Of a stretch of 47,986 bases of DNA, positions 1-47,986 are shown one piece after another. The notes under the pieces are model-generated. The model was not told where the DNA came from and ran no database searches. It worked only from the letters and a program-made list of their open reading frames with translations. This DNA is from a virus. Each line of letters begins with the position of its first letter. Position 1 is the stretch's first letter. A program made the translations under genes and the position numbers. The DNA lies in IMG/VR virus record IMGVR_UViG_3300048856_000013, positions 1-47,986 of that record. One strand, 5' to 3'.

Positions 1-38
1 TCTCGAGGCGCTACCATAATGGGATGAGCACTGAGACC
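1..38. repeat. Terminal overlap copy 1 (identical to 47949-47986)
   Basis: tctcgaggcgctaccataatgggatgagcactgagacc occurs at both window ends. Confidence 0.95.
12..24. promoter_or_regulatory. Operator-like dyad O3, TACCA-TAA-TGGGA (same site as 47960-47972)
   Basis: Matches the T(G/A)CCA-N3-TGG(C/T/G)A motif seen five more times. Its last base is the A of the ATG at 24. Confidence 0.5.
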
Positions 39-575
39 GCGGCGAACCGGATCAAGGAGTTGAGAGAGGCTAGGGGCTTGTCGGCCGCCGAGCTGGGCAA
101 GCGCGCCGGCATGTCACAGCCTCAGGTCTCGCGCCTGGAGAACAGCAACCGGCGCCTGAAGGTCGAGCAGGTGGTCGCGCTCGCCAAGGCTCTGGGCGTC
201 AGTACCCAGGAGATCATCTCCGGCGATCCGGACATTGCCGGGGATGGGGATGCTCACCTCATGCGGGAGATGGGCGACCGCTTGGTTCAGGCCCGTGAGG
301 CGCTAGGCCTTTCCCAGGAAGAGTTCGCCTCCATGCACGGCGTCCCTATCGCCGACCTAGATAACTGGGAGCAGGGCCGTCGTTACCCTGACCCCCAGTT
401 CATCGTGGCGATCTGGAAGCGGCACCGCGTCAACTCGGACTGGATCTATCTGGGCGAGATAGCTGGTCTTCCTCATAGCCTGGGGGAGAGTTTGCGGGCG
501 GTCGCACAGGCGGGCGGGGCGGCTCACCCGGCGGCGGGGAACAACCGGCCGGCAAAAATCTACGAGAGCAATTAA
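24..575 (+). CDS. XRE-family regulator with two tandem HTH units (CI-like repressor candidate)
   Basis: Two XRE-type HTH signatures in one ORF (GLSAAELGKRAGMSQPQVSRLEN and GLSQEEFASMHGVPIADLDNWEQG). Divergent from the cro-like gene across the junction. Confidence 0.85.
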   Translation: MSTETAANRIKELREARGLSAAELGKRAGMSQPQVSRLENSNRRLKVEQVVALAKALGVSTQEIISGDPDIAGDGDAHLMREMGDRLVQAREALGLSQEEFASMHGVPIADLDNWEQGRRYPDPQFIVAIWKRHRVNSDWIYLGEIAGLPHSLGESLRAVAQAGGAAHPAAGNNRPAKIYESN

Positions 576-682
576 AGCGCGGCAGGGGCATCTTCGACCT
601 CGACGTGTAGCAGCATGAGAACAAAGCTAGTACGAAGCTGCAAGGGGAAAGTTACGTTCCTTACATCCATAGGTAGATGGCC

Positions 683-698
683 TCAGATAAGTATCTGA
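683..698. promoter_or_regulatory. 16-bp palindrome TCAGATAAGTATCTGA in an AT-richer intergenic region
   Basis: Inverted repeat TCAGATA/TATCTGA with a 2-nt centre. Lies in the 231-nt gap between the two HTH genes. Confidence 0.35.
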
Positions 699-806
699 AA
701 TCAAATGCCCTTATGCGGGCACGTTTTCGCTGGCGGTAAATCTTACACCGCTTTAGGTCGTGTTTACCACCTTAGCCACAACTCTAAGGTGCGGTCATGT
801 GCCGGG

Positions 807-1244
807 ATGGATCAGACCCACCTAATTCGCATCCTGCGTGTGGAAATGAAGCAGCGCGGCATCGGCCAGAAGCGGCTTGCGCTTTCCGCCGGCCTGCATG
901 CGGATGCCGTCCGAAACATCTTCCGTGGGATCAGCCGCGCGCCTCGAATGGAGACGATCCGGGCGCTCGCGGATTACCTTGGTGTCAGCGTTGACTACCT
1001 GTTCGGGCGGGAGGCGGAAGAAGTCGCCGAGAGCCCCGATGAAGGGGGGTCTGCCGTGCCGAAAATCCCGGTGCGTAAGCCTGGCTCCGAGGAGTGGGAG
1101 GAGGTTCGCCAGTTCTGGGCGGCGGCCAGCCCAGACGCCCGACGCGCCCTCGTCTACCTCGCCCGCACCATGGCCAGAGCGGAGGGAATAGAACCCCTCC
1201 CCAAGCGTGCGCCAAGCCAGGATCAGGACACCAGCCAGAGCTAA
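807..1244 (+). CDS. XRE-family HTH regulator (second immunity-region regulator)
   Basis: Start refined to ATG 807 (MDQTHLIRILRVEMKQRGIGQKRLALSAGLHADAVRNIFRG...). HTH at the N-terminus, C-terminal half unassigned. The residues upstream in the 705 ORF look non-coding. Confidence 0.8.
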   Translation: MDQTHLIRILRVEMKQRGIGQKRLALSAGLHADAVRNIFRGISRAPRMETIRALADYLGVSVDYLFGREAEEVAESPDEGGSAVPKIPVRKPGSEEWEEVRQFWAAASPDARRALVYLARTMARAEGIEPLPKRAPSQDQDTSQS

Positions 1245-1301
1245 TCCGGCTGGCCAAACCGGCATAAGGGTTCGGGCCTCGGCAGCTTTTATGCGCGTCT
1301 A

Positions 1302-1346
1302 TGCCAAAATGGTATTGACGCAGAATATGCCAGTTCGGCATAATCC
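1302..1346 (+). promoter_or_regulatory. Promoter-operator cassette A: two dyads (1302-1314, 1328-1340) around TTGACG(1315-1320)-N18-CATAAT(1339-1344)
   Basis: Sigma70-like hexamers directly upstream of the early-right operon (GGAGG 1370-1374, GTG 1383). 34/45 nt identical to the reverse complement of 47890-47934. Confidence 0.6.
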
Positions 1347-1382
1347 CTCCAGCAGCATCCCGCTGCCCCGGAGGTACACCGA

Positions 1383-1712
1383 GTGACCACCACCGAGATT
1401 TCCGCGGTTGAGCGTGCTCCCGCAGGCAAGACGCCCAAGGTGGCGTATTACACCGTCGTCTATCAGGTCCGCGATGAGGCAGCCTTCAAGGCTGAGTGGA
1501 ACCGTATCCACGACCTGATGCGGCTCGAAGGCGAGCATCCCTTCCAGATCACCGCGATCTCGAACGATCACGAGATGCAGCGCGTCGCGCTGATTGAGGA
1601 CGCCCTTTCCGAAGATCCTGATGCCTACGATTTCGTCGAGGAAGTCGAGGAGATCCTGGGAACCGTCGACGTGATGGAGTTCTCGGCTTCGAAGAAGGGC
1701 GCCCGCTCGTGA
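1383..1712 (+). CDS. Hypothetical early protein, strongly acidic C-terminus
   Basis: GTG start 8 nt after GGAGG. First gene after cassette A. About 22 D/E versus 11 K/R by eye. Confidence 0.75.
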   Translation: MTTTEISAVERAPAGKTPKVAYYTVVYQVRDEAAFKAEWNRIHDLMRLEGEHPFQITAISNDHEMQRVALIEDALSEDPDAYDFVEEVEEILGTVDVMEFSASKKGARS

Positions 1713-2152
1713 ACGCCCTCACCTACATCCCGGTCGAGCGCCCACCCGCTCCCGTGGCGATGCGCTTCCCCGCTCCTCGCACTCCGCTGGACGCCAAGCT
1801 GCGCAAGACGGCGCTGCGGGTGTTCTACCGGATGTGGTTCGCCGAGATCGCGGCGTTCGATGAGGAAGCCCGCTTCTCTGACCACACGGCGCAGTTGGCG
1901 CTGAAGATGGAAGTGAAGCGCTGCTTGAGGCGCGCTGAACACGAGCGTCTTGAAGCGCAGAAGTTCGAGAACCGCCGTCTCCAGCGCTGGCACTTCCTCG
2001 GGCACGAGGAGCAGACCCTAAAGGCCAAGGCTTGGACAAGCCTGCTGGACAGCAACCGCGAGATGTTCCGGGTCTGGCTGCTCGAAATCCGCCGGGTGCG
2101 TGAAGACATCGCCGCCGAGCAGGCGCGCGTGTTCCCGGAGATGGTGTCTTGA
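1709..2152 (+). CDS. Hypothetical early protein
   Basis: GTGA stop-start overlap with the upstream gene; long ORF in the operon frame chain. Confidence 0.75.
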   Translation: MNALTYIPVERPPAPVAMRFPAPRTPLDAKLRKTALRVFYRMWFAEIAAFDEEARFSDHTAQLALKMEVKRCLRRAEHERLEAQKFENRRLQRWHFLGHEEQTLKAKAWTSLLDSNREMFRVWLLEIRRVREDIAAEQARVFPEMVS

Positions 2153-2337
2153 ACATGCGCGATGTCGGCATCGCTGAGCAGGAGGCGAAGCGCTTCCTGG
2201 CTCGCGTGAAGGAACTGAAGGCGGCCGTCTCAGATGCTGATGGCTCGCTGTGGAGCAACCCCAAGGAAACCGGCGCCGTCCGTCGCGCCAGCATGGATCT
2301 GACCCGCGCTCTGTCCGCGATGAGGAAGCCGTCATGA
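2149..2337 (+). CDS. Hypothetical early protein
   Basis: 4-nt overlap with the upstream gene; 62 aa. Confidence 0.65.
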   Translation: MNMRDVGIAEQEAKRFLARVKELKAAVSDADGSLWSNPKETGAVRRASMDLTRALSAMRKPS

Positions 2338-2540
2338 ACAACGTGATCCGCATTTCCGACCACGAAGCCCGTCGCGCCTACAGCCAGATTGGCGAGCGCA
2401 TCCCGGCGAACCTGCGCGAGCCGATCCTGCCGCAGATGCCGAACCCTGTGGCGTTCGCAGTGATCCTACTGGCGTCCTTCATCGGCTGGACCTTGATGTT
2501 CATCACGGCGGTGGCCGTCGCTCGGGTGATGGAACTGTGA
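2334..2540 (+). CDS. Small membrane-anchored early protein
   Basis: Start refined to ATG 2334 (ATGA overlap with stop 2337). C-terminal hydrophobic segment VAFAVILLASFIGWTLMFITAVAVA. Confidence 0.65.
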   Translation: MNNVIRISDHEARRAYSQIGERIPANLREPILPQMPNPVAFAVILLASFIGWTLMFITAVAVARVMEL

Positions 2541-2773
2541 GCGCGATCTCCCGCAAGCGCATCGAGGCGCAGCGCGCACTGGTGAAGGACATGGAGCGGT
2601 CTGCCCATGTCGAGACGCACCCCGGCCTGAAGGCATACTACCAGCGCTGCGCCAGCAATGACCGGCACTGCCTCATGGAAATGGAAGCGCGGCTCGAAGC
2701 GCAGGAAAGCCTCCGCGCCAAGCCGCGCCCGACGAACAGGGTGTTTCCGCTGCCGATTAGGGGGATGGCATGA
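2537..2773 (+). CDS. Hypothetical early protein
   Basis: GTGA overlap with the upstream gene; 78 aa. Confidence 0.65.
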   Translation: MSAISRKRIEAQRALVKDMERSAHVETHPGLKAYYQRCASNDRHCLMEMEARLEAQESLRAKPRPTNRVFPLPIRGMA

Positions 2774-3069
2774 TGGCCCGCAGAAAGTATCTCGGCACCT
2801 ACTCCGTTGATGTCGAAATCCGCGACATCCTGGATGACCTGAGCGACGAAGACCTGATCGCCTATGCCCGTGAGCGTCAGGTGTCCATTGAGGTCACCAC
2901 GCCCGAGATGGCGGAGGACATGCTGCATGATCTGCGCGAGACGTTCGCCGCTCAGGATCGGCAGCACTTCTCGATCCTCATGATGCGCCTTGAAGACGCA
3001 CTGGGGGTCTCGCCTGTGAACAAGGCCATTCCGTCTCGACCGGTCGGCTTCGGCAAGGGGGCTCACTGA
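2770..3069 (+). CDS. Hypothetical early protein
   Basis: ATGA overlap with the upstream gene; 99 aa, acidic. Confidence 0.7.
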   Translation: MMARRKYLGTYSVDVEIRDILDDLSDEDLIAYARERQVSIEVTTPEMAEDMLHDLRETFAAQDRQHFSILMMRLEDALGVSPVNKAIPSRPVGFGKGAH

Positions 3070-3209
3070 TGACCCCCCTCCTCCGCGCCTGGCAGCTAAC
3101 CCGCCGCGCCTTCGCGCTGTCCGACCAACCCGCCGTGTCCGACCTCTGCCACGAAGCCATGCAGCAAATCTGGGTTGCAATCATGGAGCAGAACCATGGC
3201 CGTCCATAA
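3069..3209 (+). CDS. Possible 46-aa ORF not in the supplied track
   Basis: ATG 3069 shares its A with stop TGA 3067-3069. Reads MTPLLRAWQLTRRAFALSDQPAVSDLCHEAMQQIWVAIMEQNHGRP and fills an otherwise unassigned gap. Confidence 0.35.
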   Translation: MTPLLRAWQLTRRAFALSDQPAVSDLCHEAMQQIWVAIMEQNHGRP

Positions 3210-3912
3210 GCAAGACTGGACCGAAGCGCAGGACGCCATCATGCGTGAGGGCTATGGCACCTGGGAACGGCGGCGCTTGCAGTCCGCGGTTGGGTCCATC
3301 TCTCCCGATGGACGCTCCTATAGCTGGTCTGCTGTCGTTGGTCGTGCCAACCGCCTCGGCCTGAGCCGGGAGCGCGCGCCGGCCTGGACCGATGCGCAGG
3401 TGCAGTTCCTGGCTGCGAACTACGCCAACCTCACCATGGGCGCGCTGGTTGACGGTGTGGCCAAGCTGGGTGCCGCCAAGACCATTGCAGCCATCCACAC
3501 CTTCGCGTTCCGGCGCGGCTTCTCCCGGCCGCTGTCACCGCCGCCCGTGCACACGAAAGGGAGCCGCAAGCCCGCAGTCCGCACGGCGCGGCCAGCTCCA
3601 CAGAAGGCGGTGCGGAAGCCAGCGCAGCCCCAGCGTCAGGAAGCCGCGCCGCAGCAGCACGTCCAATCGCATCGCAATGCGCTGCGGCTGTTCGCCTCCG
3701 GTGTAATCGTCCCCGAACTCCGCACCATCGCTGCCGGCGAGCCCGACACCGCGCACGAGAAGGTGGTGTCGAAGCAGGAGAAGGCGTGGAACCTGCTGTG
3801 GAAGGGCCGCGATGCCTCGGACGTGGCCCGCGACACCGGCCTGATGCTGCGGGAAGTGCTGCGGATCAACATGGACGTGCGGGAAGCGCGGCGCGCGCAG
3901 AGGGCTGCGTGA
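3196..3912 (+). CDS. GcrA-like DNA-binding protein with two tandem N-terminal GcrA-type units
   Basis: Start refined to ATG 3196. WTEAQDAIM...SAVVGRANRLGLSRER and WTDAQVQFL...IAAIHTFAFRRGFSR resemble the GcrA N-terminus (WTDE...NAVIGKVHRLGLSGR), followed by a Pro/Lys/Ala-rich linker. Confidence 0.6.
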   Translation: MAVHKQDWTEAQDAIMREGYGTWERRRLQSAVGSISPDGRSYSWSAVVGRANRLGLSRERAPAWTDAQVQFLAANYANLTMGALVDGVAKLGAAKTIAAIHTFAFRRGFSRPLSPPPVHTKGSRKPAVRTARPAPQKAVRKPAQPQRQEAAPQQHVQSHRNALRLFASGVIVPELRTIAAGEPDTAHEKVVSKQEKAWNLLWKGRDASDVARDTGLMLREVLRINMDVREARRAQRAA

Positions 3913-4721
3913 TGGCCGAGAGCCGCCCTGGCCTGTCCTTCGAAGAGTACGCCGCCGCCCCTGGCCTCTCCACGTCGATGCTGAAGCTGTTCGCGGAGGC
4001 CCCGGCCAAGGCGCGGTTCGCTGCGGAGCGGGAAGAGACGCCCGCCATGCTGGCTGGCACGCTGCTGCATACCGCGCTGCTGGAGCCGGCGGCCCTGGAA
4101 GACCGCTTCGACGCCACGGACCTGGATCGCCGCGGCACCAAGGCCTGGGCCGAAGCCGAGGAGAAGGCCGGCAACCGCCGGCTGGTGAAGCGAGCCGAGT
4201 TCGAGAAAGCGCTGCGTATGCGGGATGCGATCTTGCGCCATCCGGTGGCGGCGGAACTGCTGACTGGCCCGCTTGTGGTGGAGCAATCGCTGTGGTGGCA
4301 CGACGAAGCCACCGGCCTTCTGTGCAAGGGCCGCCCGGACGGCATGCGCCGCGATATGCGGGTTCTGGTGGACGTGAAGACCACGCAGAGCGCCGCGCCG
4401 CACGAGTTCAGCCGGTCCTGCCTGAAGTATCGCTACCACTGGCAGGAGAGCCGGTACCGCGCCGGCACCAAGGCGGCTGAGGGCTGGGAGCCCGACGCCT
4501 TCGTGTTCTTGGCTGTGGAGAGTGAGGGGCCGCACCTCGCGGCAGCCTACGAACTGAGCCCGCGCGACTTGGCGCTGGCCGATGAGCAAGTGGCCGACAT
4601 GCACCGGAAGTGGGCGGCTTGCGAGGCGGCTGAAGCCGCTGGCGCCGACCCCGTGGATGCATGGCCTGGCTATCCCAACAACCTCGCGACCCTGGACCTG
4701 CCGTCCTGGGCGCATGCCTGA
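3912..4721 (+). CDS. RecE-like PD-(D/E)XK exonuclease (DUF3799-type)
   Basis: Start refined to ATG 3912 (TGATG overlap). Motif GRPDG...VLVDVKT. Immediately upstream of recT. Confidence 0.85.
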   Translation: MAESRPGLSFEEYAAAPGLSTSMLKLFAEAPAKARFAAEREETPAMLAGTLLHTALLEPAALEDRFDATDLDRRGTKAWAEAEEKAGNRRLVKRAEFEKALRMRDAILRHPVAAELLTGPLVVEQSLWWHDEATGLLCKGRPDGMRRDMRVLVDVKTTQSAAPHEFSRSCLKYRYHWQESRYRAGTKAAEGWEPDAFVFLAVESEGPHLAAAYELSPRDLALADEQVADMHRKWAACEAAEAAGADPVDAWPGYPNNLATLDLPSWAHA

Positions 4722-4734
4722 AGGATCACCCCAG

Positions 4735-5820
4735 ATGGGCGTGACAACGACCAAGCCCGTGATGTCCCTGGCCGAGATGCGCACGGCCGGCAAGCAGATT
4801 GCCCGCCAGGCCGGCGGTAGCACTGTGCAGGCCTTCTTCGAGGCCAAGAAGGACACCCTGGCGGCAGTGCTGCCGAAGCACATGACGCCGGACCGCATGT
4901 TGCGGATCGCCATGGGCGCGCTGCGGACGACACCGAAGCTCATGGACTGCACCACCGAGAGCCTGTTCGGCGCCGTGGTGGCGGTGTCTCAGCTCGGCCT
5001 TGAGCCGAACACCCCGCAGGGCCATGCCTACCTGCTGCCGTTCGAGAAGCGGGCTAAGGGGCAGGACGGCCAGTGGTACACCGAGCGCACCGACGTGCAG
5101 GTCATCATCGGCTACAAGGGCCTTATCGACCTCGCACGGCGCTCCGGCCAGATTGTCAGCATCTCGGCCCGCACCCGCTGCCGCAACGACGAATGGCGGA
5201 TGGTGCTCGGCACCGCCGACGAGATCCACCACATCCCGGCGGAGGGTGATCGCGGCGATATCGTGGGCTTCTATGCCGTCGCCAAGCTGAAGGACGGTGG
5301 CGTTCAGTTCGAGTACATGTCGGAAGCCGACGTGAACAAGGTGAAGGCGCAGAGCAAGGCGGCCAAGAGCGGCCCGTGGGTTAGCCACTTCGAGGAGATG
5401 GCGAAGAAGACCGTCGTCCGCCGGCTCTGCAAGATGCTTCCCATGAGCATCGAGCTGGCGCGCGCCACGGCCATGGACGAGATGGCTGAGGGCGGACGGG
5501 ACCAGCAGTTCAACACTGTCCTGGATGCTGAGTGGAGCCCTGTCGATGACATGACGGCTGACGACGACGCGGCCGGAAGCGATCAGCAGAAAGCCGCCAC
5601 CTTCGCCATCAAGGGCGACAAGGGCCATATCGAGTACCCCAGCATCGAAGCCTGGGAAGCCGAGTGGACCAAGATCGCCGGCAGCCTGAACCCCGCGCAG
5701 TTGCAGCGCGCCCGCGAGATGAATGGCGCCCTGATGGCGGAATACGCCGCCGACCACCGCGAGGCCGTGATGCGCGTGCAGGCCGCGCTGGACGCCAAGA
5801 CGAAGGGAGACGCCGCATGA
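4735..5820 (+). CDS. recT: RecT-family single-strand annealing recombinase
   Basis: Start refined to ATG 4735 (AAGGA 9 nt upstream). RecT signatures QLGLEPN, AYLLPF, GYKGLIDLARRSGQI. Confidence 0.9.
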   Translation: MGVTTTKPVMSLAEMRTAGKQIARQAGGSTVQAFFEAKKDTLAAVLPKHMTPDRMLRIAMGALRTTPKLMDCTTESLFGAVVAVSQLGLEPNTPQGHAYLLPFEKRAKGQDGQWYTERTDVQVIIGYKGLIDLARRSGQIVSISARTRCRNDEWRMVLGTADEIHHIPAEGDRGDIVGFYAVAKLKDGGVQFEYMSEADVNKVKAQSKAAKSGPWVSHFEEMAKKTVVRRLCKMLPMSIELARATAMDEMAEGGRDQQFNTVLDAEWSPVDDMTADDDAAGSDQQKAATFAIKGDKGHIEYPSIEAWEAEWTKIAGSLNPAQLQRAREMNGALMAEYAADHREAVMRVQAALDAKTKGDAA

Positions 5821-6278
5821 TCCACCTCCCCCTCTTCCGCCTCATCTGCCGCCCTCGCCGGGTGGCGCATGTGGTGCCTCGCCCGCGTCGGATCTTCCGG
5901 CGTGGTGGTGTCGCTGCGGTGACGAAGAAAGCAATCATGGGCGGGCTGGTGTGCACGGCGGTCCCGCTGGCCGCCTTTATCGCCCCCGATGCCCTCGGCC
6001 TGCCGTGGCGCCAAGAGCAGGCAGCCCTTCATCTGGTGGAGGCGCACACCTCCCCTTTGGACGCGCTGCGGGCGGATATCCTGCGCAACCCGCCGTCAGT
6101 ATTCGGGACGGAGGCGTCAAGCAGCCCGCACGGTTCCGGCGCACTCCTTTTCGCGCCCCTTCCTACCCTCTCATCGCCCGCTGGACGTGAGCCGGTGGAC
6201 GTGCCGGAGCCGGGGAGCGTGGCGGTGTTCGTGGCCGGGCTGGCTGCGTTGGTTCTGGCTCGGAGGATCGCCGCATGA
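5817..6278 (+). CDS. PEP-CTERM-type sorting-signal protein (early-operon copy)
   Basis: C-terminus VDVPEPGSVAVFVAGLAALVLARRIAA = PEP motif + TM helix + basic tail. ATGA overlap with the recT stop. Alternative start ATG 5937 gives signal-like MGGLVCTAVPLAAFIAPDALG. Confidence 0.65.
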   Translation: MIHLPLFRLICRPRRVAHVVPRPRRIFRRGGVAAVTKKAIMGGLVCTAVPLAAFIAPDALGLPWRQEQAALHLVEAHTSPLDALRADILRNPPSVFGTEASSSPHGSGALLFAPLPTLSSPAGREPVDVPEPGSVAVFVAGLAALVLARRIAA

Positions 6279-6667
6279 CCCGCCTGCAGCCCGTGACGGA
6301 TGGAGGCTGGCCTGATGCTGAAGCCACTGCGGAGCGCATCTACCGCGCTTATCGGTCTGAGGTGGCGGTTGCGATCTCACCTGCTGCGTGGGCTAACTTG
6401 CAAGACGCAGACCGAAAGTTTTACCGCATGGTGGCTCGCATTGCCCTTGCGGATGTGAGCGCCGCCCACGCCCAAGCGGTCGCGCAGGCTCGGGAGGAGG
6501 GTGCGAGGCAGATGCAGGATCAGTGTGCCTTTGTCTGCGATCTGCGAGGGGTTGAATTCGCAACCGGCGAGGGTCGGAACATTGCCGCAAGCGTCGAGGC
6601 TTACCGCTGCCGTGACGCCATCCTCTCCCTGATCATCCCCACGCCCAGCCAGGAGGACCGGACATGA
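6275..6667 (+). CDS. Hypothetical early protein
   Basis: ATGA overlap with the upstream gene; 130 aa. Confidence 0.7.
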   Translation: MTRLQPVTDGGWPDAEATAERIYRAYRSEVAVAISPAAWANLQDADRKFYRMVARIALADVSAAHAQAVAQAREEGARQMQDQCAFVCDLRGVEFATGEGRNIAASVEAYRCRDAILSLIIPTPSQEDRT

Positions 6668-7242
6668 GCGGCGCCATGACGCTGACGGTGGAGCAGGTTC
6701 GTAGCGTGTTCGATGCTGGCTACGAGCATGGGTATTCCAGGTCGTGCGCCGACGAGCGCGGCTATCGGCTCGCAAAAAACTACGACGAAGCGTTTGAGAG
6801 CGCGGTGGCCGATCTAGAACCCCTCGCCCGCGCGTCGTTGAGCCGCACGGAGGTGCAGGGGGTGGCGGAAGGCGTGGATGAAATCGTTACCCGCCTCTAC
6901 CGCCGCTTTAAGGACTGGTCCAAGCGTGGGTTCGGCCCCGACGATGTGACGTGGTGCGAGGTCAAGGCCGATGTCGTGGCCATGCTCGCCGCAGCCCCGC
7001 CCCCACCCGCCCCCAGCACGGACGCGAGGGAGGGGGAGGTTGAGCAGTTGAGGGCTTGCCTCCGCCATCTGGCGAGCCTTGCCAGCATGTGCCGCCACGA
7101 CATGCAGGGACGGCTGATGGACAAGGTGCATCACCGCGCATTCGATGTATTAGGCGCGATTGAGCAGGTGGCACTCTCCAATATCGGCGACACCGACGCA
7201 TACCAAGCCGCCCTCGCCAGCGGAGGGCGCGGGGATGAGTGA
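6664..7242 (+). CDS. Hypothetical early protein
   Basis: ATGA overlap with the upstream gene; 192 aa. Confidence 0.7.
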   Translation: MSGAMTLTVEQVRSVFDAGYEHGYSRSCADERGYRLAKNYDEAFESAVADLEPLARASLSRTEVQGVAEGVDEIVTRLYRRFKDWSKRGFGPDDVTWCEVKADVVAMLAAAPPPPAPSTDAREGEVEQLRACLRHLASLASMCRHDMQGRLMDKVHHRAFDVLGAIEQVALSNIGDTDAYQAALASGGRGDE

Positions 7243-7480
7243 GCCTATCCACGCCAGCGAGTGCTACTCCGAGCCCTACAACGGGCAGGAGTGCTGGGAG
7301 AGCCGCCCGCGCGAGCCTGTGGGGTCGGAAAAGCCGCCCGGTGTGTTCCGCGCCATCGAGGTGCCGTGCCGGAAGCAGAAAGCCTGGCTCGTCGGGTTCC
7401 GTGCCCAGCAGGACATCGCGCGAGCCGTCATCGCGGAGAGGCTGAGGCAGTTGGCGGAGAAGGAGGGGGAGCATGGCTGA
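7235..7480 (+). CDS. Hypothetical early protein
   Basis: Start refined to ATG 7235 (8-nt overlap with the upstream stop); 81 aa. Confidence 0.6.
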   Translation: MSEPIHASECYSEPYNGQECWESRPREPVGSEKPPGVFRAIEVPCRKQKAWLVGFRAQQDIARAVIAERLRQLAEKEGEHG

Positions 7481-7661
7481 CCCTCAACCGGCCCGGCCGT
7501 ACACGCTGGAGGATCTGGCCGCCTCTCCCAAGTTCCTGGCGGCATGCGCCGGGCTGGCGATCGTGGCCGACCAGTTCGGCAAGGCCTTGGCCGAGGCTGC
7601 TGAGCGTGCCGGCCGCCAGTTCAACGAGAGCATGGAGCGATACAATGGCAGCCGACGCTGA
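7473..7661 (+). CDS. Hypothetical early protein
   Basis: 8-nt overlap with the upstream gene; 62 aa. Confidence 0.55.
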   Translation: MADPQPARPYTLEDLAASPKFLAACAGLAIVADQFGKALAEAAERAGRQFNESMERYNGSRR

Positions 7662-7905
7662 AACGGCCGCTGCCCAGCGCTCCGCCCACGTAGAGCGCCC
7701 CGGCAACGCCCAGGCCCGCTACGACTACGTGTGGCCGGTGCGCACGGTGGATGACCACCTGGAGCGCGTCCTCGCCTCCCGCGCCATCCGCGAGAAGGTC
7801 TATGCACGCCGCGGCGAACCCATGCTCGACCTGACCGAAGAGGTGCTGGCGATGGATGTGGTGAGGCTACGGAAAGAGATCAAAGATCTGGGGAGTTTCT
7901 GGTGA
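7645..7905 (+). CDS. Hypothetical early protein
   Basis: Start refined to ATG 7645 within ORF 7261-7905; last gene of the rightward early operon. Confidence 0.6.
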   Translation: MAADAETAAAQRSAHVERPGNAQARYDYVWPVRTVDDHLERVLASRAIREKVYARRGEPMLDLTEEVLAMDVVRLRKEIKDLGSFW

Positions 7906-8036
7906 CAACGTTTGAACCATGGTTACAACCATTCAACCGCGCAACCATGTAACCATGTAACCAAGCAGTGCCTGCAGATAGATTGCGCGAACCATGGAAC
8001 AATGGTTACAACGAATGCACCATGTAACCAAACGGA
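7906..8036. repeat. Centromere-like repeat array, left (parS-L candidate; probably also the par promoter/operator)
   Basis: 9 copies of the AACCA/TGGTT core by eye (AACCATGGTT, GGTTACAACC, tandem AACCATGT AACCATGT AACCA) in 131 nt directly upstream of parA. Confidence 0.75.
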
Positions 8037-8039
8037 GCT

Positions 8040-8690
8040 ATGGTGCAGACAATCGTTGTGGCGAGCCAGAAAGGCGGAGTGGGCAAGACTACGCTCACCA
8101 GCCATCTGGCCGTTGAGGCCGAGCGGCAGGGCGTCTCGCCGGTCGCGGTCATCGACACCGATCCCCAGGCGGGCCTCTCTGGATGGTTCCGGGTGCGGCA
8201 GCCGGAGACGCCGGCTCTGGTGCAAGTGCTGCCGGAAGGCCTGAAGGCGACGCTGGACAAGCTGGCGGAGGGCGGCGTCCCCCTCTGCATCATCGACACG
8301 CCCCCGGCCATTACAGAGAGCATCGCCAGCACGGTCGCTCTGGCTGACCTAGTGCTAATCCCGGCACGTCCCTCGCCAAATGACCTTCGCGCCGTTGGCG
8401 CCACGGTGGACATCGTGGAAGAGGCGGGGCGCCCCATGGTGTTCGTGGTCAACCAGGCAATCGCTCGGTCCAAGATCAAGAGCGAGACCATCAAGGCGCT
8501 GAGCCAGCATGGGCCGCTGGCTCCTGTGGAGATCCACCACCGGATCGACTTCGCCACATCCATGACGGATGGCCGCACTGCCGGTGAGCTGGATCTGAAG
8601 TCCGCCAGCGCCGTCGAAATCACCGAACTCTGGACCTACATCGCAGACCGGCTCGCCCGGAGGAAACGCTATGGCATCGCCTCCCGCTAA
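8040..8690 (+). CDS. parA: ParA/Soj-type partition ATPase (small, type Ib-like)
   Basis: Deviant Walker A SQKGGVGKTT, VIDTDPQ, IIDTPP. GGAG 3 nt upstream of the ATG. Confidence 0.92.
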   Translation: MVQTIVVASQKGGVGKTTLTSHLAVEAERQGVSPVAVIDTDPQAGLSGWFRVRQPETPALVQVLPEGLKATLDKLAEGGVPLCIIDTPPAITESIASTVALADLVLIPARPSPNDLRAVGATVDIVEEAGRPMVFVVNQAIARSKIKSETIKALSQHGPLAPVEIHHRIDFATSMTDGRTAGELDLKSASAVEITELWTYIADRLARRKRYGIASR

Positions 8691-8922
8691 GATCGACGCA
8701 TCCCTTCTGGTCCGGAAGACGGACCTTCCGCCTACCGTGGCGCCGCCGAGGCCAGAAGCCCCGGTGACCCCTTCTGGCGCACCGGTCCGTGAAGGCCTGA
8801 CCATCCGCATCCTGGCGTCAGACAGCGAGCGGCTGCGAGCCCTTGCCTACAAGACCCGCCAGAAGAAGCAGGCCCTTCTGGACGAGGCAATCCGCCAGTA
8901 TCTCGACAAGATGGGCGTCTGA
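8671..8922 (+). CDS. Small ribbon-helix-helix centromere-binding protein (ParG/ParB-like)
   Basis: 83 aa, overlaps the parA end. C-terminal RHH-like LTIRILASDSERLRALAYKTRQKKQALLDEAIRQYL. Position is typical of a type Ib partner. Confidence 0.7.
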   Translation: MASPPAKIDASLLVRKTDLPPTVAPPRPEAPVTPSGAPVREGLTIRILASDSERLRALAYKTRQKKQALLDEAIRQYLDKMGV

Positions 8923-9003
8923 ACCAATGAACCATGGTTGGTTACAACCAACCATGTAACCATTCAACCAAGTAACCATGCATGGTTGTCTGGTTGTAAC
9001 TGA
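8923..9003. repeat. Centromere-like repeat array, right (parS-R candidate)
   Basis: 11 copies of the AACCA/TGGTT core by eye in 81 nt (GAACCATGGTTGGTTACAACCAACCATGTAACCATTCAACCAAGTAACCATGCATGGTTGTCTGGTTGTAAC). Confidence 0.75.
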
Positions 9004-9036
9004 TAAACCACTGAATTTACTGACTTGTCATCGGAA

Positions 9037-9067
9037 GCGCGGCCGGGAATGATTGTCCCCGCCGCGC
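9037..9067 (+). terminator. GC-rich hairpin downstream of the par operon (possible terminator, no T-run)
   Basis: GCGCGGCCGGG-aatgattgt-CCCCGCCGCGC: 10 of 11 positions pair. Confidence 0.25.
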
Positions 9068-9254
9068 AATTCCGCGTGGGGAAAAGAGAAAGGGGCCGCC
9101 CCAGCAGATCCGCCAGAACGACCCCTCACCGTAAAACGCCTATCCCGCCTGCCAGGGCGGAACGGAGCAACAACAGACCTCCAAGATAGGCCCCTGCGCT
9201 GAAAGCCGCAAGCTTGCGGATGGGAGAACTGCGTCCTGTTGGCGGCCCAGGAGC

Positions 9255-9809
9255 ATGGGCATGCCTGTCTCACCACGCCCGGCGCGTGCCGGGTCCGTGC
9301 ACGTTGCCGCCTGGCAGCGCCAGCGCCTCGGCGATGCCGATCGCCGCCGCATCATGGAAGCCGCGCGCCGCCTGGAGCGCCGCAGCCACCAGCCCGGAAT
9401 GCATGGGGGTGCCTTGCGTCGCACGGGCATCATCGTGCTCTGGACGCTGCTCTACCGCGGCCCGTCCCGCCATGGGGTCTGTGACCCCAGCATTGGACAA
9501 CTGGCGGAATGGACGGGGTGCGCCCGCTCCACCGTGCAGTTGGCCCTGCAGCGGATCGAGGCCGCCGGCATCATGGGCCACGTCCGCCGTGGCCTGACGG
9601 TTGCCGGCCGCTGGTGCCAGTGGACCTCGGCCTATCTCTTCGCCAACCCGGAGCAATGGGCTGTAAGCGATACCGAGGCTCGGTCAGCCGAAGTCTCTTC
9701 AGTGAAAAAGAAAGCTCAGGAAGGGAGAATGGGAGGGGAGGGGAGTGCCATGTCGGCGGCCGAGCGGGCGGCCTTGGCGGAGAAATGGGGCATCGCGCCG
9801 GCAGGTTAG
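9255..9809 (+). CDS. Winged-HTH protein resembling plasmid/ICE replication-initiator-like HTH proteins
   Basis: LWTLLYRG...GVCDPSIGQLAEWTGCARSTVQLALQRIEAAGIM...TSAYLF pattern. Located next to the par locus. True start uncertain. Confidence 0.55.
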   Translation: MGMPVSPRPARAGSVHVAAWQRQRLGDADRRRIMEAARRLERRSHQPGMHGGALRRTGIIVLWTLLYRGPSRHGVCDPSIGQLAEWTGCARSTVQLALQRIEAAGIMGHVRRGLTVAGRWCQWTSAYLFANPEQWAVSDTEARSAEVSSVKKKAQEGRMGGEGSAMSAAERAALAEKWGIAPAG

Positions 9810-9890
9810 GGGGTGCACATGATAATCGATGTTTATCGTGCGTCAGGCGGAGGCTTGTTCCTCATCCGTTCACGGTGATAGGCTGCGCGC

Positions 9891-9995
9891 ATGAGCCAGT
9901 CCCTCTCGAACGTGAAGCCCCTCCCGCCCCTGTCCGCCACCAAGCTGCTGGCATTCATCAAGGCCTTGGCCGCCAGCGCGAAGCCAATCAAATGA
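9891..9995 (+). CDS. 34-aa ORF not in the supplied track, coupled to the next gene
   Basis: ATG 9891 is the first start after in-frame TAG 9879-9881. Almost all codons end in G/C. TGA 9993-9995 overlaps ATG 9992 (ATGA). Confidence 0.45.
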   Translation: MSQSLSNVKPLPPLSATKLLAFIKALAASAKPIK

Positions 9996-10189
9996 CCGAC
10001 GCTGAGCGGGAGGATTTGCTCGGCACGATCCGGTACGCGCTGCGCTACAGCCTGGAGGGCAAGCCACTATCCAAGGGGATGAAGTGGCCGGACCCGGAGA
10101 TCGCAGCCGAGCGGGTGCTGGAGCACATCGAGCGCAGCCGGTGGCGCATTGAGCGGGACAAGCCGGTGGCGGCGCACTCGGCGGGCTGA
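9992..10189 (+). CDS. Hypothetical 65-aa protein
   Basis: C-terminal part of ORF 9509-10189, from ATG 9992 (MTDAEREDLLGTIRYALRYSLEGKPL...). Confidence 0.6.
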   Translation: MTDAEREDLLGTIRYALRYSLEGKPLSKGMKWPDPEIAAERVLEHIERSRWRIERDKPVAAHSAG

Positions 10190-10236
10190 CGCAGAGAGCT
10201 GTCGGCCCTTCTTACAAAGTCACCCGCCGCGCAAAT

Positions 10237-10245
10237 TTATCCACA
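10237..10245 (+). promoter_or_regulatory. Perfect DnaA-box consensus TTATCCACA
   Basis: Exact 9-mer in an intergenic region next to the rep/par block; AT-rich 9-mer in a GC-rich genome. Confidence 0.35.
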
Positions 10246-10281
10246 GCCGGCCCGTTGTTTCGGAACGGAAACCGGCTGTGG
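10241..10281 (+). other. Nested hairpin CCACAGCCGG-c-CCGTT-gtttcgg-AACGG-aaa-CCGGCTGTGG
   Basis: Perfect 10-bp outer stem plus 5-bp inner stem. Lies between gene 9992-10189 and the PEP-CTERM gene. No T-run follows. Confidence 0.4.
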
Positions 10282-10330
10282 CACGCCTCATGCTGCCGTG
10301 GATTGCCCCCCATGACAGCAGGAGACGAAG

Positions 10331-10954
10331 ATGAAGTGGTTACGCCCCCTCATTATAGCAACGGCCGCGCTCGCTGCCACGGTCACAACGGCGTCTGCGG
10401 ATGTGATTTATACCTTCACGCAGACCGGCCCCCTGAACAGCCGCAGCTTCAACTTCAGTGCCCGGTTGGTCCTGACCGATGAAGCGGAGAATGGGTTTGA
10501 CCTCAACCTGCGGGTCAATCCCAGCGACGGCAGCCCTACGTCCTACACGGCCACCAACGTTCTGGACTTCAGCGTGGCGTTCAGCTCCATCATCCAGGCC
10601 CCGCTCACCTGGGATATCGCGGATCTGCTGGCGATGGATGCCCCAGGCCGGTCGAACGCGGCCCGGCATGGGATCAGCCTGAGTGGCGACGGTGCGGGGG
10701 TGAATGGCTTGCTGGGCCTGGACGACATGAGCAACACGCTTCGGCTGACCGTGGAGGGGCTGAGCTTCAGCGGCTGGTTCGCTTCGGACGACGGATACCG
10801 CTTCGGGTGCCAGATGGCTCCCTGCCAGATTGCGGGTGTGATCGAGAAGACCATCGTCACGGCAACTGATGTCCCTGAGCCCGCTTCGTTGGCGATGTTC
10901 GGCGTGGGTCTAGCAGGGCTGGGGCTAGTCCGGCGCCGGCGCGGCAACACCTAG
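10331..10954 (+). CDS. Secreted PEP-CTERM sorting-domain protein (moron)
   Basis: AGGAGA RBS. Signal peptide MKWLRPLIIATAALAATVTTASA. C-terminus DVPEPASLAMFGVGLAGLGLVRRRRGNT. Confidence 0.85.
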   Translation: MKWLRPLIIATAALAATVTTASADVIYTFTQTGPLNSRSFNFSARLVLTDEAENGFDLNLRVNPSDGSPTSYTATNVLDFSVAFSSIIQAPLTWDIADLLAMDAPGRSNAARHGISLSGDGAGVNGLLGLDDMSNTLRLTVEGLSFSGWFASDDGYRFGCQMAPCQIAGVIEKTIVTATDVPEPASLAMFGVGLAGLGLVRRRRGNT

Positions 10955-11805
10955 GCCGCCGACTTCGCCGCATTGAACCGCGCCAGCCTGTCCTGCAGCC
11001 CGTTCAGCCCGCCGTTGATGATCCGCGTGCAGGTGGACACGTCGCCGAGGTAGGCTGGCTGGATCAGGCCGCGGGTGCGCCAGAACCACAGCGCCGAGGC
11101 GACGGCACCAGACGGGGTGCGGACGTAATCCGCCGCACCCTCCGCGCTGACGCCAAGACTGTCTCCGAATGCCGTGTAGTTGCTCCGGCCGGTCAACTGG
11201 ATGAGCCCGCCGCCCCGGAACCGCCAGCCGTCACCGGGCTCGGTGTTCCCTAGCTTCGCCCTCCCCCAGGCGCCGCCATAGACCACATTGGCGATGGCCT
11301 CCTGGTCGGCTGGATGATCGGCGGTGCGGCCGATCCGCTGGGCCTCGGCCTGAGTGATGCGGTGAGAGCCGAAGGCCTGCACCAGAGCCTCGGCGCGGTA
11401 GTTCAGGTTCTCCGTGATGGAGGCGAACCCGCCGCTCTCATGCGCGAGCTGCGCCACCAGCATGCAGACCCCGTTGCGGCTGGTGATGCTGTTCACCGGA
11501 TCGCCATCGACCATGACCGCGGCGTCGAGCAAGGGCGCGTAGGCAGCCGCGAGCACGGGGCTGGCCCCAACCGCCCTCAGCAGTGCCGGCGTGATACGGG
11601 TCCGCGCCACGGGCGCCTCCACAGGGATTGGATTGAGGTTCGCTAGGGCGGGAGGAACCTCCCCCACCCCGTAGACGGGCACCACCTGTGCGGGGTGATA
11701 GACCCCGGGCACGGGCGCCAGAACGCTCGGCGCTTGGGCGGTGCTGGCGGCCGGAGCCTCCCGCCCCAAGCCCAGGAAAGCGAACAGGCGAGAGAGCAGC
11801 GTCAT
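10951..11805 (-). CDS. GH19 (chitinase-like) endolysin with hydrophobic N-terminal signal/anchor
   Basis: Start refined to ATG 11805 (ATGA overlap). LVAQLAHESGGF, NLNYRAEAL, FRGGGLIQLTGRSNY. N-terminus MTLLSRLFAFLGLG. Confidence 0.88.
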   Translation of the reverse strand: MTLLSRLFAFLGLGREAPAASTAQAPSVLAPVPGVYHPAQVVPVYGVGEVPPALANLNPIPVEAPVARTRITPALLRAVGASPVLAAAYAPLLDAAVMVDGDPVNSITSRNGVCMLVAQLAHESGGFASITENLNYRAEALVQAFGSHRITQAEAQRIGRTADHPADQEAIANVVYGGAWGRAKLGNTEPGDGWRFRGGGLIQLTGRSNYTAFGDSLGVSAEGAADYVRTPSGAVASALWFWRTRGLIQPAYLGDVSTCTRIINGGLNGLQDRLARFNAAKSAA

Positions 11806-12191
11806 TTCTGCACCACCACCGCCGGCGCCTCGGCCGCCTTGGCCTGCACGACCCATTGATCCCAGGCCGCGTGCGCCATGGTGGTCAGTACTTCCCGGCT
11901 CGGGCCGAGCTTCGCAACCGTGTCGGGGATAGAGGTGAGCACGTAGGTCACGACCGCCTGAATGGCGGCACCCGGGCTCTGGATCTTGCCCACCTCATAG
12001 TCCTTGTAGGCGGCCACCGCGCCACGGGTCAGGGCGCCGAGCAGAAGCGCCATGTCCTTCGAGTGGACGCTGGCCTGAAGTGCATCGCGCACCGGTCCAG
12101 GCAGCTTGGTCACGATCCAGCCGCCCACGGCGAGCAGCACCGGCAGCGCCAGATGCTCAACGAGCACCGGCGCGAAAACGGTCCAGTCCAT
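11802..12191 (-). CDS. Membrane protein, holin/antiholin candidate
   Basis: N-terminal TM (LALPVLLAVGGWIVT) plus further hydrophobic segments; directly upstream of the endolysin. Confidence 0.6.
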   Translation of the reverse strand: MDWTVFAPVLVEHLALPVLLAVGGWIVTKLPGPVRDALQASVHSKDMALLLGALTRGAVAAYKDYEVGKIQSPGAAIQAVVTYVLTSIPDTVAKLGPSREVLTTMAHAAWDQWVVQAKAAEAPAVVVQK

Positions 12192-12238
12192 GTGGAACCT
12201 CAGATTGTCATGGATGCCGGGATGCGCCCCGGCGGCGG

Positions 12239-12751
12239 TCAGTCGGGCCGCTTGCCCGCGCGGGAGTAGAGCGGCGGGATGGGCGGGATGCCGGGCGGGA
12301 CATCTGCGTCAATCTTCCCGGCCGAGTAGGCTTGCTGGATCTGATTGTTGGCATCGTGGCGCATGGCGTGGAGAGCGTCGTCACACTCACGGGCCAAGTT
12401 CCAGCCCCGATCGCGATCAAGGCGGGTGCCTTCGTGCTCACGCCGCTCCCGGTCCAGATCCTCAGTCCATCGCCGCTTAGCGTCCGCGTAACGACGATCC
12501 GCTGCATCCAGCGCGTCACTCAGGCGGGTGATCTCCTTGTCCCGCGCTGTGTCCAGAGCCGTGAAGCCGGAAGTCAGACGCCCCTGGCGTTCCTTCTCCC
12601 TCTTGGCTTGGTCTTCTGCTTCTTCCCGGCGGTCCTTCTTCCACTCGCGATATGCACGCCAGACGAAAAGAAGGACGCCGACCATTCCCGTGCCGGCGCC
12701 GCCAAGCAGAGCTTGCGCGGCCGGGGGGAGGTCCGCGAGCGAAATATCCAT
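12239..12751 (-). CDS. i-spanin-like protein (N-terminal TM + charged coiled-coil)
   Basis: Start refined to ATG 12751 (TAATG overlap). TM GGAGTGMVGVLLFVW followed by an R/E/D/K-rich helix. Confidence 0.55.
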   Translation of the reverse strand: MDISLADLPPAAQALLGGAGTGMVGVLLFVWRAYREWKKDRREEAEDQAKREKERQGRLTSGFTALDTARDKEITRLSDALDAADRRYADAKRRWTEDLDRERREHEGTRLDRDRGWNLARECDDALHAMRHDANNQIQQAYSAGKIDADVPPGIPPIPPLYSRAGKRPD

Positions 12752-13197
12752 TAGCGGCGGTCCCGAAACAGCACATGGGCGACGATGTACATGTTCATTC
12801 CAGCAGCCATGCCGTACATGGCCTGGAAGCGGCTGACGCCGATGGTGATGCCCACGGCATAGACGAGGACCAAGTACCAACTCAGCAACGCGCCGGCCGC
12901 AGCCAGCCGCATCCATTTGGTGGGCTGCACGAACGGGTGCCGCAGGTCGTGCGGGTCATCTAGGCGTACAGCCAGCAGCTGCAGGACGGCAAACATGCCG
13001 ACCACCGCCAACCACGTCAGCTCCGGTAGCACATCAATCAGGAGAGACGTGCTCGGCACCGCGCGCGGATTGCCGTAGTTGTAGAGGTCGATGAAGACCA
13101 TCCCGAGCGTGCCGCAACTCACGAAGACTTCCAGCAGATAAGCGGTGTGCGCGACAAGCTGACGCAACCAACTGCTGATACGTCGGATGGCACTCAT
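12751..13197 (-). CDS. Four-TM membrane protein, holin candidate
   Basis: Four hydrophobic segments by eye; first gene of the lysis block. Confidence 0.6.
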   Translation of the reverse strand: MSAIRRISSWLRQLVAHTAYLLEVFVSCGTLGMVFIDLYNYGNPRAVPSTSLLIDVLPELTWLAVVGMFAVLQLLAVRLDDPHDLRHPFVQPTKWMRLAAAGALLSWYLVLVYAVGITIGVSRFQAMYGMAAGMNMYIVAHVLFRDRR

Positions 13198-15800
13198 GCC
13201 GCCCTCGTTTCACCGAACCGGACGATGCTGAAGAAGGGCTCGCGCTGAAAATCGGACGCGCGCGTGTAGGTCTTCTCAGGCGGCATCTGCTGGAGCTTGG
13301 CCCAGGCCGCAGCCGCCTGGGTTGTGTCGCGTCCGTTGTCCTGCAGGAGATCATAAAGCTGCGCGATGGTGGCGCAGGCTCGAAGCTGGTAATCAACCTC
13401 AGTATCCACGACGACATTGGCGAAGTTGTCGCCGTAGCTGTTCATGTAGCCGGTGGTGCCCAGGGCTGCGTAAGTCTTGTTGTAGGTGCCATCCGTGAAG
13501 GGATCATTCATGACATCGTGGGTGCCGAACTTCAGGTTGTACTGCGTGGCATCCGAACCAAACCATCCGGCCTGGTTCTGGAGGATGCGGGCCACGAAGT
13601 TCCCCGTCCATTCAGCGACATTGAGAGCGTTCGCGTAGCCTAGCCGCGCTGCCTGCGTGTACATGGCGGACCGCATCATGACCTGCCATGGCGCGCCAAC
13701 ACCGTTATTGTCGCCATAGATCCACTGGATCGGCATGCCCGTAAGCTGGCCTTGGATGGTGTCCAGAAGAGGCTTGAAGCTCCACGTCCGCTTGAAGTCG
13801 GCTTCGGCCACCAGGATGAAGTAGTCCCCGTGCGGCTGCTGCGATGCCGGGGCCAATCGGCCGGCGCGGTAGATCTGCCGACCGCCCCATGCGCCGGTAC
13901 GGATTTGCACGCCACGCGCGAAGAGGACACCCTCGCCGTCGTTGATGACCGCAGCACGGCGCGCCGCCTGCCCCTCTGGAGTGTCGGCATCACTGACCGA
14001 GAAATCGTGCGTGATGTCGCCGCGCTCGTAGCCGCCTGGGTTCTTCTCCATGACGGTGTAAGCGGCCGCAGCCATAACGCCGTCGAGGAAGATCCTGCGG
14101 CCGGTCAGCAGGTATGGGATGCTATGGTGGTCGCCCCAGTGGCCAGCGTCGATTTGCCACCCCTGCTCATAGCTACCTTCGGTGAAGTAATCCGAGTTCC
14201 GGACGAAGTCTGCATCGTTGGTGGTGGTGCGGCTCCATGGCCGATAGATCGGCGTCGGCCACGAACCGTGCTCATGGTCGTAGCAGTAGAGGGGCGCATT
14301 GAAGTAGGCCAGGGCCTGGCCGATAGCATACTGCTGGGCAACCTTATGGCCCGTGGTCAGCCACGACGCGTTGACCTTCGTGGTTTCGCCGATGTCAGGG
14401 CGGGCACCAGCCGGCCCCTGATCCTTCTTGATGCCGCGCACGTAGTAGGGCGCATTCCGGTAGTTGGCCCAATCCGCGGATGCCATTTCACTGGCCCAGC
14501 CGGCCACGAGCGCCGGGTCGATGCCAAGGGCCGTGTCCTGATTGGCAGCGAAGCCTGTCTTGGCGATGTAGGAGACTGGCGGCGTCATCCAGACGGGCTG
14601 CGCCACCTGAGCGCCATTGGCCTTCCAGCGCGCGAACAGCGGCTCTCCAGTGTAAAGGGGCTGCTTCGTGATGGTCTGCGTTACGGTCAACCCGGCGTCG
14701 CCAATAATCTTGAGCGTGTATGCCGTGTCGCCCTGGGTCGCATTCCATGCCTTGCGGTTCCAGACCATCACGTCGGCCGCAATGGAGGCGTCCGTATAGA
14801 CGGTCAGGTCCACCTGAAGCGTCAGGTCTGCGCCCCCGCCGCCGGCCGCGCGGGGCACCTCGACCGTGTATCGGGCCTGCGCCGCCAGAGGTCCATTCCA
14901 CCAGCGGTTCGCCGGCAGGTTGGCCACAAGGTCATAGGTGAAGACGGTCGTCCCGTTGCTGATCTCCACACGCGCCGTGCGGCCGGACAGAGCGGTCGCC
15001 ATGTTGATGGGCGTGGTGGAGCCCGGCGTGGCCTTGCAGATGGTGGCGTTGTTCAGCGCGCCGTCTGCCAGACCGGGGGCAGAGAAGTGGACGGCGGCAT
15101 GGCTGACGGAGCCATCGGCCCAGGGATAGCCGGTGATATCCATCTGCGTCGGGATGGTCGTGCCATCCGCGAGCTTGATGACAACGGTTTCGGAGGGGGT
15201 GATGTGCCCCTGCTGGAAGGCCTGCGCGAAGCTGTGGACCGTGTTCGCCGCGGCGCCGGTACCAGTCATCTGCGCCGTGGTGATGGTAGCTCCCGCGGCC
15301 GGCGGCGGGTCCACCACCACAGCTGTGAAGGTGAGCGCAAAGCTGACCGTCCGCGGGCTGTTGGTGGCACCAGCCAGGGTGTCGGTGACGGTGTACGAGG
15401 TCGTGCCGGCGGTGGCCGCCGTCCCGCCCCGGACCAGCGCCGTCTTCGCGCCGTTGAACACCACCCGCCCGTCGTTAGGCGTGACGGTACGCGTGGCACC
15501 TGCCGGCACTGCGGAGAGCGTCGTCAGCACCGTGCCAGCGGCAACGTCGGTCTGCACGGAGGCCGAGGAAGGCGTGGCGGTAATGGAAGGCAGCGTCACA
15601 ACCGGATCAGGGGAGCCGCCGGTATCCACCAGCGACAGTTCTTCCAGCAGAGCCTGGCAGATCGCTCGCACCTCATCACGCGCAGCCTTCACGATGGCGG
15701 TTGGCGTGGTCGATGCGGCAGAGCCTGACTGCCGCCCCAGTGGGATGACATCAGTAGCCAGCAGCGTGGTGATGCTGGCGGGAAGAGGAATTTTGGCCAT
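13194..15800 (-). CDS. Large tail spike/fibre protein with possible polysaccharide-degrading C-terminal domain
   Basis: Start refined to ATG 15800 (TAATG overlap). N-terminal Thr/Ala-rich beta-type repeats, then a 500+ aa W/H/Y-rich globular region. The enzymatic assignment is a guess. Confidence 0.65.
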   Translation of the reverse strand: MAKIPLPASITTLLATDVIPLGRQSGSAASTTPTAIVKAARDEVRAICQALLEELSLVDTGGSPDPVVTLPSITATPSSASVQTDVAAGTVLTTLSAVPAGATRTVTPNDGRVVFNGAKTALVRGGTAATAGTTSYTVTDTLAGATNSPRTVSFALTFTAVVVDPPPAAGATITTAQMTGTGAAANTVHSFAQAFQQGHITPSETVVIKLADGTTIPTQMDITGYPWADGSVSHAAVHFSAPGLADGALNNATICKATPGSTTPINMATALSGRTARVEISNGTTVFTYDLVANLPANRWWNGPLAAQARYTVEVPRAAGGGGADLTLQVDLTVYTDASIAADVMVWNRKAWNATQGDTAYTLKIIGDAGLTVTQTITKQPLYTGEPLFARWKANGAQVAQPVWMTPPVSYIAKTGFAANQDTALGIDPALVAGWASEMASADWANYRNAPYYVRGIKKDQGPAGARPDIGETTKVNASWLTTGHKVAQQYAIGQALAYFNAPLYCYDHEHGSWPTPIYRPWSRTTTNDADFVRNSDYFTEGSYEQGWQIDAGHWGDHHSIPYLLTGRRIFLDGVMAAAAYTVMEKNPGGYERGDITHDFSVSDADTPEGQAARRAAVINDGEGVLFARGVQIRTGAWGGRQIYRAGRLAPASQQPHGDYFILVAEADFKRTWSFKPLLDTIQGQLTGMPIQWIYGDNNGVGAPWQVMMRSAMYTQAARLGYANALNVAEWTGNFVARILQNQAGWFGSDATQYNLKFGTHDVMNDPFTDGTYNKTYAALGTTGYMNSYGDNFANVVVDTEVDYQLRACATIAQLYDLLQDNGRDTTQAAAAWAKLQQMPPEKTYTRASDFQREPFFSIVRFGETRAA

Positions 15801-16279
15801 TAGAACTCCACCGCGGAGCCGTCGCCCCACTCTGCTTGCGACCCATCGGGCCATTGATAGGCATTCGGATTTTCAGTTGCGGGAGCCGACGTGATTGAGA
15901 GAGCCAGGACCGCATCCTGAGGGCTGTTGCTCGCCGTTTTTGATACGTCGGAAATACCCAAGATCAGTATGACTGAGGGCAGCACACCGCCACCTCGCCT
16001 GAGGATGCGCCGCCGGGTTGCGTCATTCGGATCAATGATTGCGAAGTCGCCACCCAGCGTTAGCCGCCGATCCGCGCCCGGCGGAACCGCCACGGTCGCC
16101 ATGGCCAGCAGCGTGCCGTCAGGCACGTCTGCGGGGAATGACGGTGCCGCAGCAATCAGACTGACGTTCGGGAGCGTCTCCGATCCACCGGATGGCGGGG
16201 GATGCGCATCAAGGAATGCGCCGCCCCTCAGTCCCGCTCCGGTGCCGACTATGATCCACTGCCCGTTGCGTATCAGCAT
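15800..16279 (-). CDS. Hypothetical tail-fibre-locus protein
   Basis: GGAG 7 nt upstream of ATG 16279; 159 aa. Confidence 0.65.
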   Translation of the reverse strand: MLIRNGQWIIVGTGAGLRGGAFLDAHPPPSGGSETLPNVSLIAAAPSFPADVPDGTLLAMATVAVPPGADRRLTLGGDFAIIDPNDATRRRILRRGGGVLPSVILILGISDVSKTASNSPQDAVLALSITSAPATENPNAYQWPDGSQAEWGDGSAVEF

Positions 16280-16402
16280 GTGTCAGCTCCATGCATGAGG
16301 TGTGGCGCCCGACGTTTCCGCCGCGCGTTGGGTGGGCTCGGAGGGAGCTGAGAGGGTGTTAGGCTGGGTGGCGCCGGAGACGGGCGGTGCGGCGGATGGC
16401 GG

Positions 16403-16699
16403 TCATTCCACGCCACTCGCGTGGAGATCGCGCGCCCGCTCGATGATCCATTGATCCGCCTCAGGCAGATCGTCGGAGGAAATCTGCGCCACCTTATCCA
16501 GGTGCCGCAGGAGCCAGTCGTGCTCCTCTTCCAGGCTGACGTGCTCGGCTGTCTTGCCGCCGTCCGCGATCGTCAGGAACAGGCCGGTCAGATGTGCGGG
16601 TACATCAGCCAGATCCACCTGCGCGACTTCGAGCAGACCCGCCCGCAGCCGGAGGATTTCCGTTGCCAACCCGGGCTGGGCGTCGCGGTGCGCGGTCAT
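16403..16699 (-). CDS. Small acidic protein (possible fibre/spike chaperone)
   Basis: ATGA overlap with the upstream gene; 98 aa. Confidence 0.6.
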   Translation of the reverse strand: MTAHRDAQPGLATEILRLRAGLLEVAQVDLADVPAHLTGLFLTIADGGKTAEHVSLEEEHDWLLRHLDKVAQISSDDLPEADQWIIERARDLHASGVE

Positions 16700-17448
16700 G
16701 CCAGCACCAGCCCGCGATCCGCCATCCGCTCCTTTGAGCGGAGGTAGATGGCCATCAGCGCCGTGGCATCCTTGGCGTCCGGGAAGAAGATGGCCTCGGC
16801 CAAGTCAAGCGGGTTCTCGATATAGCCGGCTGCGTTGCGGTAGGCGTTGCCAATCACCCGCTTGCGCATCGGCGTGGCCAGGGTCTTCGTACCTGTGGTA
16901 GTCGCGGTGATGAAGCTCGATCCATCAACACCCCGGTACACCGTGCGCGTACCGGTGGCGCGGCTCTGCGCCACGAACAACCAAGTCGCCGCCGGCATGG
17001 AACCGGCAGCCGTGGTTGCCTGCGCCGAGTAGCCCCGCACGCTGCAAGCCAGGCGCTCCAGGTCGGAGAGGTAGAAGAACTCGCCACCGGCGGCAGTGGT
17101 GCCGAGGTCGGATGCCAGGATCAGCGTCTGCGCGCTGGTCGGCGCCGGGTAGCGCATGACGAAGCAGTCGGTGCCAGCCGCGTCGTCATCATCCCATGGC
17201 GTGATCAGTCCGCGCAGGCCACCGCCGGGCAGCGTCAGGTAGGCGCCTGGATAGGTCGGGGCCAAGCCGGTCGGCGTCAGCACCAGACCAGCCTTCGTTC
17301 CGACCAACCCCGCGCTGCTGCCCTTGTCGAACAGCCAGTGCTCGGTCGCGGTCTGCTCATAATCCGGATAGTCCGGCATCAGCGCGGCCGGGACTTTCGG
17401 CAGGGTCGTATCGGTGACGGTCACGTCCAGAACGGTGACAGCAGGCAT
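16696..17448 (-). CDS. Tail-fibre-locus protein, possibly LamG/concanavalin-like
   Basis: Start refined to ATG 17448 (MPAVTVLDVTV...). Beta-rich composition. The fold call is tentative. Confidence 0.6.
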   Translation of the reverse strand: MPAVTVLDVTVTDTTLPKVPAALMPDYPDYEQTATEHWLFDKGSSAGLVGTKAGLVLTPTGLAPTYPGAYLTLPGGGLRGLITPWDDDDAAGTDCFVMRYPAPTSAQTLILASDLGTTAAGGEFFYLSDLERLACSVRGYSAQATTAAGSMPAATWLFVAQSRATGTRTVYRGVDGSSFITATTTGTKTLATPMRKRVIGNAYRNAAGYIENPLDLAEAIFFPDAKDATALMAIYLRSKERMADRGLVLA

Positions 17449-17459
17449 GTGCCGCCCTT

Positions 17460-19223
17460 TCAGTTCTTGGTTGTCAGGAGGTATTCGACCGCGGCATCCC
17501 ACACGTCGCCTTGCGGGGCGGTGTAGGCGCCGACGAAATCCCAATAGAGCTTGTTCATGCCGACGCGGCTGGAGATGTAGAAGCGCCGGTTTGGCTTGTC
17601 CCAGCCCTTCAGCCAGCGCATCTCCAGCGCGTAGCCTGCTGGCCCCCAAAGCTTCGCGTCGCCGGCCTGAGTGGTGATCTGCGCGAAGCCATCCTGGCTG
17701 ACATCTTCAATCTGCCAGAAGCGATCGTCACGAGTGGCCGCGTTGCTGATCACCGTGCCATTGCTGTGGGTCCGGGCGACGCAAGCCATGGCGAGGTAGG
17801 CGCCGACAGCGCCGCCGGGATATGTCAGCCCAACCAGATGCTGGACCCGGTTGGAGAGCACCCACCGCACACCGCCATCATCGCGGGTGAATTCCCAACG
17901 CCGCAGCAGGTCGTAGACCTGATCACCCTTGGGCACCCATGTGGTCTCGGTGGTTGACCCAGGGCGCCAGCCGGCCGACCGCTGGAACATTTCGAACCGG
18001 CGGCATTCAAGGCGCTGGCCTGCGCTCAGCGTGATCGGCACCCCATCCGCCATGGCGAGGAAGGATATCTTTTCCTCATTGCCGTGGTTCGAACCACCGA
18101 CAAAATTTGCCCAGCCCTGCGCCTGAAGCGCACACTCCTGCTCGCCTTCGATGAAGATTTCCTGGCCGAGGGTGAAGGCGCCGTCGTTGCCGATGGTGCT
18201 CTCGTAGATATTGTGGACGCGCCAGACATCCGAGTTCTTGGCGGCATTGACCACATTCTTGATGATATACGCGACGTACTTGCCGGAGTTGGCGATCTGC
18301 CCCTTCGCGTGCAACCGGATCTCGGTCGCGGACACGACCTGCGCCACCATCTCAGGGCGCAGGGAACTGATGCCGCCGGCGACCGGCGGGAAGGCCTCCC
18401 CGGTATCGGCATAGAAGCCGCGCAACACGCGCCGGCTCGGCACGGCGACAGTGAGCGGCTGGAAAGGACGTCCGTTCACGGTGATGGCCGGCAACTGCCG
18501 GATACCGCCGGTGCGCGTCTCGACCGCCTGCACCTGCTGAACCGTCGCGGATGGCCGCATGGGCTCCCCGGTGTCGGTCCACACGCCGTCCAACACCGTC
18601 CGGTCCTTGTTGACCCGCGTGGGCTGCAGCATGCGCCCGCCCACGTTGATTGGCGGCAGGTCGATGACCGACTTCACACGGTTCTGCGTCGCCGCCAGCC
18701 CGGTACCAACAGCCGCCAGCGTCAGGCTGCTGGTCTGCACCCAGGCGCCGCCGCGCTTGGTCCAGATGCCGTTCAGTGCCGGGTTCGGGTCACCGATGAC
18801 CTGCACGGACTGCTTCTCGGCGTAGCTGCCGAGCACCGCCTCGATATCGACGCGCGTGTCGTAGCTGTCTGTGAGCGAGAGGGCGGCCGTGGCATTGGCG
18901 GCAGCCTGTTCTGCCTCCGCCACCTTCGTGCTGGTGGCTACCGCGACCTGCTGCGCGGTGTCGCGCGCCGTCTCTGCTGCGGTGCGCGCACCCTGCGCCG
19001 CAATCCGCTCTTCACGCGACATGTCCGCCGCGTCGAGCGCGACGGCCTCACTGGCGGCGGCGCTGTCGGCGAAGGGCTTCGCGGCATCCGCGCCGGCGAC
19101 AGCCCCCGTCTCAGCGCCCGATCCCGCGCCCGCGCTCGCACCGGCAGCGGCGCCGACCTGATGGACCTGACGCCAAGGCGTGCTGGTGGCCGGGACATCA
19201 CCCGGCGGGATGGTCTCGCTCAT
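17460..19223 (-). CDS. Tail fibre/receptor-binding protein
   Basis: Ala-rich coiled N-terminus. Internal ~40-aa repeat (IDLPPINVGGRMLQPTRV...VLDGVWTDTGEPMRP / RQLPAITVNGRPFQPLTV...VLRGFYADTGEAFPP). Confidence 0.75.
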   Translation of the reverse strand: MSETIPPGDVPATSTPWRQVHQVGAAAGASAGAGSGAETGAVAGADAAKPFADSAAASEAVALDAADMSREERIAAQGARTAAETARDTAQQVAVATSTKVAEAEQAAANATAALSLTDSYDTRVDIEAVLGSYAEKQSVQVIGDPNPALNGIWTKRGGAWVQTSSLTLAAVGTGLAATQNRVKSVIDLPPINVGGRMLQPTRVNKDRTVLDGVWTDTGEPMRPSATVQQVQAVETRTGGIRQLPAITVNGRPFQPLTVAVPSRRVLRGFYADTGEAFPPVAGGISSLRPEMVAQVVSATEIRLHAKGQIANSGKYVAYIIKNVVNAAKNSDVWRVHNIYESTIGNDGAFTLGQEIFIEGEQECALQAQGWANFVGGSNHGNEEKISFLAMADGVPITLSAGQRLECRRFEMFQRSAGWRPGSTTETTWVPKGDQVYDLLRRWEFTRDDGGVRWVLSNRVQHLVGLTYPGGAVGAYLAMACVARTHSNGTVISNAATRDDRFWQIEDVSQDGFAQITTQAGDAKLWGPAGYALEMRWLKGWDKPNRRFYISSRVGMNKLYWDFVGAYTAPQGDVWDAAVEYLLTTKN

Positions 19224-19576
19224 GCGCCCCCCAAGGCTTCAACGGTAATGGGCGCGGCCTCCGCCGCAGGATGTTGGATGGAGCCCCAGACGGTGTAGAT
19301 GCCCGGCATCTCCATCGGCACGTCCGCACGCCATTGGCCAGGCGCCGTCTGCACCCAAGGTGCCGTTGCTACTTGGCTCTCGAAGTCGGACAGGGCTGGC
19401 CGCCAGTAGATCGCACCAAAGCCGGAAGCCTCCGGCACGAGGGCATCGGTGATCTCGTCGCACGCATCGAAGAACACGGAGACCGTGGCCCCCAGGGGAC
19501 GCTGCTTCATTCGTGCGTCTCGGTACGGCCCGATGCGCGCACGCAAGATCACTGCCCGGGGATTGGTTCCCGACAT
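19220..19576 (-). CDS. Hypothetical tail-fibre-locus protein
   Basis: GGAGA upstream of ATG 19576; its stop forms an ATGA overlap with the start of the next gene downstream. Confidence 0.65.
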   Translation of the reverse strand: MSGTNPRAVILRARIGPYRDARMKQRPLGATVSVFFDACDEITDALVPEASGFGAIYWRPALSDFESQVATAPWVQTAPGQWRADVPMEMPGIYTVWGSIQHPAAEAAPITVEALGGA

Positions 19577-19607
19577 GCGGTGGTCTCCAAATTGTAGGGG
19601 TGGCCGG

Positions 19608-20207
19608 TTAGGCGGGGGCCATCGCGGTCAGATGGACCCTGACGCTGGCGGCGGCTTGCGTGTTGAGCAGCGTCAGGAGGATGACGGGCTTGGTGGCTTT
19701 TACCGTCATGGTGGTGTTGGTGATGTTCGTGATCTTGACGGTGACCGTGTCGGCAGAGGTGTCCTCCACGTCGGCGGAACCGACTGGTTTGACGCCGGCA
19801 GAGTAGGCCGAGGGGAAGGTCCAGGTGGCCACGCCGTTGCTGTCCGTCGTGAGGATGGTGCGCTGGATCTGGGGAGCGTCTTTGCCGGCTGGGCCGATAT
19901 CGCCCTTCGCCCCTGCCGGCCCCACATCACCTTTGGGGCCCTGAGGCCCCGCTGCCCCGGTATCTCCCTTTGGACCCTGGGCGCCGGTGGCGCCGGCAGA
20001 TCCTGTTTCTCCTTTGGCTCCTGAAGAGCCGGCGTCGCCCTTGGGGCCGACCGCTCCTTGGTCGCCCTTGTCCCCCTTGGGACCGGGAGGGCCGGAAGAC
20101 ATCAGATCAATGGATTTAGCCAGAACGGGCTTTCCATTCTGGATGATCCTCACCGTCTCTTCGCCGGTGATCGGGCCTGCTGCTGGAGCGCGTGGAGGGG
20201 TTGCCAT
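19608..20207 (-). CDS. Collagen-like (Gly-X-Y) repeat tail fibre protein
   Basis: [70 protein letters not shown]; GGAG upstream. Confidence 0.85.
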
Positions 20208-20219
20208 GAGACAGCTCCA

Positions 20220-20663
20220 TTATTTCGAAGGTGCGAAAATCATATCGGCCCGCTCTTCCCCGAAGCGGGCCGCGAATGTGGAGCGCAGTGTGATGTAAAG
20301 CGGGTTGTTGTGCATGACGCTGTTGGCGTCGTCCCACATCCTGCGCTCCTTCACCGGAGCTTCTTGCAGGCCAGCGTCTAAGGCAGAGGCTTCATCATCA
20401 GTGCATCGATCCCAGATGTCTGTTTTCCAGGTGAAGGCTTCTGCCTCAAGCACGGGAGGCTCTGGCGCGGAGATGAACTTCCCACCGGCATACAACCATC
20501 CTGAGCGAACAACTGCCGCCTGATCGTGCGTGAGCTGCACAAAGTTGGCCAGAACGTCCGGATGAAATCGGTCCGACATCGCGTAGTCGATCCCGTCAAC
20601 GGTGACAATCTCAGGCTCGACTAGGACGACAGAGTTGTTTTGGATGAGAGCAAACATGTTCAT
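20220..20663 (-). CDS. Tail-fibre assembly/chaperone-like protein
   Basis: Start refined to ATG 20663 (ATGA overlap with the fibre stop). The upstream part of ORF 20220-21212 is an out-of-frame shadow of the fibre gene. Confidence 0.6.
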   Translation of the reverse strand: MNMFALIQNNSVVLVEPEIVTVDGIDYAMSDRFHPDVLANFVQLTHDQAAVVRSGWLYAGGKFISAPEPPVLEAEAFTWKTDIWDRCTDDEASALDAGLQEAPVKERRMWDDANSVMHNNPLYITLRSTFAARFGEERADMIFAPSK

Positions 20664-21535
20664 GGGAGCCACAGCACCTTCACCAGACCACGGGCTCCCG
20701 CCCCCCCGGCGCCGCCAATGATGCCGCCGTTTCCACCACCTCCTGGAAACACACCCGGAGCGCCGTTCAGGCTGGTAGTAGAGACACCCACGGGCGTGTT
20801 GCTGACCCCAAAGGTGCCGCCGCCAACCCCCTGCGCCATGGCCCCGTTGGGGAGTTGGAAACCTGTCCCGCCACTGTTGCCATTGAAGCCGGTACCGCCG
20901 GCGCCACCGGTGCCGCCAGGGCCTGCGGCGGCCTGAATGCCATTGTTTCCTGCGGCCCCGGGCGTTCCAGCCAAAGCGGTCATCAGTGATCCGAAGCTTG
21001 TAGGTGTGCCCGCGGCTCCATTGGTGGGGTTTCCGTTTCCTGGGGTCCCCGCTTGCCCGATGGTCACGAGGTAGGCTTGGCCTCCTGTGACTGCGACAAC
21101 GCCTTCCCGGTACTCGCCGCCGCCGCCTGCAGAGCCGGCTCCGTTCGTCCCGAATGATCCGCCACCAGAGCCGCCGGGACCCCACATCTGGATGGCGGCT
21201 CGACTTGCCCAACTGGGCGCAGTGACAGGTTGGGTCACACCGATGGAAGCCGGAATTCCCGAGCCAGCAAAGGCGGCGAGCGCATCTCGCAGGGCATTCA
21301 GATCGGATGCGTCCGGCGTCACACCAGCCTTCGATAGAACCGCTGCGATCTGTCCGTAGAGCCAGTTGTCCTTGTCATCGAGCCACTGGAACATGGCATT
21401 GTGCAAGCCGAAGGTCGGCGGGTTGGCCCCCAGGAAAGTCAGACCTGCATCGGCCTGATTTTCACTGGGCTCTGCAGCCGTGCCAGTGGAGGCCCACCGC
21501 TTTCCGAAGCGAGCGAACGCCGTTGCAATCGTCAT
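20660..21535 (-). CDS. Glycine-rich tail fibre protein
   Basis: Gly-rich C-terminal half (GGSGGGSFGTNGAGSAGGGGEY..., GGTGGAGGTGFNGNSGGTGF); follows the baseplate genes. Confidence 0.75.
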   Translation of the reverse strand: MTIATAFARFGKRWASTGTAAEPSENQADAGLTFLGANPPTFGLHNAMFQWLDDKDNWLYGQIAAVLSKAGVTPDASDLNALRDALAAFAGSGIPASIGVTQPVTAPSWASRAAIQMWGPGGSGGGSFGTNGAGSAGGGGEYREGVVAVTGGQAYLVTIGQAGTPGNGNPTNGAAGTPTSFGSLMTALAGTPGAAGNNGIQAAAGPGGTGGAGGTGFNGNSGGTGFQLPNGAMAQGVGGGTFGVSNTPVGVSTTSLNGAPGVFPGGGGNGGIIGGAGGAGARGLVKVLWLP

Positions 21536-21544
21536 GGGTCTCTC

Positions 21545-22222
21545 TCAGATCGGATTGATGTTGTCGGAGGATGCGCGCGCGTAGGCGGCCTGCTCATAGC
21601 CAGTCGCACCGGCTTGCTCGGCGTACCCGAAGAACTGCGGCGTGAAATAATTGAAGGTGAACCGCACCCCGGCAGCCCGTGGCAGCAGGTCGCGGATCAA
21701 GAACTCTCGCTGGTCATCGGGTGACGGGATGATCCCTACCCAGATAGCGAAGGCGCCCGGCCCTGTGTCGCGGACAGACACAAGGTCGGTCTTGAAGACG
21801 TGCCGAACCGCGGCAACAATTTCCGCCGCCGTACCATGCCCGTTGTTCAAGGCGATCTTCGCCCGGATCATGGCCCGGTATTCTTCGTCAGGCGCCGTGT
21901 AGCTCTGTGCCGTTGCCTCACCATCGGCGCGGTATCGGGCCACGCCATAAGCGCGGCCGGCCGGCTGCTCAGCATAGCCGAAGTAGGCGAGGTACAGACC
22001 AACCGGCACATCCCGGGCCACGCCGACGATGGAGCCGATCAGGTCAAGGCGGGCGCCCTCAGCGCCGTCCAGGGTGCGGTCGGAGCCGAGCGCATCCAAG
22101 GCCGACGCCGCAGCCGTCAAAGGCCCATAGAAGGCGCGGACGAACCCCTCGGTCTTTGGCTTCCCCACATGCTGTCGGAGAATGTGGCTCCAGGCGATAT
22201 CTCCCTGCTGCTCACGCGCCAT
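21545..22222 (-). CDS. Baseplate-associated protein (DUF2612/XkdU-position)
   Basis: Immediately downstream of the J-like gene, sharing 1 nt with its stop. Confidence 0.65.
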   Translation of the reverse strand: MAREQQGDIAWSHILRQHVGKPKTEGFVRAFYGPLTAAASALDALGSDRTLDGAEGARLDLIGSIVGVARDVPVGLYLAYFGYAEQPAGRAYGVARYRADGEATAQSYTAPDEEYRAMIRAKIALNNGHGTAAEIVAAVRHVFKTDLVSVRDTGPGAFAIWVGIIPSPDDQREFLIRDLLPRAAGVRFTFNYFTPQFFGYAEQAGATGYEQAAYARASSDNINPI

Positions 22223-23676
22223 CAGGACACCTGTGTGCGCGTTAAGGCAAAGCGGGCCCTCTGCCTCGGGCCGATCGTGATGTCATTGCTGGAGTAGGCT
22301 CCCGCGGCCGGCGCGCTGACGCTCACAACCGCAGTCAGGCTCACCCGAGCCACGCCAGAGGTTGCGGCAAAGACCGCAGCCGCAATGCGCTGCAGGAGGA
22401 CATCCTCTCCAACGCCCAGCGCGTTCCCAGCCTGCACCATGGCCGCGGCGGCACGGGCGGCCACATCCCCAGGGACGGTCTCTTCCGAACTGGTGACCAG
22501 CGTCGCTTTCAGCCACACAAGCTGATCTGCGGGTCGGCTGAAGCGGATGGTGTGCGTGTATCCAGTCTCGTCCACGTAGGGGCGCGACGTGGTGCCGTAG
22601 GATGCGATGCCAGCGGGCTTCAGCCGGTAGATTGCCGCAGCGATAGCAGCATCATCGCCACCTTCGATCACCGCCTCGACCGAGTGGGGTGGGCGGCCAT
22701 CCCCATCCGTGCTGTCAGTCGTGTTCTCGTAGACCGCCAGGCTCGTCAGTCCGACGATGTCCTGCAACAGGTTCGCCCTGATGGACGGCATGGTGCCGGC
22801 GCCTAGGCGATAGACGCCAGTTGCGTAGCGGTCCCGCAGTTCCTCATCCGTCTCCAGGTTGGTGCCGAGGGTGGCGTCTTGCGGCTGCTGGACAGCGCTC
22901 CAGCCCGGCGTGGGGGTGATGATGCGAGTGAGGCTGCCGGCAGGAGCCGCAATAGGCCCATCCTCGTCTACAGAGACCAGGGCCGGGCTGGCCAGGGCTG
23001 CGACCGTCAGCGTATCCGACCAAGTGACCGCGAAGCTGGTGTTGCTCACGATCCGGAATGCCGCGCCGCCGGTGGAGACAGTGGCCCCAAGGCCGGCAAG
23101 CTGGTTCGCCAGATTGGTGGCAACGAAGGTCGCGCTGTTACCGGCAGCAGCCGTGTAGGAGACGGCGGTGCCGTTGTAGGTCACCGAGTAGACGGTGCCC
23201 TCATTGACGGTGGCCGGCACGTTGAACAGGACATTGGCAGCGCGGTCTCTGGTAATCACCGTGTCCGAGGTCGTCACGAACCGGGCGGGGACAGCTTCGC
23301 CCTCCGCGAGGTAGGTACTTTCGATGACCGAGCCAATCTCAACGGTCGTCCCCTGCGTTCCGAAGAGCAGGACCCGGGCGGTGGATGGCGTGGGCTGGAT
23401 GCGGGTCACGCCGGCATAGCTAACGGCGAAGTCCAGGGCCAAGCCCTGCGCGGTGGCGGGGTAGGCCGACAGGTATACCGCCTCAGACAGTTCCCACAGG
23501 GCAGCCTCGCGCTCCGCGAAAACTGAGACGAACTGGCCGCTCAAGCTGTCCGGGGTCTCGTCGAAGGGTTGGCCAATCCGGGCCCGCAGGTCGTCGAAGA
23601 TGGACCGGCGGATTTCCGGCAGGCGCATCCGGTTGAAGCCGCCCGGCGTGAGGCCGTAGCTAAGGGTTTCGGACAC
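22222..23676 (-). CDS. Baseplate J-like wedge protein
   Basis: Size, position and J/gp47-like sequence pattern; GTG start 5 nt after GGAGG. Confidence 0.85.
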   Translation of the reverse strand: MSETLSYGLTPGGFNRMRLPEIRRSIFDDLRARIGQPFDETPDSLSGQFVSVFAEREAALWELSEAVYLSAYPATAQGLALDFAVSYAGVTRIQPTPSTARVLLFGTQGTTVEIGSVIESTYLAEGEAVPARFVTTSDTVITRDRAANVLFNVPATVNEGTVYSVTYNGTAVSYTAAAGNSATFVATNLANQLAGLGATVSTGGAAFRIVSNTSFAVTWSDTLTVAALASPALVSVDEDGPIAAPAGSLTRIITPTPGWSAVQQPQDATLGTNLETDEELRDRYATGVYRLGAGTMPSIRANLLQDIVGLTSLAVYENTTDSTDGDGRPPHSVEAVIEGGDDAAIAAAIYRLKPAGIASYGTTSRPYVDETGYTHTIRFSRPADQLVWLKATLVTSSEETVPGDVAARAAAAMVQAGNALGVGEDVLLQRIAAAVFAATSGVARVSLTAVVSVSAPAAGAYSSNDITIGPRQRARFALTRTQVS

Positions 23677-23726
23677 GGGGCCTCCGAAGATATGAATGGC
23701 TGGGCGTCAGAGGAGACGAACTAAGG

Positions 23727-24065
23727 ATGGACCTTCTGGATCGGATCCATCGCTGGCTTCGGCGGAGGGAGTTTGAGCGCCGGAAGGCAGCCATGACGGT
23801 TTCAGGGCCTGCTCTGACACTGGCTCAACAGCGCTCGCGCGCAGCAGAAACTGGCGCGACTGAGTACATGTGGTGCAGCGTCGGCGATGAGCGGGTCTGT
23901 AAGGAATGCCGCAAGCGGGATGGTAAGTTCTTCCGGTACGACGATGCCTCTAGCGTTCACCCCGGAGAATGCCCCGGGTGCACATCTTCAAGGTGCCGAT
24001 GCCGCGCGTCGCCCCTTCTCCCAGGGATGACGAAGGCCGAGTTGCGCCGACTTAACCGGCAGTAG
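23727..24065 (+). CDS. Stand-alone MuF-like C-terminal domain paralogue with CxxC...CxxC
   Basis: WCSVGDERVCKECRKRDGKFFRY...HPGECPGCTSSRCRCRASPLLPGMTKAELRRLN aligns with the C-terminus of 35681-36517. Opposite strand to the late operon, with more A/T-ending codons. Confidence 0.75.
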   Translation: MDLLDRIHRWLRRREFERRKAAMTVSGPALTLAQQRSRAAETGATEYMWCSVGDERVCKECRKRDGKFFRYDDASSVHPGECPGCTSSRCRCRASPLLPGMTKAELRRLNRQ

Positions 24066-24085
24066 TGCTGAGTGGGGCAGATATC

Positions 24086-24319
24086 ATGGTGAAATGGCTT
24101 ATTGCACTGATCGCGGTAGCGTCGGCGGGAGCCGTGGCGCTTCCGATAGCGGTGGGCAACACACTCGACCCCTGCGAAGCGGCGGTTAATTCGTATCTGG
24201 CCCGGCGCCCACCACCCGCCGGCATGGCTGATATTGCCAGAGGGATGATGCTTGAGGCGCTCAGGAGCGGCGGAATTATCGAATGCTACAGAGCCCTGGT
24301 GAATGAGGCGGCCAACTAA
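24086..24319 (+). CDS. Small exported/membrane-anchored protein
   Basis: MVKWLIALIAVASAGAVALPIAVG signal/anchor, two Cys in the mature part. The track ORF starts at 24065 (GTG); ATG 24086 preferred. Confidence 0.6.
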   Translation: MVKWLIALIAVASAGAVALPIAVGNTLDPCEAAVNSYLARRPPPAGMADIARGMMLEALRSGGIIECYRALVNEAAN

Positions 24320-24687
24320 CCCACTGTAAGTGAAGCTTTCACGAGCCCTTCAAGTGAACGGGCACTGAATTCCACCGTGGCGGCGCGGGTCTGGGGATTG
24401 AGCCCCAGGGCGAACGTCTCGACGGCCTGCACGCTCTGCACATCGAGGATCTGGGCGCGCAGGATCGCCTCGATAATCTCCGCCTGGCGCACCTTCCCGA
24501 GGATTTCCTCCAGGTACGGTACGCCATGGGCGTTATCCAGGAACCATTCCCCGCGCCATGTCCGTAGTCGGATGCCGATGGACTGGCCTACCCGAGCGGC
24601 GCCGTCTAATGCGGTCAAGTTCAGCCCCTTGTCGCCAGCGCGGAACACCATGTCACGGCTGGCCGGATCAAGCGCCAGGTCAATCAT
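24316..24687 (-). CDS. Baseplate wedge protein, gp25/W-like (DUF2634/XkdS-type)
   Basis: Start refined to ATG 24687 (ATGA overlap). GQSIGIRLRTWRGEWFLDNAHGVPY pattern. Confidence 0.75.
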   Translation of the reverse strand: MIDLALDPASRDMVFRAGDKGLNLTALDGAARVGQSIGIRLRTWRGEWFLDNAHGVPYLEEILGKVRQAEIIEAILRAQILDVQSVQAVETFALGLNPQTRAATVEFSARSLEGLVKASLTVG

Positions 24688-25292
24688 GCGACAGGCCCGC
24701 TCGTCTGAGCGGCGCCGCTCTGAACGCCACCATGTCGGTGGGTGGATCCGACATTGAGCCCGTCGTGTGTAAGGGTGCCGCCAGTCTGAGTAATGCCGCC
24801 GGCCGTCATGACCCACGAAATGCCGCCCACACTGATCTCGATGGACGCCTCGGTCATGCGGATCTTGGAGGCACCGAACGACAGAACCGCGCCGGACGTG
24901 TCCACCGCCGCGACATTCCTACCGCCGGCGGGATAGGCCACGGCATCAGTCATGTCGAAGCGGCGCGGGTCGTCGGGAGCCGCGTCATTGTCTTGTAGCC
25001 AGCCATCCAGACTGCGCTGGCTGAACTGGAGCCAAACCTGATCGCCGGGCTTCACCGGCATCGTCAGCACGGCGCCGCCCATTGAGGGCCAGAGGATCGG
25101 CACCTCGGCAATGGTGGGTGCCGCCAATTCCGTGCCGTCCGCCACCCGCTTCGGCAGGGTTGGCCGCACCACGGCCCGGTTTCGGGCCGCGTCGAACTCC
25201 ACCACCACGCCCGGCGCGCTGGTGTTCATCTCGCCCATGATGGACCTGATGCCATTCTCCATGGCATCGAGCATCCGGCTCAGGTCCTCCAT
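24684..25292 (-). CDS. Baseplate central spike / assembly protein V-like (Gp138 N-terminal-like)
   Basis: GVVVEFDAARNRAVVRP...GDQVWLQFSQRSLDGW OB-fold-type pattern; position. Confidence 0.75.
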   Translation of the reverse strand: MEDLSRMLDAMENGIRSIMGEMNTSAPGVVVEFDAARNRAVVRPTLPKRVADGTELAAPTIAEVPILWPSMGGAVLTMPVKPGDQVWLQFSQRSLDGWLQDNDAAPDDPRRFDMTDAVAYPAGGRNVAAVDTSGAVLSFGASKIRMTEASIEISVGGISWVMTAGGITQTGGTLTHDGLNVGSTHRHGGVQSGAAQTSGPVA

Positions 25293-26251
25293 CAGCGGCC
25301 TCCCGAATTGCTCTGCTTGGTCTGTGTGCCGGTCTTGGGGCGCTCGGCCCGCTTGTCGCTCTGTGCCTCGGCCGGATCAGCCAGGCGCATTTCTGTCACC
25401 CAGTCGCCCTGGTGGGTGTCGCCAATGTGCCGGAGATCGCGCACCACCAGGACGCCCTCGGCGCCCCGCGCATTCAGCTTCACCCGGTCCCCCGGCAGGA
25501 GGGTCGGCAGCAGCAGGCTCTTCACCCGCCATCCGTCGAACGCGTCTTTCGAGGCTTTGACCTCGCGGGTCTTGCCGGTCGCCGTATCCGTGACCTGAAC
25601 CGGGGCCAAGCGCCCACGCCGCTGCCGTTCGGGGCTGCCCACCAAACCGCTATCGGCGGAGAGTTCAAACACCGTCCGGTTCGTCGTGCCGCCGCGGCGG
25701 ATAACCTGCAGGGCGCCCGCCTGGATGGACCACGCCAACCCAGTGCCAGCCGTTACCTTGTCCAGTGCCGCCCGAGCTGTGCCATGGAAGGAGAGACCCC
25801 CGGCCCAAGACCGGGACGGCGCATCGCTCGGCAGCATCAGGCTCAGGCCCATGGTCTTGGCCAGATCCTCCAGCACCTTCTTAGAAGTCACGCCAGCCGG
25901 GTAGCCAAGGGTGACCACGCTGTCCCGGTAGGTCGCGGACCCTTCGCCAAGCTCCAAAGTCGTCTTCACGTTTGGCCCGTCGAAGGAGGTCCAGGCAAAG
26001 ACCACGTCGCCCTGGAAGACTTCCAGCGGCCCGCCCTCTTCCCAGTAGCCCGCCTTGAGCACGCACCGGGTGTCAGGCTTTTCCAGCGCGGCGCGGCGCT
26101 CGGCGGAGAGATTGTAGACGATGATCTGCGACCGGTTCGGCTGCTTCCTGTCGTCCTTGCTGATTTCGAAGTTGATCCTGAGGCCTGTGATCTCGACGCC
26201 GGTTCCGCCGCCCTTGCCCACGATGAGGGAATAGGCTCGGTCGAACCTCAT
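25292..26251 (-). CDS. Baseplate hub protein (XkdQ-like)
   Basis: N-terminus MRFDRAYSLIVGKGGGTGVEITGLRINFEISKDDRKQPN is typical of this position. Confidence 0.7.
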   Translation of the reverse strand: MRFDRAYSLIVGKGGGTGVEITGLRINFEISKDDRKQPNRSQIIVYNLSAERRAALEKPDTRCVLKAGYWEEGGPLEVFQGDVVFAWTSFDGPNVKTTLELGEGSATYRDSVVTLGYPAGVTSKKVLEDLAKTMGLSLMLPSDAPSRSWAGGLSFHGTARAALDKVTAGTGLAWSIQAGALQVIRRGGTTNRTVFELSADSGLVGSPERQRRGRLAPVQVTDTATGKTREVKASKDAFDGWRVKSLLLPTLLPGDRVKLNARGAEGVLVVRDLRHIGDTHQGDWVTEMRLADPAEAQSDKRAERPKTGTQTKQSNSGGR

Positions 26252-26568
26252 GGCCTCAGATCCTCCGCCGAGAAGTACCAGAGCGCCGCTCGCCCATCCA
26301 TGAAGCTCTGCCGGTCAAGGATGGCGCCGGCAGGGGCGGTAACAGCAAGATCCCCTGGCGGAAGGGTCGGACGCCTCACTCGGCGCAGCAGCGGGCTCTG
26401 AGGGACCACGGCAATCCCGGAGATCAGGATCTCCTGGTTGAGGTCGCGCACGCTCAGGGTCCAGAGCCCGCCCTCTTGGTTCCAGGACAGGCCCAGGTAG
26501 TAGGTTTGGTCGTCCAGTTCGGCTTCGATCAACTGATCGTTCGCGTCGATGATGCCGATCGGGATCAT
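26248..26568 (-). CDS. Hypothetical baseplate/tail protein
   Basis: ATGA overlaps at both ends. Confidence 0.6.
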   Translation of the reverse strand: MIPIGIIDANDQLIEAELDDQTYYLGLSWNQEGGLWTLSVRDLNQEILISGIAVVPQSPLLRRVRRPTLPPGDLAVTAPAGAILDRQSFMDGRAALWYFSAEDLRP

Positions 26569-27215
26569 AATCCAACCCCCGCACGCAGCTTGGCGAGGAG
26601 TTGGTCCGCCGCCTTAAATCCCTGCCCTCCATAGGTGGCGGCATGCAGGACAGAAGAATTTGCCGGAGTGCTTGCGCTGCCACTACTCTGCGCGGAAGTT
26701 GAAGCGGAACTCGACTTCCCGGCGGGGGTATTGGTCTGCCCCGCCCGGCCCTTCGCGGACCTCGTGGCTTTTTCCTCTGGAACCTCAGCCGTCTTAAGCT
26801 TGACCTTTCGGATCTTGACCAATTCGGCGTTGATTTCGAGGAAGTTCCCACCGCGTCCGTCGCTCGAACGGACCGCCTTCAGGCTCGCGATGCCCATCTC
26901 CGCATATTGCTGAATGCCGGTGCTGACCGTGATTAGCGCCCGCTCCTTGTGCATGGAGCGAAGGGTATCAATGGCGTCCACAAGCCTAGTCTTTCCGCCG
27001 GCGGAAAGCGAGAAGGCGGCAATATCGTCCGTCGATACCACCCCGGAGATCCGAACTTTCTCCGCTCCCTGGAAGATGTGGTCCGTGATGAGCGAACCAT
27101 CCTCGATTGGGTAGAGGGTCACCTCACCTTCGAGACTGATTTCCTCGCTGAGGAGCGCATCGAGGACTAGTTGACCCACCACGGACTGGGCTTGGTCGAA
27201 GGATAGCGAGATCAC
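26565..27215 (-). CDS. Tail/baseplate protein following the tape measure
   Basis: GTGA overlap with the TMP stop; Ser-rich linker near the C-terminus. Confidence 0.6.
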   Translation of the reverse strand: MISLSFDQAQSVVGQLVLDALLSEEISLEGEVTLYPIEDGSLITDHIFQGAEKVRISGVVSTDDIAAFSLSAGGKTRLVDAIDTLRSMHKERALITVSTGIQQYAEMGIASLKAVRSSDGRGGNFLEINAELVKIRKVKLKTAEVPEEKATRSAKGRAGQTNTPAGKSSSASTSAQSSGSASTPANSSVLHAATYGGQGFKAADQLLAKLRAGVGL

Positions 27216-28990
27216 GGAGCCAGCCCTCCCGCGCCCTCTGCGTCAGGCATGGACATGCCCAACTGGCGGCTGAGTTGGTCGAAACGGTCCGTCAGGGTGC
27301 TGGTGGCTTGCTCGACGCCACGGCTGGCACCCGCCGCAACCTCAGGGCCGGACACGCCAGTGGCGTTGACGGTGACGTTGTTGTTGATAGTCGCGGGGGC
27401 ATTGACGGTGGTGTTGCGTGTGGTCGGCCCCATGCGGTTTAGCATCTGAGCGTTCAGCACGTCGCGCATGCTTACGCCGGGCGGTATCGGCTGCATGGTG
27501 CCATCCGGCATCTGTGCTTGGCGGCGAAAGCCGATGGCGCCAAGTCCATCCGAGATCCAGCCCTTGAGCCGGTTCATCAAGGGCTCAGTGCTGTAGTTTT
27601 CTGGCTCAATCGCGGTTGGGTTGGCGCGCGCTGGGGCAGCGTCAGTGGAGATCCTTCGCGGGGAGGGCGCTGACGGTTCGGAACCAGTCCGCGGCATCTC
27701 ACCGCTTGAAGGCGGCTCAACGCCGGGAGGGGTTGCTTGACGGGCCGCCCGCTCTCCCAACCCTTCAATCCCGAGGGACCGTTTAATAGCCGGGGGAAAG
27801 TTTGCGAAAGCCTCGCCTGCCCAATCGCGGAAGTACCCCTTCAGGCGGTCCCAGGCCTTGATCACATCGTCTGGGGTGCCAATGAAGAGGGTCTTGATGT
27901 CGTTCATCGCCCCTTTGAGTGGACCGACTAGATCCTGGAAGGAGCCGAACATCTCACCGAAAACGGTCTTAGTGTCGCCGCCTTGGGTCCATAGATAGAA
28001 GTCCTGGAGCACCGCCCCGATAACGGCAGCGGCCGTGATAAAAAGCCCCGGAATGATCAGCAGCCGCGTGACCATGGCAGCCAGCGCGCCATTCAGGACC
28101 AGAATGCCAGTTGTCAGAACGCCGACGCCCAGGGCAACGGCGCCAAGTACCCGCTCAAGCCCGCCAAATTCATTGATGGCATCCCTGACCACAGGGATAT
28201 AGCGGCGCCATTCGTCGAGCTTGCGGCCGACAACCTCGATGCCCCGGGCCAGCTTCTGAGTGATCGCGAAGCCCTGGTCCACGCTCGATAGGAAGCGGTC
28301 GAAGGCGACCTTTGAGCGAGCCATGGCTAACTCGACCGTGACCCGCATCTTGCCGAACTCGTCGCGCCCCGCCTTGGCAGCAGCCAGAAGCGCCGGAAGG
28401 ACGTTCTTGTTCGTCAGCTTCCCCTCGGAGCCCATCTCCTTCAGCTTGTCGGCCGTGGTGCCGATGGCCTCGGCCATGGCATTGACCAGCGTGGGGCTGC
28501 TGTTCTCCAGGAAGGCCTTCAGCTCGTCGCCGGCGAAATTGTTGGCGTTCACCGCCTGGCCGAGCTGGACGAAGATGTTGGAGGTCTCAGCCGCCGAGGA
28601 ACCGGCCGCCAGCAGGCCCTTCTGGACGCCATCCACCAGGGAGATGGTGTCTTCCAGGCTGTAGCCCAGCTTCCCCATGGCGGGGTTGAAGCGCAGGAAG
28701 GCCTTGGTGGTATCAACCACGGCCACGCCGGTCTCGCGGGCGCTGGTATACAGGCCCTCGTAAGCCGCTGCGGCCTGCTCAGGACCATTCGTCGCCGCGC
28801 CAATGCGGTTCATCGACGTGGTGTATTCGTCGCCAGCCCGGACCAATTCCTTGACCGAGAAGGCGGCGGCGATGGCCGCGGCGGCAGCCGCAGCAGCCCG
28901 CTTCAGGGTGTCGAGACGGTTGTCGTACTGGTCGGCGCCCCGCATGTCGGTGCGGAAGTTCAGCAGGGTCGCTAGCTCGCGAACGATCAC
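27212..28990 (-). CDS. Tail tape measure protein
   Basis: 592 aa, helical Ala-rich with central hydrophobic segments; GTG start overlapping the upstream stop; position after the chaperone. Confidence 0.88.
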   Translation of the reverse strand: MIVRELATLLNFRTDMRGADQYDNRLDTLKRAAAAAAAAIAAAFSVKELVRAGDEYTTSMNRIGAATNGPEQAAAAYEGLYTSARETGVAVVDTTKAFLRFNPAMGKLGYSLEDTISLVDGVQKGLLAAGSSAAETSNIFVQLGQAVNANNFAGDELKAFLENSSPTLVNAMAEAIGTTADKLKEMGSEGKLTNKNVLPALLAAAKAGRDEFGKMRVTVELAMARSKVAFDRFLSSVDQGFAITQKLARGIEVVGRKLDEWRRYIPVVRDAINEFGGLERVLGAVALGVGVLTTGILVLNGALAAMVTRLLIIPGLFITAAAVIGAVLQDFYLWTQGGDTKTVFGEMFGSFQDLVGPLKGAMNDIKTLFIGTPDDVIKAWDRLKGYFRDWAGEAFANFPPAIKRSLGIEGLGERAARQATPPGVEPPSSGEMPRTGSEPSAPSPRRISTDAAPARANPTAIEPENYSTEPLMNRLKGWISDGLGAIGFRRQAQMPDGTMQPIPPGVSMRDVLNAQMLNRMGPTTRNTTVNAPATINNNVTVNATGVSGPEVAAGASRGVEQATSTLTDRFDQLSRQLGMSMPDAEGAGGLAP

Positions 28991-29145
28991 CGGCGCTTCT
29001 CCTGCTGGGCATGTGCCTGCGCCGCTTCAAAGTCGAGCAAGGCGTTGATTTTCTGGAGGTCCAGCAGATCGACCCAGCCTTCCTTGACCGCCTGAAGGCT
29101 CACTTTGCCGGCCATGATGGGGCGCCAGATGATCAGCTCGCCCAT
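28987..29145 (-). CDS. 52-aa ORF not in the track, in the -1 frame relative to the tail chaperone (chaperone extension or small assembly protein)
   Basis: ATG 29145...TGA 28987 reads MGELIIWRPIMAGKVSLQAVKEGWVDLLDLQKINALLDFEAAQAHAQQEKRR. Its stop overlaps the TMP GTG (GTGA). Confidence 0.45.
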   Translation of the reverse strand: MGELIIWRPIMAGKVSLQAVKEGWVDLLDLQKINALLDFEAAQAHAQQEKRR

Positions 29146-29156
29146 CAGTTCAGCGC

Positions 29157-29594
29157 TTAGGCGACCTGCTGGCTTCCCGGCAGGCGGGAGGCGGCCGACG
29201 AAATGAGGGGCCTCCAGCGCTCGATGAAATCCGCGTAGTTGAAGCGGACCACCGCAACGCAGAGTTCGACGATGTCGGCAGCGGAGGTGAAGGCTGTCAG
29301 CTTGGACTGCGCGTTCAGCTTCACGGCCGCATCACCTTCGCCGACCGAGATGAAATCCGGCAGCAGGAGACGGTCGGCCAGGAAGCGAAGGGTCGCACCA
29401 TCCAAGGAGCCGGACAGCTTCTCCACCCCCGCCATAAAGGCGGCAGTCTGCCCGTCTTCTTTCGCATCCACGACCGCCAGCAACGGGCCGAGGAGGCGCT
29501 TCTGCAGGTCGCCCAGGATCTCCAGCGCCAGGAAGGCGTCGAAGCGGCGGATGTTGAATGTGGTGCCGCTGATGGTGACTTGATGACGGGTCAC
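29157..29594 (-). CDS. Tail assembly chaperone
   Basis: Position between tube and TMP; 145 aa; ATGA overlap with the tube gene. Confidence 0.65.
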   Translation of the reverse strand: MTRHQVTISGTTFNIRRFDAFLALEILGDLQKRLLGPLLAVVDAKEDGQTAAFMAGVEKLSGSLDGATLRFLADRLLLPDFISVGEGDAAVKLNAQSKLTAFTSAADIVELCVAVVRFNYADFIERWRPLISSAASRLPGSQQVA

Positions 29595-30025
29595 GAGTTA
29601 CCCCCGATGGTCACGACGGTGGGCGCCATGCATTCGATGCCCCATTCGCGGCTGCCGGCCTCCGAGCCGAACTCGATGGTCGGGTAACCGGCGATCCAGG
29701 TCTGGGAGAAGGCCAGGAGCGTTCGGCCGGATAGATCCTGCACAATCAGCGGATAGGTGCCGCCGCCGGTCAGGTCATCGACCGTGGCAAAGGTGCTCAT
29801 CACGTCATTGCTGGGGCTGACGGCCTGCAAGGTGATGGTGCCGGTCCACATCTTGTTGGAGCTGCGGGACCGGGCCACATCGCCGTCTGCGCCCACCTCA
29901 GAGGTGAAGCGCGGCGCCACCGGGCCGAACGACACGAAGGTATCGGGCGACAGGCCGGTGAGCGGCACGCCGCCGTAGATCACCAGAACCCGGTCAGAGG
30001 CATAGCTGCGAACTTCGTTGGCCAT
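29591..30025 (-). CDS. Tail tube protein (DUF3277-type)
   Basis: YGGVPLTGLSPDTFVSF...VGADGDVARSRSSNKMWTGTITLQAVSPSNDVMS pattern; follows the sheath. Confidence 0.8.
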   Translation of the reverse strand: MANEVRSYASDRVLVIYGGVPLTGLSPDTFVSFGPVAPRFTSEVGADGDVARSRSSNKMWTGTITLQAVSPSNDVMSTFATVDDLTGGGTYPLIVQDLSGRTLLAFSQTWIAGYPTIEFGSEAGSREWGIECMAPTVVTIGGNS

Positions 30026-30036
30026 GGTCTCTGCCC

Positions 30037-31116
30037 TCAGCCGATGTTGTCATAGGTCAGCACGCCGCGGATCTGCGTCGTGTGGATGGCGCTCGCCAGC
30101 CGGGCGGTGAACTTCACGTCGTTCAGCACGCGGGCGGCCACGTCAGCCGCAGAGATCTGCGATCGGCGCGGAACGGAGGTGGTGTAGGACGGGATCACGC
30201 GGTTGCCGTTGTCCACGTCCACCGCCATGGGGGCGATGCCGCCGCGCCGGACGCCGAGATCCAGGGCCTTGATCATGGCCTGCCGGATGATGGCGATACC
30301 CTCGTCCGTGTAGGGGATCTTCTCCGCGTTCACGATCGAGAGGAACACCTCGTTCCGGATCTCCTGGCAGAGCCAGTCGCGGAAGCGGATGATGTCGATC
30401 CACTCGCCCGCCGCCACCTTGCCGTTCTGCGTGATGGCATTCGTGCCGATGAAGGGCTCGAAGGTATTGCCATTCTTGGCGAAGACATTGATGGCAAAGG
30501 TCTCGGTGATCGGGGGCGCCGTCACGCCAGACAAGCGCTTGTTCGCCCAGGTCTCACCACCCGGCAGCGTCGTGAAGCAGCGCGCCGCATTGGCCACCTC
30601 GGGGAACTGGTCCGGGTCCGGGTTGTACCACCAGGCGGTGCGGAAGAAGTTGCCGGTCTTCAGCGCCGTCGCCGGCTCGGTGCCGGTCGTGGCGCCCACA
30701 TCGACGTCGGAGATGGTGGTGAGGAAGATCTTCTCGTTGGCCTCGGCCCACGCGGCGGCAAGCGGCAGATCGGTCTCGGCGTGGCTCACATCACTGAAGC
30801 CGTACCAGTCATCGCTGGCGGCCCGGGCGGCAGCCAGGGCATCCGTGATGGTCTCCGAGGCGCCGCGTCGGCCGATGAACACACGGTTCGGACCGGGGAT
30901 CTGGCTGAAGGCGACCTGCGCCGCACGGTAGAGGTCGGACGTGCTGGTGATGCCGGGGAAGTCGCCGCCCAGCAGGTCGTCTGCTTCTGTGATGATGGCC
31001 ACCCGATCCGCACCGGTGTGGACACCCATCAGCATGAGATCGCTGAAGGTTTGCTGCTGAACGCCGGCGGTGCTGAGCGAGATCTGCACCGACACGATGC
31101 GGTCGATATTTGCCAC
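30037..31116 (-). CDS. Contractile tail sheath protein (DUF3383-type)
   Basis: N-terminus MANIDRIVSVQISLSTAGVQQQTFSDLMLMG; 359 aa; precedes the tube. Confidence 0.85.
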   Translation of the reverse strand: MANIDRIVSVQISLSTAGVQQQTFSDLMLMGVHTGADRVAIITEADDLLGGDFPGITSTSDLYRAAQVAFSQIPGPNRVFIGRRGASETITDALAAARAASDDWYGFSDVSHAETDLPLAAAWAEANEKIFLTTISDVDVGATTGTEPATALKTGNFFRTAWWYNPDPDQFPEVANAARCFTTLPGGETWANKRLSGVTAPPITETFAINVFAKNGNTFEPFIGTNAITQNGKVAAGEWIDIIRFRDWLCQEIRNEVFLSIVNAEKIPYTDEGIAIIRQAMIKALDLGVRRGGIAPMAVDVDNGNRVIPSYTTSVPRRSQISAADVAARVLNDVKFTARLASAIHTTQIRGVLTYDNIG

Positions 31117-31120
31117 GGGG

Positions 31121-31642
31121 CTACTCCGTCAGTGTCGGCGGCGGTAGCGCCGCGTTGGGGTACGAAATGACGTGCTTGTGGTCGGGCGGGCAGTCGATGA
31201 CGACGTGCTCGATCAGCCCGACCTGTTCGTCCAAGGTGCCGATGGCATGGACGGTGAATTCCAGCAGGGCCCGCTGTTCGTATTGGCTGCCGTGCAGCAG
31301 CGTGGCCAAGTCGCGGACCTGATCCACCGCGCTGATGCCGATGCCAAGCTCTTCCGCCCGGCCTGCATTCAGCGGCGTACGCATCTGCATGGAGAGGCGT
31401 TGCGCCCGCTCCACAGCCTCAGCGCCAAAGACGTTGATCTCGGCCCGCAAGGTGCGGTGCTCATGGTGTGTCTGAACGCCAATGCCATCCACCGGCCTGC
31501 TGACCAGCGGCGCGGAGCCAAAGGAGCGGACCTTGAGGCTGGCATAGGGCTTCGGCGGTCTGGTGCCGTTCTGGTCCGCCCAGATGAGCGGATACGGCAG
31601 CCAGAGCGGGAACAGGAACTCTTCCAGGGCCTTTGGGGTCAC
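31121..31642 (-). CDS. Neck/tail-completion protein
   Basis: Position between the head-completion genes and the sheath. Confidence 0.6.
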   Translation of the reverse strand: MTPKALEEFLFPLWLPYPLIWADQNGTRPPKPYASLKVRSFGSAPLVSRPVDGIGVQTHHEHRTLRAEINVFGAEAVERAQRLSMQMRTPLNAGRAEELGIGISAVDQVRDLATLLHGSQYEQRALLEFTVHAIGTLDEQVGLIEHVVIDCPPDHKHVISYPNAALPPPTLTE

Positions 31643-32022
31643 GAGACTACCTCCCCATCCCCGTGCTCGATCTCTTGCGCCAGCAGGTAGCGAATGTGGC
31701 TCACCGGGCGGCCCAGGATGTCCCGAACCTGCGCGCCGATGACGAGCCAGTACGAGCCCTGGTGGAGCACCAAGTCGCCGTTGCGGTCATTGGCGCCAGC
31801 GACGTTCAGAGGGTCGTCAACCGGCCCGTAGGCTCGCAGCAGCGCCTTCACGCGCCGCCCGCCGGGTTCGCTCTGCACCTGTTGGTAGTCGCCTGACGTG
31901 GCCGGCTGGATGCCCAGCATGATTGTGTCAGGGCGGGGTTCGGCAGAGGGTGTCCAGACGCCGCGGATGTATTCGCCTTGCCGCCGGCGGACGACTGGGA
32001 CTTGCCTGCGGAAGCGGTTCAT
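31639..32022 (-). CDS. Head-tail joining protein
   Basis: Start refined to ATG 32022 (ATGA overlap); 127 aa. Confidence 0.6.
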   Translation of the reverse strand: MNRFRRQVPVVRRRQGEYIRGVWTPSAEPRPDTIMLGIQPATSGDYQQVQSEPGGRRVKALLRAYGPVDDPLNVAGANDRNGDLVLHQGSYWLVIGAQVRDILGRPVSHIRYLLAQEIEHGDGEVVS

Positions 32023-32480
32023 CCGCGCCCCCGTGTGATCTCGTAGTCGATGCTGTTGATCAGCACGCCATGGTCCACCAGGGGCGTGCTGGAGCCCTTG
32101 AGCGCGATGGTCGAGGGGGCGTTCGGCTCGGCCCAGGACTTGGAATGGCGGATCGTGTTCTGTAGCCGGTCGCGGTACCACATGCCCACGGCGGACAGCA
32201 CCTGATCAACCGTCATGCTGCCGTCGATCAGCGGCGGCACCAGGCGCCGGACGTAAGCCCGGGCGTTGTTCTCCTGAGTGTCCGCTGTGTGCCGCATCCA
32301 AGGCCGCGCCGGGATATCCTCGGTGCCGAACTCGTTCATGGCGGCATAGTCCACAACCTGCACGCCGTCCTGCGCTGGACCAGCCCGGACACCGACCTTC
32401 ACGCCAGCTCCGCCAATCAGCTTCGCCGCCGCCTTGGCCTTGTTCCAGCCGAGGTCGATCACCACCACATCACGCGGCAT
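32019..32480 (-). CDS. HK97 gp10-like head-tail attachment protein
   Basis: EFGTEDIPARPWMRH motif (IPARPF-type). Confidence 0.7.
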   Translation of the reverse strand: MPRDVVVIDLGWNKAKAAAKLIGGAGVKVGVRAGPAQDGVQVVDYAAMNEFGTEDIPARPWMRHTADTQENNARAYVRRLVPPLIDGSMTVDQVLSAVGMWYRDRLQNTIRHSKSWAEPNAPSTIALKGSSTPLVDHGVLINSIDYEITRGRG

Positions 32481-32491
32481 GGCGGTCTCCT

Positions 32492-32845
32492 TCAGCCGAA
32501 GCGGGTGATGATGGCGCCCCGGAGGCAGATGGCGTTGAGGGCCTGCCAGGAGGCATAGGCATTATCGGGCCCGCCGCTGCTGCCACCCTCGGCGTACTTG
32601 ACCGTGAGGTCGCCCTCGCGCTCTTCAACCACGGGGCCAGAGGGCTCTCCGGCCCCGCCGCCCATCTCCGCCGCCCGGCGCATCAGCAGGTAGGCCGCGT
32701 AATGCGCCTGGGCGAGGTTCTGCCGCTCTTCCGAGAGGCAGCGGGGGCGGTAGTCCTGGGCTACAGAGAGCGCCCAGGTCGTTTCAGCCGTGCCAGCACC
32801 GGCCAGAGCCGGATAGGCCATGGCCAGATGCTGTGCGGGCGTCAT
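32492..32845 (-). CDS. Head-tail connector protein (DUF4054-like)
   Basis: Position; AQAHYAAYLLM-type helix. Confidence 0.6.
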   Translation of the reverse strand: MTPAQHLAMAYPALAGAGTAETTWALSVAQDYRPRCLSEERQNLAQAHYAAYLLMRRAAEMGGGAGEPSGPVVEEREGDLTVKYAEGGSSGGPDNAYASWQALNAICLRGAIITRFG

Positions 32846-32846
32846 G

Positions 32847-33077
32847 TCAGGCCTTCTTCGCGTCGGCCTGCTTGGCGTCCTCGGCAGCGGCCTTCTTCTG
32901 GAAGGCGGCTTCGGCCTTGGAAGCGTCGGCGCCGACCGCCAGTTCCTCGGCCTCGATCATGTCCTTGACGGCCTGGATTTCCAGCATCTCGTCCGGGACA
33001 TCGACAGCCACGCCCGGCCGGCACATGGTGCCGCCCAGATGGAGCATGCGAGCCGACTTGTTCGTCACCTGTGCCAT
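32847..33077 (-). CDS. Small head-associated protein with Ala/Lys-rich tail
   Basis: 76 aa directly after the capsid gene. Confidence 0.6.
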   Translation of the reverse strand: MAQVTNKSARMLHLGGTMCRPGVAVDVPDEMLEIQAVKDMIEAEELAVGADASKAEAAFQKKAAAEDAKQADAKKA

Positions 33078-33079
33078 GA

Positions 33080-34081
33080 TCAGCCCACCGTCATCTTCGC
33101 CATGGAGAGGGGATAGTTCACCACCACGCCGCCGGTGCGCGCTTCACACGGCACCACGAACTCCAGGTTGCGCGCCTGGGGCGGGTACTGGCGGAACGGC
33201 ATGACCTGCTCGTAGCGGTAGTTCGTGGCATCGCGCTCGGCAGCGAAGACGGTCGTGCCCAGTTCCTGCGCCACCACCCACTGGACGTTCGGGTAGAGCT
33301 GCTGCAGGAACTGTCCGGCGGTGATCGTCCGGTCGGCCGTCAGGCGCTTGGTCCGCGCGGCGGCCATGCGGACGTTGTCCATGCCCACCACCGTCGCGGC
33401 GTGGATGCCGTTCGACTGGGTCGGGATGGCCTCGATCAGCGCGATGGCATCCGCCACGATCTGGTCGCCAGTCGTGCCGGCAGCGGCCCAGTTGCCAGTG
33501 GTGGGCACCACCACCGGAACGTTGGGGTGGGTCAGGATGCCCTGCAGGCCATAGACCGGGTCGCCCTGGAACTTGATCCGGTTGGACTTCTGCTCCACGG
33601 CACGGCGCGCGGCTTCGGCGCGCATGGCAGGAAGGCCCATGCCGGAGAAGGCAGAGGCCCGCAGATCCTGCTGGCTATAGCCGTAGCTGTCGCCAACGGA
33701 ACGGATCGGGGTCGCCACCTCGCGGCCGCGCACATCCGCACGGGGCAGATCGTCGGCGTAGTTGGCGATGACCTTGGCCATGCCGATCTCGTCGAAGATC
33801 TTGGTAACGATGGTCTCGGCGCCCTCGGGCACGTCGCTCTCAGTCGGCACCAGCAGGTCGCCGGACATCGCCGGAAGGCGGCGGCTGTAGACCCGCGCCT
33901 TCACGTAGTCGAGCTGGCGGGCCACCATGGGGCCGACATCGTCGGCGCGGAAGCCGAGCGCCGGCAGGGCCACGTTGATGGCCGCCAGGTCGTCCGCGTC
34001 ATAATTGGTCCACGTGTCGTCGAAGCGCGCGGGGAAGTCTTCCAGGCCGTCGGAGCGGGCCTGATCGTTGGTGCTCATCAT
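33080..34081 (-). CDS. Major capsid protein
   Basis: 333 aa, position after the scaffold and cement-like genes, HK97/encapsulin-type module (DUF2184-like). Confidence 0.85.
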   Translation of the reverse strand: MMSTNDQARSDGLEDFPARFDDTWTNYDADDLAAINVALPALGFRADDVGPMVARQLDYVKARVYSRRLPAMSGDLLVPTESDVPEGAETIVTKIFDEIGMAKVIANYADDLPRADVRGREVATPIRSVGDSYGYSQQDLRASAFSGMGLPAMRAEAARRAVEQKSNRIKFQGDPVYGLQGILTHPNVPVVVPTTGNWAAAGTTGDQIVADAIALIEAIPTQSNGIHAATVVGMDNVRMAAARTKRLTADRTITAGQFLQQLYPNVQWVVAQELGTTVFAAERDATNYRYEQVMPFRQYPPQARNLEFVVPCEARTGGVVVNYPLSMAKMTVG

Positions 34082-34090
34082 CAGGGCTCC

Positions 34091-34588
34091 TTAAGCGGCG
34101 GCCGGGAGGGTGGGCTCGCCGAGTTCGACCAGGACCATCTGTTCCGTGGTCTCCCCGGGCAGCAGCGCCACAGAGGTGATGTTCCCGCTCAGAAAGCGGG
34201 CATTCGGATAGGTCGCGGTGCCGGCATCGGCGAATACGCCGGTCGCGGGGTCGAACTTCGCCACGGCGTCCTTGGTGCAGGTGCCGGAGGCGCGAGCCCA
34301 GATGCGGCCGCGGCGCAGCGTGGAGATGGCGTCGTACTGGACGTAGCCATCCTGCGCGTTGTGGCGACCGGCCAGGGTCGCATCATAGATCGCGATGCCC
34401 TGCAGGACATTGGTGCCGATCGGGCGCACAGACACGCCGGTTGCAGCCACGGCAGCCACGACGGTGCCGAAGGCATGCGCGGCCGCGCCGCAGGGCACGG
34501 TGATCTTGTCGGTGAAGCCACTGTCGGCGAGCAGGCCGGGAACCGCCGGCTGCATGTCGAAGGTGGCGTTGTAAGAGACGGGCTGCAT
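34091..34588 (-). CDS. Head decoration/cement-like protein
   Basis: 165 aa beta-rich protein between the scaffold-like gene and the capsid gene. Confidence 0.6.
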   Translation of the reverse strand: MQPVSYNATFDMQPAVPGLLADSGFTDKITVPCGAAAHAFGTVVAAVAATGVSVRPIGTNVLQGIAIYDATLAGRHNAQDGYVQYDAISTLRRGRIWARASGTCTKDAVAKFDPATGVFADAGTATYPNARFLSGNITSVALLPGETTEQMVLVELGEPTLPAAA

Positions 34589-34601
34589 GGTCGTTCCTCC
34601 C

Positions 34602-35669
34602 TCAGCCGCGGCGGATCATCGCGTCGCGCGCGGCCTGCGCGGAACGCACGGGGTTCTTCGGGGCGGCGTCGCTGCGAGGCGCGCCATTGACGGCAGCGCG
34701 CTGATTGCCGAGAGCGGCTGCGCGGGCGGCAGCGTCGGACATGGCGTGATCGAAGGCGAAGCCGACATAGTCATCGCTCTTGCCATCGAAGCGCACCGTC
34801 TCGCCGCGCAGCTTGTTCACGACGGCCTCACGGATGGCGCGGTCAGACATGTCGGCCCGGACCTGCACGCCGTGCTGAACGGCCTGCGCCTCCAGCTCGA
34901 CACGCGCACGAGTGCTTGCGGCCGCATCCGCACGGATTTGGTTCCGCTCCGCCTCGAAACCGGCGACCTGCTGCTCTAGGCCAATCATCTTGGCTTCGGC
35001 AGCATCAGCACGAAGGTTTGCGTCCGTCAGAGCCTTCCGAGCAGCATCCAGAGCCAGCGCAACTTCCTGCGGCGCCTCATAGCTCAGCCCGCCATCGAGG
35101 CGGACCGTGGCGAGTTTATCGGCCAAATCGGCCTCCTCATCGTCTGTGAAGGAAACAGCGTCGTCAGCATCGAGATTGAGACGGGCGACGCCGGCCCGAC
35201 CCTTCGGCACGATGGCGAGGTGATCGACCATGGCGATCCGCTCAACGATCGTGTCGTATCGTTCGCCTTGGGGCGTGGTGCCGGGTTCCTCGCGGACCAC
35301 CACTCGGTAACCCAGGCTCAATTCCCTGCGCCCCGCCTTCACGGCTGAGGTGTCGTGAATGATGATGTCCGCCCGCAGGTGGTCGCCATCCTGACGACCC
35401 TCGCTCAGGATCGTCCCAACCATGTGCTGGCGGACGTTCTTGCCATTCACCGCGGGAATATGTCCGTCGATGATGGGCCGGCCTCGGATGGCAGAAAGGT
35501 GGTCGGCGGCGAACACGACCTCAGGCGGTCGGTACTCCCTGATCTCCTTGCCGCCCTGGGTCCGGTAGACCTGCACGCCAGCGCGGCCGATGACCGGACT
35601 GTCGAGTATGTATCCCTGGTCATCTTCGACCGCACGGATGATCACCGCGTCGTAGCGCGTCACCTCCAT
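34602..35669 (-). CDS. DUF2213-type scaffold/prohead-core protein
   Basis: Start refined to ATG 35669 (AAGGAG upstream). GVQVYRTQGGKEIREYRPPEVVF...GRPIIDGH pattern, then a coiled-coil C-terminus. Confidence 0.7.
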   Translation of the reverse strand: MEVTRYDAVIIRAVEDDQGYILDSPVIGRAGVQVYRTQGGKEIREYRPPEVVFAADHLSAIRGRPIIDGHIPAVNGKNVRQHMVGTILSEGRQDGDHLRADIIIHDTSAVKAGRRELSLGYRVVVREEPGTTPQGERYDTIVERIAMVDHLAIVPKGRAGVARLNLDADDAVSFTDDEEADLADKLATVRLDGGLSYEAPQEVALALDAARKALTDANLRADAAEAKMIGLEQQVAGFEAERNQIRADAAASTRARVELEAQAVQHGVQVRADMSDRAIREAVVNKLRGETVRFDGKSDDYVGFAFDHAMSDAAARAAALGNQRAAVNGAPRSDAAPKNPVRSAQAARDAMIRRG

Positions 35670-35680
35670 GTCGATCTCCT

Positions 35681-36517
35681 TCACGCCGCCGCGTTCAGCA
35701 GCTTCAGTTCCGCCTCGGTCATGCCCGGCAGCACCGGCGAAGCCCGGCAACGACACCGCACGTCATGGCCCGGATGCCCGGTCCCTGCCGGAGGCTTGGC
35801 CCAATCGAAGAACTTGCCATCATGGGCCCGGTGAGAGGCCCGCACCCGCTCATCGCCCACCGTCTGCCACTGGTATCGGGTGACCCCAATGGCCCGCTGG
35901 CGACGCTGCGTCAGGTCCGCGTTCAGTTTCGCGATCTGGTCCCGGGCGATCAGTTCCGCCCGGCTGTCACCGACCCCAAGCCGCTCGGACACAATGCCCT
36001 TCAGCGTACGTAGGCTGGTCCCCTGGCTCACCGCCTGAGTGACCTGCTGGCGGATCTGATCCACCACGCCCTGAGGCACCGATTGGATCAGCGCCAAGTT
36101 CGCCTGTTCCCAAGCCGCCATCTGGTCGGCCAGCCAAGGCTCGCCGCGCAGCACGTCCACCCCGTAGGCCTGCCGGACCAGCGCTCGCCATTCCGTCAGG
36201 TTCGTGTTCGCTGCCCGGAGGCCAGCGAGCCGCATGACCGTCTCAGTGGCCCGCACCTGCCCGGTGAGGCGATCCATCACCCGCAGGAGCAGTTGAGCCA
36301 GCAGGTCGGCCCAGCCCGAAGCGCCAGGCTGCGGCGCGTCATCGTCGCCGCGGTAGTCGGAGGCGGGGGCCAGAAGAAAAGGCCCGTAGGTGTTGAACTC
36401 GGCCCTTAGTTCGGCCCGGAGAGCCGCTACCAAAGACCGCAGGGCCGCCCGATAGGTCACCTCGGCCGCAGCCGGGTAACGCATGGGGCGCGGCTTACGG
36501 CTCCGGAGGCGGTTCAT
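35681..36517 (-). CDS. Head morphogenesis protein, Mu F / SPP1 gp7 family
   Basis: C-terminus WQTVGDERVRASHRAHDGKFFDW...HPGHDVRCRCRASPVLPG; follows the portal. Confidence 0.85.
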   Translation of the reverse strand: MNRLRSRKPRPMRYPAAAEVTYRAALRSLVAALRAELRAEFNTYGPFLLAPASDYRGDDDAPQPGASGWADLLAQLLLRVMDRLTGQVRATETVMRLAGLRAANTNLTEWRALVRQAYGVDVLRGEPWLADQMAAWEQANLALIQSVPQGVVDQIRQQVTQAVSQGTSLRTLKGIVSERLGVGDSRAELIARDQIAKLNADLTQRRQRAIGVTRYQWQTVGDERVRASHRAHDGKFFDWAKPPAGTGHPGHDVRCRCRASPVLPGMTEAELKLLNAAA

Positions 36518-37820
36518 CGTCGTCTGGCATCACCACCACTGGCGCCTCGCCCTGGATTTCCATCTCAGGCCAGCGCTTGGCGGTGTAGGCCCGCCCCTCT
36601 TCAGGGGTGATGTATTGCGCGTCGCCAAGGGTAACGATGGCTTCCACCTCAGCCTTCTTGGCGTCGGCGCGGATCTTCTCCGCCTCGGCCGCTTCCTTCG
36701 CAGACGGGCTCCACAACGGGTTGAACACCAGCCGCCAGCGCTCTGGTTCGCGGACCTTCAGCTCCTTCTGAGCCCAGATCAGCCCGACGAAGCGCTCCAG
36801 AGCCGGCCGCAGTGACCGCTCCTGGATGGTCGTGAGGCGGCCGTGGTAGATGCCCTGCTCGCCCGTACCGCTGTTGCCAAGGCCCGACAGGCCTTCACCG
36901 AAGAGGATCGGGACCGGCATGGCCGCAGAGGCCGCCAGTGCCGTCCTGAAGCCGCCCAGGACCGCATCAATGCCAGTCAGGCTGCTGTCGAGGATGGAAA
37001 ACTCGTCCTCACCATCCACGGCAACGGTCGTCTCGATGCTGCGCACCAAATCGGTGAGGTTCAGGCGCTCCATGACGGCCTGCTTGCCGTCAAAGACCAC
37101 CCGGCCTTCGGCGTCTTCCATGCGCTGGGTGATGGCTTCGGCCATCCCCTTCATCTTGTAGATGGCCTGCTGCTTGCGCCGCAGGATCTCCTTGGTCAGC
37201 CGCAGCGCCTGCCGATACCGCAGCAGGTCCGGCAGCGCGCCCTCAAGGGCAGAGCGGCCCACCCACGGGATCGTCTGCGAGCGCCGCGCCGAGTAAGTCA
37301 GAGGATCGCCAGGCACGCGCAGCAGGCGGGTCTCATGGACCTTGAACTGATCGCCGGCAGGCGGCGTCACGTCGTACCACTCGGGGTCGCCGTAATTGGC
37401 CAGCCGAGCGTCGCGATAGCGGGCGGCTGAAGGTGTCAGCGCCGTGACTGGGTAGGTCTTCAGATCCGCGATCAGGCTCAGGCCTTCCTCGCGCAGAGGG
37501 CTATCCAGACCCGCACCGTCCGCCGTCAGCAGCAGGATCGCACCGCCGCCACAGAGCCTCGCCCAGCGCGCCGCGTCGGTGAAGTGCTGGATCGCATCCA
37601 GCCGGTCCACCTCGGACAGAACCGTGTTGTCCTCGTCGCCCTCGATCTCGAAGCCCTTGGACAGCGCGTCCTCGGCGGGGCGATCAACGATAACGGCGGC
37701 AAGCCCGTCCTTGGCGTAGAGGTCTTCGAGCGAAGGGGCAGCGCCCTCGCCCTGGCGCTCGCGGGAGCGCATCAGCCCACTGACAACCTCGCCGTAGTAG
37801 TCCTGGCGAAGCTCAGCCAT
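36495..37820 (-). CDS. Portal protein
   Basis: 441 aa between TerL and MuF; 8-nt overlap with the TerL stop. Confidence 0.85.
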   Translation of the reverse strand: MAELRQDYYGEVVSGLMRSRERQGEGAAPSLEDLYAKDGLAAVIVDRPAEDALSKGFEIEGDEDNTVLSEVDRLDAIQHFTDAARWARLCGGGAILLLTADGAGLDSPLREEGLSLIADLKTYPVTALTPSAARYRDARLANYGDPEWYDVTPPAGDQFKVHETRLLRVPGDPLTYSARRSQTIPWVGRSALEGALPDLLRYRQALRLTKEILRRKQQAIYKMKGMAEAITQRMEDAEGRVVFDGKQAVMERLNLTDLVRSIETTVAVDGEDEFSILDSSLTGIDAVLGGFRTALAASAAMPVPILFGEGLSGLGNSGTGEQGIYHGRLTTIQERSLRPALERFVGLIWAQKELKVREPERWRLVFNPLWSPSAKEAAEAEKIRADAKKAEVEAIVTLGDAQYITPEEGRAYTAKRWPEMEIQGEAPVVVMPDDDEPPPEP

Positions 37821-39294
37821 GACCCATGGCCTTGAAGCGGGAGATCACGTCCAGGGCGCCATCGCCGATCATCCCGAACGCCCGGCTCAGCGCGTCAACC
37901 TGGTCGTCCTTCGTGGCAGACGGGAAGCCGGCCAGCTCGTCGAGGAACGGGCGGTTCCATGGGGCGCGAAGCATCAGCACGTTCCCCACGTTGATCTGGC
38001 TCGCCACAGGGGCGGCTCTGGTTGCCTTGTCGCCCGTCTCCGGGGTCACCACGACGCTGTAGCCGCTGAGCTTGCGGGTCAGGTGCTGCGCCTGCGCCTT
38101 GCCGGCCTGCCCCGGGTCCTGCGGCAGGCTGACCGTGGCCGTGCGCCCGTCTTGCGTGGCGGTGTTCACGATGGCCCGCTCCACGCCGTCAGGGCCTTCT
38201 CGCAGCCGGACCACATCCATGATCAGGAAGCGCCCATCCGGCAGGCGGCCCATCTTCAGGCCGACCGTCCAGTCCGGGTCGCGGGTGCCGACCTGCTTGG
38301 TGGCCGCAAGATCCCACGCACGCACCACTCGGCTCACGGCCGGCGCCACGTCGATCACTTCGATCTGCGCCACCTTGAACAGCGAGCCCTCGGTTGGCCG
38401 CGGGTTCTGCTCATAGAGCGAGTACCAGTCGCGCATGGCGCCGGACTGCTCGTACTCCGCCTTCACCCGCGCTATCTCAGCGCCGTAGCCGTATTCGTCG
38501 TCCTGCCACAGCATCTCGCCGGGCGGGCGTCCGATGGGGTCATTCTCCACTGCCGTGGCGGGCAGGGAAATGACCTTCCAGTCGTCCCTTTGAGCCTGCA
38601 GGATGCGCCCGCCAAGGTCGTCCTCATGCCAGCGCGTCTGGATCAGGATGATCGGCGCGCCAGGCTTCAAGCGGGTCCGCAGGTCAGCGGTGAACCAGTT
38701 CCAGGCGCGCTCGCGGTAGGTGGCGCTGTCCGCGTCCTGCCGGGTCTTCACCGGATCGTCGATGATGGCCAGATCGGCACGCGAACCGGCGATAGCGCCG
38801 CCGACACCGATGGCCTTGTACCGCCCGCCGTTCGTAGTCTTCCACATGTCGGCCGGCTCAGTCTCTAGACCGTATCCCAGGGCTGCCGAGTGCTCGCGGA
38901 TGAAGCGCTGCACGTCCCGGCTAAATTCTTCGGCCAGGCCCGACGTATGGCTGGCCCCGATGAGGCTGAGGTTCGGCCGCTGGGCCAGGAACCACGCCGG
39001 AAACAGCTTCGACGCATAGGTGCTCTTCGCGCTGCCAGGCGGCATGAAGATGGCCAGCCGCTTCGTCTCGCCCCGGGCAACCTTCTCCAGTTCCCGGATC
39101 AGCATCCGGTGGTGCGCGGCGGGGGCAAACCCCATCGGCGCCATGGCTTCTACGCACCAAGCCAGGAGACTGCCGCGAATATGCTCGCCCCAGGCCGTCT
39201 CGATCTCCGCTAGCTCAGCCGGCGTCGCCGCCCTGATCAGCGTCCTCATCTCGTCTGGCCGCAATGAGGCGAGCAAGCTTATCAGCGAGCCCAA
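37813..39294 (-). CDS. Terminase large subunit
   Basis: Walker A FMPPGSAKST; DDPVKTRQDADS...ILIQTRWHEDDLGGRIL. TTG 39294 preceded by GGAGG (alternative ATG 39249). Confidence 0.92.
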   Translation of the reverse strand: MGSLISLLASLRPDEMRTLIRAATPAELAEIETAWGEHIRGSLLAWCVEAMAPMGFAPAAHHRMLIRELEKVARGETKRLAIFMPPGSAKSTYASKLFPAWFLAQRPNLSLIGASHTSGLAEEFSRDVQRFIREHSAALGYGLETEPADMWKTTNGGRYKAIGVGGAIAGSRADLAIIDDPVKTRQDADSATYRERAWNWFTADLRTRLKPGAPIILIQTRWHEDDLGGRILQAQRDDWKVISLPATAVENDPIGRPPGEMLWQDDEYGYGAEIARVKAEYEQSGAMRDWYSLYEQNPRPTEGSLFKVAQIEVIDVAPAVSRVVRAWDLAATKQVGTRDPDWTVGLKMGRLPDGRFLIMDVVRLREGPDGVERAIVNTATQDGRTATVSLPQDPGQAGKAQAQHLTRKLSGYSVVVTPETGDKATRAAPVASQINVGNVLMLRAPWNRPFLDELAGFPSATKDDQVDALSRAFGMIGDGALDVISRFKAMGHG

Positions 39295-39571
39295 CCTTGG
39301 CCTCCATTTGAATAGCGTCGCCGTCAGGGCCGGAAAGTTCGACGGCCTGCATTGGCTTGCCCCAGCCCCGTTCCAGGATCAGTTCCACGGCACGAATGCG
39401 GGCGTTCCACGGTGCGCCGCCGTCCCTCATCGCAGTGACGAGGGTTTCCAAGCCCTCCTGCGTGTGCTCACGAGCCGCAGCCGCCACGTCCCGCACCGCC
39501 TTAGGGCGCCCACCGGGATTGCCCGACTTGCCCTTCTCGAACCGGCGGCCCGGCGGCGGTTTGCTGGCCAT
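39215..39571 (-). CDS. Terminase small subunit (DUF5681-like)
   Basis: Start refined to ATG 39571 (GAGGAG upstream). RRFEKGKSGNPGGRPK motif. Confidence 0.8.
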   Translation of the reverse strand: MASKPPPGRRFEKGKSGNPGGRPKAVRDVAAAAREHTQEGLETLVTAMRDGGAPWNARIRAVELILERGWGKPMQAVELSGPDGDAIQMEAKVGLADKLARLIAARRDEDADQGGDAG

Positions 39572-39587
39572 GGTCTCCTCGGGGGCT

Positions 39588-39625
39588 GAAACGAAAAACG
39601 CCCCGGGCCATGAGGACCGAGGCGT
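39588..39625 (-). terminator. Intrinsic terminator between the early-left operon and the terminase genes
   Basis: Minus-strand RNA ACGCCUCGG-UCCUCAUGGC-CCGGGGCGU (9 bp including one G-U) followed by UUUUUCGUUUC. About 16 nt later comes the GAGGAG RBS of TerS. Confidence 0.7.
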
Positions 39626-39659
39626 CAAATTCCGGGCATAGCTCCGCCCGAATGCTACC

Positions 39660-39688
39660 TAGCTAGTTTTTCCGCTGCCTCGCGTCAA
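39660..39688 (-). promoter_or_regulatory. Weak candidate late promoter TTGACG-N17-TAGCTA
   Basis: -35 at 39688-39683 preceded by an A-run; poor -10 at 39665-39660. Overlaps the last codons of gene 39663-40253. Confidence 0.25.
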
Positions 39689-40253
39689 GCATTTTTCTCG
39701 TCTGAGCCGCCCAGAATGTGCAGGCGGCGTCCAAACCCTCCCGGACATAGCTCAGACCGTTCGCCATCTGGGGGAAGCTGCCGTCCGCGACCTGCGCAAC
39801 GGGGTGCCTGGAGCGCGCTGGCATAGCCCGTAGGACCGCGCAGTATTCGGCCCAGCAGTCGGCCTGGTAGTCTGTCATCTCCCCCTTCCCGCCCGGCTGG
39901 CCGGACAGATCGGCGGTGACGCGCCCAACCCGAGGCCTGCCGGCATGGTAGAGCTTGGCGAGGCGCCGGGCCGCGTAGAGCTGGCGGTCATTGAGCAGTG
40001 CGCCAGCCTCATAGTGGTCGATCGAGGTCTTCTCTGGCGGCCTCTGGGCGGGCGCTGGGTCATGGGTGCCCCGATAGGCGTCCATCCGCTGCTGCTGGGC
40101 CTTGTGGAGCGCCAGGGCCTCGTCACGTTCGCTGTCGCTCATGCAATAGGCCCTCGGAGAGCGGGAGAGGTCGATCTGACCGGCGTGGCTGGTCACAGGG
40201 TCGATGGCGCGGCGGAAGCCAGCGCGGAGGGCGGCTTGGGTGTGCTGGCTCAT
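39663..40253 (-). CDS. Hypothetical 196-aa protein, positional candidate for a late-gene regulator/antiterminator
   Basis: Start refined to ATG 40253 (ATGA overlap). Last gene before the terminator and late operon. No recognisable motif. Confidence 0.6.
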   Translation of the reverse strand: MSQHTQAALRAGFRRAIDPVTSHAGQIDLSRSPRAYCMSDSERDEALALHKAQQQRMDAYRGTHDPAPAQRPPEKTSIDHYEAGALLNDRQLYAARRLAKLYHAGRPRVGRVTADLSGQPGGKGEMTDYQADCWAEYCAVLRAMPARSRHPVAQVADGSFPQMANGLSYVREGLDAACTFWAAQTRKMLDARQRKN

Positions 40254-40441
40254 GGGTTCGCACTCCTGCGGGCTGCTTTGAAGGCTTCGTATTTCTTCAC
40301 GACATCTGAAACGGTCCTCGTGTAGCCGCGCTCGACGACTTCTCCGGCATCGAGGAACGAGTAGCGGATTGGCCCTTCCAGGTTGTCGCAGTGGAGGCGG
40401 AACCGGTCGCCGTCTTGGTCGTGGTTGCGAACCATCACCAT
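40250..40441 (-). CDS. Hypothetical small protein
   Basis: Overlapping junctions with both neighbours. Confidence 0.6.
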   Translation of the reverse strand: MVMVRNHDQDGDRFRLHCDNLEGPIRYSFLDAGEVVERGYTRTVSDVVKKYEAFKAARRSANP

Positions 40442-40734
40442 CCCGGCTCCCCCTCCTGTCCGTCCGCGGCTCCGGGGCGGGCGGCGAGCATGGCGCGGTA
40501 GCTGACGAGCAGCCCTTCGTTCGGCTTCGGCTGACGGCGGCCATGTCGCAGGCGGTAGAGGGCCAGGTCTCCGGCATCTACCATCTCCGCTGTGGGTTCA
40601 GCCGGCACCACGACCAAGCCTTGCGCGGCGATGGCGTCGAGGGCGACTTGCGCGGTTACCAACGGGTCGAGGCCGAAGTCCTTCCAATATTCGGAGATCG
40701 CCCGCGCCATCACTTCCTTCGGATCGTGCGTCAT
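40435..40734 (-). CDS. Hypothetical protein
   Basis: 99-aa ORF in the operon chain. Confidence 0.6.
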   Translation of the reverse strand: MTHDPKEVMARAISEYWKDFGLDPLVTAQVALDAIAAQGLVVVPAEPTAEMVDAGDLALYRLRHGRRQPKPNEGLLVSYRAMLAARPGAADGQEGEPGW

Positions 40735-40759
40735 GCTCTCAGCCTCCAGAGGTCGCGCA

Positions 40760-40933
40760 TCAGGGGGTGTCCTGGGGTGGGGTGAGGCGGGTGGCCTCGC
40801 GCGGGTTCTGACGCAACAGGACGCCCAGGATTGCGAGGGCCTTTTGCCTCATCTTCTGCTCGACCCATTCGTGAAGGATCACCACCCTCCCCACCTCCCC
40901 CGTGCTCGTGCTCTGGTTGGCACGGTCAGTCAT
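40760..40933 (-). CDS. Hypothetical small protein
   Basis: Start refined to ATG 40933 (8-nt overlap with the upstream stop). Confidence 0.5.
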   Translation of the reverse strand: MTDRANQSTSTGEVGRVVILHEWVEQKMRQKALAILGVLLRQNPREATRLTPPQDTP

Positions 40934-41138
40934 GGGCGGGGCGCTCCTTCTCGGCTCTCTCGGAGAGTTCACGCGCCGTCTTGTGGCAGGAGATGGCGAA
41001 GGAGCGGACGGCTTCTGGTCCATCGCCCTCTTGCCCTTGCGCTTCCATCAGGGTCGCAAACTTCTCGGCTGCATTTCCTGCGCCGGTCCAACCCAGGGCC
41101 ATGGATGCATAGACCGTCTTGAGATCGACCATGCTCAC
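40926..41138 (-). CDS. Hypothetical small protein
   Basis: GTGA overlap with the upstream gene (or ATG 41132). Confidence 0.55.
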   Translation of the reverse strand: MSMVDLKTVYASMALGWTGAGNAAEKFATLMEAQGQEGDGPEAVRSFAISCHKTARELSERAEKERPAHD

Positions 41139-41977
41139 TCCCCTCCCCGGATCGCGGCGAGGGCAGAGCGGGCGCGTTCAACCCGTTCCTCTGCCCATGC
41201 GCTCAGGCAGTCGGACTGGCTCAGTTCGTCCAGCGCCTCCACAGCCACCTCCAGCTTCCCCTTCGGCTCGGGTTCGGACGGGGCCAACTCGGGCAGCACC
41301 TTCAGGATCTGCTCGTCCGTTTGCCCGGTCTGAGCGCGGATGAACGACAGCTTCTGTGCTCTCACCTCGTCGGGGGTCATGACGTGGCGCTTGGCCTGCT
41401 CGACGAGGCGCTCCAGATCCGGGTTGGGCTGACGGCTGCTCAGGCTGATCATCGGTGTCTCCACAGGCTCCTTCGCCTCGGTGAGCAGGCCGCAAGCCTC
41501 GGCGGCGGGTGACTTAGGCAGAGGGCGCCAGTGTGAGAAATCAGCATCAAGGCCGACGTTGAATGCGCGCCCGCCATTCCGCTTGAACCAAGCAAATGTT
41601 GGCTCGTCGTCCGCATAAAGCACTGCGTGCTTTCGCCAGCGGCAATCGGCGAGCCGCCCATGACAATCACTCCAAAGGTCGATGACCGATCCATCCCTCG
41701 GCGCCGTCTCAATGGGCTGCCAAGCCTCCCGCAGCGGAGCCAGGTCGGGGGTGGGCAACTCTCCGGAAATTCCGGACTGTTCAACACGTTGATTTTGTTC
41801 CGAAGCGGGAATTCCCGTCGCAGCTTCCATGATCGCGCGGCAGAGGGCGGAGGCTTCGGAGGCGGGGACGAAGATGCGATCAGTGCGAAAGCCGCTCACC
41901 TGCGCCACGATTAGCAATTCATCCTCAACGCCGAGTATCGTCTCCCGGCCGAGATTGTCCTTGAAGATGCCGCTCAC
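41135..41977 (-). CDS. Hypothetical protein with DUF551-like WQPIETAPRDGSVIDLW segment
   Basis: Start refined to GTG 41977 (GTGA overlap). The ETAP(K/R)DG motif is common in phage DUF551 proteins. Confidence 0.6.
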   Translation of the reverse strand: MSGIFKDNLGRETILGVEDELLIVAQVSGFRTDRIFVPASEASALCRAIMEAATGIPASEQNQRVEQSGISGELPTPDLAPLREAWQPIETAPRDGSVIDLWSDCHGRLADCRWRKHAVLYADDEPTFAWFKRNGGRAFNVGLDADFSHWRPLPKSPAAEACGLLTEAKEPVETPMISLSSRQPNPDLERLVEQAKRHVMTPDEVRAQKLSFIRAQTGQTDEQILKVLPELAPSEPEPKGKLEVAVEALDELSQSDCLSAWAEERVERARSALAAIRGGE

Positions 41978-42186
41978 TTGCTCTGCTCCTGGGCGGCGAG
42001 GATGGCGCGGCGGACTTCGAGGCCGAGGGGTGACCATGACTGCGCAGTCCTGACATCGCGGCCGATAGCGAGAAGCCCCATGCGCTGGAGCGTCCCAACC
42101 ACGCGGCCATCAGGCCAGCGGGAGGCTTTCATGACCGCCCGCTTCTGCGCCGGGCTCAGCCGGCGCGCGATCTCGGTTGGGGTCAT
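41974..42186 (-). CDS. Hypothetical small protein
   Basis: Start refined to ATG 42186 (ATGA overlap). Confidence 0.55.
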   Translation of the reverse strand: MTPTEIARRLSPAQKRAVMKASRWPDGRVVGTLQRMGLLAIGRDVRTAQSWSPLGLEVRRAILAAQEQSK

Positions 42187-42407
42187 CGGGACCTCCTGTG
42201 TTGAGCCAGACGGGGAAGCCCAGCGTCGTCCAGCAGGTGCGGGCCAAGATCCTCCCGCAGGCAGGCTGGCGGGTTGTTCTCGGCCGACCAATGACCGCAT
42301 CCGCCGCACCGGGCGCCAGAGCAGGCCGGGGAGACCGGAAAGCCGTCGCGGCAAATCTGCGACCCGCGCACGAACGACGCACACACGTAGTTTCGCTCGT
42401 CCATCAC
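42183..42407 (-). CDS. Cys-rich small protein (possible Zn-binding)
   Basis: ATGA overlaps at both ends; six Cys including CGGC. Confidence 0.5.
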   Translation of the reverse strand: MMDERNYVCASFVRGSQICRDGFPVSPACSGARCGGCGHWSAENNPPACLREDLGPHLLDDAGLPRLAQHRRSR

Positions 42408-42643
42408 TTCCCCTCCCCCAGCTCGCCGCTGTTCTGTGCGGAGGGGGGTGTGGGGAGGCGTTCCACTGCGGCAACCACTCCCTCAGCCATGGCGCTCCAG
42501 TTGTCCGCACTGCGCGTCAGAGCGGCGACCAGATCCACAGCCAGTTCCCGGTACTCGCGGATGATGCGGTGATAGAGGAACTGGACCAGCAGCCCGCCGG
42601 CGATGAACCCGGCTGCCCCTGCAAGAACCACGTACTCGCTCAC
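42404..42643 (-). CDS. Small membrane-anchored protein
   Basis: N-terminal TM VVLAGAAGFIAGGLLVQFLY. Confidence 0.6.
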   Translation of the reverse strand: MSEYVVLAGAAGFIAGGLLVQFLYHRIIREYRELAVDLVAALTRSADNWSAMAEGVVAAVERLPTPPSAQNSGELGEGK

Positions 42644-42876
42644 CCAACCCTCCGTTCACTGGCGGCGGCCAGCGCGGTCGGCAGCACAGCCACCGCGTCC
42701 GTGGTGTTGGTCTGCGTGGCGCGGTCGAAATAGACGGCCCTGGACCAGGCGATGGAGCCGCCAGGGATCTCGGTCTGCACCCACTCGCCTTGGCGCGTGA
42801 CGATGGCGCCGCGGGCCAGGCGGGCGCGGATGTGGGCTTCGAGGGCTGGCCAGGGCTGGCGCGTTACGTTTGCCAT
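42640..42876 (-). CDS. Hypothetical small protein
   Basis: Start refined to ATG 42876 (MANVTRQPW...). Confidence 0.6.
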   Translation of the reverse strand: MANVTRQPWPALEAHIRARLARGAIVTRQGEWVQTEIPGGSIAWSRAVYFDRATQTNTTDAVAVLPTALAAASERRVG

Positions 42877-43096
42877 GGTGTTACGCCTCACCTGAAATGG
42901 GCGTAACAGGAAAACCCCAGTCCGAAGCAAGGGTGTTACTAAAGTTACTTATGTTACTAGTATAAGTATATATATAAGAGAGAGACCCTATAAGAGCATG
43001 CGCGTATATGCGTGTGCTGCGGCGTAACAGCCGTAACACCCGTAACGTCGTTGATTTCAAAGGGGAAATCTGTGACACCCTGTTACCCATGTTACG
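42861..43096. repeat. Replication-origin-like region: GTTAC/GTAAC iterons in opposite orientation flanking an AT-rich core
   Basis: 11 GTTAC/GTAAC cores (e.g. GCGTAACAG CCGTAACAC CCGTAACGT; GTGTTACTAAAGTTACTTATGTTAC). AT-rich 42941-43010 holds TATAAG x3. Abuts the 3' end of the SF3-type helicase gene. Confidence 0.7.
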
Positions 43097-44807
43097 GCTC
43101 GCGCTGTGACAGGGTCTCGACGGGCATCGAGATTGCTCTGTCTTGATAAAGGGGGGTGAAGCGCACTGCAACGCTTCTTTTTGCTCCAGGCGCACGCGAC
43201 AGAGTTGCCGCCCAGCCAGAAGCCCAAGGGCTTCGCTCGAAGGTCTTCGCAACTGCTTCACTCCGATTTCCGATGAGCAATTCGCCGTCGCGGACGCGCA
43301 TGCCCATTCGCTTGAGGGTGAGGTCGGCATCGCGGGCGCTGACCGGCCCGGTGCCGTCATCGTTGAGGCAGGCGCCGATCAGCTCGGACACCGTGACGCG
43401 CTCAAGGCGACCGCTGGCCAGTGTCACCGTGGCGTCCGCCTGCATGAGCCTGGACAGCGCGCGCTGCCATTCCGGTTCGGCCTGGCTCTCGCGGGCGGTC
43501 TCGCCAACCCAGGCGCGGCTGGCGAGGAACTGGTCCGCCTCTTCGGCCGTCATCACCTTGCGGCTGGTGAGGCTGTAGGCGCCGGCCAGGACAACGCCGA
43601 GGGTGTCGCCTGTGCGGCGCGAGACGCCGCCGCGGGCGATGGCGCTGGCCAGGATCTCCGCATTGACCCGGATGGTGGGCAGCAGGTCGATGGTGCGGGC
43701 CAGCAGGGCGGCGCCGAAGTCCGGCACCATGATATCGGCATGGGCCTGCTTCAGCCGCTTGAAGGCTGCGATCCGCTCGTCATCGTCCTTGCTGGGGGAG
43801 ATGTTGATGACGACGGTGCGGCTTTCGTCGGCGGCCTGATTGAGGCCGAGGTTCACGGAGGCAAAGGCGAAGCAGGAGCGGATGCGGTATCGCACTGAGC
43901 CGCCGTCCTTGGTGCCCTTGACGATATCGGCGCCATCCTCGCTGGAGGCCGCGCGCGCGAGGTCTAGAACCTGCTGCACGCGGGAGCGGTCGATGTCGTT
44001 CTGGGTCTCGGCCTCGTCGAAGACGACTGGCCTGGCATCGAGGCGGAGGGTGGAGCGGATGCCTGCTTCGGTGGTCTTGGACTGGAAATAGGTCGCCATG
44101 GAGCCGAGGACCGGCTTGACGATATTGTCCATGACCCAGGACTTGCCGCCGCCAGCCTCGGAGGTAATCCAGAGGTGCGGCCGCCATGTCATGGCACCGC
44201 AGACGGAAGCGATGACGAGCCATCCAGCCAGGAGGCGGCCGTCGCGGTCGGGGTTCTCCCATGCGACTTCGCAGCAGAGGCGCAGAAGGCCAGAGGCGGC
44301 CTTGTTGTCGAGCGCCGGCGCGATCTGGACTTCCAGCGGGCGGCCCTGCTCGTAAAGGAACGAGCTGTTGAAGGTGGCCGGCGCATGCTGGGCCTCGTCG
44401 GCCAGGATGCGGTCGCCAAGGTGCAGGACTGCCCTGCCCTCATCCATCCAGACGCCGCGGCCGCGCACCTTGTCGGGGTTGTAGATGCCGGCCGCCTCGC
44501 AGGCCCGCATCAGGGCATTGCCGGCCGCCTTTACCAAGAAGCTCTCCTTGCCGCCCGGGTACGCGCCTTCCCACCAGGAGAGAGGCGCAAGGCTCATCAG
44601 CATGGGCGCGCTGTGCACGTCCTTGGCGGTGAGGGTGACGACCTGGCCGGCACCGGCGGGGAGGAAGAAATACTTCCCGCGGTCGTGCCCGAGGCAGCGG
44701 AAGGGCTCGGGTTCCTGACTGGCCTTCGCCGGCTCCGGCGCGCGGTTCGCCTCCAGGGCTTGGTTGAAGTCTTCGATGTCGTGGGGGAACACACCGTCCG
44801 GGCTCAT
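43092..44807 (-). CDS. Replicative primase-helicase-like P-loop NTPase (SF3/P4-D5-like)
   Basis: Start refined to ATG 44807 (ATGA overlap). Walker A SEAGGGKS, Walker B VVFDEAE. Adjacent to the iteron origin. Confidence 0.8.
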   Translation of the reverse strand: MSPDGVFPHDIEDFNQALEANRAPEPAKASQEPEPFRCLGHDRGKYFFLPAGAGQVVTLTAKDVHSAPMLMSLAPLSWWEGAYPGGKESFLVKAAGNALMRACEAAGIYNPDKVRGRGVWMDEGRAVLHLGDRILADEAQHAPATFNSSFLYEQGRPLEVQIAPALDNKAASGLLRLCCEVAWENPDRDGRLLAGWLVIASVCGAMTWRPHLWITSEAGGGKSWVMDNIVKPVLGSMATYFQSKTTEAGIRSTLRLDARPVVFDEAETQNDIDRSRVQQVLDLARAASSEDGADIVKGTKDGGSVRYRIRSCFAFASVNLGLNQAADESRTVVINISPSKDDDERIAAFKRLKQAHADIMVPDFGAALLARTIDLLPTIRVNAEILASAIARGGVSRRTGDTLGVVLAGAYSLTSRKVMTAEEADQFLASRAWVGETARESQAEPEWQRALSRLMQADATVTLASGRLERVTVSELIGACLNDDGTGPVSARDADLTLKRMGMRVRDGELLIGNRSEAVAKTFERSPWASGWAATLSRAPGAKRSVAVRFTPLYQDRAISMPVETLSQREP

Positions 44808-45289
44808 GGCATGGGCCTCCGCAGGCCAACGGCTCGCGCGAGCCGCCAAGCAGCCTTGGCGGTGGTGAGGCCCATTCGCTTCTCCACCAGAGAGATCAGG
44901 TCGGGTCCCTGCAGGGACAGGCTCGGCTCAGACCAGAAGCCGGACGCCATGTCGATGCAGAGGACATGGTCGGCGGTGGGCGTGGCGCGCAGGACGAGGA
45001 CGCGCCCCGGCTCCAGGGCCGGCCACCATTCCGGGTGCAGGTCATAGGCCAGGGCCGGGCCGGTGCTCAGCGAGGCGCACACGGCCGGCAGCCTGTCGAG
45101 GGCATAGGCGTTCAGCCAGTCGCGGTGATAGGCCCAGGCGGGCAGCATGCGGCTGGCGTTGGCGGCGTCAGACCGATAGGCCTTCTCCGCCTCGGCCGGG
45201 GTGGCGGTGAACTTCAGCCACTCGGGCCGGAAGCCGGCGGGCGCACGGTCGAAGCCGACGAAGATGCGGGCGCGCTGCAGGGGCGTCAT
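44804..45289 (-). CDS. Hypothetical replication-module protein
   Basis: Start refined to ATG 45289 (ATGA overlap with the VRR-NUC stop). The rest of ORF 44804-45700 is an out-of-frame shadow. Confidence 0.6.
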   Translation of the reverse strand: MTPLQRARIFVGFDRAPAGFRPEWLKFTATPAEAEKAYRSDAANASRMLPAWAYHRDWLNAYALDRLPAVCASLSTGPALAYDLHPEWWPALEPGRVLVLRATPTADHVLCIDMASGFWSEPSLSLQGPDLISLVEKRMGLTTAKAAWRLARAVGLRRPMP

Positions 45290-45636
45290 TGCGTCAGCCT
45301 CGCGATCACGCGGGCTTGGTCGGGCGAGCGCGCCACGCCGGACAGGCCGCCGGCCTCCCGTACCACTTCGGCCCACTGGACCTGATCCGGGCGCGGGTTT
45401 GCGAACTGGGTCTTGACCTCGATCGACAGGAAGACGGCGACCGCCTGCCCGACCATCTCCGGGGTGATGATCACCTTCCGCCAGCCGATCAGGTCGCCGG
45501 AGCCGGGGTGAAGGCCGAAATGGACGGGGACGCCCCTGGCGTCGGTGAGGACGCCGACGTTGTTGCGGAAGATCTTGACCGCGGGCTCGCGACCGAGATC
45601 GAGGCGGATGCGCTGGAGGATGGCGGCTTCGCTCAT
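45286..45636 (-). CDS. VRR-NUC domain nuclease
   Basis: PD-(D/E)XK pattern GSGDLIGW...FLSIEVKT; 116 aa; follows the SF2 helicase. Confidence 0.8.
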   Translation of the reverse strand: MSEAAILQRIRLDLGREPAVKIFRNNVGVLTDARGVPVHFGLHPGSGDLIGWRKVIITPEMVGQAVAVFLSIEVKTQFANPRPDQVQWAEVVREAGGLSGVARSPDQARVIARLTQ

Positions 45637-47033
45637 GCGGCCGCACTCCGCTGCTGCCGCTCACGCATGATGTGCCGAACCCACCCGTGCTTGTAGCCAC
45701 GGGCCTTGGCGATCTCTTTAAGCTGATCCTCTGTATCGGCGCCGCGCAGCACCTCGCGGAGCGGACGGGTCTTCAGCGCCGCCAGCCGGTCGCCGGACAG
45801 TTCCGACAGTTCGCCCTCGACGTGCTGGATCTCGCGGGCAACGGCCACATAGGCGTGGCCGCACATCGTGCAGGCCGGCGCCGGCGGATGAACCGCAAAG
45901 CACTTAGGGCACTGCCGCGCCGGCGGCACATCGTCCTTCTTCGCCTTCTTCGGTCGGCCTTCCAGGGTCCAGTCGCGCGGGGTCTCCGGCAGGCCGTGCT
46001 TCAGCGTGTTTCCGGCATGGTCCAGGATCAGGAGGTGCGTCTTGCCCGGCGCCGGGCGCAGGCCGCGGCCAACCTGCTGTAGGAAGAGCCCGAGTGATTT
46101 GGTGGGGCGCATCAGGATCACGGCCGACACCGCCGGCACGTCCAGACCTTCGGAGATCAGGTCGCAGGAGCAGAGGACCTGCACGGCGCCGGTGCCGAGA
46201 CCGGCAATGGCCGCATCACGCACGGACATCTCGGATGCGCCGGAGGCAGCGACAGCCTTGAAGCCGGCGGCGCGGAAGGCCTCGGCCATGGCTTCGGCGT
46301 GCGCCACGCTGGGGGAGAACAGGATGGCGGGCTGCCCGGCGGCATGCTTGGCGTAGTGGTTCACCGCGTCTCCGACGATCTGCGGCTTCACCATCGCGCT
46401 CGCCAGGGCGCCGGCCTCGTAATCGCCGCCGCGGGTCCGCACGCCGGTCAGGTCGGGCGCCTCGGCCGGGGCAAAGACGCGGCTGGGGGTCAGGAACCCG
46501 CCCTCGATCAGTTCCGCGACGGTCGGCCCCGTGACCATGGTGTCAAAGGCGCCCCCCACTTCCACGCCGAGGCCGCGGCCGTCCAGGCGCTCCGGCGTCG
46601 CCGTCACGCCGAGGAGGCGCGCATTCGGGTAGGCGCTGCAGACCGTCGCCCACTGACCGGCCACCGCATGGTGCGCCTCGTCAATGACGATCAGGTCTGG
46701 CGCTTCGTAGCGCGGATCGGTCAGGCGGCGGCCCAGCGTCTGGACGGAGGCAACCTGCACGAGATCGCGCGTCGCAGTGTGGCCCGGCGCGATGATGCCA
46801 TGCTGCACGCCGGTCTCGCGCAGTTTCCTGCTTGCCTGCCGGATCAACTCGCGGCGGTGGGCGAGGATCAGCACCCGGCGGCCGCGCGCGGCGGTGCTGG
46901 ACGCGACATAGGAGAACATGACCGTCTTGCCGGCGCCGGTCGGAGCAACGAGCAATGGCGCGCGAGCACCTTGACGGTAGGCGTCACGCACGGCCTCGAC
47001 GGCGCGCTGCTGGTAGTCGCGGAGAGCGATCAT
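45633..47033 (-). CDS. SF2 DEAH-box DNA helicase with C-terminal Cys4 zinc ribbon
   Basis: APTGAGKT, VIDEAHH, and CPKCF...CTMCGH near the C-terminus. Confidence 0.92.
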   Translation of the reverse strand: MIALRDYQQRAVEAVRDAYRQGARAPLLVAPTGAGKTVMFSYVASSTAARGRRVLILAHRRELIRQASRKLRETGVQHGIIAPGHTATRDLVQVASVQTLGRRLTDPRYEAPDLIVIDEAHHAVAGQWATVCSAYPNARLLGVTATPERLDGRGLGVEVGGAFDTMVTGPTVAELIEGGFLTPSRVFAPAEAPDLTGVRTRGGDYEAGALASAMVKPQIVGDAVNHYAKHAAGQPAILFSPSVAHAEAMAEAFRAAGFKAVAASGASEMSVRDAAIAGLGTGAVQVLCSCDLISEGLDVPAVSAVILMRPTKSLGLFLQQVGRGLRPAPGKTHLLILDHAGNTLKHGLPETPRDWTLEGRPKKAKKDDVPPARQCPKCFAVHPPAPACTMCGHAYVAVAREIQHVEGELSELSGDRLAALKTRPLREVLRGADTEDQLKEIAKARGYKHGWVRHIMRERQQRSAAA

Positions 47034-47051
47034 TCGGGGAGCACTCCCCGA

Positions 47052-47447
47052 TTAACCAGCCAAGCATGCACCTTCGCGAGCGATCGACGAATTCGCTTCG
47101 CTCGCCACATGAGGCAACGGTGTCGCGCCAGCATGTATCTGGTCACCAGTGACATATGATGCCTCAGCTTTTGCTATGAGCGCGTCCAGAGAGGCCAACT
47201 CAGCCTCGGCGCGCAGGCGTTGGAGCTTGAGGCGCCGGTAATGCCCCTCGCGGATGCGGAGGTATTCGTCGGCGCCCAGGAAGGTGACTTGATCCCACCA
47301 GTACGAAGCGGCCCGGCGCGGCGTGATGCCGAACAGACGGGCGGCAGCGGCAGTGGCAGCCTTGACACTCCCCGAGATCGCGCGCTCGGCAGTGATGCCG
47401 GCAACGACCCACTCGCGAGCGTCTTGGACGGGATTAATGGCGTGCAT
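47052..47447 (-). CDS. Hypothetical early protein
   Basis: Start refined to ATG 47447 (GGAG 6 nt upstream); 131 aa. Confidence 0.6.
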   Translation of the reverse strand: MHAINPVQDAREWVVAGITAERAISGSVKAATAAAARLFGITPRRAASYWWDQVTFLGADEYLRIREGHYRRLKLQRLRAEAELASLDALIAKAEASYVTGDQIHAGATPLPHVASEANSSIAREGACLAG

Positions 47448-47667
47448 GGCACGCTCCGGTTTGTGCGAAACACACAACACGATGATGCGTCTCCAGGGTC
47501 ATAAGAGGGCCATGGAGAGCAGCACTACGGACTTCGGAAACAGAGACGACATTCACGAGCTGGGGCGGCAACCCCGGCTCGAAGTCGTTTTGGCCCAGCG
47601 CATCGCGCAGCCGCCGAAGAGCCGGGCAGCTATCAGGACGATGCGGTTGACCAGGGGCGCACATCAC
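47434..47667 (-). CDS. Doubtful ORF between the cro-like gene and the next early gene
   Basis: GTGA overlap with the cro-like stop, but third-position G+C is only about 60% by eye versus far higher in neighbouring genes. Confidence 0.3.
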   Translation of the reverse strand: MMCAPGQPHRPDSCPALRRLRDALGQNDFEPGLPPQLVNVVSVSEVRSAALHGPLMTLETHHRVVCFAQTGACHARH

Positions 47668-47885
47668 GCGTGCTCCGCCATGCGGACACGCTCGACGGGC
47701 ACATGATAGAAATCGTTCGCGGTGACGGCGCCGCCCGTGGCTTCGCAGATCGAGGCCAACTCATCGGCGCGCGGACGACGCACGCCGTTTCGCCACCGGC
47801 TGACGGTGTTCGCGGCCACGCCGAGGCGCTGGCCCAGGTCGGAGTTGTTCAGGCCCTCACGGGCCATCCATTCGCGCAACGTCAT
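47664..47885 (-). CDS. Cro-like HTH regulator
   Basis: MTLREWMAREGLNNSDLGQRLGVAANTVSRWRNG HTH. Start moved to ATG 47885, exactly 7 nt after CATAGT of cassette B. The track start at 47927 would put the operators inside the coding sequence. Confidence 0.8.
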   Translation of the reverse strand: MTLREWMAREGLNNSDLGQRLGVAANTVSRWRNGVRRPRADELASICEATGGAVTANDFYHVPVERVRMAEHA

Positions 47886-47889
47886 GGAA

Positions 47890-47934
47890 GGACTATGCCA
47901 TAATGGCATTATCCGGCGCAATACCATCTTGGCA
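47890..47934 (-). promoter_or_regulatory. Promoter-operator cassette B: dyads 47896-47908 (TGCCATAATGGCA, perfect) and 47922-47934, around TTGCGC-N18-CATAGT on the minus strand
   Basis: Reverse complement is 34/45 identical to cassette A, with the same 26-bp dyad spacing. Confidence 0.6.
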
Positions 47935-47948
47935 TGAGACGCGGAATA

Positions 47949-47986
47949 TCTCGAGGCGCTACCATAATGGGATGAGCACTGAGACC
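47949..47986. repeat. Terminal overlap copy 2 (identical to 1-38)
   Basis: Exact 38-nt match to the window start. Confidence 0.95.

Follow-up and report, generated by a model that had tools for sequence, protein, structure and literature searches.

The DNA analysed here, referred to in the following as the window, is the full 47,986-nucleotide stretch of IMG/VR virus record IMGVR_UViG_3300048856_000013. On its minus strand, a baseplate J-like gene and a gp25/W-like sheath-initiator gene are separated by a 639-nt island with two plus-strand ORFs, ORF1 and ORF2 (Table 1). The question raised by this locus is what these two small genes are and what they do in the middle of a baseplate module. 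An earlier note on the sequence had described this layout and had suggested that ORF1 was a cysteine-substituted copy of the phage's own MuF head-morphogenesis protein. The layout was confirmed, including the absence from the gap of minus-strand ORFs of 60 residues or more, the longest there having 57. The stop codon of ORF2 overlaps that of the W-like gene. In the public annotation of an identical contig, the W-like gene was assigned to PF10934, ORF2 was called in its 77-residue form and ORF1 was missing.

Table 1. Coordinates of the island, its flanking genes and the resident head genes in the window.
Feature	Position	Strand	Description
Baseplate J-like gene	22222–23676	−	PF04865, phrog_6; one flank of the slot
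J–W spacer, ORF1 side	23677–23726	+	50 nt, from the J start codon to ORF1
Shine–Dalgarno-like GAGGAG	23710–23715	+	11 nt 5′ of the ORF1 ATG; read from the sequence
ORF1	23727–24065	+	112 aa; short Cys-rich MuF-like (class B) protein
ORF1 cysteine cluster	23898–24002	+	C58 and C61 (CKEC), C82 and C85 (CPGC), C90 and C92 (CRC)
ORF2	24086–24319	+	ATG form, 77 aa; GTG alternative from 24065, 84 aa
gp25/W-like sheath-initiator gene	24316–24687	−	123 aa; phrog_120; other flank of the slot
Resident canonical MuF head protein	35681–36517	−	278 aa; PF04233 89.8 bits, phrog_324 242 bits
Portal gene	36495–37820		PF06381; resident MuF immediately downstream

At 46 bits, ORF1 exceeded the gathering score (29.6) of the Pfam Phage_Mu_F profile (PF04233), and at 47.4 bits the cut-off (39.65) of TIGR01641, so that the profile match expected for a MuF-related protein was found above both the Pfam and the TIGRFAM thresholds. 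The AlphaFold2 (AF2) model of ORF1 had a mean pLDDT of 90.7, and the BFVD matches to the predicted fold were MuF or minor capsid proteins; among solved structures there was no sequence match, and Foldseek gave no match in the PDB. A scan of IMG/VR with ORF1 returned no match. These results support the description of ORF1 as a stand-alone MuF-domain protein. It contains the core of the MuF/SPP1 gp7 family (PF04233, TIGR01641), W...GDERV...DGK.F...PG...CRC, but has only 112 residues, compared with about 180–300 or more in that family, and comprises only the C-terminal half of the domain. The PF04233 match spans profile positions 23–109 of 112, which leaves ORF1 without the helical N-terminal half, and in the alignment the conserved 'IARTE/IARDQ' helix of that half (the 'ARTE/ARDQ' motif; positions 1–22) had no counterpart in ORF1 or in other short proteins of its kind. 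ORF1 also differs in having CxxC in place of RxxH, together with a Cys-bearing insertion of 6–7 residues. In the head module, a canonical muf gene directly follows the portal gene (PMC5576092), and so does the resident one, whereas ORF1 lies within the baseplate module, at a distance of 12 kb from the portal gene and antisense to the late genes, in a phage equipped with a canonical MuF of its own.

The relationship between ORF1 and the resident MuF was then considered. BLASTP aligned the two with 43 of 81 residues identical (53%; E = 8e-23), in line with the similarity previously seen by eye, and the C-terminal tail, ...ASP(L/V)LPGMT.AEL..LN, is nearly identical in both. The 14-nt stretch reported as shared, GGCGATGAGCGGGT, was found at 23883 and is the longest exact word in common. 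It was rejected as a sign of recombination, being a single word on the conserved GDERV motif that carries no evolutionary signal. Third codon positions were 33% identical, and only 18 of the 43 identical residues had a third base in common; synonymous sites are saturated between the two genes. With ORF1 as the phmmer query, the best matches were four short Cys-rich proteins (120–68 bits), the resident MuF ranking lower at 64 bits; with the C-terminal domain of the resident MuF as the query, twenty canonical MuFs outranked ORF1. Recent duplication or gene conversion within the phage was rejected because of the third-position identity and these non-reciprocal ranks. Since synonymous sites are saturated and the closest relatives of each protein lie elsewhere, ORF1 is not a recently arisen paralogue of the resident MuF, nor one with a special tie to it, and that part of the earlier description was abandoned, whereas the stand-alone MuF-type domain was retained. 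Phages seldom have two muf-type genes: 614 muf genes were counted in 611 phages (PMC5576092).

ORF1 is a complete member of a distinct and widespread class of short MuF-like proteins that has no name yet and is referred to here as class B. The class was defined by four features: CxxC where canonical MuFs have RxxH, an insertion with Cys ahead of CRC, a length below about 230 residues and the absence of the N-terminal MuF half. ORF1 conforms to this definition, with C58/C61, C82/C85 and C90-R-C92 within its 112 residues. Sequences were obtained for 149 of the 150 best cluster representatives. Among them, 77 were short with CxxC (median 141 residues), 38 were long with RxxH (median 281 residues) and one was long with CxxC. 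A class B profile scored members at 100–150 bits and canonical MuFs at no more than 85 bits. C58, C61, C90, R91 and C92 were invariant in 43 class B sequences, whereas in the alignment canonical MuFs had R..H at the first motif and lacked the Cys-bearing insertion. The two changes pointed out in the earlier note, from RASH to CKEC and, ahead of CRC, a replaced or inserted stretch with Cys, are real in the alignment, but the pattern was not created in this phage, since it defines the whole class among the best cluster representatives. The idea that the cysteines were a lineage-specific invention was likewise rejected, CxxC being found also in many full-length MuFs from IMG/VR. The cysteines presumably form one or more zinc sites, and ORF1 would then be a zinc-binding protein. 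Members of the class are annotated as 'hypothetical' or, wrongly, as 'minor head protein'. Searches with a degenerate DNA pattern on metagenomes gave about 12 true loci of 120, the rest being mostly out-of-frame chance matches in GC-rich DNA, and tblastn against plasmids found two canonical MuFs only.

ORF1 might, on the other hand, be a decaying, functionless truncation of a longer gene, with ORF2 a chance ORF. The nearest relatives of ORF1 (P0001, P0002, P0058 and P0068) have an extra N-terminal domain of about 100 residues that is absent from ORF1, which would fit truncation of a P0001/P0002-type gene, as would the missing gene call for ORF1 and the lack of an ORF2 homologue. However, the minimal plan of ORF1 (an N-terminal helix, a basic linker and the domain) is common to dozens of members of 90–150 residues, and ORF1 is preceded by a Shine–Dalgarno sequence. 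The class invariants are all kept, pN (0.23–0.34) is far below pS (0.72–0.76) in comparisons with P0001 and P0002, and the AF2 model is confident; for these reasons, ORF1 is a real gene, and we regard decay as highly improbable.

Class B proteins usually begin with an amphipathic or transmembrane (TM) segment followed by a basic linker, which sets them apart from the MuF/SPP1 gp7 family. The N-terminus was hydrophobic in 55 of 74 short members, several of which had true TM helices, and two members (P0028 and P0171) were fusions of DUF4236, TM2 and class B domains. ORF1 is predicted to conform to this plan. Its residues 2–25 (23730–23801) form a helix in the AF2 model that is predicted to be amphipathic, and the hydrophobic moment of the N-terminal 11-mer, 1.04, was reached by only 0.6% of shuffled sequences. 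No TM segment was detected in ORF1 (Kyte–Doolittle maximum 0.09); its membrane association is suggested by the amphipathic helix and by its likeness to relatives.

ORF2 had been taken for a small signal or anchor protein, and it does have a hydrophobic N-terminal segment, with a Kyte–Doolittle 19-mer maximum of 2.49 at residues 5–23; the remainder includes two cysteines. The only database match to ORF2 was itself (P0151), no family was found in Pfam, PHROG, NCBIfam or PADLOC, and no homologue was present beside other class B genes. Unlike ORF1, it could be a chance ORF. Neighbours with a signal peptide or TM segment were seen in the window, at four other class B loci (L030, L022, L005 and L003) and in the Klebsiella phage Mulock. 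A conserved two-gene cassette of a class B protein and a secreted partner was also considered, and was weakened by several observations: an envelope-protein neighbour was seen for no more than about half of the class B genes sampled, the partners were not homologous to each other, ORF2 is an orphan, and Mulock gp20, the envelope-type neighbour in that phage, belongs to the conserved part of the module, being kept in E. coli prophages regardless of their cargo.

The base composition of the island looks foreign. As noted before, codons end in A or T more often than in the surrounding genes (GC3 of 0.68 for ORF1 and 0.67 for ORF2, compared with 0.74–0.90 in eight structural genes), and local GC is 0.59–0.60, compared with about 0.65 around the island. 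Morons are recognized as insertions that separate neighbouring genes of related phages, with a deviating composition, their own promoter and terminator, and expression from the repressed prophage (PMC3594210). The island is such an insertion and differs from its neighbors in composition. A plus-strand scan limited to sigma-70-like promoters found none for the island genes, no intrinsic terminator was found for them, and only short, chance-level repeats were seen around the island in a search for flanking repeats or att-like sites. Rfam gave no match in the window, and blastn of the island region against cultured phages gave none either.

Comparison with relatives showed that the W–J site is a cargo hotspot. 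The two genes are contiguous in Mulock and in E. coli prophages and 58 nt apart in locus L129, so that their expected adjacency was seen in distant relatives. Close relatives, in contrast, have other inserts there. L002/L006, a prophage of Acetobacteraceae bacterium AT-5844 (J 70% identical to that of the window, and W of L002 62%), carries a 2.65-kb island with a Rha+KilAC antirepressor and no class B gene. In L003/L004 (J 65% identical in L003), the insert spans 3.35 kb and comprises genes for AntA and a TM protein, a pair of Arc-like genes and a 219-residue class B gene that abuts W in the same orientation as ORF1. The island is therefore not an ordinary late gene held in common by most relatives, which contain different cargo at the site. 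A genome scan with J found a single locus, and a metagenome scan with a J alignment found none.

A second slot, between hub and spike, was found in the homologous baseplate module of Mulock, where gp21 (QFG06723.1, 148 residues) is a TM-anchored protein with the class B signature, annotated as 'hypothetical protein' and matching PF04233 at only 17 bits, below threshold. Gp21 differs from ORF1 in that the identity is 33% and confined to the domain, in having a true TM anchor rather than an amphipathic helix, and in being encoded in the same direction as the late genes. Its cluster has 99 members, in Klebsiella, Raoultella and E. coli prophages, and no representatives from cultured phages were found outside it. 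Mimicry of the resident MuF was rejected as a family trait in the case of Mulock, whose own MuF bears no special likeness to gp21. The Mulock-type module was present in 412 of 5426 E. coli genomes; in four of these the class B version was covered. In other inspected E. coli genomes, the hub–spike cargo was a DUF4236 protein with a C-terminal TM segment, a DUF4282 protein with two TM segments, or a 190-residue protein with a YafO toxin. Class B genes thus occur at the baseplate modules of two lineages with tail proteins 27–38% identical: the window and L003 at the W–J site, and Mulock and about eight metagenomic loci at the hub–spike site. Two swap-in cargo slots are thereby documented in E217/Pam3-type baseplate modules.

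This recurrence in homologous baseplate modules of two lineages might indicate that class B proteins work with E217/Pam3-type baseplates, in assembly at the membrane or in delivery of the phage's own genome, and are selected there for that reason; the Mulock-type gene is co-directional with the late operon, as would be expected. We consider such a tail- or injection-linked factor rather unlikely, given that the slots are variable, that 408 of the 412 E. coli prophages and L002 lack a class B gene, that the gene in the window is antisense to the late operon, and that class B genes are also found in a conjugative element and in islands without tail genes.

The distribution of class B indeed extends across many kinds of mobile elements. 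In L066, a class B gene is cargo of a conjugative element, beside Fic; in L110, it is directly 3′ of an OLD-family nuclease gene; another adjoins a Wadjet system, and yet another sits in an integrase/AlpA/Rha/Bro element. The PADLOC 2.0 defence-system models matched neither ORF1 nor ORF2, and PADLOC on 43 class B members gave no credible match, the only one listed being a weak Cas8b match (E = 0.0089). AntA, Arc, Rha, KilAC or Bro-N are frequent neighbors of class B genes, raising the possibility that these proteins belong to the antirepressor/Arc-type cargo as small zinc-dependent nucleic-acid-binding regulators, with lysogeny control or the DNA of another element, and not virion components, as the target. 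The strongly basic linker before the domain and the DNA binding of SPP1 gp7, a MuF protein that also binds strongly to the portal (PMC6316719), would agree with such a role. It seems quite doubtful to us nonetheless: the frequent TM anchors and the TM2 fusions point to a membrane site, the Pfam search found no DNA-binding family in ORF1, and there is no regulator gene in the window island.

The earlier note had also suggested a packaged effector adaptor. The half-domain would dock on the portal, and the protein would thereby enter the capsid and be delivered to the next host upon ejection, in keeping with the targeting of SPP1 gp7 to the procapsid via the portal, with the proposed role of MuF fusions as toxin carriers (PMC6316719, PMC5576092, PMC5512222) and with the near identity of the C-terminal tails of ORF1 and the resident MuF. 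Like the MuF polymorphic toxins (Jamet et al. 2017, PMC5576092), ORF1 has a MuF-type domain in a temperate phage setting, where a small ORF often follows. Those toxins, however, are recognized by at least 100 residues after the MuF domain (PMC5576092), whereas ORF1 ends 20 residues past CRC with no extension, toxin or other effector domain detected, and ORF2 has a signal or anchor segment, unlike a cytoplasmic immunity protein. The TM anchors of many class B members are incompatible with capsid loading, and the presence of the class in non-phage elements, the orientation of the window gene against the late operon and the lack of special likeness between gp21 and the Mulock MuF also argue against packaging, which is thus a poor fit and in our view very unlikely.

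The most plausible reading of the island is a role in phage conflict or interference. Specifically, we tentatively suggest, as a possibility and not yet a probable one, that it is a horizontally acquired two-gene moron whose products would counter rival phages or elements at the inner membrane. A precedent is HK97 gp15, a small inner-membrane exclusion protein from a moron within the tail operon (PMC3594210). Like HK97 gp15-type morons, the island lies between tail genes that are adjacent in relatives, deviates in composition, is interchangeable with other cargo at the same slot, and encodes small products that are here predicted to be envelope-associated. Unlike gp15, to which it has no sequence relationship, it has no detected promoter or terminator, and one of its products has a domain derived from a virion protein.

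In this view, the island, a moron occupying a cargo slot in a myophage baseplate module of the E217/Pam3 type, would be transcribed independently of the late operon, presumably in the lysogen. ORF1 would retain the C-terminal half of MuF, stiffened by the zinc-type CxxC...C(C)...CRC cysteines, and its basic linker and N-terminal segment (amphipathic here, TM in others) would bring this half-domain to the inner membrane on its cytoplasmic side; ORF2 would be an unrelated small envelope protein. There, the products would act on rival phages or elements: the half-domain would bind the partners of canonical MuF, the portal and/or DNA, and an incoming or assembling rival would be sequestered or misdirected, resulting in superinfection exclusion or assembly interference. 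That ORF1 binds what MuF binds is an assumption, because no biochemical function has yet been assigned to the MuF domain (PMC5576092), and the N-terminal half, absent from class B, may be the part that contacts the portal. Extending this to all of class B, as a so far unrecognised family of membrane-tethered MuF-core mimics, exchanged as cargo among phages, conjugative elements and defence islands, that capture a conserved MuF partner, either portal or genome end, on the inner membrane and so block rival phages, is a bolder proposal that we think unlikely.

MuF is among the commonest phage head proteins, and a compact, zinc-type version of it has spread through many kinds of mobile elements while escaping present annotation, with gp21 below the Pfam threshold and ORF1 uncalled. 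Because class B vies for slots with small membrane proteins and toxin–antitoxin genes, it is a candidate player in phage–phage or phage–plasmid conflict. Since Mulock, a temperate Klebsiella phage, is available in culture and has related prophages in E. coli, these proposals are directly testable. Class B proteins may give a handle on the binding partner of the MuF core, and if the proposal is true, MuF-core mimicry would be a new mechanism of exclusion or abortive assembly, built from a domesticated fragment of a virion protein.

Between the baseplate J gene and the gp25/W-like gene lie 639 nt in which the longest minus-strand ORF is 57 aa, in agreement with the earlier note's claim that this gap has no minus-strand ORF of 60 aa or more. 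The interval is occupied, as had been proposed, by two plus-strand genes, ORF1 and ORF2 (Table). Their codon endings were indeed deviant, with GC3 of 0.68 (ORF1) and 0.67 (ORF2) vs. 0.74–0.90 in eight structural genes, and local GC in the island drops to 0.59–0.60. The mechanical ORF of the W-like gene begins at GTG 24816 (24316–24816, 166 aa), overlapping the spike gene; the likely start is ATG 24687 (123 aa), in agreement with relatives and the public call.

Table. Features of the window phage genome and alternative cargo following the gp20-like gene of Mulock-type modules
Feature	Position	Strand	Remarks
Baseplate J	22222–23676	minus	one flank of the island
gp25/W-like gene	24316–24687	minus	other flank of the island
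ORF1	23727–24065	plus	112 aa; GAGGAG 11 nt upstream
ORF2	GTG 24065 or ATG 24086 to 24319	plus	77-aa ATG form is that of the public gene calls
Resident MuF	35681–36517		canonical head-morphogenesis protein
Early region	24–575, 705–1244, 4582–5820, 8040–8690		two HTH repressor-like proteins, RecT recombinase, ParA-like ATPase
PEP-CTERM protein	10331–10954	plus	207 aa, PEP-CTERM sorting motif; unusual phage cargo
Gene next to the PEP-CTERM gene	10951–11856	minus	weak, below-threshold GH19 (chitinase-like) match
Direct repeat	1–38, 47949–47986		38 nt, identical
Alternative cargo		opposite	DUF4236 protein with C-terminal TM helix
Alternative cargo			two-TM DUF4282 protein
Alternative cargo			190-aa protein + YafO-family toxin

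The match of ORF1 to the C-terminus of the resident MuF was confirmed, the two sharing 43 of 81 aligned residues (E 8e-23), and the profile match to the MuF family was significant (PF04233, 46 bits, curated threshold 29.6; TIGR01641, 47.4 bits, curated threshold 39.65). An AlphaFold model of ORF1, built with 43 homologues (mean pLDDT 90.7), consists of a long N-terminal helix (residues 2–25) followed by a small alpha/beta domain. The N-terminus is strongly amphipathic (hydrophobic moment 1.04, reached by 0.6% of shuffles). Among viral models, the structural neighbours are MuF-type minor capsid proteins; neither sequence nor fold searches of the PDB turned up a relative. A 116-aa protein of Salmonella phage 36 named "putative DNA primase" (BFVD A0A0N7CFG4) is similar to the model across 100 columns, at a TM-score of about 0.5 and 26% identity. 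It may likewise be a stand-alone relative, or else the zinc-binding domain of a primase with a similar fold. Against the nearest homologues, pN was 0.23–0.34 and pS 0.72–0.76, non-synonymous change lying far below synonymous. Judged by its sequence, ORF1 is a real gene, and a decaying remnant is very unlikely. It is also intact, at 100% identity, in an independent public contig (Logan SRR35925188; L024 4756–5094). It is absent from the called genes of that contig, and no record was found with an M1 or M23 start; automatic annotation missed a conserved gene.

ORF1 had been taken for a paralogue of the phage's own MuF. The 14-nt identity cited for this exists and is the longest shared word. Identity between the two genes at codon positions 1, 2 and 3 was 69%, 67% and 33%, and the third base was shared in 18 of the 43 identical residues, showing that synonymous sites are saturated. 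In phmmer searches, the best partners of ORF1 were four short proteins, P0001 (120 bits), P0002 (84), P0003 (75) and P0004 (68), with the resident MuF behind them at 64 bits; in the search from the resident MuF C-domain, twenty canonical MuFs outranked ORF1. With saturated synonymous sites, best partners elsewhere and non-reciprocal ranks, the paralogue claim was abandoned and a within-phage duplication rejected. The two genes are ancient members of one superfamily. Two muf genes almost never occur in one phage (614 genes in 611 phages; Jamet et al., PMC5576092).

Searched exhaustively with HMMER, 1.84 billion cluster representatives yielded 392 matches at E ≤1e-3. Among 149 sequences retrieved out of the 150 best matches, 77 were short with CxxC (median 141 aa), 38 had RxxH and canonical length (median 281 aa), and one was long with CxxC. 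The short class, referred to here as class B, has the alignment signature G.T.Y.W.S.GDERVC..C...DGK.F.W..PP..GHPGE..CC..G.CRC.A.P, with a 6–7-residue Cys-bearing insertion ahead of CRC that is not found in the aligned canonical MuFs. It is missing the N-terminal helical half, with its LIARDQ/IARTE helix, that canonical MuFs have. W49, C58, C61, C90, R91 and C92 do not vary among 43 members, and with a class B profile members reached 100–150 bits, against no more than 85 bits for canonical MuFs. The RASH-to-CKEC replacement is correct as a statement about the alignment, but not as a local invention: it is class-wide, and a degenerate DNA scan of IMG/VR (GDERVCxxCxxxDGK) found nine full-length MuFs with CxxC...HPxCRC. 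In this alignment, the CKEC cysteines of ORF1 mark family membership. One full-length MuF (L009, IMGVR_UViG_3300037067_010333, reverse-strand frame 4078–5559) has a ~270-aa insertion between CxxC and the C-terminal CRC, intein-like in look and ending ...THN right before CRC.

Of 74 short proteins, 55 begin with a hydrophobic segment, in some an amphipathic motif of the MGFFDWLF type and in others a true TM helix, and a strongly basic linker comes next; together these are predicted to put the Cys-rich domain in the cytoplasm. ORF2, in turn, is an orphan whose sole database match is the window phage itself, and it matched no family in four libraries searched. Its clear N-terminal hydrophobic segment, accompanied by two cysteines, is consistent with the small exported or anchored protein that had been suggested. 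Its tie to ORF1 is adjacency and nothing further specific.

Only two relatives of the window phage were found. In L002/L006, a prophage of Acetobacteraceae bacterium AT-5844 whose J and W are 70% and 62% identical to those of the window, the slot between W and J is filled by a different, 2.65-kb island. It encodes an antirepressor (Rha+KilAC) and a 196-aa secreted protein, and has no class B gene. The other relative (L003/L004; J 65% identical) has a 3.35-kb island there with AntA, two Arc-like genes, a TM protein and a class B gene (P0002, 219 aa, 50% identical), which opposes the baseplate genes and abuts the W 3' end, as in the window. The view that J and the W-like gene are normally adjacent therefore held for distant relatives (Mulock, L129, E. 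coli prophages), in which they are contiguous or nearly so, but not for these two. The W–J site is a cargo hotspot. A nucleic-acid-binding regulator is an unlikely role for class B.

About 12 true loci came out of a degenerate metagenome scan for the motif specific to this class; eight of them are syntenic. In one, L129, the Pfam order is tape measure, Dit-like, Pam3 gp18 plug, hub gp41, a 109-aa signal-peptide protein, class B, gpV spike, W, J and DUF2612; the class B protein is TM-anchored and 150 aa long (145–150 aa across the eight syntenic loci). This module is that of Mulock, a cultured temperate Klebsiella myophage (PMC6856289), whose tail proteins are 27–38% identical to those of the window and whose class B protein is gp21. 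The 40 best matches to gp21 were all class B, Mulock's own MuF not being among these 40, and the gp21 cluster has 99 members, on chromosomes of Klebsiella, Raoultella and E. coli. The hub-to-spike region was found in 412 of 5426 complete E. coli genomes, with the class B version covered in only 4. Three inspected alternatives (L149–L151: NZ_CP007265.1, NZ_CP027599.1, NZ_CP122929.1) keep a gp20-like gene, 57–71% identical over the aligned region, with other cargo after it (Table). Since both slots take alternative cargo, class B genes are swap-in genes, filling slots in two distant lineages, and not core baseplate genes; a baseplate- or injection-linked helper is improbable.

The swap-in site of Mulock-type prophages lies between the hub/gp20-like gene and the gpV spike. 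Two metagenomic clusters, P0028 and P0171 (332 aa), are DUF4236 (PF14020), TM2 (PF05154) and class B fusions, which ties class B to DUF4236, an occupant of the same E. coli prophage slot. Mulock gp20 itself (L145 8615–8953) is a ~110-aa signal-peptide protein with two invariant Cys (phrog_3443). It has homologues in L129, L056, L116, L033, L039 and L149–L151, and in every Mulock-type module the gene separates the hub from the variable slot, suggesting an exported-type protein fixed within the baseplate operon.

The 38-nt terminal repeat indicates that the window is a circularly assembled and probably complete genome, about 47,948 bp long. Besides terminase, portal, MuF, a DUF2213 protein and the major capsid protein, the phage has genes for a contractile tail of the E217/Pam3 type. 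With the early genes listed in the Table, it may live as a plasmid prophage.

The island is thus well supported as a moron-type insertion, an add-on between genes adjacent in related phages, and ORF1 as belonging to an undescribed branch of the MuF superfamily whose proteins are short, Cys-rich and predicted to associate with the membrane. Neither PHROG nor PADLOC has a model dedicated to class B, whose members carry public names such as "hypothetical protein", "phage minor head protein" and "SPP1 gp7 family...". The survey by Jamet et al. (PMC5576092) does not describe it, and no description of the short class was found in the searchable literature. In polyvalent proteins, Iyer et al. (PMC5512222) treat MuF as a module for targeting to the virion; that class B proteins are packaged accessory proteins is a poor prospect.

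Elsewhere, class B genes occur among the cargo of a conjugative element with TrwB, TrwC and Fic (L066), directly 3' of an OLD-family ATPase-nuclease gene (L110), next to a Wadjet system, and in a 15-kb Halomonas element (integrase/AlpA/AAA_25/Rha/Bro-N). From the company that the family keeps, we infer a role in conflict between elements at the inner membrane: in its slots it interchanges with small membrane proteins, a toxin–antitoxin module and antirepressors, it has defence-system neighbours elsewhere, and phages, conjugative elements and islands all carry it. A precedent that fits the conflict reading is gp15 of HK97, an exclusion protein whose gene lies within a tail operon (PMC3594210). 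In such a conflict, the tethered MuF half-domain might capture a partner of canonical MuF, such as portal or DNA, a proposal that we make tentatively, at somewhat less than even likelihood; it is reasonable because canonical MuF binds portal and DNA and helps the initiation of infection (PMC6316719). The function of class B is directly testable in Mulock.
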